Shown piece after piece: positions 1-43,167 of a stretch of 43,167 nucleotides of DNA; the first letter of the stretch is position 1; every line of letters starts with the position of its first letter. Origin of the DNA: a bacterium. GTDB taxonomy: Bacteria > DUMJ01. Position numbers and translations under genes: made by a program. The stretch covers positions 1 through 43,167 of the forward strand of contig JAOACC010000037.1 of NCBI GenBank assembly GCA_026418035.1. Reading direction: 5' to 3'. The notes under the pieces were generated by a model. That model did not search any database. It worked only from the letters and a program-made list of their open reading frames with translations, and was not told where the DNA came from.

Positions 1-2
1 TA

Positions 3-782
3 AATAGAGATGAGATAAATCAACTTATATATCATGGTGTGGGTAAGCCAAGAGCTGCTACCGTAATACCACAGTCTGTATATTACGATCCATCTGTAGA
101 GAAATTATACGCGGAATATGACCCTGTTAAGGCTAATAACATTTTAGATGAGCTTGGACTTAAAAAAAGAGGACCAGATGGGTATAGATTAAGACCAGAT
201 GGTAAGACCTTTTCAGTAACAATAAACGTAGCCCCAGTCTTTGGACCTTGGATAGATGTGTGTGAAATGGTTAAGGGCTATTGGGAAAAACTTGGGATAA
301 AGACTGCAGTAAATACTATGGAGAGAGCTCTGCTTTATTCAAGGGCATATGCTGGAGATTTTGAGATGATGGCTTGGAGCGTTGACAGGTCATCTCAACC
401 TTGGTCTTATCCTTGTTGGTGGGTTCCAATGACTAATGAATGTTTCTATGCTCCTCTTACTGGTGTATGGTACACTACAGGAGGGAAAGGAGGAGAAGAA
501 CCTACAAGTCCAGAATTAAAGAAGATAATAGAATTGTATGATAAAATGAAAGTTACTACAGATGCAACAGTAAGAGCTCGTCTTGCCAAAGAAATCTTAC
601 GACTCCATGCTAAGAACGTCTTTGTAATTGGGACTGTAGGGCTTGTTCCTAGCACTATGTGCGTTGGAGTAGTAAAGAACTATTTCAAGAACGTTCCAGA
701 TGAAACCCACGGTGCAGTATCTGATGTAATATTTATGTCTCCTGGTAACGGATTTCCAGCACAGTTCTTTATAAAGAAGTAA
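3..782 (+). CDS. ABC transporter solute-binding protein, family 5 (oligosaccharide/peptide type), 5'-truncated
   Basis: Frame is open from base 3 (NRDEINQLIYHGVGKPR), matching INREEINQIAYLGLGKPR of the paralog at 25458. Shares GYRLRPDGK, VVKNxFxNVP and QFFIKK motifs. Confidence 0.9.
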   Translation, partial: NRDEINQLIYHGVGKPRAATVIPQSVYYDPSVEKLYAEYDPVKANNILDELGLKKRGPDGYRLRPDGKTFSVTINVAPVFGPWIDVCEMVKGYWEKLGIKTAVNTMERALLYSRAYAGDFEMMAWSVDRSSQPWSYPCWWVPMTNECFYAPLTGVWYTTGGKGGEEPTSPELKKIIELYDKMKVTTDATVRARLAKEILRLHAKNVFVIGTVGLVPSTMCVGVVKNYFKNVPDETHGAVSDVIFMSPGNGFPAQFFIKK

Positions 783-796
783 AGATTTTTAAATTT

Positions 797-830
797 ATGG
801 GCTGGCATTCGCCAGCCCGTTTTATTTTAT
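797..830. terminator. Intrinsic terminator between convergent genes
   Basis: Stem GGGCTGGC-ATTC-GCCAGCCC (799-818) followed by GTTTTATTTT on the + strand. Confidence 0.8.
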
Positions 831-1970
831 CATTTTATCTTGAAGGGAGTACCAGAGGTCTAGAACTTTTTCAGGATTTTCATACCATTCTGGAAGATCA
901 GAGCTAGATGGCATAAATATTAATCCACATCTCGTTTTTCTCTCACTAAAAGGTCTTAATATTCTCTCAAAGTAATCTTTTAATGTCTCAACCTCACTTC
1001 TAGGGAAATTCCCAAAGTAGAATTTCTTGTAGTCTAGAATTAGATTCATAGTAGCGTAATAATTATATCTCTCTGGATTTCCAAAGTTTAATCCCTTTAC
1101 TTCTGGCATATCTAGCAGGTCCTTCAAGAATTGATGTCCACTACCGCAAAAATGAACCCAACCTCCACTAAACGGTCTCAGAGCTTCTGCTATGTAAGGG
1201 GAAACAAATTCCTTAAATGTCTTTGGAGAAAGTAGTGTTGTTGTGTCCTCACAACATCTTACTCCGCCATTTTCCATATAGAGAACCCCATGATATCCTG
1301 AATCTAAAGGTTCTCCTATTACTTCTTTGAGCACTTTGGAGACACTTATATAAGCATTGGTTGTGATCTTTAATAGATGATGAATGAAATCAGGGTCATC
1401 ATATATATCTATAAAGATAGTGTCTCCATATACTAGGTGAGCTATATCTAGAGGTCCCTGAGTATCGGATAAATACAAGTGAGCTTTTCCATTTAATTTT
1501 TCTTTAAAAAAGTTTATATATTCTATAGCAGTTGGAACAAGCCCTCTATCTCTAACAAAGTCTTCATCAACCTCTTCTGGGTTTATGGAAAGAATCTGCT
1601 CTTTTGTCAAATGTTCTTTTAACCAGGGCATTATATCATCAAATATTATCTGGTTAAGGCCAAAAACAGAAGCAACAAAACCGGTCCCTAAGTTAGCTCT
1701 CATAGAGAGCTGAGCATCTCCAGGTAGTCTTGCCCTTCCTATTAATTCCCATAGATGCATAACTAGCATCTTTTCTGGATTATAAAACTGTTCCTTGAGA
1801 TTATAAGAAGGGAACCTTTCTTTTTCTGGAATATAAATGGGTGGAGGAATAATTGGTATATAGTCTGGTTCATCTCCTCTCCACACACTAGCCTGCCTCT
1901 TTTTTCCCAGTTCTATCCTTTCTAAATCTGGTTGTAATAGTTCTAATACATACTCAATCTCTGATAGCAT
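822..1970 (-). CDS. Uroporphyrinogen decarboxylase/MtaA-like (URO-D/CIMS TIM-barrel) family protein, divergent; not HemE
   Basis: SDTQGPLDIAHLVYG, LLSPKTFKEFVSPY and WVHFCG motifs typical of URO-D/methyltransferase-2-like proteins. No RQAGR motif. Confidence 0.7.
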   Translation of the reverse strand: MLSEIEYVLELLQPDLERIELGKKRQASVWRGDEPDYIPIIPPPIYIPEKERFPSYNLKEQFYNPEKMLVMHLWELIGRARLPGDAQLSMRANLGTGFVASVFGLNQIIFDDIMPWLKEHLTKEQILSINPEEVDEDFVRDRGLVPTAIEYINFFKEKLNGKAHLYLSDTQGPLDIAHLVYGDTIFIDIYDDPDFIHHLLKITTNAYISVSKVLKEVIGEPLDSGYHGVLYMENGGVRCCEDTTTLLSPKTFKEFVSPYIAEALRPFSGGWVHFCGSGHQFLKDLLDMPEVKGLNFGNPERYNYYATMNLILDYKKFYFGNFPRSEVETLKDYFERILRPFSERKTRCGLIFMPSSSDLPEWYENPEKVLDLWYSLQDKMIK

Positions 1971-2018
1971 CTGTAATACCCCCTTATGTGGTTTTTAGAA
2001 ATATAAACGGATTCATAA

Positions 2019-4418
2019 TTATTCTTCCAGAAGATTTACTTCTCTTACAGATAGGTTTTTATCTTTCGGAATTGAGAAGCTTTTTATCTCGCAAGGCTTA
2101 AAAGTAGTAAACCAGATTCTATCAAACAACTTGAATTTAGCTTTTGTCTCTTTACCAATAGTCTCATATGCTCTAAGAATGATGTCATCACTGTCTTCTC
2201 CCTCTTTTATTACAGTTACTATTATGTTTTCTTTATCTACAGAGATAAAACTCTGCTCTTGGGGTAGAATCCCTGGGTGTTTATATTCTACAAAAGCTAT
2301 TACAGGATTGTTTAGGCTTTCAGCTAATTTTACAGTATCGCTGTCTCTCCAATCTCCTTTGTGTGGATAGATTATGTATGTAAAATCTTGTTCTCCCTGG
2401 TCTATATATCTATAATCCTCATGTGGATCTAACACTCTCGGGATATGATGTGCATATACAGGACTTCTTAAGACTGTTAAAGATAACACGTTGTTATCAA
2501 CATCATAGCTATATTTGGCATTATTAATGATACTTAAACCATAGTTTCCGTCTCCTACATCTACCCATTCTCCACCAGGCTCTTCTTCTCCATTGGAGGG
2601 TCTAGTTATAAACCCATAAGGAATCTGATATGTGGCGATAGGATTGTTTACATTAACTGGAAACTTAAGCTTTAACATCTTTAATTGCTCATGCCAATCT
2701 ACAGTTACTTTTACTTCTATATACTTTAATGTCCTATAGATTGTAAATTCTTGTATAAGTTTAGATTTATTGTAATGGCTTTCTACTTTTACTGTTCCCT
2801 TAATAGGCCCTGCTTCTAATACTTTGATTTTGGCATCTAAGAATCTTCCTATTTCATTCTTAAAGCTAAAAACGTTATGACTCCAAGTATCACTAGGGTC
2901 ATCTATAACTACAGGTACAGCTGAGTTTCCTAAAAAGACATCCTTTTCATTTTCTTTATCATATAATCTCTTTATATACCCTGTCTTAGTATCTATCTCT
3001 AGGTATAACCAATCATTCTCTAAGATGTTTTCTTTTACATTTAGAGAATAGGGAAGGTGAACATCATATTTTTCGGGAACTATCCTATAGACCTTGTAAC
3101 CATATGGTAAAAGTTTATCAGTAAATATGATCTTTACCCTTCCTCCTGGAGTAGTAGCGGAGGGCTTAGATATCTGTGAAGGAATTAGATTATCTTTTGT
3201 ATCTAGAATGCTTAAATTTTTATCTCCCCAAGGAATGTCGATTTCTATAGGTGTCATTCTCTCAAATGAAGTAGTGTTAAATACTATCAAAGGTTCCCCC
3301 TTGCCTTGGGTATTAATGTCATTAGCTATATTATGTGTAGCATAAACTATTATCTTACTAGCTTTATCCTCTATGCCGCCATGCATAGCCTTTATATCCT
3401 CGTATGCTTCTGGTATACTTGTACCTGCTAAGATATCGTGAAACTGAGTAAATAATAGTGTCTGCCAGATAATCCTTAAATTATCCTTAGGATAGATAAG
3501 ATTTTTTATTTCTCTTCCCATTATTGCGATCTTTTCTCCATTCAAGAGAAGATGTTCTAATTTTCTGTTGTTTTTCTTTATCCAAGAAAGAACTGAATAA
3601 CATCCACTTGCATGATGCTGTAAGTCATCCTTTACTACGGGGAAATCTAATCCTTTGCTAGATATCTCTTCAAAAAATTTATTAGGTGAACTAAAGATAA
3701 GTCTAGGTAAGTCCTCTCTTTTATCTAGTTCTATTATATTTTCTATGTTTTCTTTTGTCGGACCTCCACCATGGTCTCCTACTCCATAAAAACACATAAG
3801 GGTATCTATCTTTTCATTAAGCTTCTCTGCTACTCTTTTTACCTGACTTTCTACCTCTTTGCCCCAAGTAGCATAGGAGAAGGGGACCCTATAGGCTAGT
3901 ATCCTTGAGCCATCAGGACTTTCCCACCAGAATATATCTTCTGGTAAATCCTTTTCATGTGGTCCTGGCCTCATAAAGACATAATAATCTATTCCCATTT
4001 TCTTTAGAATTTGTGGAATCATCCAATTATGTCCAAAAGAGTCTGGGTTATAACCAACCTTTGCTTCTATACCAAACTTCTCTTCGAAATACTTTTGTCC
4101 ATATAATCCTTGTCTTACTAGTGCCTCACCAGAGGGAATATTACAGTCTGGTTCTATCCACCATCCCCCTACTATACACCATCTTCCTTCTTCTACTTTT
4201 TCTTGTATCTTTTTGAATAACTTAGGATCAGTTTCTTCTACCCACTTATATAGACAGGCACTAGATGCAGTAAATATAAACTCTGAATATTCTTCTATTC
4301 TTTCAATAGCAGATTTAAATGTTGCCCTTGTAGTTACTAACCCTTCGTCCCACTTCCACAACCAAACCGGATCAATATGGGCATTACCAATCATATGGAG
4401 AATAAATCTCTTACTCAT
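2019..4418 (-). CDS. Alpha-mannosidase, glycoside hydrolase family 38
   Basis: GNAHIDPVWLW (Zn HxD), PDSFGH nucleophile, GDHGGGPT and QFHDILAG motifs. ATGA overlap with the ROK gene. Confidence 0.93.
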   Translation of the reverse strand: MSKRFILHMIGNAHIDPVWLWKWDEGLVTTRATFKSAIERIEEYSEFIFTASSACLYKWVEETDPKLFKKIQEKVEEGRWCIVGGWWIEPDCNIPSGEALVRQGLYGQKYFEEKFGIEAKVGYNPDSFGHNWMIPQILKKMGIDYYVFMRPGPHEKDLPEDIFWWESPDGSRILAYRVPFSYATWGKEVESQVKRVAEKLNEKIDTLMCFYGVGDHGGGPTKENIENIIELDKREDLPRLIFSSPNKFFEEISSKGLDFPVVKDDLQHHASGCYSVLSWIKKNNRKLEHLLLNGEKIAIMGREIKNLIYPKDNLRIIWQTLLFTQFHDILAGTSIPEAYEDIKAMHGGIEDKASKIIVYATHNIANDINTQGKGEPLIVFNTTSFERMTPIEIDIPWGDKNLSILDTKDNLIPSQISKPSATTPGGRVKIIFTDKLLPYGYKVYRIVPEKYDVHLPYSLNVKENILENDWLYLEIDTKTGYIKRLYDKENEKDVFLGNSAVPVVIDDPSDTWSHNVFSFKNEIGRFLDAKIKVLEAGPIKGTVKVESHYNKSKLIQEFTIYRTLKYIEVKVTVDWHEQLKMLKLKFPVNVNNPIATYQIPYGFITRPSNGEEEPGGEWVDVGDGNYGLSIINNAKYSYDVDNNVLSLTVLRSPVYAHHIPRVLDPHEDYRYIDQGEQDFTYIIYPHKGDWRDSDTVKLAESLNNPVIAFVEYKHPGILPQEQSFISVDKENIIVTVIKEGEDSDDIILRAYETIGKETKAKFKLFDRIWFTTFKPCEIKSFSIPKDKNLSVREVNLLEE

Positions 4419-5635
4419 GATCCCTCCTTCTTTATCATCTTATAAGGGTTTTTATAAAATTCATAGAGAGCAATTGTCGCTGCTCCAACAACACCTGTAT
4501 CTTTCCCTATATTTGAAGCAAGTATTCTAGTCTGCTCAGGGGAAATTGAGAAACTCCTTTCTCTTACTAATCTCTCTACTCTTGGTATAATGAGGTCTGC
4601 TCCATTAATAATAGCCTCTCTACCTAACACTACAGCCTGAGGACTAAATGTATTTATTACATTTACTAATCCAACACCGAGCCAGAAGCAATAATCATTT
4701 AAAATCTCAATTGCCTCAATATTTCCTTCTCTAGCGGTTCTATAAAAGATAGAGAGTGTTTCTAATGGGTCTTCTTTTATTAAATGGCTCAGTTTCTCTT
4801 TTATTCTTTCTATAAGAGAACCAACAGACGTGTAAAGTTCCAGGCATCCATAATTCCCACAACTGCATTTAGGACCGTTTATATCTACAGTAGTATGCCC
4901 TAATTCTCCTGCCAGTTCTCCAGCACCTCTATATATCTCCCCATTAATTATTATTCCAGCTCCAACGCCTGTGCCTATTGCAAGATAGACAAAATTATCT
5001 ATATCCTTACAAGAACCAAACCACTTTTCTCCTAATGCACATGCTTTAGCATCATTCTCTATAAATGTAGGTAGGTGAAACTCTCTTTCTATTATCTCTT
5101 TTAAGGGGATATTTCTCCAACCAGTGAAATTTGGCGGTGAGATAATAATCCCCTTACTTGGACTTAAAGGGCCAGGAGAACCTATCCCTATGGCAATAAT
5201 TTTTCCCCTTATCTTCGGCTCTATTTCTTCGAGAAGAGATCGCACGACATCTTTAAGTGTATTTAGCGTAATGGGAAAATGTTGATATAAATCAGAATTA
5301 ACTCTCTTTGAGGTTAATAAATTACCCCCAAGATCTACTAGTCCGCAGGATATAGAAGTCCTTGCTAAGTCTATACCTAATACATAATAAGCATCATTAT
5401 TAATACTTAGTAGGGTTCTACTCCTACCTATCTCTCCTTTTACATTTCCTACCTCTCTTACAAGTCCCTTTCTTATAAGTTCATCAACTAGGCTTGTTAT
5501 AGTAGTTGGAGTTAGAGATGTGATCTCTGTCAGCTCTATGCGAGAAATTGGTGAATATGTTCTTATGGTTTGTAGTACTAGACTTCTATTGTAATTTCTT
5601 ACTTCAGGTAGATTTCTCCCTTGTCGTTTTTTCAC
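4415..5635 (-). CDS. ROK-family transcriptional repressor (XylR/NagC-like)
   Basis: N-terminal wHTH (SRIELTEITSLTPTTIT), ENDAKACALGE, GTGVGAG, GELGH and CSCGNYGCLE Zn motif. GTG start. Confidence 0.92.
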   Translation of the reverse strand: MKKRQGRNLPEVRNYNRSLVLQTIRTYSPISRIELTEITSLTPTTITSLVDELIRKGLVREVGNVKGEIGRSRTLLSINNDAYYVLGIDLARTSISCGLVDLGGNLLTSKRVNSDLYQHFPITLNTLKDVVRSLLEEIEPKIRGKIIAIGIGSPGPLSPSKGIIISPPNFTGWRNIPLKEIIEREFHLPTFIENDAKACALGEKWFGSCKDIDNFVYLAIGTGVGAGIIINGEIYRGAGELAGELGHTTVDINGPKCSCGNYGCLELYTSVGSLIERIKEKLSHLIKEDPLETLSIFYRTAREGNIEAIEILNDYCFWLGVGLVNVINTFSPQAVVLGREAIINGADLIIPRVERLVRERSFSISPEQTRILASNIGKDTGVVGAATIALYEFYKNPYKMIKKEGS

Positions 5636-5641
5636 TCTAAC

Positions 5642-7897
5642 CTATCTCGCCTCTTTCATAATTATCCTCAGCCATTCCTTATATCTCTCTAGGCTAAACG
5701 GTGGATATCCCAAAAGATAATGATTTAGATACTTATTTTTATCGAGTTCCCACTCTATAATAAATAATCTCTTTTCCCCTCTACTTACTTTAATCTTACC
5801 TAATATTTTCTTAGATAAAGGTGAGACTAGAAAATCTCCAGAATTTAACTCTTCTTTAGTATCAGCATCGTATATTCTATAAGTTCCTTGCATTTCTATA
5901 AAAGTATCATTTACTCCTACTACTTTCACATACCAGCTTTCTGGTTCTGTAATCATTATACAGAATGGTTCTTGAACCCTTTTTATATAATAATAGGCAA
6001 GTTTTTTATTGAAATAGTAGTCAACTATAGCGTCTGAAATCTGAGGCCAACAATCTATTACATTCCACCATATAATACCCCATATATCATCAGAAAGTCT
6101 AGCTCTCTCTATAAAAAATTTCTTTGCCTCTGCCTGTGTAATTTGACTAGCTAGGATAAAGTCCTCTATATTTTCTGGAATAATTCCAAATAACTCTCTT
6201 ATTTGATTAGCCATCAGTTCATTTCTATTGTAGCTCCTTCTCTTTGATCTCCAGTGCTCCACTGAATGTAGTCTCCAGTAGTCATTATCCCAGTGCCACA
6301 GATAATCTTCAGGTATAAATTTTTTCAAACTTTCTAGATTTGGGCACCCATGGTATCCTATTTCACTTATGAACTTTGCTTTGTTTTCAGTGTAGAATCT
6401 ACTTTTATAATAATCCCTAGGTCCCCATAGATGCTGTTCAGGTGGAGTCAATTTCCCATTTGACTTAACTACCATATCAGAAATATAAGGTGATGAAGGT
6501 AAATATGGTCTATATGGATCTAATCTCTTGCAGACAGAGGGTAAGACCTTTCTAGTTAATATGTTATCAGAAGGGAGAAGATTTTCCAAGTTATAAGCAT
6601 AATCGCACTCATTATCTCCTGACCAGAGTATCAAACTTGGATGATTCCTCAATCTTTTTACTATCTTTATAACCTCTTCTTCTACTGTCTTTTTAAATTC
6701 TTCTATCTGAGGATATCTAGCACAGGCAAAGGTAAAGTCCTGCCAAACTACTATTCCGTGAGAATCACAAAAGTCAAAGAATTCTTCTGACTCATAGACT
6801 CCTCCACCCCAGCATCTTATTATATTACAGCCTAGATCGTTAAAAAGTTCTAAAACAGGAATGACCCTTTCTCTATCTCTTGAATGGAATGCATCTAGTG
6901 GAACCCAGTTAGAACCCCTTAGTCTTACTGGAATGCTATTTATTATGAATTTAAAAGTTCCTTCTTCAGCAGTCTCAGTTCTCTCTAGATGAACAGTCCT
7001 TATACCAATTTTATTTATTTTTTCATCTAAGATTTCTCCATCATAAATAAGCTCACACTTTACTTCGTATAGATTAGGTTCACCGTAACCTTTGGGCCAC
7101 CATAGAAGAGGGTCTTTCAAGTTTATAGCAATATGTCCTGTTATAAACTCTACTGGAAATTCGAATATTTGTTTTTTACCATCTTTGTCAGTAAAGGTAA
7201 ATCTTAAAATAAACTCTTCAAAGTATTGTAGATTGGTCCTAAACTTAAAGAATATATCTAAAGTAGCAAGGTTATCTTCTACTTTTACTGTAGCATAGTA
7301 AAGTTCTTCTATCTCGTTATCTTTAATCTCCCTTAATTCTATATCCTTCCATATCCCAGAGGATACTATTCTTGGAGCTATGTCCCAACCAAATGAATGC
7401 TGAGCCTTTCTAAGCCATAATGCTTCCTCTCTTCCTTCCCAAGAGACAGTTATTGCCTCATAATTTCTATCCTTTGCCCAGAGAATAGGGGAATCTATCT
7501 TTACTATAAGGTTATTTTCCTCTTTTAAAAGACCTGTCACTTCAAATTCATACTCGATAAACATATTATTAGTCTTACCTAAAAGATTTCCATTTAGCCA
7601 TACTCTAGCAATAGTATCAATGCCATAAAAGATAAGTTTGAATTTTTTATCTAGAAACTCTTTGGGTACTTTGAAGTTCTTTTCATACCACCATTCGTAA
7701 AACTCATATTTACGTAGGTTTAAATAATTCTTTCCGAAGAATGGATCTTGTATTAACCTAGCATTTAATAGGTCTAGATATACATCTCCAGGCACAGTAG
7801 CCTTAATATGTTGAAATTTCTCCTTAGCCTCATCAATATCCTTTACCTTCCCTTGAGGACCAAAATATAAATCCCAAGTACCAGAGAGAGAAAACAT
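5642..7897 (-). CDS. Beta-mannosidase-type glycoside hydrolase family 2
   Basis: RKAQHSFGWD, GSNWVP, IRCWGGGVYE, WSGDNE (acid/base), FISEIG (nucleophile) and DCWPQIS motifs. GGAGG RBS. Confidence 0.88.
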   Translation of the reverse strand: MFSLSGTWDLYFGPQGKVKDIDEAKEKFQHIKATVPGDVYLDLLNARLIQDPFFGKNYLNLRKYEFYEWWYEKNFKVPKEFLDKKFKLIFYGIDTIARVWLNGNLLGKTNNMFIEYEFEVTGLLKEENNLIVKIDSPILWAKDRNYEAITVSWEGREEALWLRKAQHSFGWDIAPRIVSSGIWKDIELREIKDNEIEELYYATVKVEDNLATLDIFFKFRTNLQYFEEFILRFTFTDKDGKKQIFEFPVEFITGHIAINLKDPLLWWPKGYGEPNLYEVKCELIYDGEILDEKINKIGIRTVHLERTETAEEGTFKFIINSIPVRLRGSNWVPLDAFHSRDRERVIPVLELFNDLGCNIIRCWGGGVYESEEFFDFCDSHGIVVWQDFTFACARYPQIEEFKKTVEEEVIKIVKRLRNHPSLILWSGDNECDYAYNLENLLPSDNILTRKVLPSVCKRLDPYRPYLPSSPYISDMVVKSNGKLTPPEQHLWGPRDYYKSRFYTENKAKFISEIGYHGCPNLESLKKFIPEDYLWHWDNDYWRLHSVEHWRSKRRSYNRNELMANQIRELFGIIPENIEDFILASQITQAEAKKFFIERARLSDDIWGIIWWNVIDCWPQISDAIVDYYFNKKLAYYYIKRVQEPFCIMITEPESWYVKVVGVNDTFIEMQGTYRIYDADTKEELNSGDFLVSPLSKKILGKIKVSRGEKRLFIIEWELDKNKYLNHYLLGYPPFSLERYKEWLRIIMKEAR

Positions 7898-7910
7898 AAT
7901 TTTTTACCTC

Positions 7911-8933
7911 CTATTCTATCTCCTTCAGTGGTCTACTCCACTCTTCGAATACTGCCTCTATGTTCTCTTTTGGATCTTTTAAACCCCATTCACACTGGGC
8001 AATTACACCACCTCTACCTGTATCAAGAGCCTTTCTCACTCTTCTTACCGCTAATCTTACCTCTTCTACCGTTCCAAATGGAAGTATATATTGTCTATCT
8101 ATCTCGCCCCAGAAGGTAATCTTTCCCTTATACCTTCTTCCTAGCTCTTCTATATTCATACAAAAGAGCTGTGAATTTATAGCATCTATTCCTATCTCTA
8201 TCAAGTCTTGATAAATTGCTTCTATATGACCATCTGAATGAAAGAAAACAAACTTGTTATGAGATTTTAATACTTCACAGTAGTCTTTGTATAGAGGTTT
8301 AAAGAATTCCCTCCAAAGTTTAGGAGAAATAAGGAGTGAATTTTGAGTGCCCCAATCATCCATAAAAGATACGCCATCTATATCTGTCTTTGCCCACATC
8401 TCTAATTCTTTGATGTAGAATTCATGTAACATATCACGTAACGCGTATACTTCTTTTACACCATAGGCTAGATCTAAAAATAGATTTTCTGTTCCTCTTA
8501 AAAATTGCATCCTTTCAAAAGGTCTTACCTCAGTTCCGACTTTAACGAATTTATCTGTTTCTGCACAGCTTTTATTAACTTCCGAGAGGTCCGCCTCTTC
8601 TAGTAACTCCCAAGGTGGCTGATAATTTTTGATCGCTGACCAATCTTTTAAAGGTGGTTCTTTTACCTCACCAACAACCCCTGATTCAGCAACTTTCCAG
8701 ACACAACCCCACGCGTCTACGTATTCTCCAACCACATTTGGTTTACCCTTTGCCCTTTTACTAACGCCATATCTATATCTTGGTGTTGTGAAATCAGATG
8801 GGTATTTGCCTAAGACCTCTTCTAATTCCTTTTTCCTGAACATCTCTACCCCTGGAAGATACCATAGTTCTCTTGGAACCCTATCAGGATTCTCAAATCT
8901 TAGAGCTCTTATAACTCTTTCCCTTGAAGTCAT
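7911..8933 (-). CDS. URO-D/MtaA-CmuA-like family protein; not HemE
   Basis: MTSRERV...PDRVP N-terminus, DAWG, PFERMQFLRG, DDWGTQ..LLISP, FFHSDG, GEIDRQ and GGVIAQCEWG motifs. Confidence 0.85.
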   Translation of the reverse strand: MTSRERVIRALRFENPDRVPRELWYLPGVEMFRKKELEEVLGKYPSDFTTPRYRYGVSKRAKGKPNVVGEYVDAWGCVWKVAESGVVGEVKEPPLKDWSAIKNYQPPWELLEEADLSEVNKSCAETDKFVKVGTEVRPFERMQFLRGTENLFLDLAYGVKEVYALRDMLHEFYIKELEMWAKTDIDGVSFMDDWGTQNSLLISPKLWREFFKPLYKDYCEVLKSHNKFVFFHSDGHIEAIYQDLIEIGIDAINSQLFCMNIEELGRRYKGKITFWGEIDRQYILPFGTVEEVRLAVRRVRKALDTGRGGVIAQCEWGLKDPKENIEAVFEEWSRPLKEIE

Positions 8934-8953
8934 AATGTTTCCTCTGTATTTGT

Positions 8954-8981
8954 ATTATAAAAATAAAAGGGATAAACTCAA
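8954..8981 (-). promoter_or_regulatory. Putative sigma70 promoter of the URO-D/mannosidase operon
   Basis: Minus strand TTGAGT (8981-8976), 16-bp spacer, TATAAT (8959-8954). Confidence 0.55.
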
Positions 8982-8998
8982 TAAGAGTTATCCCTTTT
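8960..8998 (-). terminator. Intrinsic terminator after the PsbP-like gene
   Basis: AAAAGGGATA(A)ACTC...GAGTTATCCCTTTT inverted repeat (8965-8998), with a T-rich tail on the minus strand. Confidence 0.7.
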
Positions 8999-9028
8999 TC
9001 TATCTATATCGAGTATTCAAAGTCTGAT

Positions 9029-9571
9029 TTATTCTAAAAACTTAAAGCTTGCTATTATCTGTCTAAATGTAGCTTCCATATCCTGAAAGCTTTCAGAAAT
9101 TGTATCACAGAGAACTGCTACACCATAATTGTCCTTTACAGTATAAGCCTCCATAGTCTTTACAGGGATACTAATATTTTGACCCTTAAAGGTAAATGAA
9201 TATACCCTTAACATACCGGGAGACCCAGCTAAGTTATATTCTACTATAGAATTCTCAACATAATCAGGAAGATTATCCTTTAACCATTTACCAACTGCTT
9301 CAGCATACTGTTTAGCAGTAAATCCCTCGGGAATCTCCTCCATCATTACAATTAGTTCAGAAGAAGTTTCTTCATCATAAAACCAAGCCAAAGCGCCTTC
9401 TAGTTCTCCTTCTATCCAGCCTTCAGGGTAGGATATACTGAATCCCACTTCTGAGTCGGTATAGGTATTTTTTAATTCTTGACTTGCTGACTCTTGTGCC
9501 ATTACAGAAACTGCAGAAAAGAGAAATGAGAAGATTAACACTAAGCTAACTAAAGTTTTTTTGTAAATCAT
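9029..9571 (-). CDS. Secreted PsbP/Mog1p/DcrB-like protein
   Basis: Signal peptide ending VMA-QE, YTDSEVGFSISYPEGW motif and FRQIIASFKF C-terminus. Start moved to the ATG at 9571 behind a GGAGG RBS. Confidence 0.65.
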   Translation of the reverse strand: MIYKKTLVSLVLIFSFLFSAVSVMAQESASQELKNTYTDSEVGFSISYPEGWIEGELEGALAWFYDEETSSELIVMMEEIPEGFTAKQYAEAVGKWLKDNLPDYVENSIVEYNLAGSPGMLRVYSFTFKGQNISIPVKTMEAYTVKDNYGVAVLCDTISESFQDMEATFRQIIASFKFLE

Positions 9572-9624
9572 TTCAAAAACCTCCATTCCTTTTTAGCCAT
9601 TAGGCTTAAATTTAATTACAACTC

Positions 9625-9654
9625 ATTATAACATATTTTTCATTATGATAAAAT
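9625..9654. promoter_or_regulatory. Back-to-back extended -10 promoters of divergent genes
   Basis: Minus strand TGTTATAAT (9633-9625); plus strand TGATAAAAT (9646-9654). Confidence 0.45.
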
Positions 9655-9683
9655 AGAAGAGAGATTTTTGATAAAAGAGGTGT

Positions 9684-10724
9684 ATGATTTTGAACTATAG
9701 CACAGTTATGGAAAAAGAGATTAGGGAAGAACCAGAAATACTTCGCAATATCCTGAAAAATAATATTTCTATATTGACGAGTATTAAAAACTTCTTGAAG
9801 AAAAGAGATATAGATGGTGTGTATATATCTGCTAGAGGGACCTCAGATAATGCTAGTACGTTAGGGAAATATCTTATAGAGTCTATTCTTGGGTATGTTA
9901 CAGCTCTTTCTGCTCCTTCTTTATTTACAATATACAAAACCCCTCCATCTTTAAGGAATAAAATTGTGGTAGGGGTATCGCAGTCTGGAAAGAGCGAGGA
10001 TGTCTGTGAGGTATTAAAATGGGGTAAAAAAGAAGGGGCTTTCTGTATAGCTATAACAAACCATTTAGATAGTCCTCTGGCAAATTTGGCTGATGAAGTC
10101 CTTCCTTGCTGGGCAGGTGAAGAGAAAAGTGTTCCAGCCACTAAGACATATCTGGCTGAGATATTCAACATGTATCTATTCTGCTCAGTTATAGGAGATA
10201 AATCTGACATGCTCAATTTACTGAAGGATATGCCTTTTTATATAAGTGATATTATAGAAAAGGCTTCCCAAATAGATGTAGGTAGATTCCACTTTATGGA
10301 TAGGTGCATCTGTATTGGAAGAGGATTTAACTATTCTACAGCTATGGAATTTTCCCTAAAGCTAAAAGAAACTTCGTATGTCTTTGCAGAAGCTTATAGT
10401 TCAGCCGATTTTTTACATGGACCTTTGGCTTTGGTCTCTTATCAATTACCTATCTTTGTCTTTCTTCCTCTAGGACCTACTTACAGACATCTTAAAGAGG
10501 TTATAGATACTCTTAAAGAAAAAACTGAAGATATATTTATATTTAGCTTTGGTGAGTTAGAAATAGAAAAAGGTGGCTTTGTAATACCTTATAAGACAGA
10601 TGAGATTTTAAGTCCTATACTCTTTACTTCTGTCTTTCAGATATTTGCTAATAAATTGGCATTAGATAAAGGGTTTAACCCTGATAATCCTAGATTTTTA
10701 AAGAAGGTGACTATAACTAGATGA
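9684..10724 (+). CDS. Double-SIS-domain protein (GlmS isomerase-like; probable glucosamine-6-phosphate deaminase, NagB-II type)
   Basis: ARGTSDNA, VSQSGKSED, EKSVPATKTY, LKLKE, FLHGP and NPDNPRFLKKVTIT motifs. No glutaminase domain. Confidence 0.85.
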   Translation: MILNYSTVMEKEIREEPEILRNILKNNISILTSIKNFLKKRDIDGVYISARGTSDNASTLGKYLIESILGYVTALSAPSLFTIYKTPPSLRNKIVVGVSQSGKSEDVCEVLKWGKKEGAFCIAITNHLDSPLANLADEVLPCWAGEEKSVPATKTYLAEIFNMYLFCSVIGDKSDMLNLLKDMPFYISDIIEKASQIDVGRFHFMDRCICIGRGFNYSTAMEFSLKLKETSYVFAEAYSSADFLHGPLALVSYQLPIFVFLPLGPTYRHLKEVIDTLKEKTEDIFIFSFGELEIEKGGFVIPYKTDEILSPILFTSVFQIFANKLALDKGFNPDNPRFLKKVTITR

Positions 10725-10906
10725 GAATAGTTGCTTATAAAGTAAAATGCAGTAGATTTTTACTAGTTTCTAAAGACAAGATAGCTGGAGATTGTCTTCT
10801 TAAAGAAAATATAGGTAGAGAAACCATAAAAACGTGTAAAATAGATGAAAATTGTAAGTTACCAGAGAGACTTGAAAGACTTATCTCTAGATACTTTTCT
10901 TCTTAG
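10721..10906 (+). CDS. Small hypothetical protein with 4 Cys (61 aa)
   Basis: ATGA overlap with the upstream stop, AAGGTG upstream, fills a 120-nt gap. It does overlap the next gene. Confidence 0.45.
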   Translation: MRIVAYKVKCSRFLLVSKDKIAGDCLLKENIGRETIKTCKIDENCKLPERLERLISRYFSS

Positions 10907-11534
10907 TATATACTCAGCCCTTTATAAAGCATTTGGTCCACAATACTGGTGGCCAGCAGAGACTAAGTTCGAAATAGTAGTTGGGGCTATTCTTACACAG
11001 AATACTAATTGGAAAAATGTAGAAAAGGCTATAGATAATCTTAAAAAAAGCGGAATTATGAGTATTGAAGGTATTTTGGAAAATAAAGACAGAATACCAG
11101 AGTTGATAAAAAGTGTTGGATACTATAGAATAAAGACAGATAGGCTTATAAATCTTATGAATAAGATTAAAGAGTATAGGTCCTTAGAGAACTTTTTAAG
11201 TTTACCTTTAGAGAGACTTAGGGAGGAGCTACTTAGTATAAAAGGGGTTGGTAAGGAAACAGCAGACTCAATAATATTATATGCTGGAGATTATCCCATC
11301 TTTGTTGTGGATGCCTATACTAGAAGGTTATTTTCTAGGCTAGGAATAATAAAAGGTGATGAGAGTTATGATGAGATCCAGAATTTAGTGATGAATAATA
11401 CTTCAAGAGACGGATACCTATATAATGAGTTTCACGCTCTTATAGTAGAGCATTGTAAGAGATACTGTAAAAAGAAGCCTATCTGTGCTGATTGTCCAAT
11501 TAAAAATTTATGTGAGGGGGTTGATAATGGATAG
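10845..11534 (+). CDS. Endonuclease III-related HhH-GPD DNA glycosylase with 4Fe-4S motif
   Basis: GPQYWWP, GAILTQNTNW, LLSIKGVGKETAD (HhH), FVVDAY and CKKKPICADCPIKNLC. Start uncertain (alternative TTG at 10872). Confidence 0.88.
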   Translation: MKIVSYQRDLKDLSLDTFLLSIYSALYKAFGPQYWWPAETKFEIVVGAILTQNTNWKNVEKAIDNLKKSGIMSIEGILENKDRIPELIKSVGYYRIKTDRLINLMNKIKEYRSLENFLSLPLERLREELLSIKGVGKETADSIILYAGDYPIFVVDAYTRRLFSRLGIIKGDESYDEIQNLVMNNTSRDGYLYNEFHALIVEHCKRYCKKKPICADCPIKNLCEGVDNG

Positions 11535-13281
11535 GTCTATAATAAAGGCTTATAGAGAGTTGTATGTCTATATAAAACCATATAAGCTACTTATATTTCT
11601 TCTTTTTCTGATTACTATTATTTTGGCTCCTTCTAGGCTTATCTTTTCCCCTATTTTGAAGTTTTTATTTGATGAAGTTTTTAATTCTCAGAAAGCCTAT
11701 AATGTGGCGTTAAGAAATCTGCATACAGCTATACTTCTTATTGTTGGTATTACTATAATCCAGGGTATAATCCAATATTGGCAGATATATATTCAGTCAG
11801 TAATAACCCAAAGAGTAATGAACGATTTACGAGTAAGAGTTTATGCTCATCTACAGAAGCTATCTATGGAATTTTATCAGAGATGGCATACAGGCGAGAT
11901 AATATCTCGTTTATCTAATGATACAACACTAATTCCGCAGGCTCTTAACTCCATCCTTATAGATGTCCCTCTGAGTGGTCTTATGCTTATTGGAGCATTA
12001 GGCTATATGGTATATCTTAATTGGAAGCTCACCCTGTTTACCTTGGCTATACTTCCTTTTATAGCGTCTGTAGTCTCATATCTTGGAAATCAGATGGTAA
12101 GAGTTACTAGACAAGTTCAACAGAGATTTGCTGAGCTAGTAAAACTTCTAGAGGAGAGAATAAGTGGGGTTCATCTGATAAAATCTTTTGGTATGGAAGA
12201 ATCTGAGATATTTAGATTTCAAAAGGTAAGTAAAGAAAGTCTAGAGGTTTCCTTAAAAAGCGCTAAAATTATAGCTACACAAACACCAATAATAACCTTG
12301 CTTCAGACTATAGGTTTGTTAGGAATCCTGTGGTTTGGCGGCTTACAGGTTCTAAATAAGAGTATGACCTCTGGTAGTCTGATGGCTTTTTTTACCGCTT
12401 TACTTATGATGGTAGACCCGATATCCTCTATATCTCGAAGCTTTAATATAATAAGCCAGAGTGCAGGGGCTATAGGGAGGATATTTGAGCTTTTTGAAGC
12501 AGAACCTTTAGTAAGAGAAAAGCCTAATGCTATTACCATCCCGATAAAAGGAGAGATAGAATTTAAAAATGTAACATTTGGATATGATGGTGGAGACCCT
12601 GTCATAAGAAATGTCTCATTCCGTGTAAATCCTGGGGAGATAGTTGCTCTTGTAGGAAGAAGCGGGGCTGGCAAGACAACTATAGTAAATCTGCTTATGA
12701 GATTTTATGACCCTCAGGAAGGTTCAATCTTGATTGATAAAGTTGATATAAGAGATTTCAGGATATATTCACTTAGGCAGCAGATGAGTATAGTTCCTCA
12801 AGATACTATACTGTTTTCTGATACAATTCTGGAGAATATAAGGTATGGGACACCATATGCGACAAGAGAGGAAGTAGTGGAAGCTGCTAAGTCTGCTAAT
12901 GCTCATGATTTTATAATGCAGTTGCCTAATGGCTATGATACTGTAATAGGTGAAGAATCCGGGGTAAGACTTTCCGGTGGACAAAGACAACGTATAGCCA
13001 TTGCAAGAGCCTTTTTGCATAATCCTAAAATTCTCATCTTAGATGAGGCTACATCTGCCTTAGATCCCGAATCAGAGTCTCTAGTAAAAGATGCTATTAT
13101 AAAACTAATGAAGGGGAGAACTACGTTTATCATATCTCACCGCTTAGGTTTTGTTAAGGAAGCTGATCTTATATTAGTGATTGAGAATGGTGAAATAATA
13201 GAGAAGGGGACTCATAAGGAACTTTTAGCTAAGAACGGTATATATAGGAGATTTTATGAAGCTGGATCGGAAACGTTATAG
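11527..13281 (+). CDS. ABC exporter, fused TMD-NBD (MsbA-like)
   Basis: Multi-TM N-domain, Walker A GRSGAGKT, LSGGQRQR, ILILDEATS and ISHRL. Start moved to the ATG at 11527 after a GAGGGGG RBS. Confidence 0.88.
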   Translation: MDRSIIKAYRELYVYIKPYKLLIFLLFLITIILAPSRLIFSPILKFLFDEVFNSQKAYNVALRNLHTAILLIVGITIIQGIIQYWQIYIQSVITQRVMNDLRVRVYAHLQKLSMEFYQRWHTGEIISRLSNDTTLIPQALNSILIDVPLSGLMLIGALGYMVYLNWKLTLFTLAILPFIASVVSYLGNQMVRVTRQVQQRFAELVKLLEERISGVHLIKSFGMEESEIFRFQKVSKESLEVSLKSAKIIATQTPIITLLQTIGLLGILWFGGLQVLNKSMTSGSLMAFFTALLMMVDPISSISRSFNIISQSAGAIGRIFELFEAEPLVREKPNAITIPIKGEIEFKNVTFGYDGGDPVIRNVSFRVNPGEIVALVGRSGAGKTTIVNLLMRFYDPQEGSILIDKVDIRDFRIYSLRQQMSIVPQDTILFSDTILENIRYGTPYATREEVVEAAKSANAHDFIMQLPNGYDTVIGEESGVRLSGGQRQRIAIARAFLHNPKILILDEATSALDPESESLVKDAIIKLMKGRTTFIISHRLGFVKEADLILVIENGEIIEKGTHKELLAKNGIYRRFYEAGSETL

Positions 13282-13283
13282 AC

Positions 13284-13312
13284 TTGATTTATTGATTTAT
13301 AGTTGCTATAAT
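13284..13312 (+). promoter_or_regulatory. Sigma70 promoter for the IclR/DHOD-like operon
   Basis: TTGATT (13284-89), 17-bp spacer, TG-C-TATAAT (extended -10, 13307-12). Tandem TTGATTTA repeat overlaps the -35. Confidence 0.7.
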
Positions 13313-13342
13313 CCATAAAAACTATAAAATGGAGTTGCTCTT

Positions 13343-14128
13343 ATGAGAACAAAGAGGGAAAGAGGGAAAGCTTTGGATAATGTACAAAGTCTAGAGAGGG
13401 CGTTAAGAATAATAGATCTTTTGGCACACTCAGGTAAGCCTATGGGGGTTACTGAAATAGGTAAGCTTATAGGAGTCCATAAGAGTACTGCCTATAGGCT
13501 TGTAAACACTCTAAGACAGTTTGGTTATGTAGATCAGGATAAAGAGACGGAGAAATATTTTTTGGGGTTAAAGCCTTTAGAACTTTCTAGCATTATAAAT
13601 GAAAGACTTGACATAAAGGATATAATTCATCCATATTTAGAAGAACTTGCGGATAAAACAAACGAGACTGTACATCTGGCTGTTAGGGAAGGGGATGAGA
13701 TTGTATATATAGATAAGGTAGAAAGTAAGCACACTATTAGAATGTATTCTAGAGTAGGAGCTAGAGCTCCCCTTTATTGTACAGCATTAGGTAAATGTTT
13801 ACTTGCTTTTGGGCCTGAAGAGCTGATTAAAAAGTGGATATCAAAAGATACTCTTCCTCAGAGAACCCCAAATACTATAAAGACTGGAAAAGAATTAGAT
13901 GAAGAATTGGAAAAAGTTAGAGAGCAAGGATATGCTCTAGATAGGGAAGAGTTTGAGCCTGGTATAAGATGTATAGGGGTTCCTATCATTAATAGGAAGG
14001 GTAAGGCGATATCAGCAATAAGTATTTCTATCCCGTCCTTTAGGTTAACAGAGGAGAGATTACAGGAACTGATTCCGATTCTTCTCAAGACAAGAGACAC
14101 GGTTTCTGAGAAATTGAAGTATCTGTAA
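13343..14128 (+). CDS. IclR-family transcriptional regulator
   Basis: VQSLERAL, HKSTAYRLVNTL HTH, ETVHL, PLYCTALGK, GYALDREE and GIRCIGVPI. Alternative TTG start at 13373. Confidence 0.93.
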   Translation: MRTKRERGKALDNVQSLERALRIIDLLAHSGKPMGVTEIGKLIGVHKSTAYRLVNTLRQFGYVDQDKETEKYFLGLKPLELSSIINERLDIKDIIHPYLEELADKTNETVHLAVREGDEIVYIDKVESKHTIRMYSRVGARAPLYCTALGKCLLAFGPEELIKKWISKDTLPQRTPNTIKTGKELDEELEKVREQGYALDREEFEPGIRCIGVPIINRKGKAISAISISIPSFRLTEERLQELIPILLKTRDTVSEKLKYL

Positions 14129-14143
14129 AGGAGGAGGAATACC

Positions 14144-15292
14144 TTGCCAAATATAGAAGTAACTTATGCTGGTTTAAGACTTAAAACCCCAATTATAGTT
14201 TCTTCTGCAGGTATAGTTGGGTATGCTCATCAGATAAAAAGAGCAGAGGATTATGGTGCAGGGGCAGTGGTTATGAAGTCTTTTTTCGAAGAGGAGGTAT
14301 GTAGAAAGGCTCCAACTCCTAGATTTAAATTGATAAGAAGAGGATATAATGGTAATTCTTCTGTTATATTATATTCTTACGAGCAGGCTAGTGAACTTGG
14401 CCCAGAGGAGTATGCAGAAGAAGTTTCTAAGGCTAAGAGTATTGTAAAAATTCCTGTCTTTGCCAGTTTAAATTGTATTACTCCAGAGATGTGGAATAGA
14501 ATGGCGCACTTAGTTGAGTCTGCTGGTGCTGATGGGATAGAACTAAACGTAAGCTGTCCTCATGGTGTTCATATAATGGAGGGAAGGACATTAAGAGATG
14601 AAATAAGAAAAGCTTTAGAGGCTACCAAGGATATAAAGATTCCTCGCATTGTAAAATTAAGTCCTCAGACAAGTGATCCAATGATAGAGGCAAGTGAGGT
14701 GGAGAAGAGCGGAGGAAACGGCATAGTTGTTTTTAATAGATTTACCGGATTAGATATAGACATAGAAGCAGAAACTCCTATACTCCATGGGGGATATGCA
14801 GGGCATGGAGGGGCTTGGGCTATTCATTATGTCCTTAGATGGATATCTGCTTTGTACCCTCACATACATATACCGATTTCTGCTAGTGGTGGGGTAACTA
14901 ATGGAGCTGATGCTGTCAAATGTGTATTTGCAGGAGCAACTTCGGTTCAGATATGTACTGTTGTTATTTTGAAAGGATATGAAGTTATAGAAAAGATTAA
15001 TAAAGAGATAATCGGTTTTCTTGAAAAAAAGGGCTATGCGTCTTTAGATGATATAAAAGGTAAAATCATAGGGAAGATTTTGTCGTATAAAGAAGTAGAT
15101 AGAAGAAAATTATATGTAGCATATATAAACCAAGAGAAATGTAATCAATGTGAAGCCTGCTATAAAGCTTGTTATTCTTCTGCTATTGAAAAAGATAACA
15201 ATGGAAAATTCTATGTAAATTCAAACTGTATAGGCTGTGGGCTTTGCGTAGAACTCTGTCCAAGAAGGGCAATTGAACTAGTTAGAATATAA
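14144..15292 (+). CDS. Dihydroorotate/dihydropyrimidine dehydrogenase-like FMN enzyme with C-terminal 2x[4Fe-4S] domain
   Basis: GAGAVVMKSFFEE, ELNVSCPH, VKLSP, FNRF, SASGGV, CNQCEACYKAC and CIGCGLCVELCP. TTG start after GGAGGAGG. Confidence 0.82.
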   Translation: MPNIEVTYAGLRLKTPIIVSSAGIVGYAHQIKRAEDYGAGAVVMKSFFEEEVCRKAPTPRFKLIRRGYNGNSSVILYSYEQASELGPEEYAEEVSKAKSIVKIPVFASLNCITPEMWNRMAHLVESAGADGIELNVSCPHGVHIMEGRTLRDEIRKALEATKDIKIPRIVKLSPQTSDPMIEASEVEKSGGNGIVVFNRFTGLDIDIEAETPILHGGYAGHGGAWAIHYVLRWISALYPHIHIPISASGGVTNGADAVKCVFAGATSVQICTVVILKGYEVIEKINKEIIGFLEKKGYASLDDIKGKIIGKILSYKEVDRRKLYVAYINQEKCNQCEACYKACYSSAIEKDNNGKFYVNSNCIGCGLCVELCPRRAIELVRI

Positions 15293-15294
15293 AG

Positions 15295-17391
15295 TTACAA
15301 TTTTTCTAATCCTGCATACTTTGCCAAGAGGTGCTTCTTACCAATATCATTGAACACCACTACCAGTTCTGTTTCCCCGTTTTCTAGAGGACGCACCTCT
15401 TGGATAATCCCTTCTCCCCATCTAGAGTGCCAAACTCTCTCTCCTCTTTCAAAGATAACATCTACCTTTGTAACTGGTTCTATATACTCTTCTGGTATCT
15501 CTTTTACAAATCTAGAGAGCTCGTTACTGTTAGTATGTCCATAAAGTGTTCTTATTTCTGCAGAGGTAAGATATAGATACTTTTTTGCTCTAGTCATACC
15601 TACATAGCACAGTCTTCTTTCTTCCTCTAACTCTTCTCTTTCTCCCATAGATAGACTGTGGGGAAATACTCCTTCTTCCATACCAGTCATAAATACAACT
15701 GGAAACTCTAAACCCTTTGCACTATGTATCGTCATAAGGACCACTGAAGAATTTTCTTCCTCTAATGTATCTATATCTGACATTAGTGATACATAGTTTA
15801 AGAAACTCTCTAAAGTCAGATCTTCTGCCTGTTTAGAGAATTCCTTTGCTACAGATATCAACTCTTCCACATTTTCTATTCTCATCTGAGCTGTAGCTGT
15901 CTGTAGTTCTGATAGTTCTTTTATGTACCCTGTCTTATCTAGCACTTCTATAATAGTATCTTCTATAGAGTGCAATTTAGCATAAGCTATTAGTGCCTCT
16001 ATAAGTTCTATAAATTTTTCTACCTCTTTGCCTACCTTCTTCCCTAGCTCGCCTGCTTCGATTAGATTTTTCATTGCTTCTAAATAATCTATGCCCTTTT
16101 CGTTAGCATAGTCTATGATCTTAGAGATGGTAGCATCTCCTATCCCCCTTCTAGGCGTATTTATTATCCTCTTTAAGCTTATTCCATCATACTGATTTAC
16201 AAGGAATCTTAAATAGGATAAGATATCCTTTATCTCTTTTCTTTGATAGAATTTTATACCACCAATGATTCTGTATGGTATGCCATTTTTTATCATTGCC
16301 TCTTCAAGAGCTCTAGACTGCGCATGAGTTCTATAGAAAACAGCAAAATCTCCAAAATTTAAATTTTCCTTCTTTTGTAGAAGAATAATCTCTCTTGCTA
16401 CAAAATTTGCTTCAGCTATCTCATCTTTGGCTATATAGAGTTTTATCTTGCTTCCAATTCCATTGTTTGTCCAAAGATTTTTACCTTTTCTAAATTTATT
16501 GTGAGCTATAACTTTGTTTGCAGCTTCTAATATGTTTTGTGTTGACCTGTAATTTTGTTCTAGACGGATCACCTTTGCGCCAGGGAAGTCTTTCTCAAAC
16601 TCTAGGATATTTCTTATATCAGCCCCTCTCCAGCTATATATTGCTTGATCATCATCTCCCACTACTGTAACCCTACGATGCATTTGAGCCAATAGGAATA
16701 CTATTACATATTGAGCGTAATTTGTATCCTGATACTCATCAACAAGTATATATCTAAATTTGTTCTGATAATAAGATAAAATCTTTTCATTCTCTCTAAA
16801 TAGCTTGACCAGATACATAAGAAGATCGTCAAAATCTAAGGCTTGGTTCTGTATCAGTTTTTCTTGATACTTCTGATATACTTTAGCAACTACACTTTCA
16901 TAGTAGCTTTCTACAAATTCTCCATAAGTTACAGGGTCTATAAGACTTTCTTTAGCCCTGCTAATCCTTTCTATGAAACCTCCAGGTGGATACCTCTTTA
17001 TATCGAGATTTAACTCTGATATTACTTCTTTTATAAGGGTAGTTTGGTCATCTTCATCAAGAATGGAGAAATTGTTGTTTATTCCCACATATGGCCCATA
17101 TCTCCTTAGTATTTTTACCGCAGTGGCATGAAATGTTCCTAACCATACATCAGTTACTTCTTTTTGTAACAATTTGGCAACTCTAGACTTCATCTCTCCA
17201 GCTGCTTTATTAGTGAATGTAACTCCTAATATACTATCTTCTGGTACATCTAACTCTTTGACAAGATAAGCAATCTTATAAGTTATAACCCTAGTCTTGC
17301 CACTTCCAGCTCCGGCAAGAACTAAAAGTGGTGCCTCTGTATATAAAACTGCTTCTCTCTGTTGAGGATTTAATTCGTCTAGGAAAAACAT
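15295..17391 (-). CDS. pcrA: ATP-dependent DNA helicase PcrA/UvrD
   Basis: AGAGSGKT, TFTNKAA, VDEYQDTN, VGDDDQAIYSWRGA, LEQNYRST, TIHSAKGLEF, EERRLCYVGMTRA and C-terminal Tudor-like domain. Confidence 0.95.
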   Translation of the reverse strand: MFFLDELNPQQREAVLYTEAPLLVLAGAGSGKTRVITYKIAYLVKELDVPEDSILGVTFTNKAAGEMKSRVAKLLQKEVTDVWLGTFHATAVKILRRYGPYVGINNNFSILDEDDQTTLIKEVISELNLDIKRYPPGGFIERISRAKESLIDPVTYGEFVESYYESVVAKVYQKYQEKLIQNQALDFDDLLMYLVKLFRENEKILSYYQNKFRYILVDEYQDTNYAQYVIVFLLAQMHRRVTVVGDDDQAIYSWRGADIRNILEFEKDFPGAKVIRLEQNYRSTQNILEAANKVIAHNKFRKGKNLWTNNGIGSKIKLYIAKDEIAEANFVAREIILLQKKENLNFGDFAVFYRTHAQSRALEEAMIKNGIPYRIIGGIKFYQRKEIKDILSYLRFLVNQYDGISLKRIINTPRRGIGDATISKIIDYANEKGIDYLEAMKNLIEAGELGKKVGKEVEKFIELIEALIAYAKLHSIEDTIIEVLDKTGYIKELSELQTATAQMRIENVEELISVAKEFSKQAEDLTLESFLNYVSLMSDIDTLEEENSSVVLMTIHSAKGLEFPVVFMTGMEEGVFPHSLSMGEREELEEERRLCYVGMTRAKKYLYLTSAEIRTLYGHTNSNELSRFVKEIPEEYIEPVTKVDVIFERGERVWHSRWGEGIIQEVRPLENGETELVVVFNDIGKKHLLAKYAGLEKL

Positions 17392-17400
17392 TTTACTAAA

Positions 17401-18690
17401 CTAAATTTTTTCACTTTCTGGGACTTCCTCTTCTAGATAAACCTCTTTGCTATCTTCATCGTAGACAAACAATTCAGCATATCTTCCCCAATCTATAGCT
17501 ATCTCCATTTGAGCCTGAGCTTCGCTAGTACTAAATTTTGTCTCCAACAGTTCAATAAAGAATTCTATTGGCATTCTATGATTAGATTTATTCTTTAAGA
17601 CCTGAATTATCTGTTGAATAAATGGAACATTAGCTAGTAATTGCTTTCTAAATATCTCTTTCTTTTCTAGGACGTCTGCCTCTGCAAAGATCTTTCCCAT
17701 TTCTGTAACTGATATATCTCCACCTGTTGTATCTATGAATTTTAACAATTCTGCTGCTTCTATAACTGGTTGAATATCTGCTAAGTCCATATTTAGATCT
17801 TCTGCTATTTTATAAATATCCTCTTTTCTCTCTAGTTCTGCAACAAGCTCTACAAATCCAGCTATAGCTCCTACCCTGACATGAGGAAGAGGTGTTCCAT
17901 ATCTTTCTGGCTTTGATGGCTTAGTAGCTATAGGTTTCCCCATCATAATGCTATAGATTCGATCAACTAACCTCAAAAAATCTTCTGATTCTCTATCTCT
18001 CCAATGAGGTATATTTACATAGATCTCCTGCTTTATTCTCCCGGGATTTTTATCTAAGACTATTACTCTATCTGCTAAGTATACAGCTTCTTCAATGCTA
18101 TGTGTTATTAGGAGAATTGTCTTGGTAGGAATTCTTTTCTCAATCCAAAGCTCTAAAAGGTCGTTACGAAGGTTCTCTGAAGTAAGAACATCTAAACCTG
18201 AGAAAGGTTCATCCATAAGTAGAACTTCAGGTTCCACTACTAAAGCCCTAGCAAAACCAACCCTTTGTCTCATGCCTCCAGACAATTCTTTAGGATATGC
18301 ACTTTCAAATCCATCCAAACCTATTAAGTCTATCATCTTTAAAGCTCTCTCTCTACGCTCTTTGGGTGGTATTCCTTTAGCTTTTAAACCTATCTCTACG
18401 TTTTCTAGGACTGTTAACCATGGAAAAAGTGCTGCCGTCTGAAATACCATTGATACTCCTGGATTTACTCCTTCTACTAATTTCCCTCTATACAAGACTT
18501 CTCCATGAGTTGGCTTTATAAGACCGGCAATAGCTCTTACTATGGTAGATTTTCCGGCTCCAGATGGCCCTAAGATTGCTACAAATTCTCCCTCTTCAAG
18601 AGAAAGATTTATATCCTCCACAACAGTTATCCTAGTATTATTTGGCATATCAAAAATTATTGTTAAATTCTTTGTTTCTATAATTGCCAT
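17401..18690 (-). CDS. NitT/TauT-family ABC ATP-binding protein with C-terminal AAA-associated domain
   Basis: GPSGAGKST, LFPWLTV, LSGGMRQR, LMDEPFS and THSIEEA, plus a ~170-aa extension ending IDWGRYAELF. Confidence 0.88.
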   Translation of the reverse strand: MAIIETKNLTIIFDMPNNTRITVVEDINLSLEEGEFVAILGPSGAGKSTIVRAIAGLIKPTHGEVLYRGKLVEGVNPGVSMVFQTAALFPWLTVLENVEIGLKAKGIPPKERRERALKMIDLIGLDGFESAYPKELSGGMRQRVGFARALVVEPEVLLMDEPFSGLDVLTSENLRNDLLELWIEKRIPTKTILLITHSIEEAVYLADRVIVLDKNPGRIKQEIYVNIPHWRDRESEDFLRLVDRIYSIMMGKPIATKPSKPERYGTPLPHVRVGAIAGFVELVAELERKEDIYKIAEDLNMDLADIQPVIEAAELLKFIDTTGGDISVTEMGKIFAEADVLEKKEIFRKQLLANVPFIQQIIQVLKNKSNHRMPIEFFIELLETKFSTSEAQAQMEIAIDWGRYAELFVYDEDSKEVYLEEEVPESEKI

Positions 18691-18705
18691 AGCTCTATTA
18701 TTATA

Positions 18706-20403
18706 TCACAATGAGTAGTGTTCTTCAGCAAGCCAGTATAACCTTCTCCAAAAGAATCTATTTATTAAAGTAACGGTTATAATCATTATAATAGTGCTAG
18801 CTGCTAGGACTCCAAAGTCTCCTTTATCAGCGGAATTACTTATTAATGCTCCTAACCCTCTTGCCATTATAGTTTTACCTCCAAAATGGACGTATTCAGA
18901 CACTATAGATGCGTTCCATGCTCCTCCAGTAGCAGTAATAGTTCCAGTTACAAGGTAAGGAAGGACTGCTGGTATAATTAACCTCCTCCATCTTTCTAGC
19001 CCCTTAAGTTGAAATATTTCTGCTGCCTCTTTTAAATCTGACGGAATAGATATCGCTCCAGCTATTACATTAAAGAGTATATACCACTGTGTCCCTAAAA
19101 GCATAAGTAGTATAGAAGCTACAGATAATCCCCCTCTTAGGTTTATTAGCCACATAAGTATAATAGGAAATACCGCTGTAGCTGGTATAGACGCTAGAAT
19201 TTGTACTACTGGTTGCATCACTGTAGATATTCTTGGATTCATACCTATAGCTACACCGACTGGTAAGGTCCAGGCTATAGATAAAACTACCGCTATAGAT
19301 ACCCTCAATAAAGTAAGAAGATCACTAATTATAATTTCTCCCCACATAAATACAGGAACCCTAGAGATGAGAAACACTAATCTTACAGAAGCATATCCTA
19401 TTATAGTTAAGAAGAGTCCAAGCAATATAATCTTTAATGTAGGGAGGGGACTAACCTTTCTTCCAATGTGTTCTCCTTTGGAGAATCTATTAGTCATTTT
19501 TTCCATAAATGTATCTATCACTTGACTAATCCTTGTTAGAATGGTAGACCTCTGTAATATCATTAAAATAGTTGAAGTTGGCACGTTATCTCTAGCAGTT
19601 AATTCTACCTTAAATTTTTGAGCCCAGGCAATTAGAGGTCTCCATATCAATTGATCTATAAGAACTATTATAGCTACCATTGTTGATAGACCCATTAGAA
19701 TAGCTCTAGTATCTCCATTTATAGCTGCTAATTGCAGGTAAGAGCCTAAGCCTGGAAGCCTAAAATCTCTATCTCCAAGTGTAAACATTTCACATGCCAT
19801 TAGGAAAAACCATCCACCAGCTACAGACATCATGGAGTTTAAAACTAACCCTATAGTAGAGTATGGGAGTTCTACATACAAAAATTTCTGGAATGGCGAA
19901 AGATTAAAAACCTCTGACGCCTCTCTTAAGTCTCTCGGCAAGGAACTCATAGATCCGTATACACTGAAAGCCATATTCCATACTTGTCCAGTAAATATAA
20001 GCACTATACTACCAAGTTCTACTCCAACTCTGCCATGAGGGAAAATAGCTATTAGTCCTAGTATAACTCCAGGCATAAAAGATAATACAGGAACAGATTG
20101 TAGTATATCTAAGAGAGCTATCATAAAAGGTTCTAAAGTTTTATTATGGCTGGCAATATAACCATAAGTTATAGAAAACGATAAAGAGAGAATATAGGCT
20201 AGAAATTGTCTTAGGATAGAAAACCATGCATAAGCTGGAAGATTTTTGGGTGACAATGATATGTTTAATGTATAAGTAGGAATTTCTCTCCAATCCTTAG
20301 CAGTATTTATAATACCGTATATAAACGCAAAAAGAAGAAAAATTATACCAATATCAATTATAGATATTCTTACTTTTCTTATGGGTATTGCTTTATAGAT
20401 CAA
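18706..20403 (-). CDS. NitT/TauT-family ABC permease, duplicated membrane domain
   Basis: Two hydrophobic halves, each with an EAA-like loop (PRDLREAS; PSDLKEAA); DILQSVPVLSF. TTG start after AAGGAG. Confidence 0.87.
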   Translation of the reverse strand: MIYKAIPIRKVRISIIDIGIIFLLFAFIYGIINTAKDWREIPTYTLNISLSPKNLPAYAWFSILRQFLAYILSLSFSITYGYIASHNKTLEPFMIALLDILQSVPVLSFMPGVILGLIAIFPHGRVGVELGSIVLIFTGQVWNMAFSVYGSMSSLPRDLREASEVFNLSPFQKFLYVELPYSTIGLVLNSMMSVAGGWFFLMACEMFTLGDRDFRLPGLGSYLQLAAINGDTRAILMGLSTMVAIIVLIDQLIWRPLIAWAQKFKVELTARDNVPTSTILMILQRSTILTRISQVIDTFMEKMTNRFSKGEHIGRKVSPLPTLKIILLGLFLTIIGYASVRLVFLISRVPVFMWGEIIISDLLTLLRVSIAVVLSIAWTLPVGVAIGMNPRISTVMQPVVQILASIPATAVFPIILMWLINLRGGLSVASILLMLLGTQWYILFNVIAGAISIPSDLKEAAEIFQLKGLERWRRLIIPAVLPYLVTGTITATGGAWNASIVSEYVHFGGKTIMARGLGALISNSADKGDFGVLAASTIIMIITVTLINRFFWRRLYWLAEEHYSL

Positions 20404-20434
20404 GTATAAACTCCTTTAGCATTATTTTTTCTTT

Positions 20435-20462
20435 GAGGGGCGCATAAACTTATACGCCCCTC
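20435..20462 (-). other. Intergenic stem-loop without a U-tract in the direction of transcription
   Basis: Minus strand GAGGGGCGTATAA-GT-TTATGCGCCCCTC followed by AAAGAAAAAA. Confidence 0.65.
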
Positions 20463-20495
20463 CTTTCTAAATCTATCAACTTCTAGTAAAACAAG

Positions 20496-21572
20496 CTACT
20501 TCTTTTTAGATATTCCTACTGTTTTCTTTGTCTCCGAAGATTTATATATCATTTCTAATATTCTAGTAACTTGTGCTGCCTCTTCTGCCTTTACTAGAGG
20601 TTCTTTATTATTTACAAGACAATCTACCCAATAGGCAATTTCTCTATCATATAGAGATTCTAAACTTCTAGTTGGTACTGGTGTTATATCCCAGAGTCTA
20701 CTATTACCCTCTTTATTTATAGTAAGAGTACTATTTACAAGTCTAGCTCCTCCCTTTGTTCCACATAGTACAGAACCATGCTCGTCCTCTTTTATATTCA
20801 GTGCCCAAGAAGCTTTTACCACCACAGTAGCACCACTTTCTAGCTTTACGAAGCCAAATGCAGAGTCCTCAACTTCAAAAGATTCTGGATCCCAAGGTCC
20901 CCACGCGTTATATCCACCTAATGGAGCTAATTCTCTATAAGAAGAACCTAAGACCTCTATAGGCTTAGAATAATCCCCCATAAGCCATAGTGTTAAATCA
21001 AGGGAGTGCGTACCTATATCTATTAGTGGACCTCCGCCTTGTTTTTCTTTAGATAAAAATACTCCCCAGGTTGGTACTCCTCTTCTTCTAAGTGCTAAAG
21101 CCTCTGCATAATATACCTTACCAAGTTCACCATCTAATATCATTCTTTTCAGAAGTTGGGCATCGTCAGAATATCTAGATTGATAACCTACACTCAGTTT
21201 AAGTCCAGTTTCTTTGGCTGTTTTTACCATTGCATCCGCTTCCTCTGATGTTATTGCCATAGGTTTCTCACAGAGGACATGCTTGCCTGCTTTTAATGCG
21301 TCTATTGTCATAGGAGCATGTAGATTATTTGGAGTACAGATACTTACAGCATCAAGGTCTTTCATTTCTAGCATTTCTCTGTAGTCAGTAAATACCTTTG
21401 CCCCTGGAGCTCCATATCTTTCTGCTCCAGTTTTTGCTCTCTCTGGAATAATATCACAAAAAGCTACAACTTCAACTAGGTCAGGAAGTTTTGCATAGCC
21501 TTCCAAATGAGCTCTGGAAATCCCACCAACTCCAATAATTCCTACTCTTAATTTCTTCTTTCCTCTTCGCAC
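20496..21572 (-). CDS. Gfo/Idh/MocA-family NAD(P)-dependent oxidoreductase
   Basis: IIGVGGIS Rossmann motif, CTPNNLH, HVLCEKPMA and GGGPLIDIGTH. GTG start after GGAGG. Confidence 0.92.
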   Translation of the reverse strand: MRRGKKKLRVGIIGVGGISRAHLEGYAKLPDLVEVVAFCDIIPERAKTGAERYGAPGAKVFTDYREMLEMKDLDAVSICTPNNLHAPMTIDALKAGKHVLCEKPMAITSEEADAMVKTAKETGLKLSVGYQSRYSDDAQLLKRMILDGELGKVYYAEALALRRRGVPTWGVFLSKEKQGGGPLIDIGTHSLDLTLWLMGDYSKPIEVLGSSYRELAPLGGYNAWGPWDPESFEVEDSAFGFVKLESGATVVVKASWALNIKEDEHGSVLCGTKGGARLVNSTLTINKEGNSRLWDITPVPTRSLESLYDREIAYWVDCLVNNKEPLVKAEEAAQVTRILEMIYKSSETKKTVGISKKK

Positions 21573-21604
21573 AAGACACCTCCAATTAATAAGTTTTCTC
21601 CTAA

Positions 21605-24739
<3,135 letters not shown>

Positions 24740-24781
24740 TTATACATACTTATATATATTAGAGTCTCAAATTCTCTAACA

Positions 24782-25159
24782 CTAAATCCATCTAAATGGT
24801 AGTAACTCCTCCAGATATACAATCTTATCATAATCAACTATAACCTTTGTCCTTAAATTATTCTTATTTACTTGATACATCATTTCCCTACATCTTCCAC
24901 AGGGTGGTAAAATACTATCTCTTGTGACCGCTACTATCATCTCTATCTCCGTTTCTCTATGTTTTAACATTTCGGCAATTGCTGAATGTTCTGCACAAAA
25001 ACCAATACCACTAGGCAAATCAATACATATACCAGTGTAGATATTTCCTCTTTTTGTAATTAGAGCGCATCCTACAGAACCGGCTGATGAATATTCGTTG
25101 GAAAGCCTAAATTCTCCAACAATCTTTCTTGCCTCATCTACAAGTCTTTCTGGTTCCAT
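24782..25159 (-). CDS. Cytidine deaminase-family Zn enzyme (small tetrameric type, non-canonical)
   Basis: CAEHSAI and PPCGRCRE Zn motifs, C-terminal EELLP. AGGAGG RBS. Confidence 0.85.
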   Translation of the reverse strand: MEPERLVDEARKIVGEFRLSNEYSSAGSVGCALITKRGNIYTGICIDLPSGIGFCAEHSAIAEMLKHRETEIEMIVAVTRDSILPPCGRCREMMYQVNKNNLRTKVIVDYDKIVYLEELLPFRWI

Positions 25160-25275
25160 TTTTACCTCCTAAGATATTTATTTTTTATTATAACTTAAAG
25201 GAAAACAAAATTGATGTTATAAATCTAGATTAAAGTAATATCTCCGAGCTGTAACAGTCACGTTATGTCGTATAG

Positions 25276-25304
25276 TTGACAGAATGTATTTTACAAGATA
25301 TAAT
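25276..25304 (+). promoter_or_regulatory. Perfect-consensus sigma70 promoter
   Basis: TTGACA (25276-81), 17-bp spacer, TATAAT (25299-304). Confidence 0.85.
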
Positions 25305-25309
25305 TATAA

Positions 25310-25323
25310 TGCAATCGGTTTTA
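25310..25323 (+). promoter_or_regulatory. Putative LacI-family/cre-like operator at the transcription start
   Basis: TGCAATCGGTTTTA fits the TGnAAnCGnTTnnA pseudo-palindrome. Confidence 0.55.
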
Positions 25324-25457
25324 AAACTGGGAAAGAGGGTGATAGAGAGGAAGCTAATATGGGATATTAAAGATTATCCTAGATTGGGGTAGATAGAGGT
25401 TAGCATATGGTGTGGTTTTGTAAACTATAGAGAATGCTAATGAAGAGGAGGTAAAAT

Positions 25458-27437
25458 ATGAGAGTTTTTAAATGTTTCTTGATATTTTTATTAGTTTTGA
25501 ATTTATTTAATTTAACTTTTAGTAACTTGGCTATAGCACAGCAGAAGGTTATTAGTGTTCAGGTTTACAATAGTCTGCAGGACTATCAGAAAGCAACTGG
25601 AAAGAAGATTGATAAGTTTAATGAAGCTCCGATGTTAGCTGATCTTGTTAAACAGGGAAAGCTTCCTCCTGTAGAACAGAGACTTCCTCAAGAACCGCTG
25701 GTAGTTGCTCCTCTTGAAGAGATTGGACAGTATGGAGGAACTTGGAGGAGAGTTGCAGTTGGGGTTAGCGATGTCGGAATAATTAGTAGTAGACTCACCT
25801 ATGAGAATCTTGTCCGGTGGAGCGCTGACGGTAAGAAGGTTATCCCGAATGTGGCTACTAGGTGGAAGATAGAGGATAACGGTAGAACCTTTACTTTCTA
25901 CCTAAGAAAAGGTATAAAATGGTCAGATGGTCAGCCATTTACAGCAGAAGATATAATGTTCTGGTATAGAGACGTCTTATTAAATAAAGACCTTACACCC
26001 ACTTTTCCTGTATGGCTTACAGTAGAGGGTAAACCTGGTAAGGTTGAAAAAATAGATGATTATACCATCAGATTCAAATTTGATGCTCCTTATGGATTAT
26101 TTATGCAGATACTAGCAGGACCAAATGCCTTGGGTATTACTCAGTATCCTGCTCATTATTTAAAGCAATTTCATATTAGCTATACTCCTAAAGAAAAGCT
26201 AGAGACTATGACAAAAGAGGCTGGTTTTCAGTTATGGCATCAGTTATTCTCTAATAAACAGAGTTGGCAGAATGCAGATTGTCCGAAGATATGGGCGTGG
26301 GTAATAACTACTCCTCCCCCTTCTTCTACTGTTATTGCTACAAGAAATCCATACTATTGGAAAGTTGATACTGCTGGAAATCAGCTGCCTTATATAGATA
26401 GGATAAGCTTCAGTATAGTTGAAAATATGGAAATTCTTAATATGAGAGCTATGGCGGGAGAAATAGATATGCAATTTAGACATATATCATGGACGAACTA
26501 TACTTTGTTTATGGAGAATAAAGATAAGGGGAACTATCGAGTTTTAAAGTGGACCTCTGCTGAAGGCTCTAATGCTCTACTTATGCCTAACCTTAATCAT
26601 AAAGATCAGGTACTTCGTAAACTTTTTGAAAACATTGATTTTAGAAGAGCTCTCTCTTTGGCTATAAATAGAGAAGAGATAAATCAGATAGCTTATCTTG
26701 GTCTGGGTAAGCCTAGACAGGCAGCTGTTATTCCTCAATGTCCATATTATAAACCAGAGTATGAAAAGGCTTATGCAGAGTATGATCCAGCAAAGGCTAA
26801 TCAATTGCTAGATAAGATTGGACTAACAAAGAGAGATAAGGAAGGTTTTAGATTAAGACCCGATGGAAAGACCTTAACAGTAACTATAGAATATGCACCT
26901 ATATTTGGACCTTGGACAGATGTTGTTACAATGGTGAAAAAATATTGGGAGGCTATTGGCATAAAGACCCTCCTTAAAGAAGAGAGTAGAGACCTGTTTA
27001 CTACTAGGGCGCAAGCTGGAGAATTAGATATCGGCATATGGACTATGGACAGATGCTTTACCCCTCTGGTAGAACCACTTTACTGGGTTCCAGGTATGCC
27101 AAGTGGAACACCACCTAACAACGCCAATGAATATTGGAGATGGTATAGGACTGGAGGCAAAGAGGGAGAGAGGCCTCCTGAGGATATAGTGAAGATATAT
27201 CAGCTTTATGATAAGGCTAAGAGTACTACCAATGAGACAGCTAGAACAAACTATGCTCATGAAATTATGAGATTAAATGCTAAAAATCTCTGGGTTATAG
27301 GTATAGTTGGTGTTTTACCCCAGATAGTAATAGTAAAGAATAACTTTAGAAATGTTCCTGAAGATGCCATTCAAGATTGGCTACAGCTTACAGAAGGTAA
27401 TACTTTCCCAGAACAATACTTCTTTAAAACTAAGTAA
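25458..27437 (+). CDS. ABC transporter solute-binding protein, family 5
   Basis: Signal peptide (AIA-QQ), NEAPMLADLVKQGKLPPVEQRLP, KWSDGQPFTAED, RNPYYWKVD..GNQLPYID and PEQYFFK. Confidence 0.93.
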   Translation: MRVFKCFLIFLLVLNLFNLTFSNLAIAQQKVISVQVYNSLQDYQKATGKKIDKFNEAPMLADLVKQGKLPPVEQRLPQEPLVVAPLEEIGQYGGTWRRVAVGVSDVGIISSRLTYENLVRWSADGKKVIPNVATRWKIEDNGRTFTFYLRKGIKWSDGQPFTAEDIMFWYRDVLLNKDLTPTFPVWLTVEGKPGKVEKIDDYTIRFKFDAPYGLFMQILAGPNALGITQYPAHYLKQFHISYTPKEKLETMTKEAGFQLWHQLFSNKQSWQNADCPKIWAWVITTPPPSSTVIATRNPYYWKVDTAGNQLPYIDRISFSIVENMEILNMRAMAGEIDMQFRHISWTNYTLFMENKDKGNYRVLKWTSAEGSNALLMPNLNHKDQVLRKLFENIDFRRALSLAINREEINQIAYLGLGKPRQAAVIPQCPYYKPEYEKAYAEYDPAKANQLLDKIGLTKRDKEGFRLRPDGKTLTVTIEYAPIFGPWTDVVTMVKKYWEAIGIKTLLKEESRDLFTTRAQAGELDIGIWTMDRCFTPLVEPLYWVPGMPSGTPPNNANEYWRWYRTGGKEGERPPEDIVKIYQLYDKAKSTTNETARTNYAHEIMRLNAKNLWVIGIVGVLPQIVIVKNNFRNVPEDAIQDWLQLTEGNTFPEQYFFKTK

Positions 27438-27443
27438 TCTAAT

Positions 27444-27470
27444 GGAGAGAGGTTGATGACCTCTCTCCTT
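27444..27470 (+). terminator. Stem-loop after the SBP gene (partial terminator or mRNA stabiliser)
   Basis: GGAGAGAGGT-TGATG-ACCTCTCTCC, with only a weak TTAAATT tail. Confidence 0.6.
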
Positions 27471-27491
27471 AAATTCAAGTATGGAGGTATG

Positions 27492-28496
27492 ATGACTAGT
27501 AGAGAAATAGTATTAAAAAGTTTAAATTTTGAAGGACCTGAAAGGATACCTATGACCTTACCATCACCATATCCGAATGATGTAATTGGGGTAGGCTTGG
27601 GACCGAATCCTTATGTGAGTGAAGAATGGGTCTATAAGGGTAATAATAGATGGGAAAGAGTAGACGAATGGGGCAATACTTGGGCTAGACTTGAAGCGTA
27701 TTCAAAGGGGGAAGTTGTGAAGGGAGCTATAGAGGATTGGAATCAGTTAGATACGTATGAATTTCCACCTCTAGACTTGGAGTCAAGATATGAACCTGCA
27801 AGGAAGATTTTTAAAGAGACGCCGGATAAGTTTCATATAGGATTTCTTCCTGGGTTTCCATTTAGTATTGCTAGATATCTGAGAAGAATGGATAACTTTT
27901 TATTAGATGTAGCTGCAGAAAAGGAAAATGTAGCTAGATTACTTAAAAGTATTGCTGACCTACTTGAAATTGTAATAGAAAAGTTTGCCAAAGTTGGGGC
28001 AGATGCTGTTATGTTCGCTGAGGATTGGGGAACTCAAGATAGACTTTTAGTTTCACCTAAATCTTGGAGAGAATTATTTAAGCCTGGTTTTGTTCAACTC
28101 TGTAATACCGCTCATAAACTTGGTCTTTATGTCTTTATGCACTCTTGTGGACATATCTATGAGATAATTCCAGACTTGATAGAGGTTGGTATAGATGTCC
28201 TTCAGTTTGATCAGCCGGCATTACATGGAGTAGATAATCTGGCTAGAGATTTTGGTGGTAAGGTTAATTTCTGGTGTCCGGTAGATATACAACAGATACT
28301 ACCTCAAAAAAATGAAAGACTAATAGAAGAGTTTGCTAAAGAAATGATAGAAAAGTTGGGTTGTTTTAATGGTGGATTTATAGCCGGTTACTATCAGTCT
28401 AACGAGGCTTTAGGCCTTGATCCTTACTGGCAGGATGTTGCCTGTAGGGCTTTTGTCAAATATGGTTATTTGAATAAAACTAAAAAGGAGGTATGA
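27492..28496 (+). CDS. URO-D/MtaA-CmuA-like family protein; not HemE
   Basis: MTSREIV...PERIP, DEWG, EDWGTQDRLLVSP, FMHSCG, PVDIQ and GGFIA. Start moved to 27492 (or 27489) after GGAGG. Confidence 0.85.
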   Translation: MTSREIVLKSLNFEGPERIPMTLPSPYPNDVIGVGLGPNPYVSEEWVYKGNNRWERVDEWGNTWARLEAYSKGEVVKGAIEDWNQLDTYEFPPLDLESRYEPARKIFKETPDKFHIGFLPGFPFSIARYLRRMDNFLLDVAAEKENVARLLKSIADLLEIVIEKFAKVGADAVMFAEDWGTQDRLLVSPKSWRELFKPGFVQLCNTAHKLGLYVFMHSCGHIYEIIPDLIEVGIDVLQFDQPALHGVDNLARDFGGKVNFWCPVDIQQILPQKNERLIEEFAKEMIEKLGCFNGGFIAGYYQSNEALGLDPYWQDVACRAFVKYGYLNKTKKEV

Positions 28497-28498
28497 GT

Positions 28499-30472
28499 AT
28501 GAGGCTTTTAAAAACTGGTTTAGTGTTATTTTTGGTCTTGGGTTTACTTGTAAGCACTTGTAGTATAGTATTTTCTCAGGAAAAAATTCTTCCTGGAGAA
28601 TACTATAACCTCTCAGATTATGAAAAGTTAACAGGAAAGAAGGTTACTAAGTTTAATGAAGCACCAATGCTAGCAGAATTAGTAAAACAAGGGAAACTTC
28701 CTTCAGTGGAACAAAGACTACCAAAGAATCCTTTAGTAGTAACACCTGTAGAAGAGATTGGTCAGTATGGTGGAACTTGGCGTAGGGCTTGGGTTGGTCT
28801 TTCCGATCAATGGGGACCAAATAAGATCTGTCATGAGCATCTAGTTATGTTCGATAAAGGCGGAACAAAGGTATTGCCAAATATAGCGGAAAGTTGGAAA
28901 GTCTCTAGAGATGCTAAGGTTTATACATTTAAGATTAGAGAAGGCATTAAATGGTCAGATGGAACCCCATTAACAACCGAAGATGTAATGTTCTGGTATG
29001 AAGATTTAATATTAAATAAAGAGCTCACACCGAATGTTCCAACTTGGCTTATGGCTGGTGGTAAACCTTGTAAGATAGTGAAGATAGATACCTATACATT
29101 TAGGGTAGAATTTGAACAGCCGAGCCCTCTATTCCTTATAAATATATGCAAATCTGGAGGCAATCAATTCTTTCTGCCAAAACATTATGGTAAGCAGTTC
29201 CATATAAAGTATGTTGCAAAAGAAGAGTTAGAAAAGAAAGCAAAAGATGCAGGATTCCAGTTCTGGTATCAATTATTTGATGCTAGAGTAAGTAACTCTA
29301 ACGCTTGGCTACAAAATCCTGAACTCCCAGTCTTACATCCTTGGAAAAACACTACCCTTCCAACCGCTACTACTATGATATTTGAGAGAAATCCATATTA
29401 CTTTAAGATAGATCCAGCAGGTAATCAGTTACCCTATATTGATAAGGTAGCTCATGCCCTCGTAGAAAATAGAGAAGTAATCACTATAAAAGCGGTTGCT
29501 GGTGAGATAGATATGCAGGCAAGACATATCAGTCTTCCCGATTATACACTCCTTATGGAGAATAGAGCTAAAGGTAATTATAGGGTTCTTAACTGGAAAC
29601 AAGGCGTAGGCTCTGATGTTATGATATGCTTAAATCAGAATGTTAAAGATCCTGTCCTTCGTAAATTATTTGAAGATAGAAGATTTAGACAGGCTTTATC
29701 TATAGCTATTAATAGAGAGGAAATCTGGAAGCTTGTATACCTAGGTATGGGTAAACCTAGACAATGTTCTTTGATTAGTGGTGTTGCTTTCTATGATCCA
29801 GAGTGGGAGAAGATCTACGCAGAGTATGATCCAAAGAAAGCTAATGAGATTTTAGATAGAATTGGCCTTAATAAAAGAGATAAAGACGGGTTTAGGTTGA
29901 GAGAGGATGGAAAGACTCTAGCTTTAACTATAACCTTCCCAAGTGGTATATTTGGTGCCTGGTCTGATGTCCTTGAGATGGTAAAGAAATATTGGGAGTC
30001 TGTAGGGGTAAAGGTTGCTCTACAGCCAGTTGAGAGGTCTCTATATGTTACTAGGTGTAATGCTGGAGATTTAGAGATTGGTGTATGGAACTTTGATAGG
30101 AATGCGGCGGTAATATCTGATCCTGGAAGACTTTTGGGAACAGTTACCGATGGACCTTGGGCTCCACTTTACGGTCAGTGGTACTCTACAGGTGGTAAAG
30201 GTGGAGAAGAACCTAAGGGGGATATTAAAAAGATTTATGAACTTTGGGACAAGGCAAAGGCAACAGCAGATGAAAAGCAAAGAAATCGATTCTTCAAAGA
30301 GATTATCAATCTTCACAAGAGGAATATCTGGATGATAGGAATTGTTGGTGAATTACCTCAACCAGTTGTAGTAAAGAATAATTTTAGAAACGTCCCCGAT
30401 GGTATTATTTGGGATGATACCCTTAGGTCTCCTAAGAATGCTAGACCTGAGCAGTTCTTCTTCAAGCAGTAA
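28499..30472 (+). CDS. ABC transporter solute-binding protein, family 5
   Basis: Clear paralog of 25458 with the same motifs and a signal peptide. The ATG at 28499 is best spaced from AGGAGG (28493 is an alternative). Confidence 0.93.
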   Translation: MRLLKTGLVLFLVLGLLVSTCSIVFSQEKILPGEYYNLSDYEKLTGKKVTKFNEAPMLAELVKQGKLPSVEQRLPKNPLVVTPVEEIGQYGGTWRRAWVGLSDQWGPNKICHEHLVMFDKGGTKVLPNIAESWKVSRDAKVYTFKIREGIKWSDGTPLTTEDVMFWYEDLILNKELTPNVPTWLMAGGKPCKIVKIDTYTFRVEFEQPSPLFLINICKSGGNQFFLPKHYGKQFHIKYVAKEELEKKAKDAGFQFWYQLFDARVSNSNAWLQNPELPVLHPWKNTTLPTATTMIFERNPYYFKIDPAGNQLPYIDKVAHALVENREVITIKAVAGEIDMQARHISLPDYTLLMENRAKGNYRVLNWKQGVGSDVMICLNQNVKDPVLRKLFEDRRFRQALSIAINREEIWKLVYLGMGKPRQCSLISGVAFYDPEWEKIYAEYDPKKANEILDRIGLNKRDKDGFRLREDGKTLALTITFPSGIFGAWSDVLEMVKKYWESVGVKVALQPVERSLYVTRCNAGDLEIGVWNFDRNAAVISDPGRLLGTVTDGPWAPLYGQWYSTGGKGGEEPKGDIKKIYELWDKAKATADEKQRNRFFKEIINLHKRNIWMIGIVGELPQPVVVKNNFRNVPDGIIWDDTLRSPKNARPEQFFFKQ

Positions 30473-30487
30473 TTAATGAATATACTT

Positions 30488-30521
30488 AGAGGGCGAGCAT
30501 TTTGCTCGCCCTTTTTCTTTT
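30488..30521 (+). terminator. Intrinsic terminator
   Basis: AGGGCGAGCA-TTT-TGCTCGCCCT (30490-30512) followed by TTTTCTTTT. Confidence 0.85.
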
Positions 30522-30531
30522 ATGTTATACT
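30502..30531 (+). promoter_or_regulatory. Putative promoter for the PMM-murJ-acyl-CoA ligase operon
   Basis: TTGCTC (30502-07), 18-bp spacer, TG-T-TATACT extended -10 (30526-31). Confidence 0.5.
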
Positions 30532-30570
30532 AATTATTGTTATTACATATGGAAAGGAGGGATGCTTTTT

Positions 30571-31998
30571 ATGCTGGATAGGACTATCTTTCGTATGTAT
30601 GATATACGAGGTGAGTTTGGTAGAGAAATTACTCCAGAGATAATGGAAACTATAGGAAAAGCCTACAGTATATATCTAAGAAACAAAATAACTAAGGAAC
30701 AGTATACCGTATCTATTGGAAGAGATGTAAGGCTACACTCTAAGACCCTTTTTGATGGGCTTGTCAAAGGATTAAATGCAGGTGGTATTAATGTTATAGA
30801 TATTGGTGTTTGTCCGACGCCTGCTTTGTATTTCTCTCTCTTTAAGCTAGATATAGATGGAGGACTAATGATTACTGCAAGCCATAACCCTCCAGAATTT
30901 AATGGATTAAAAATATGTGTTGGGAAAGAGACTATATTTGGTGATGAGATACAGAAGCTTTATGAGATAGCAAAAGATGTTGAAAGCGAGAAGATAGATT
31001 TTAACTTCGAGAAAGGATATATAGAATCTTTTGACATATTATCTCTTTATAGAGATTTTCTTGTAGAAGAATTTAGAAAGGGGCCGCTGGGAAGGATAAC
31101 TTCTGGGTTAATAAAGATAGGAATTGATAGTGGGAATGGATGTGCTGGTCTTATAGTTCCACAGATACTTAAAGAACTAAATATATCTTTAGTTGAACTT
31201 TACTCAGAACCAGATGGTAGATTCCCAAATCATCATCCCGATCCCACATTATTGGAGACGTTAGAAGATCTAATAAAAATAGTGAAAGAACATAGGCTTG
31301 ATTTAGGGATTTCTTATGATGGTGATGTAGACAGAATAGGGATTGTAGACGAGAATGGTAATGTTGTCTATGGAGACAAATTAACTTATATATTTGCCAA
31401 AGAAGTATTAAAGAATAATCCTGGGGCAAAGATAATAAGTGAGGTTAAAGCATCTAAGACCCTGTTTGATGGGATTGAAAAGCTTGGAGGGATTCCCATT
31501 CTTTCTCCAGTAGGTCATTCTCTAATTAAAAAGAAATTAAGAGAAGAATCTGCCCTTTTGGCTGGAGAAATGAGTGGTCATATGTTCTTTAATGATAGAT
31601 ATTTTGGATATGATGATGCTATATATGCAACTCTAAGGATTCTAGAGATAATAGCTCGAGAAAAGCTTAATAATCCTAACTTTGTTTTCTCAGACCTTTT
31701 AAAGGACCTGCCAGAAGTATATGTTTCTCCAGAAATAAGGGTAGACTGTCCAGAAGAGAGAAAGTTTCAGATAGTAGAAGAATTTTTGCCAAGATTTAAG
31801 AGTAAGTTCCCAGAGGTAGCTGAGGATATAGTTAAGGTTGTAACTATTGATGGGTTAAGAGTAGAATTTCAAGATGGTTGGAGCCTTATAAGGGCAAGCA
31901 ATACACAACCTGCTCTTGTATTAAGGTTCGAGGCTAATACTAAGGAGAAATTGGAATTTTATAGAAGAATCTTTGAGGAAACTATTCATTCTTTATGA
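30571..31998 (+). CDS. Phosphomannomutase/phosphoglucomutase (AlgC/ManB-like)
   Basis: FRMYDIRG, ITASHNP (phosphoserine), DGDVDR (metal), GEMSGH and RASNTQP. Start moved to 30571 after AGGAGG. Confidence 0.93.
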   Translation: MLDRTIFRMYDIRGEFGREITPEIMETIGKAYSIYLRNKITKEQYTVSIGRDVRLHSKTLFDGLVKGLNAGGINVIDIGVCPTPALYFSLFKLDIDGGLMITASHNPPEFNGLKICVGKETIFGDEIQKLYEIAKDVESEKIDFNFEKGYIESFDILSLYRDFLVEEFRKGPLGRITSGLIKIGIDSGNGCAGLIVPQILKELNISLVELYSEPDGRFPNHHPDPTLLETLEDLIKIVKEHRLDLGISYDGDVDRIGIVDENGNVVYGDKLTYIFAKEVLKNNPGAKIISEVKASKTLFDGIEKLGGIPILSPVGHSLIKKKLREESALLAGEMSGHMFFNDRYFGYDDAIYATLRILEIIAREKLNNPNFVFSDLLKDLPEVYVSPEIRVDCPEERKFQIVEEFLPRFKSKFPEVAEDIVKVVTIDGLRVEFQDGWSLIRASNTQPALVLRFEANTKEKLEFYRRIFEETIHSL

Positions 31999-33542
31999 TT
32001 AACATACATAAGCAGTCAATATTACAGGCAACAATCTTACTTACTGTTATAGCATTTGTAAGTAGAATTTTAGGCTTCTTTAGAGAGGTCGTCATAGCAA
32101 ATATATTTGGAGCTAAAGCAGTAACGGATGCATATTTGGTTGCCCAGGTACTTCCATTAACTTTAGCTGGACTGGTAAGTGGAGCCCTGACTACTGTTTT
32201 TATACCCGTATTTTTGGAGGAGAAGGAAAAGAATGGAGAAGGCAAGGCTTGGTATGCTGCAAATACTGTTCTTAGTGTGTCTTTAGTATATCTAATTATA
32301 GTATTATTCCTGTCTTACTTTTTTACAGAGCAGTTTTTAAGATTGATAGCTCCCGGCTTTCCAAGCGACAGACTAGAATTGGCTATTTTAATGACTAGAA
32401 TGCTACTTCCTTCTCTTTTATTTTATGGGCTTCTGGGAATCCTTACCGGTCTTTCTCAGTCATATAAACAGTTTTTAGTTCCTGGAATAGGCGGTCTTCT
32501 CCATAATATATGTATAATCCTCTCCATTTTAATTCTAGGTAGAAACCTTCCTCCACTTAGCCTTGCTTTGGGTAATGTTTTAGGCGTATTTTTGCAAGTT
32601 TTTTTGGTTCTTATTTATTTGAAAAGTAGACTACCGTATATAAAGTGGCACATAGATTTTTCTCATCCAGCAGTTAAGAAGACATTTTATCTTATGATTC
32701 CTATATTACTTGGGACTAGTGTTAGTTATATAAATACTATAATCGATAGGATTTTTGCCTCTGGACTGCCAGAAGGTTCTATCTCTGCACTAAATTTTGG
32801 TGCAAGGGTAAAAGACCTTCCTGTTTCACTCTTTGCCAGTTCTCTCTCTGTAGCTATATATCCTACTACTTCTGAACTGGTAGTGGAGGGCGAAAATGAT
32901 AAGATTATAGAGTTACTTAATAAAGCTATTAGATTTACCTGGATGATAGTTATTCCAGCAAGTATCGGTCTTATAGTTTTAGACAAGGAGATAATTACGC
33001 TTCTTTTTGAGAGGGGAGCTTTTGATAGTAAGGCTACGATTCTTACCGCTAGTGCACTTAGATATTATTCTATAGGTCTATTTGCCTTTTCTGCTAGTCC
33101 TATAGTTGCTAGAACTTTTTATTCTTTTCAGGATACAGTCACCCCTGTAATAGTTGGTTTTTTAGCTGTGGGGCTAAATATATGTCTTAATGCCATTTTG
33201 ATAAGGATAATGGCTCACTCTGGATTAGCTTTAGCAACTTCTATCTCCAGTATATTTTCCTTTATTCTATTATTAATTTTATTAAGAAAGAAACTTAGAT
33301 GTATAGGCGGAAGAAAATTAATTTTTGACTTTATTAAGATTTTGTTTTCTTCTCTTGTAATGGGAGTCGCTTTACATCTCTCTAAAACCTGCTTAAATTT
33401 TATTGGAAGTGAATTTTTAAAGACAGTTGTTCTTATATTGCTAGGGATATTTATTTATAGTATTATTATGTTGTTAGTTATAGGCGAAGATAGAAAGAAG
33501 TTGAGATCTATTTTAAGTAAATTTATAAAGAGCTATTCTTAG
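31995..33542 (+). CDS. murJ: Lipid II flippase MurJ (MviN)
   Basis: SRILGFFRE, FGA...DAY, VFIPVF, IDRIFAS and LFERGAF; many TM segments. ATGA overlap. Confidence 0.92.
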   Translation: MINIHKQSILQATILLTVIAFVSRILGFFREVVIANIFGAKAVTDAYLVAQVLPLTLAGLVSGALTTVFIPVFLEEKEKNGEGKAWYAANTVLSVSLVYLIIVLFLSYFFTEQFLRLIAPGFPSDRLELAILMTRMLLPSLLFYGLLGILTGLSQSYKQFLVPGIGGLLHNICIILSILILGRNLPPLSLALGNVLGVFLQVFLVLIYLKSRLPYIKWHIDFSHPAVKKTFYLMIPILLGTSVSYINTIIDRIFASGLPEGSISALNFGARVKDLPVSLFASSLSVAIYPTTSELVVEGENDKIIELLNKAIRFTWMIVIPASIGLIVLDKEIITLLFERGAFDSKATILTASALRYYSIGLFAFSASPIVARTFYSFQDTVTPVIVGFLAVGLNICLNAILIRIMAHSGLALATSISSIFSFILLLILLRKKLRCIGGRKLIFDFIKILFSSLVMGVALHLSKTCLNFIGSEFLKTVVLILLGIFIYSIIMLLVIGEDRKKLRSILSKFIKSYS

Positions 33543-33566
33543 GTAAGATCAAAAGAGAGGTGAATT

Positions 33567-35285
33567 ATGTTTTACGATAATATAGATGCTTTGGGGACAT
33601 ATATAGAGGTGTGTCTTGATAGGTATAAAGATAATACCTTCCTTTGCGAACTTGATGAAGGTGAAGTAGTTGCTTCTGTTACTTATGGAGAGGCTAAAGA
33701 TAGAATTCAGGGTATAAAGAGTATATTGAAAGAAAATGGCATAAAACCTGGAGATAAAGTTGCACTTCTTGGAGAAAATTCTATAAATTGGGGTCTTGTC
33801 TATATGGCAATTGTAACATATGGAGCTATAATCGTTCCTATCTTACATGAATTTGATAGTGTTAGTATCTCTAATATCATAAATATGTCTGAATCGCGAA
33901 TCCTTTTTGTCTCTTCTTCACTACTTGAAAAGATAGAAGAAGGCAACTTACCCTACCTAGAGAAGATCTATCTGTTAGATGATTTTAGAGAGGTAGAGAT
34001 AAAAGATGTTAAAGAGGTAAAATCACAGTTAAAGAGTAGATTTCTAGAATTTAAGAATAGAATAGATCAGCTATTTTTTGAGCGTAGAAACAAGATAAAA
34101 CTTGAGTCTAAGGAATACATCCCAAAGGCAGATGATATTGCAGCGATAGTCTATACATCTGGGACTACTGGAAGGTCCAAGGGAGTTATGCTTACACACA
34201 AAAATATCTACTGGAACATCTTGGCAGCGTTAGAATATATAGAGATTAACAGTAATGATAGATTCCTCTCTATTCTTCCGTCATCTCATACTTATGAATG
34301 TACCTTTACCTTGCTCCTCTCTATGGTTGGAGGTGCAAGTGTATACTATCTTAAGCAGAAACCTAGCCCTAAGGTTTTACTAAAAGCTTTCGAGAAGGTA
34401 AAGCCGACTATGGTTATGATGGTTCCATTAGTAATAGAGAAGATATATAAAAAGAGTGTATTACCTAAATTGCAGGATAATATTCTCTTAAAGGGAGCGA
34501 CTAAGATTAAACCTCTTAGAAAACTTCTCCATAAAAAGGCTTGCAAGTCTCTTCTGGAAGCATTTGGTGGTAATATAAAGCTTATATGTATTGGAGGAGC
34601 TCCTCTTAGCCCTGACGTAGATCTATTCCTTTTAGAAGGAGAGTTTCCTAGCGCTGTAGGATATGGTATGACAGAATGTGCCCCTCTAATCACCTTTGCT
34701 ATGCCTGATAAAAAGAGATTTCAAAGTTGTGGATACCCTATAAAGGGAGCACAGATAAAAATAGATAATCCAGACCCAGTAACTGGTGTTGGGGAAGTTT
34801 TAGTAAAAGGTCCTATGGTCACTAGGGGGTATTATAAGAATGAAGAAGAAACGAGAAGGTTATTTACTCCAGATGGTTGGATGAGAACTGGTGACTTAGG
34901 GTATATAGATAAGGATAATTATCTGTATCTTAAAGGGAGATTGAAAAATGTTATTCTAGGTCCTAGTGGAGAAAATATATATCCAGAAGAAATAGAACAG
35001 GTTCTATGTGAAAATAGAGGAGTCTTAGAGGCTTTAGTATTAGAAAGGGAAGGGAAATTAGTAGCCTATATATATCCTGATTACGATTTTTTAAATACTG
35101 AATTGAAACTTCTTGAGATCGAATCTAATCAGGCAAGAGAAAGACTTGAGAAGTATTTTGATGACCTTATAAAAGAAACGAATAAGAGACTTCCTACCTT
35201 TTCTCAGATTAAAGATTTTAACATAGTAGAAAAGGAATTTGAAAAGACCCCTACACAGAAGATAAAGCGATACATATATATGTAA
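33567..35285 (+). CDS. Long-chain fatty acid-CoA ligase (AMP-binding)
   Basis: YTSGTTGRSKGVMLTH, GYGMTECAP, RTGDLG, GENIYPEEIE and KTPTQKIKR. Confidence 0.9.
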   Translation: MFYDNIDALGTYIEVCLDRYKDNTFLCELDEGEVVASVTYGEAKDRIQGIKSILKENGIKPGDKVALLGENSINWGLVYMAIVTYGAIIVPILHEFDSVSISNIINMSESRILFVSSSLLEKIEEGNLPYLEKIYLLDDFREVEIKDVKEVKSQLKSRFLEFKNRIDQLFFERRNKIKLESKEYIPKADDIAAIVYTSGTTGRSKGVMLTHKNIYWNILAALEYIEINSNDRFLSILPSSHTYECTFTLLLSMVGGASVYYLKQKPSPKVLLKAFEKVKPTMVMMVPLVIEKIYKKSVLPKLQDNILLKGATKIKPLRKLLHKKACKSLLEAFGGNIKLICIGGAPLSPDVDLFLLEGEFPSAVGYGMTECAPLITFAMPDKKRFQSCGYPIKGAQIKIDNPDPVTGVGEVLVKGPMVTRGYYKNEEETRRLFTPDGWMRTGDLGYIDKDNYLYLKGRLKNVILGPSGENIYPEEIEQVLCENRGVLEALVLEREGKLVAYIYPDYDFLNTELKLLEIESNQARERLEKYFDDLIKETNKRLPTFSQIKDFNIVEKEFEKTPTQKIKRYIYM

Positions 35286-35288
35286 TTT

Positions 35289-36047
35289 TTACTCTAGTTC
35301 TTGGGAGTTAAATAAATATACCCCTATAGATACTAGCAAGATAGACAATATGATACTAGATATCGTAGTTTTTAGAGCAGAGCTCCACTTTATACCAGTT
35401 GTTATCCATTGGTTTTCCAAGGATGATAAATATATTGGATTATAGTTTTTTATAGATGGAAACATATTTAATATGCCGAGAATTATAAATATAACGATAA
35501 ATATTCCACCAGCCTGAATGATATTATTTCCTAATGAACTTGAAAATATAGTTAGAGAAACAATAAATGTCATATAGATAAAGAATAATATACAACTCTG
35601 TAAAGGTATTTCGAAGTTAGTATCAGGGAAGAGTATTACTGAGTAATAGTAACATAGGAAGAAAGCTATTAAGGTCAATATAAAGACTAAAGATATCTGG
35701 AAGAAGAACTTTGCTAGAATCCACTTTTTTCTATCTACCCCTTTACTTACAATAAGTCCTGCAGTCTTACGATTTTTCTCCTCTGCAACACTTCCAATAA
35801 AGAGTAAGACTACGATTAAAAATACCATCTGATTTAGATTCTTGAAGAATTGTAAAAATGCATCCTTCCAAGTAGGAGGAGGAACTATTATAGTAATTTC
35901 CGAACTTATAGACTTTATCAATTCTGGCATAACCTTAGCGGTTATAGGACTCATAATAGAAAAGAGAAGGAAGGTAATAATTATAGCTATGAGTTTTCCT
36001 GTTTTTTTGAACTCATAAAACTCTTTTTTTATTAATTTAAGCACCAC
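35289..36047 (-). CDS. ABC-2 type exporter permease (YxlG-like)
   Basis: About 6 TM segments, LIKKEFYEF N-terminus, GSVAEE and ILAKF. GTG start overlapping the ATPase gene. Confidence 0.82.
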   Translation of the reverse strand: MVLKLIKKEFYEFKKTGKLIAIIITFLLFSIMSPITAKVMPELIKSISSEITIIVPPPTWKDAFLQFFKNLNQMVFLIVVLLFIGSVAEEKNRKTAGLIVSKGVDRKKWILAKFFFQISLVFILTLIAFFLCYYYSVILFPDTNFEIPLQSCILFFIYMTFIVSLTIFSSSLGNNIIQAGGIFIVIFIILGILNMFPSIKNYNPIYLSSLENQWITTGIKWSSALKTTISSIILSILLVSIGVYLFNSQELE

Positions 36048-36942
36048 TTGTTACCTCCAAGAATATATCTTCAAGCGAAGGTTCTAGTATCTCAAGTTTT
36101 TCTAATAAAAGACCATCTTGAACAACAATTTTAGGAATCTCTTTTAGTGTATACTGGATATCTAAGACTTCTATAACAACACTACTATTTTTAACCTCTA
36201 CAGAGTTTGGCTTTAGACTTTCCTTTATCCTCTCCAAAAATTTCTCTAAGTCATCTACCTCTATCAAGATTCTTCTTTTCCAGTATCTTTTTTTAATATT
36301 CTCTATACTATCTTCTAAAAGTAATCTTCCTTCCTTTAAAATACCTATTCTATCACATATCCTTTCCACATCGGAGAGTATGTGGGTAGAAAAGAATACA
36401 GTCTTAGTGCTCTTTAATGAGTAAATTAGATCTAAAACCTCTTTCCTACCCTGTGGATCTAGGCTAGAGGTTGGTTCATCTAGTATGAGAAGTTCTGGAT
36501 CTGATAGAAGTGCTTGTGCCAAACCGAGTCTTTGCTTCATTCCCCTGGAATAAGTTCCTATTCTACTCTTTTCATTCCTTAGTCCTACCAATTCTAGAGT
36601 TTCTTCTATCCTCTTCTTTGGATTTTCTATATCTGTTATATCCGCTATAAATGAGAGAAATTCTCTTGCAGTAAAGAAGTTATAGAAGTTTGGAACATCA
36701 GGAAGAAATCCTACCTTCCTTAGATAATTCCTACTTTTTCTTATATCTTCACCTAATATATAGGCAGTTCCCCCTGTTGGTTTTGCTAAGTTTAAAAGGA
36801 CTCTTATTGTAGTTGTCTTTCCAGCTCCATTTGGACCAAGATACCCAAATATAATACCCTTAGGGATTTCTAGATTTAAATTGTCTAAAGCCTTTTTGCC
36901 CTTGAAATATTTACAGAGTCTCTCTGTAGTTATAATACTCAT
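36037..36942 (-). CDS. ABC-2 type exporter ATP-binding protein (YxlF-like)
   Basis: GPNGAGKTT, YSRGMKQR, ILDEPTS, STHILSDVE and PSLEDIF. Start moved to 36942 (ATGA overlap with the upstream gene). Confidence 0.9.
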   Translation of the reverse strand: MSIITTERLCKYFKGKKALDNLNLEIPKGIIFGYLGPNGAGKTTTIRVLLNLAKPTGGTAYILGEDIRKSRNYLRKVGFLPDVPNFYNFFTAREFLSFIADITDIENPKKRIEETLELVGLRNEKSRIGTYSRGMKQRLGLAQALLSDPELLILDEPTSSLDPQGRKEVLDLIYSLKSTKTVFFSTHILSDVERICDRIGILKEGRLLLEDSIENIKKRYWKRRILIEVDDLEKFLERIKESLKPNSVEVKNSSVVIEVLDIQYTLKEIPKIVVQDGLLLEKLEILEPSLEDIFLEVTSGA

Positions 36943-37139
36943 TGCCTTCTTCCAAATATAAGATAGATAATTACTCCTAATATTTGAAATGCAATTATAA
37001 CTATACCCCAAAGAATCTTAGGTCCTCTAACTTCTTCTATTGAACGCTTAATTAGATCAATTAAAGCATATATTTGAAGTCCTATTTGTAAAATAAGTAT
37101 TGGAAGAAATAATTTCCAATTAGATAATACTGTCTCCAT
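36939..37139 (-). CDS. Small two-TM PLDc N-terminal-domain protein (YxlE-like)
   Basis: LPILILQ..L..YALIDL...GPKILW...GVIIYLIFGR pattern. AGGAGG RBS. Confidence 0.82.
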   Translation of the reverse strand: METVLSNWKLFLPILILQIGLQIYALIDLIKRSIEEVRGPKILWGIVIIAFQILGVIIYLIFGRRQ

Positions 37140-37180
37140 AGATTTTATCTACCTCCTATAGGCTCAGTTTTAGTAATCCT

Positions 37181-38863
37181 TTATTTTATCATAGACTTTA
37201 ATCTATTGATCTCACTACTTAATTCTATAAATCTTCTATTTAGATCTTCTTTATTTTCGTCCTTTTCCTTACTTAATTCGCTTATTATTTTTGAAAGCTG
37301 TACCTCTAATAAGAGTATCTTATCTTTAATCTCTCCATCTCTTAATCTAGATCTTTTAAAGAGATAATATTCGTAATCTCCAGGATAAACCGTTATTCTA
37401 CAATTCTCTATCTCCCAGATTGTATCTGCAATTTTAGACACAAAGTATCTATCATGTGAAACAAATATTATACTACCTTTATACCATTTTAATGCCTCTT
37501 CTATGACTTCTCTAGAGCTTATATCAAGGAAATTGGTGGGCTCATCCATAAGTAAGATGTTAAATCCGCCAAGAATTAATTTTGCAAGTGTAACTCTTAC
37601 TCTTTCTCCCATGCTTAATGAGCTTATAGGCTTTAAAACCTCATCCTCAAGGAATAAAAGACAACCCAAGAGTGTTCTTATAGTTGTTATATCAGAATTA
37701 GATGCTCTTTTTACCTCTTCTATAATTGTATTCTCTAGATTAAGAAGGTTAATTTCTTGTTCTAAATAACCAATCTTAGCCGATTTTGATATCCAAACTT
37801 CACCCTTAGTTGGAGATTCTTCCCCTAAAATTATACGCAGTAATGTAGTCTTTCCCGCCCCATTATTACCCAATAATGCTATCTTTTGTCCATTTTTTAC
37901 AGATAAATCGGCATTTTCAAAAAGTAGCTTATTGCCAAATGATTTAGATAAAGCAGTACATCGGATTATGGTATCTAACCCTTCATCTTTAGAGTCAAAT
38001 TCAAGTTTGATATGTTGCTCCTCAAAAGGCTTTTCTTTAGCCTCCAATCTTTCTATACGTTTTTCTATAGATTTGCCAATCTTAGCCACTTTAGAGGCTT
38101 TTCTTCCATAGAAATCTTTAGAGTACCGCCAAAAAGAGTCTTTTTTATCTTTTATCCTCCCTACAGATTGAGCTCTTTCCTTTATCTTTCTGCTAGCCTC
38201 CTCTAGTCTTTTCTTTTCTTCAGTGTATCTTTCGTATTCTTGCCAAGCTCTTTCTAGCTCTTCTTTTTTCTTTTGGGCATAGTTAGAGTAATTACCAGTA
38301 TATAAACTTATCTTGCCTCTATAGATTTCGATAATCTTATTGGTAACCTTATCTAGGAGAAACCTATCGTGAGATACTATTAATAGCGTTCCACTAAATT
38401 TATTCAGCTCTTCCTCAAGAAATTCTATTCCTTTTATATCTATGTGATTAGTTGGTTCATCCAAGATAAGAATTATTGGCTTATCTTCTAAAAGCTCTGC
38501 CAATTTTAGTTTTGTTTTCTCTCCTCCACTTAAGACTTTACAAGGAGAATCAAGTATATCTTTTCTTAGTCCCATCCGCTTTAAAATAGCGCTTGAAGAG
38601 TGGATTTTGAAACACTCTCTAACTAATTTATTTTCAGGTAGTGTTAAATCTTGAGGTAAGTATCCAATTTTCCCAGATACTTCTACATACCCCCTGTCAG
38701 GTTCCAAGATGTTAAGTATAAGCTTTAGAAGGGTAGTCTTACCTGTTCCGTTAGGGCCAACAATTCCTATTCTATCTCCAGCATGGATATCAAGAGAAAA
38801 CTTCTCAAAGAGAGTCCTTTCTCCGTAAGACTTGGAAAGGTCTCTTATTCTTATTGTTAACAA
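37181..38863 (-). CDS. ABC-F ATPase, ribosomal-protection-like (Vga/Msr-type)
   Basis: Two NBDs (GPNGTGKT/LSGGE/LDEPTNH; GNNGAGKT/LSMGE/MDEPTNF), no TMD, long interdomain linker and helical C-terminal extension. TTG start after GAGGTG. Confidence 0.85.
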   Translation of the reverse strand: MLTIRIRDLSKSYGERTLFEKFSLDIHAGDRIGIVGPNGTGKTTLLKLILNILEPDRGYVEVSGKIGYLPQDLTLPENKLVRECFKIHSSSAILKRMGLRKDILDSPCKVLSGGEKTKLKLAELLEDKPIILILDEPTNHIDIKGIEFLEEELNKFSGTLLIVSHDRFLLDKVTNKIIEIYRGKISLYTGNYSNYAQKKKEELERAWQEYERYTEEKKRLEEASRKIKERAQSVGRIKDKKDSFWRYSKDFYGRKASKVAKIGKSIEKRIERLEAKEKPFEEQHIKLEFDSKDEGLDTIIRCTALSKSFGNKLLFENADLSVKNGQKIALLGNNGAGKTTLLRIILGEESPTKGEVWISKSAKIGYLEQEINLLNLENTIIEEVKRASNSDITTIRTLLGCLLFLEDEVLKPISSLSMGERVRVTLAKLILGGFNILLMDEPTNFLDISSREVIEEALKWYKGSIIFVSHDRYFVSKIADTIWEIENCRITVYPGDYEYYLFKRSRLRDGEIKDKILLLEVQLSKIISELSKEKDENKEDLNRRFIELSSEINRLKSMIK

Positions 38864-38915
38864 AAAATCACCTCTTATATTTAATGTAGTCTTTTTACTA
38901 ACTCTAAGCCCTTAT

Positions 38916-38924
38916 ATTATAACA
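38916..38924 (-). promoter_or_regulatory. Putative extended -10 promoter for the ABC-F operon
   Basis: Minus strand TGTTATAAT about 55 nt upstream of the start codon. No clear -35. Confidence 0.45.
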
Positions 38925-39081
38925 TTTAGATTCTAAGATGAATACAGTTGTAAAAGGTACACATAGTGCAGATTGGCTTTATGACAAGATAAATGATGAA
39001 TCCTTAGGGTAGAATTCAATTCTTCGCTAAAAATGAATTAATAAATTCTGATAATAGAAAACCCCTTAGATTAGGGTGGGT

Positions 39082-39110
39082 TTGACTTAAGCATATTCTT
39101 ATAGTATAGT
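39082..39110 (+). promoter_or_regulatory. Sigma70 promoter
   Basis: TTGACT (39082-87), 17-bp spacer, TATAGT (39105-10). Confidence 0.7.
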
Positions 39111-39113
39111 ATG

Positions 39114-39257
39114 TTTAGAGACAGGATAATGAAAGGAGTTGGGAGTGGGGAAAACGATATAAAATATGGAATATCTCTTGTTTTTCCGAGAGGATTTGGA
39201 TTTTAAGAGAAAGAGTTCTTAAGTATTCTAAAATTTATTCTTTATCTTGTCTCTAAA
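39114..39257 (+). ncRNA. Candidate structured leader or ncRNA bounded by a 16-bp inverted repeat
   Basis: TTTAGAGACAGGATAA (39114-29) pairs with TTATCTTGTCTCTAAA (39242-57) with one G-U pair. Two internal hairpins. Confidence 0.4.
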
Positions 39258-39293
39258 GTTTAAAATTTTATCTTTATAGAAAGGAGAAAGAAC

Positions 39294-40205
39294 GTGAAAA
39301 GACTTATGAAATTTTTGGCATTTTTTATTGTTCCAAGTCTCTTTCTTATGGGGCTTTATGGCTGTGACAGTTGTAATCCAGAGCCTGTATTGAATTTAGG
39401 AAAGATTATATTTGCTAGTGCACGTGATACAGATGGCGACCTTGAAATCTACATAATGAATCCAGATGGATCTAATTTGACTAAAATTACTGATAACCAA
39501 GCTAATGATTATTATCCCTCATTTTCAAAGGATGGTTCAAAAATTGTCTTTGTTTCTGATCGAGATGGAAATCCAGAGATTTATACGATGAATAGAGACG
39601 GCACAAACCAAGTCAGAATTACAAATAATTCGGCTTGGGATTATTATCCCAATTTTTCTCCAGACGGAAAGAAGATAGTATTTTATTCTAATAGAGATGG
39701 GAATGGGGAAATCTATCTTTATGATTCCACAGTTATTTCCCATCCTCAATTTACTAATCTTACCAATCATTCTAGCTATGATAGATTTCCATCCTTTTCC
39801 CCAGATGGACAAAAGATTATTTTTGTATCTGACCGTGATGGGGATGATGAAATTTATACAATGAATATAAACGGTTCTAACCTGACTAAGCTTACTGACA
39901 ACAATTCTAATGATTGGTTTCCTCGTTTCTCTCTAGATGGGACAAGGATAGTTTTTACATCTATGCGTGATGGAAGTGAAGAGATTTATACGATGAATGC
40001 GAATGGCTCTAATCAAAATAGGCTTACTGAAGATTCTTATCAAGATTGGTATCCATGTTTTTCTCTAATAGGTACAAGGATTGTTTTTCAATCTAAACGT
40101 GATGGGGTTACTTGGGAGATATACACCATGGACCTTAACGGGACTAATTTGACTAGACTTACAAACCATACATCTGGTAATGCCTATCCTTTCTGGGGAC
40201 CATAA
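39294..40205 (+). CDS. TolB-like (PD40/WD40-like) beta-propeller lipoprotein
   Basis: Lipobox LYG-C. About six ~44-aa repeats (EIYxMNxDGxNxxxLTxN...D.yPsFSxDGxKIVFxSxRDG). GTG start after AAGGAG. Confidence 0.85.
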
Positions 40206-40215
40206 GATTAAGCTT

Positions 40216-40245
40216 GGGGCAGGCTAAAGCCTGCCCCTTTGTTTT
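40216..40245 (+). terminator. Intrinsic terminator between convergent genes
   Basis: GGGGCAGGCT-AA-AGCCTGCCCC followed by TTTGTTTT. Confidence 0.85.
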
Positions 40246-40278
40246 AGTTAGCTAGATTCCTACACGTCGCAATTATTG

Positions 40279-41016
40279 CTACTTTGCTGAATTTAAAATT
40301 CTTTTTGCATTATTTTTTAATATATTTAATTTTTCCCCCTCGGATATCTTACTACCTTTCACCCAGCCAATAGCTGGTCTTGGGTCTATAAAAGGAAAAT
40401 CTGTTCCAAAAAGAATCCTGTCACTGCCAATTCTTTCAACGTAATACTCAATTATTCCGTTATACATAGCAGAACCCGTCAGATCTAGGTAAACATTATC
40501 GACATTCTTTGCCAAATCTACTGCTAGGAGCATTGATTTTAAGTCTCCTCCTGAGTGTCCCATGATGAATATTGCATTTTGATAAGATTTAGCTACTTCT
40601 ATAAGTGTCCTTACATCTCTTTCCCCCCATGTATGTATTAAGATAGGCCATCTGTGCTCATCTGCATACTTATATGCATATAGATAATTAACCCCATCTA
40701 TGGGGTACAGATGTGTTCCCGGATGTAATTTGATTCCTATAAATCCCTGTGAAGCTCTCTTTTTGAGCTCATCTTCCATCTTACCTGCAAAGTAAGGACT
40801 CAATGTAACATATCCTTTGAACCTATCTGGAAAAGCATTCATAGCTTCAAAAACCATTTCATTACCTAATTCGTAGTCAGGCCCTATTCCTATAAGAGCA
40901 CTTATCCAGGCAAATTCCATGCCTATCCTATCCATTATTTTTACCATAGATAAGAAGTCTCCCCCATCATAGTAAAAGTTATACCACTTCCCTAGATGTG
41001 CATGTGCATCTATCAT
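40279..41016 (-). CDS. Amidohydrolase family 2 protein (intact metal site)
   Basis: IDAHAH, GIKLHP, ILIHT, MGHSGG and LFGTDFP. Confidence 0.88.
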   Translation of the reverse strand: MIDAHAHLGKWYNFYYDGGDFLSMVKIMDRIGMEFAWISALIGIGPDYELGNEMVFEAMNAFPDRFKGYVTLSPYFAGKMEDELKKRASQGFIGIKLHPGTHLYPIDGVNYLYAYKYADEHRWPILIHTWGERDVRTLIEVAKSYQNAIFIMGHSGGDLKSMLLAVDLAKNVDNVYLDLTGSAMYNGIIEYYVERIGSDRILFGTDFPFIDPRPAIGWVKGSKISEGEKLNILKNNAKRILNSAK

Positions 41017-41759
41017 AGACTTACCTCCTGAATAAGTCTGTCAGCATTTTTATATGCTATATAATTTTTAACTTCTTCCGGTATATCTGCCTTCTCTATA
41101 TAGAATATCGTAGACCCTGGATTCTTATATGGGAGATTACTTCCAAAAAGCATACGTTCTCCACCAAATCTCTTATATAAAGTCTCTATCCCAAGAAATG
41201 TGATATATCCAGATAATTCTATATATACATTTTTATACCTTTTTAAAAGTGGGAAGATGTAAGAACTCTGTCTGTAGGTTAAATCTGTTAAGACCAATCT
41301 AATATTGGGGTGATTTTTCAACATGCTATATATATCTTTCCAGCCCGTACTATTTGGAGACATTAATATAGGGATTTTTATCTCTTCTAAAAGGGATAAT
41401 AGATCTCCTATTACTTCCTCTTCTAATAAGAAATTATGTAAGTCTGGGAAAAACCTAACCGCCTTGACATTGTTAATTTTAAGCTCTTCTAAAAGCTTAT
41501 CAGATGCGTTAATTGGGAAAATATCAATTGGTAGAAGAGTCCAGGTAACATAGAGATTAGGACAATCTTTAATCTCTTCTACCAATTTCTTATCCCCGAA
41601 ATAGGCATCATAGTCTCTGCTATAGCTGTGATAGACTAATGCTCTTTTGATATTAAATCTATTCATCTCCTCATTTAATTTGTTAACATCTAACAGATTG
41701 TCTATAGTGACAACTGTAGTTTTTCCTATCATTACGTTAAAATCGAAATATTCTCTCAT
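41013..41759 (-). CDS. Amidohydrolase family 2-like protein with degenerate metal site
   Basis: Same fold pattern (AVRFFP, NVYIELS, ERMLFGSNLP, IAYKNA) but the His/Asp ligands are replaced. Confidence 0.8.
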   Translation of the reverse strand: MREYFDFNVMIGKTTVVTIDNLLDVNKLNEEMNRFNIKRALVYHSYSRDYDAYFGDKKLVEEIKDCPNLYVTWTLLPIDIFPINASDKLLEELKINNVKAVRFFPDLHNFLLEEEVIGDLLSLLEEIKIPILMSPNSTGWKDIYSMLKNHPNIRLVLTDLTYRQSSYIFPLLKRYKNVYIELSGYITFLGIETLYKRFGGERMLFGSNLPYKNPGSTIFYIEKADIPEEVKNYIAYKNADRLIQEVSL

Positions 41760-41767
41760 CTATTCTT

Positions 41768-42652
41768 TCACCCTATATCTTGAATATATATTTCGGTTCC
41801 ACTAAGATAAGATACCTCAATAGCCTTTAATACTATGACTACCTCTAGCATATCATCATAATCTATTGGTAATTTGGAAGTTTTTATCATCTCTAGAAAT
41901 TTTAAAAGACCATAGTAGTATGGGGAGGGTGTTTGCTTACCATCCCAATAATTCCAACCATTTTTGCCAAAGGCTGAGATTGTAAACGTATAGACTGCAT
42001 TCCCTAACATCATAAGTTCTACTATTCTATCATCGGGATAGGTTAGAGTAACTGCTACATTATTGTTATTATTTACTGCCATAACTCTTTCAACCCCGCT
42101 ACCGAATATCTCTTGACATAGTTCCACTATATGGACTCCATAAAAAAATATTCCCTGATATTCACTGTAGATATCTGCCGGGCCACATACAAATCCGGCA
42201 GTTAAGGGACCCTTAGAAGATAGATCTTCTTTCAATTTTACTATAGGCTCATCAAATCTAAGGGTAGAAAAAGATGTTATAAGTGTACCTTTTTCTTTAG
42301 CCAAATCTATTATACGCTTAGCATTCTCTACAGATGCCTCTAGAGGTTTATCTATGAAAGTTGGTATACCAGCTTCAATAAATGGTTTTGAAAATTTATA
42401 ATGTAAGGCACCATCTCTTAATACCACCATAACTGCATCTACTTTCCCAATCATATCTTCAGGGTATTGAACTATTTCGGGAATATTACCTAGTTTAGCA
42501 ACTTCTTCTGTTCTATTTCTCTCAAATCCCCATATAGAAACAATCTTTGCTCCTTCTATTTTTAACCCCTTTATCCCTTCTGGTAGGTTAGTAAGTTGCG
42601 AAAATGCTATTGCATGAGAATTATCAGAACCTACTATGCCAATTCTTGTCAT
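41768..42652 (-). CDS. Gfo/Idh/MocA-family oxidoreductase (short, YGxH type)
   Basis: RIGIVGSDNSHA, PTFIDKP and FFYGVH. Start moved to 42652 after AGGAGGGG. Confidence 0.82.
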   Translation of the reverse strand: MTRIGIVGSDNSHAIAFSQLTNLPEGIKGLKIEGAKIVSIWGFERNRTEEVAKLGNIPEIVQYPEDMIGKVDAVMVVLRDGALHYKFSKPFIEAGIPTFIDKPLEASVENAKRIIDLAKEKGTLITSFSTLRFDEPIVKLKEDLSSKGPLTAGFVCGPADIYSEYQGIFFYGVHIVELCQEIFGSGVERVMAVNNNNNVAVTLTYPDDRIVELMMLGNAVYTFTISAFGKNGWNYWDGKQTPSPYYYGLLKFLEMIKTSKLPIDYDDMLEVVIVLKAIEVSYLSGTEIYIQDIG

Positions 42653-42671
42653 TAGACCCCTCCTAATTATT

Positions 42672-42704
42672 AATAATAAAGGGGGCAATATATTCATTGC
42701 CCCC
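42672..42704 (-). terminator. Stem-loop/terminator after the SBP gene
   Basis: GGGGGCAAT-N6-ATTGCCCCC (42681-42704) with a TTTATTATT tail on the minus strand. Confidence 0.7.
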
Positions 42705-42714
42705 AAATATTAGA

Positions 42715-43146
42715 TTACTTTTTGATAAAAAACTGTTCTGGATTCATATATCCAGGACTCATATATGGAAATGCCAAGGTTCCCTCTCTTGGAACATTTT
42801 TAAAGTTATTTTTAACTACTACTGGAGTATAAAAGAAGCCTAATACAGGTAAAGCATATAAATTCTTTGCCCATAGATATAAAATTTCATCCGTAAGTTT
42901 ATCTATTTCTTCCTGATTTACAGAAAGTATTATTTTATCGAAGTTTGCTATCATCTTTAAAGCGTCTCCTGTTGGCTTTATAGCACCTTCAGCTTTACCT
43001 CTAGAAGTGTACCAAAGACCCCAAAGAGGTCCGTAGTAGCAGGATGTGGAATTTGGAAGTATAAACATAGAATAGGTCAGCAAGAATTTACCTGGATACA
43101 GACTTCCTAGGGTATATCCAGCTATCTGATAATCTGCACTGTTTAT
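42715..43146 (-). CDS. ABC transporter solute-binding protein, family 5, C-terminal fragment (5'-truncated)
   Basis: YGPLWGLWYTSRGK, VVVKNNFKNVP and NPEQFFIKK. The frame stays open (INSADYQIAGY...) up to the adapter. Confidence 0.85.
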   Translation of the reverse strand: MNSADYQIAGYTLGSLYPGKFLLTYSMFILPNSTSCYYGPLWGLWYTSRGKAEGAIKPTGDALKMIANFDKIILSVNQEEIDKLTDEILYLWAKNLYALPVLGFFYTPVVVKNNFKNVPREGTLAFPYMSPGYMNPEQFFIKK

Positions 43147-43148
43147 CC

Positions 43149-43167
43149 CTGTCTCTTATACACATCT
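43149..43167 (+). other. Nextera/Tn5 mosaic-end adapter read-through (technical artefact)
   Basis: Exact CTGTCTCTTATACACATCT as the last 19 nt of the sequence. Confidence 0.97.

Follow-up and report, generated by a model that had tools for sequence, protein, structure and literature searches.

UroD/MtaA-superfamily genes in a mannosidase operon of an uncultured hot-spring bacterium suggest a possible corrinoid-dependent route for demethylating sugars

Organization of the mannosidase operon

The window analyzed here is the whole 43,167-nt stretch of contig JAOACC010000037.1 (assembly GCA_026418035.1, forward-strand positions 1 to 43,167), and its relevant features are listed in Table 1. Five co-oriented and closely packed genes follow one another on the minus strand in the order UroD-A, GH2, ROK, GH38, and UroD-B, with intergenic gaps of 13, 6, −4, and 48 nt. 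This arrangement, first described in an earlier note on this DNA, was reproduced from the list of open reading frames (ORFs), with the families assigned by Pfam. The single promoter candidate and single terminator proposed in that note were both located. The promoter-like site lies 20 nt ahead of the first ATG and is followed by an AGAGGA ribosome-binding site, and it is kept as a candidate only because such sites are no commoner in this region than in shuffled sequences (28 observed versus 33.8 ± 5). The hairpin, flanked by the gene ends of SBP_bac_5 at 782 and UroD-B at 822, is the likely terminator.

Both URO-D-like genes described as bracketing the operon are real, although a third copy in the same window, UroD-C, had been missed. 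UroD-C shares 34% identity with UroD-A. Its neighbors on both sides are SBP_bac_5 genes (25458-27437 and 28493-30472), and a phosphomanno/glucomutase gene lies downstream of it. Among the window's 32 larger ORFs, a family scan returned no B12-binding, RACo, or tetrapyrrole families, and the window holds no haem pathway genes.

Table 1. Positions of the operon genes, their candidate signals, and the third URO-D paralog within the window
Feature	Position	Strand	Length	Assignment or remark
UroD-A	7911..8933	-	340 aa	UroD/MtaA superfamily, probable substrate:corrinoid methyltransferase (MT1)
GH2 beta-mannosidase-type glycosidase	5642..7897	-	751 aa	Pfam and PDB matches
ROK-family regulator (NagC/Mlc-like)	4415..5635	-	406 aa	N-terminal MarR-type winged helix
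GH38 alpha-mannosidase, cytosolic type	2019..4418	-	799 aa	Pfam and PDB matches
UroD-B	822..1970	-	382 aa	UroD/MtaA superfamily, probable corrinoid-linked methyltransferase
Sigma-70-like promoter candidate, TTGAGT-16 nt-TATAAT	8954..8981	-		10/12 consensus matches
GC-rich 10-bp hairpin	797..820			Likely shared terminator between the convergent SBP_bac_5 gene and UroD-B
UroD-C	27453..28496	+	347 aa	Third URO-D paralog of the window, motif H-S-C-G

All three domains of the GH38 protein (N-terminal, middle, and C-terminal; 234.1, 62.9, and 132.4 bits) score above their Pfam cut-offs, which identifies it at the sequence level as an alpha-mannosidase, and its best solved relatives are the cytosolic-type alpha-mannosidases Ams1 6lz1 (2e-78) and 7ufr (2e-67). 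The GH2 protein carries GH2 domains by Pfam, matches the PDB entries 9nfe (1e-179) and BtMan2A (1e-89), and aligns with the beta-mannosidase 5n6u across residues 30-724 (2e-109); by this full-length similarity to characterized beta-mannosidases, it is a predicted beta-mannosidase. The regulator is recognized by the Pfam models ROK (232.6 bits) and MarR (24.9 bits), and it scores 210 bits against the NCBIfam NagC model, below that model's cut-off of 650.

Family, fold, and motifs of the UroD proteins

UroD-A, UroD-B, and UroD-C score 57.5, 39.4, and 62.6 bits against PF01208 (cut-off 23.9 bits). The best NCBIfam models for UroD-A and UroD-B are those of MtaA/CmuA, with scores (50.5 and 26.7 bits) that do not reach the TIGR01463 cut-off of 235.4 bits. 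Both proteins share their fold and Pfam family with HemE, and a HemE identity was ruled out by the missing RQAGR motif and by the lack of any NCBIfam HemE-model match at E ≤ 0.01. The earlier statement that neither protein has RQAGR is borne out by both sequences, UroD-B reading KKRQASVWRG at this position; the metal-type motif of the two proteins is, we assume, absent from HemE. Across the genome, the HemE model TIGR01464 gives six matches, UroD-A and UroD-B not among them, and none exceeds the cut-off of 302.95 bits (best 85.6, on another paralog).

AlphaFold2 (AF2) models of UroD-A (pLDDT 95.1) and UroD-B (pLDDT 95.9) both have MtaA 4ay7 as the top Foldseek match, followed by HemE structures, all with probability 1.00; the fold match to 4ay7 has a TM-score of 0.70 for UroD-A and 0.63-0.71 for UroD-B. 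Both proteins are thus modeled with a UroD/MtaA-type (beta/alpha)8 fold. Sequence searches for solved relatives were less informative: single-sequence searches returned nothing for UroD-A and a chance-level match for UroD-B, the UroD-A profile gave only chance matches (E > 0.5), and the UroD-B profile matched CdmB 9rui (E = 0.0026, a marginal similarity obtained with this profile only) and MtaA 4ay7 (E = 0.15). A homologue in the ESM Atlas is linked to URO-D clusters only.

The zinc ligands of MtaA are an H-x-C motif and a distal Cys. Their position was traced from the UroD-B/MtaA alignment, in which VHFCG of UroD-B falls on the zinc site LHICG, and from the genome's own MtaA-like paralog. UroD-A carries H232-S-D234-G at this position together with invariant C258, E277, and C314-E315-W316, so that its possible ligands, judged by sequence, would be H232/D234 and C314. 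UroD-B has invariant H273-F-C275-G and N295-F-G-N-P-E300 motifs (E300 almost invariant) and no C-terminal, distal Cys, and here H273/C275 and E300, in place of the distal Cys, are the candidate ligands. Among known systems, the methylcobamide:coenzyme M methyltransferases MtaA, MtbA, and MtsA are close counterparts: MtaA gives the best structural match, and the H-x-C/D-G motif lies at the same strand end. Unlike in these enzymes, Asp replaces the first Cys in UroD-A and the distal Cys is missing from UroD-B, and there is no methanogenesis context.

UroD paralogs and corrinoid machinery in the genome

The genome (2.13 Mb, 97.55% complete) belongs to an uncultured hot-spring bacterium; two DNA data sets containing this sequence are labeled hot-springs metagenome, and no RNA data set containing it was listed. 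It encodes 23 URO-D paralogs, and 12 of them lie in sugar loci, by our own reading of a sugar locus as one within two genes of a glycosidase, SBP_bac_5, GFO/IDH/MocA, or xylose-isomerase-like gene, with most gaps between −14 and +68 nt. The link between UroD proteins and sugars drawn in the earlier note is therefore upheld by the operon and by these 12 paralog loci, the actual substrate being a matter of inference.

That note had also found no corrinoid partner, which holds within the window, as judged by its 32 larger ORFs, and fails for the genome as a whole, and the search of the remaining contigs that it recommended recovered both a B12-binding protein and an activator. A stand-alone corrinoid protein of 212 aa on contig C32 contains B12-binding_2 and B12-binding domains with the D-x-H-x-x-G motif, and it has a URO-D paralog on either side, with an FGGY sugar kinase and a LacI regulator next to them; one of the flanking paralogs shares 36-40% identity with three paralogs located in sugar operons. 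A full-length RACo activator of 600 aa with all four domains is encoded on contig C95, and contig C145 holds the N-terminal half of MetH, consisting of S-methyl_trans and Pterin_bind without a B12 domain. The genome further encodes MTHFR and FTHFS, as well as an MtaB gene adjoining an MtaA-like URO-D/B12 fusion. An acetogen reading was rejected since no CdhC/ACS match was found in the 97.55% complete genome.

Neighborhoods and co-occurrence in related genomes

A sugar-type neighbor was present within two ORFs at 15 of 31 UroD-A ortholog loci and at 19 of 45 UroD-B relative loci, both being raw counts with no matched random-gene control. The genomes behind these counts are rich in sugar genes, and some of the metagenome loci are near-duplicates. 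At the same 31 and 45 loci, no B12-binding neighbor was found within two ORFs, while a carrier adjoined the UroD-A ortholog at 3/80 loci and RACo lay within 8 kb of the UroD-B relative at 3/79; adjacency to a carrier or activator is therefore rare. The four metagenome loci most closely related to this one preserve the gene order GH2-ROK-GH38-UroD-B, and GH38/GH2/ROK synteny is confined to the closest relatives. Clustering of 1020 ORFs around UroD-A orthologs revealed no conserved partner gene, the largest non-URO-D cluster covering 11/80 loci.

A carrier or RACo is directly adjacent at loci L086, L091, L109, and L240. In L086, UroD-A, a carrier, and a MetH-N-like gene follow in series on one strand. 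Locus L091 contains, in order, a GH29 fucosidase, three URO-D genes, a carrier, the UroD-A ortholog, RACo, a homocysteine S-methyltransferase, a further URO-D gene, RhaT, and a GH78 rhamnosidase. Locus L240 has an ABC importer, RACo, a UroD-B relative (43% identity) immediately behind RACo, and a URO-D gene, all on one strand. Viewed from the carrier, a URO-D paralog occurs within the 1.5-kb flank at 13 of 30 carrier loci, and at two of these 13 the paralog shares 46-48% identity with the GH4-linked paralog of the present genome.

These neighborhoods bear on the proposal that the UroD proteins are corrinoid methyltransferases for non-sugar donors, such as lignin-like methoxylated aromatics, methanol, or methylated thiols and amines, and share loci with sugar genes through the degradation of plant or algal biomass. 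The characterized MT1s of the superfamily all use aromatic methyl ethers, halomethanes, or thiols, as far as the accessible portions of PMC13222342 and PMC10418091 describe them; the genome has an MtaB methanol system, and UroD-A ortholog contexts are highly variable, about half lacking a sugar gene within two ORFs. We nevertheless regard this proposal as unlikely, considering the tight coupling to glycosidases and sugar-binding proteins that recurs at 12 of the 23 paralogs, the lack of aromatic-degradation genes beside the UroD genes, the gene order preserved in the four closest loci, and locus L091, where the whole methyl-transfer hub has a fucosidase on one side and a rhamnose importer with a rhamnosidase on the other.

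Even less probable, in our estimate, is that the UroD proteins work in reverse or serve as methyltransferase II, with a methylated carrier donating its methyl group to a thiol or a sugar hydroxyl in an MtaA-like or biosynthetic reaction. In UroD-B and UroD-C, half of MtaA's thiol-activating zinc site, namely H-x-C, is indeed retained, and the paralog C87 (31% identity to UroD-A) has methionine-synthesis genes as neighbors; in Bacteroidota-type genomes, C87-type genes occur in clusters of URO-D, carrier, and pterin-methyltransferase genes that could form a split methionine synthase. The UroD loci are, however, catabolic, and L086 and L091 already contain a dedicated acceptor enzyme (S-methyl_trans or MetH-N-like), which makes UroD-A an extra component and thus fits a role on the donor side.

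Co-occurrence across genomes was far more consistent than adjacency. A C32-type carrier was present in 50/50 and RACo in 49/50 genomes holding a UroD-A ortholog (raw counts, kinship ignored), compared with an overall background of about 28-34% in two phylum samples (RACo in 103/301 Chloroflexota and 67/201 Planctomycetota; carrier in 57/201 Planctomycetota). UroD-B relatives were found in 3/201 Planctomycetota, and RACo and a carrier were both present in all three.

Of the two possibilities raised in the earlier note, the comparative data favor demethylation with the corrinoid protein provided in trans over a corrinoid-independent, CAZyme-like class. The latter would comprise metal-dependent UroD-fold enzymes that act directly on sugars, for example as an ether hydrolase, isomerase, or sugar-acid decarboxylase. 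Several observations are in line with it, namely the lack of a carrier in the window and within two ORFs at the 31 and 45 relative loci, the harder ligands in the zinc-site motif of many paralogs (H-S-D-G in UroD-A, D-S-D-G in others), and the KduI, UxaE, DHDPS-type aldolases, and TRAP transporters near UroD-B relatives, which are typical of sugar-acid routes. Moreover, the superfamily includes the corrinoid-free HemE, MetE, and epoxide CoM transferase, according to the part of PMC10418091 consulted. This class is nonetheless improbable because carrier and activator co-occur with the orthologs almost without exception, well above background, and directly adjoin them in some genomes; in addition, two further genomes, like the present one, have a D-S-D-G paralog next to the carrier.

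A proposed route for sugar demethylation

The kinship of the UroD proteins to B12-dependent methyltransferases, together with the carrier and re-activator encoded elsewhere in the genome, points to a probable oxygen-free removal of methyl groups from sugars. More specifically, we give roughly even weight to the reading that UroD-A and UroD-B are corrinoid methyltransferases, each specific for its substrate, which remove O-methyl groups from sugars brought into the cell and rely on a shared carrier in trans. The evidence for this sugar-demethylase reading is all genomic, and from it we infer the O-methyl sugar substrates, the identity of the sugar, any methyl-mannoside specificity, the way the methyl group moves, and the function of the metal.

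In the proposed scheme, UroD-A, UroD-B, and UroD-C would be cytoplasmic UroD/MtaA methyltransferases served by the corrinoid carrier encoded outside the window. Manno-oligosaccharides would be imported and cleaved by the two mannosidases of the operon, GH38 and GH2, and a UroD enzyme, acting as methyltransferase I, would strip those O-methyl groups that block the mannosidases or later enzymes. The metal at H-x-D/C may polarize the ether oxygen while Co(I) of the C32 carrier attacks the methyl carbon. The N-terminal half of MetH (C145), which lacks a B12 domain, would then pass the methyl group of the resulting methyl-Co(III) carrier to homocysteine or tetrahydrofolate, and RACo (C95) would re-reduce carrier that becomes oxidized.

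Several points weigh against the shared-carrier reading. The window lacks a corrinoid protein, an activator, and a methyl-acceptor gene, adjacency in relatives is rare, and UroD-A is without the Cys of H-x-C while UroD-B is without the distal Cys. In described systems, one MT1 usually has one carrier of its own, whereas here about 20 candidate MT1 enzymes would have to share one or two carriers. It may also be that the main purpose of the carrier and RACo is to complete a split methionine synthase, in which case their co-occurrence with UroD genes would reflect a shared background and not a shared reaction. Demethylating an aliphatic sugar ether is also chemically harder than demethylating an aryl ether, and we know of no enzymatic precedent for sugar-ether demethylation in the UroD family.

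Somewhat more tentatively, the same data may be extended to a hub-and-spoke B12 system in anaerobic glycan degraders of many uncultured phyla, in which dozens of UroD methyltransferases, each with its own substrate and its own sugar operon (here the one with alpha- and beta-mannosidases), would feed methyl groups from O-methylated sugars to one shared carrier, with RACo keeping the carrier active and the split MetH unloading the methyl groups into methionine or the folate C1 pool. O-methyl sugars are common in natural glycans, including algal, plant pectic, and invertebrate ones, and their methyl groups obstruct glycosidases as well as catabolic enzymes acting further downstream. If correct, the proposed route would account for the removal of such groups by strict anaerobes, would connect the breakdown of glycans with the need for cobalamin as well as with methionine and C1 metabolism, and would provide a function for a very large set of genes annotated as "uroporphyrinogen decarboxylase family" (23 in this genome). 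It would also add a new auxiliary activity to carbohydrate catabolism and a new class of enzymes with which methylated polysaccharides could be tailored.

Relation to known systems

We found nothing in the literature on corrinoid demethylation of methylated sugars, although the MT1 clades of unknown substrate in PMC13222342, a source available to us in part, could bear on novelty. Likewise, at a mainly abstract level, no literature tying the uroporphyrinogen decarboxylase/MtaA family to glycosides, polysaccharide utilization, or mannosidases was found.

The closest counterparts are the three-component corrinoid O-demethylase and dehalogenase systems of anaerobes, which consist of an MT1, a corrinoid protein, a methyltransferase II, and an activating enzyme and whose UroD-superfamily MT1s include OdmB, VdmB, MtvB, MtoB, and CdmB. 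Shared with them are the UroD TIM barrel, a D-x-H-x-x-G carrier, a RACo-type ATP-dependent activator, a pterin/homocysteine acceptor module in the genome, and many MT1 paralogs per genome; in A. dehalogenans, 26 corrinoid methyltransferase systems are counted in the portion of PMC13222342 at hand. In contrast to these systems, the MT1-like genes described here are single and scattered in sugar operons without a carrier of their own, their presumed substrates are aliphatic sugar methyl ethers and not aryl ethers or halomethanes, and the organism has no acetyl-CoA synthase.

The only sugar demethylase that we found in the literature is an oxygen-dependent one, namely the cytochrome P450 with which aerobic marine bacteria demethylate 6-O-methyl-D-galactose (PMC6292453, seen in part). 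As far as that source shows, the proposed task is common to both, that is, clearing a blocking O-methyl group in glycan catabolism, whereas the P450 differs in having an unrelated fold and chemistry, in depending on oxygen, in releasing formaldehyde, and in using no corrinoid. The route suggested for the UroD enzymes would be its oxygen-free counterpart.

The mannosidase operon and a third URO-D-like gene

The five same-strand, tightly packed genes of the earlier note, with spacings of 13, 6, -4 and 48 nt in transcription order, were borne out by open reading frame (ORF) calls and Pfam matches. The solved relatives nearest the GH2 protein are beta-mannosidases (5n6u, 2e-109; BtMan2A, 1e-89), and those nearest the GH38 protein are cytosolic-type alpha-mannosidases (Ams1, 2e-78). 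A promoter-like site, a ribosome-binding site ahead of the first gene and a hairpin after the last are candidates only, since promoter-like sites were no more frequent in this region than in shuffles. UroD-C, a third URO-D-like gene overlooked in the earlier note, lies between two SBP_bac_5 genes encoding 659-aa paralogs, with a phosphomanno/glucomutase gene following, and the whole looks like a second sugar-uptake unit around a URO-D protein.

Features of the window (contig C88) and of other contigs of the same genome (G000)
Feature	Contig	Position	Strand	Basis or remark
URO-D (UroD-A)	C88	7911-8933	-	Pfam
GH2	C88	5642-7897	-	Pfam
ROK with MarR-type HTH	C88	4415-5635	-	Pfam
GH38	C88	2019-4418	-	Pfam
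URO-D (UroD-B)	C88	822-1970	-	Pfam
Promoter-like site	C88	8981..8954	-	candidate; upstream of UroD-A gene
GC-rich hairpin	C88	797-820	.	candidate; after UroD-B gene
PsbP-like gene	C88	9029-9586		PF18933
SBP_bac_5 pair enclosing UroD-C	C88	25458-30472
URO-D-like (UroD-C)	C88	27453-28496	+
Amidohydro_2 pair, GFO/IDH/MocA	C88	40279-42706
URO-D paralog	C87	1334-2392		locus L042
MtaB homologue, URO-D/B12 fusion	C107	39325-42470		L028:7001-10146
MetH-N	C145	4024-5739
Corrinoid carrier	C32	2869-3507
RACo	C95	1219-3021

The PsbP-like gene adjoins the operon and keeps this placement in three relatives (L046, L047 and L133); the host is a non-phototroph. Elsewhere in the window, a tandem pair of Amidohydro_2 genes is accompanied by a GFO/IDH/MocA oxidoreductase, and on contig C99 Amidohydro_2 also follows a URO-D paralog adjoining a GH78 rhamnosidase.

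Family, fold and paralogs

Neither UroD-A nor UroD-B is HemE, in agreement with the earlier note: both gave only weak NCBIfam matches of the MtaA/CmuA type (50.5 and 26.7 bits, respectively, versus a cut-off of 235.4), and no gene of the genome passed the HemE model cut-off (best, 85.6 bits versus 303). The AlphaFold models are confident (pLDDT 95.1 for UroD-A and 95.9 for UroD-B), and both matched MtaA (4ay7) first and HemE structures next. Alignment of UroD-A orthologs (n = 27) revealed invariant H232-S-D234-G, C258, E277 and C314-E315-W316, while that of UroD-B relatives (n = 30) revealed H273-x-C275-G and N-F-G-N-P-E300. The UroD-B profile aligned VHFCG to LHICG of MtaA and also matched the corrinoid methyltransferase CdmB (E = 0.0026); across all paralogs in the genome, the corresponding column reads H/D-x-C/D-G nearly throughout. 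Fold and motifs are established by these results.

The assembly (2.13 Mb, 97.55% complete) belongs to a phylum for which the collection searched has just 7 species genomes, and the DNA data sets that carry its sequence are labelled hot-springs metagenome. It encodes 23 highly divergent URO-D paralogs (22 PF01208 matches and one more via Pfam on contig C12). Operon links to sugar genes are established. By our reading of the neighbourhoods, 12 paralogs have a glycosidase, SBP_bac_5, GFO/IDH/MocA or xylose-isomerase-like gene no more than two genes away, mostly at operon-like spacing; three are linked to corrinoid genes, two are ambiguous and six lie elsewhere. The glycosidase families near paralogs are GH2, GH4, GH29, GH38, GH78 and GHL6.

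In 50 other genomes (G001-G050), URO-D queries returned 5 to 97 candidates per genome; these first-look candidates, which are not verified gene counts, suggest that the superfamily is hugely expanded in several uncultured phyla. One paralog (C87), 31% identical to UroD-A, adjoins MetY, MetX and MetW, and its relatives in four other genomes (47-48% identical) lie in clusters of URO-D, carrier and pterin-methyltransferase genes; it may be a homocysteine-methylating component.

Corrinoid machinery outside the window

The earlier note's claim of no corrinoid partner holds within the window, where Pfam found no B12-binding, RACo or tetrapyrrole family among 32 ORFs scanned, but fails genome-wide. 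The search it had proposed, for B12-binding proteins and activators in the rest of the genome, returned five B12-binding matches and a full-length RACo, the activator of corrinoid proteins. Three of the five are B12-radical-SAM enzymes, the fourth is a 584-aa URO-D/B12-binding fusion adjoining MtaB, and the fifth is a 212-aa stand-alone corrinoid protein with D-x-H-x-x-G (the carrier). The carrier gene has a URO-D paralog on either side, one of them 36-40% identical to three paralogs in sugar operons, and an FGGY kinase and a LacI regulator beside it. Also present are a 571-aa S-methyl_trans and Pterin_bind protein without a B12 domain (MetH-N), MTHFR and FTHFS; no acetyl-CoA synthase was found in this 97.55% complete genome.

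Methionine synthase appears to be split in three, into the homocysteine- and pterin-binding MetH-N, the corrinoid protein and RACo, the last replacing the MetH reactivation domain. The carrier and RACo may be chiefly parts of this enzyme, a caveat for all readings, and co-occurrence alone is therefore no proof of their use by UroD-A. Many RACo_C_ter matches, including the genome's own, carry one flagged in-frame stop in the match region, probably an effect of match-window reading; the ORF here is intact (600 aa).

The fusion, which comprises an MtaA-like URO-D domain, B12-binding_2 and B12-binding, has the MtaB homologue (PF12176, E = 1.8e-192) immediately upstream. In an organism that is not a methanogen and has no acetyl-CoA synthase match, this pair suggests that methanol is used to feed methionine or folate.

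Proposed methyl transfer

We infer a donor-side methyltransferase role for the UroD proteins: O-methyl groups of sugars taken up by the cell would be passed to the carrier in its Co(I) state, and a metal at the H-x-D/C site would activate the ether oxygen. Homocysteine or THF would then receive the methyl group through MetH-N, and carrier that had become oxidised would be repaired by RACo. Going by operon content, methyl-mannosides are our guess at the substrate. Two papers count O-, S- and halogen-demethylases among the members of the UroD superfamily and note clades whose substrates are unknown (PMC10418091, PMC13222342). Our literature search found no paper on sugar substrates, and the sole sugar O-methyl demethylase that it found is an oxygen-dependent P450 (PMC6292453). 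Two rival readings, corrinoid methyltransferases acting on non-sugar donors and a corrinoid-independent sugar enzyme, are in our view unlikely, and an acceptor-side or reverse role for the UroD proteins is very unlikely.

Relatives across genomes

The UroD-B family, with 237 matches, is smaller than that of UroD-A, which has more than 7000 database relatives, ~70% identical across phyla. For UroD-B, 377 of 597 metagenome contig stretches were confirmed and 79 loci kept; for UroD-A, 591 of 602 candidate stretches on genome contigs were confirmed and 80 loci kept. The order GH2-(ROK)-GH38-UroD-B is kept at the four closest loci. UroD-A orthologs have variable contexts, with GH38/GH2/ROK synteny only in the nearest relatives.

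Sugar-related genes lie within two ORFs of UroD-A at 15 of 31 loci (counts without a matched control) and sugar or sugar-acid genes neighbour UroD-B at 19 of 45 (some near-duplicates), among them SBP_bac_5, GFO, AP_endonuc_2, KduI, UxaE, sulfatases, GH98, GH20 and GH29; B12-binding neighbours number 0/31 (within two ORFs) and 0/45, respectively. RACo occurs in 49 and a carrier ortholog (49-97% identical) in all 50 of the 50 genomes with a UroD-A ortholog, with backgrounds of 103/301 Chloroflexota and 67/201 Planctomycetota for RACo and 57/201 Planctomycetota for the carrier; these are enrichments, not probabilities, because related genomes are not independent. Five of the 301 Chloroflexota genomes, the sample's centre genome included, have a UroD-A relative, all with RACo, and three of the 201 Planctomycetota have a UroD-B relative, all with RACo and carrier.

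It is established that carrier, activator and acceptor modules are present, that they co-occur with the UroD proteins and that at a few loci they adjoin them. RACo lies within 3 of 79 UroD-B loci, and one Planctomycetota locus carries on one strand, in this order, an ABC importer, RACo, a UroD-B relative (43% identical) and a URO-D. The carrier adjoins a UroD-A ortholog at 3 of 80 loci, and 30 carrier loci with 1.5-kb flanks held a URO-D paralog 13 times, RACo seven times and a MetH-N-like gene five times. At L086, UroD-A, the carrier and a MetH-N-like gene follow one another in that order on one strand; at L091, Pfam gives GH29 fucosidase, three URO-D, carrier, UroD-A ortholog, RACo, homocysteine S-methyltransferase, URO-D, RhaT and GH78 rhamnosidase. 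The URO-D between the homocysteine S-methyltransferase and RhaT is 66% identical to the rhamnosidase-linked paralog of the window's own genome.
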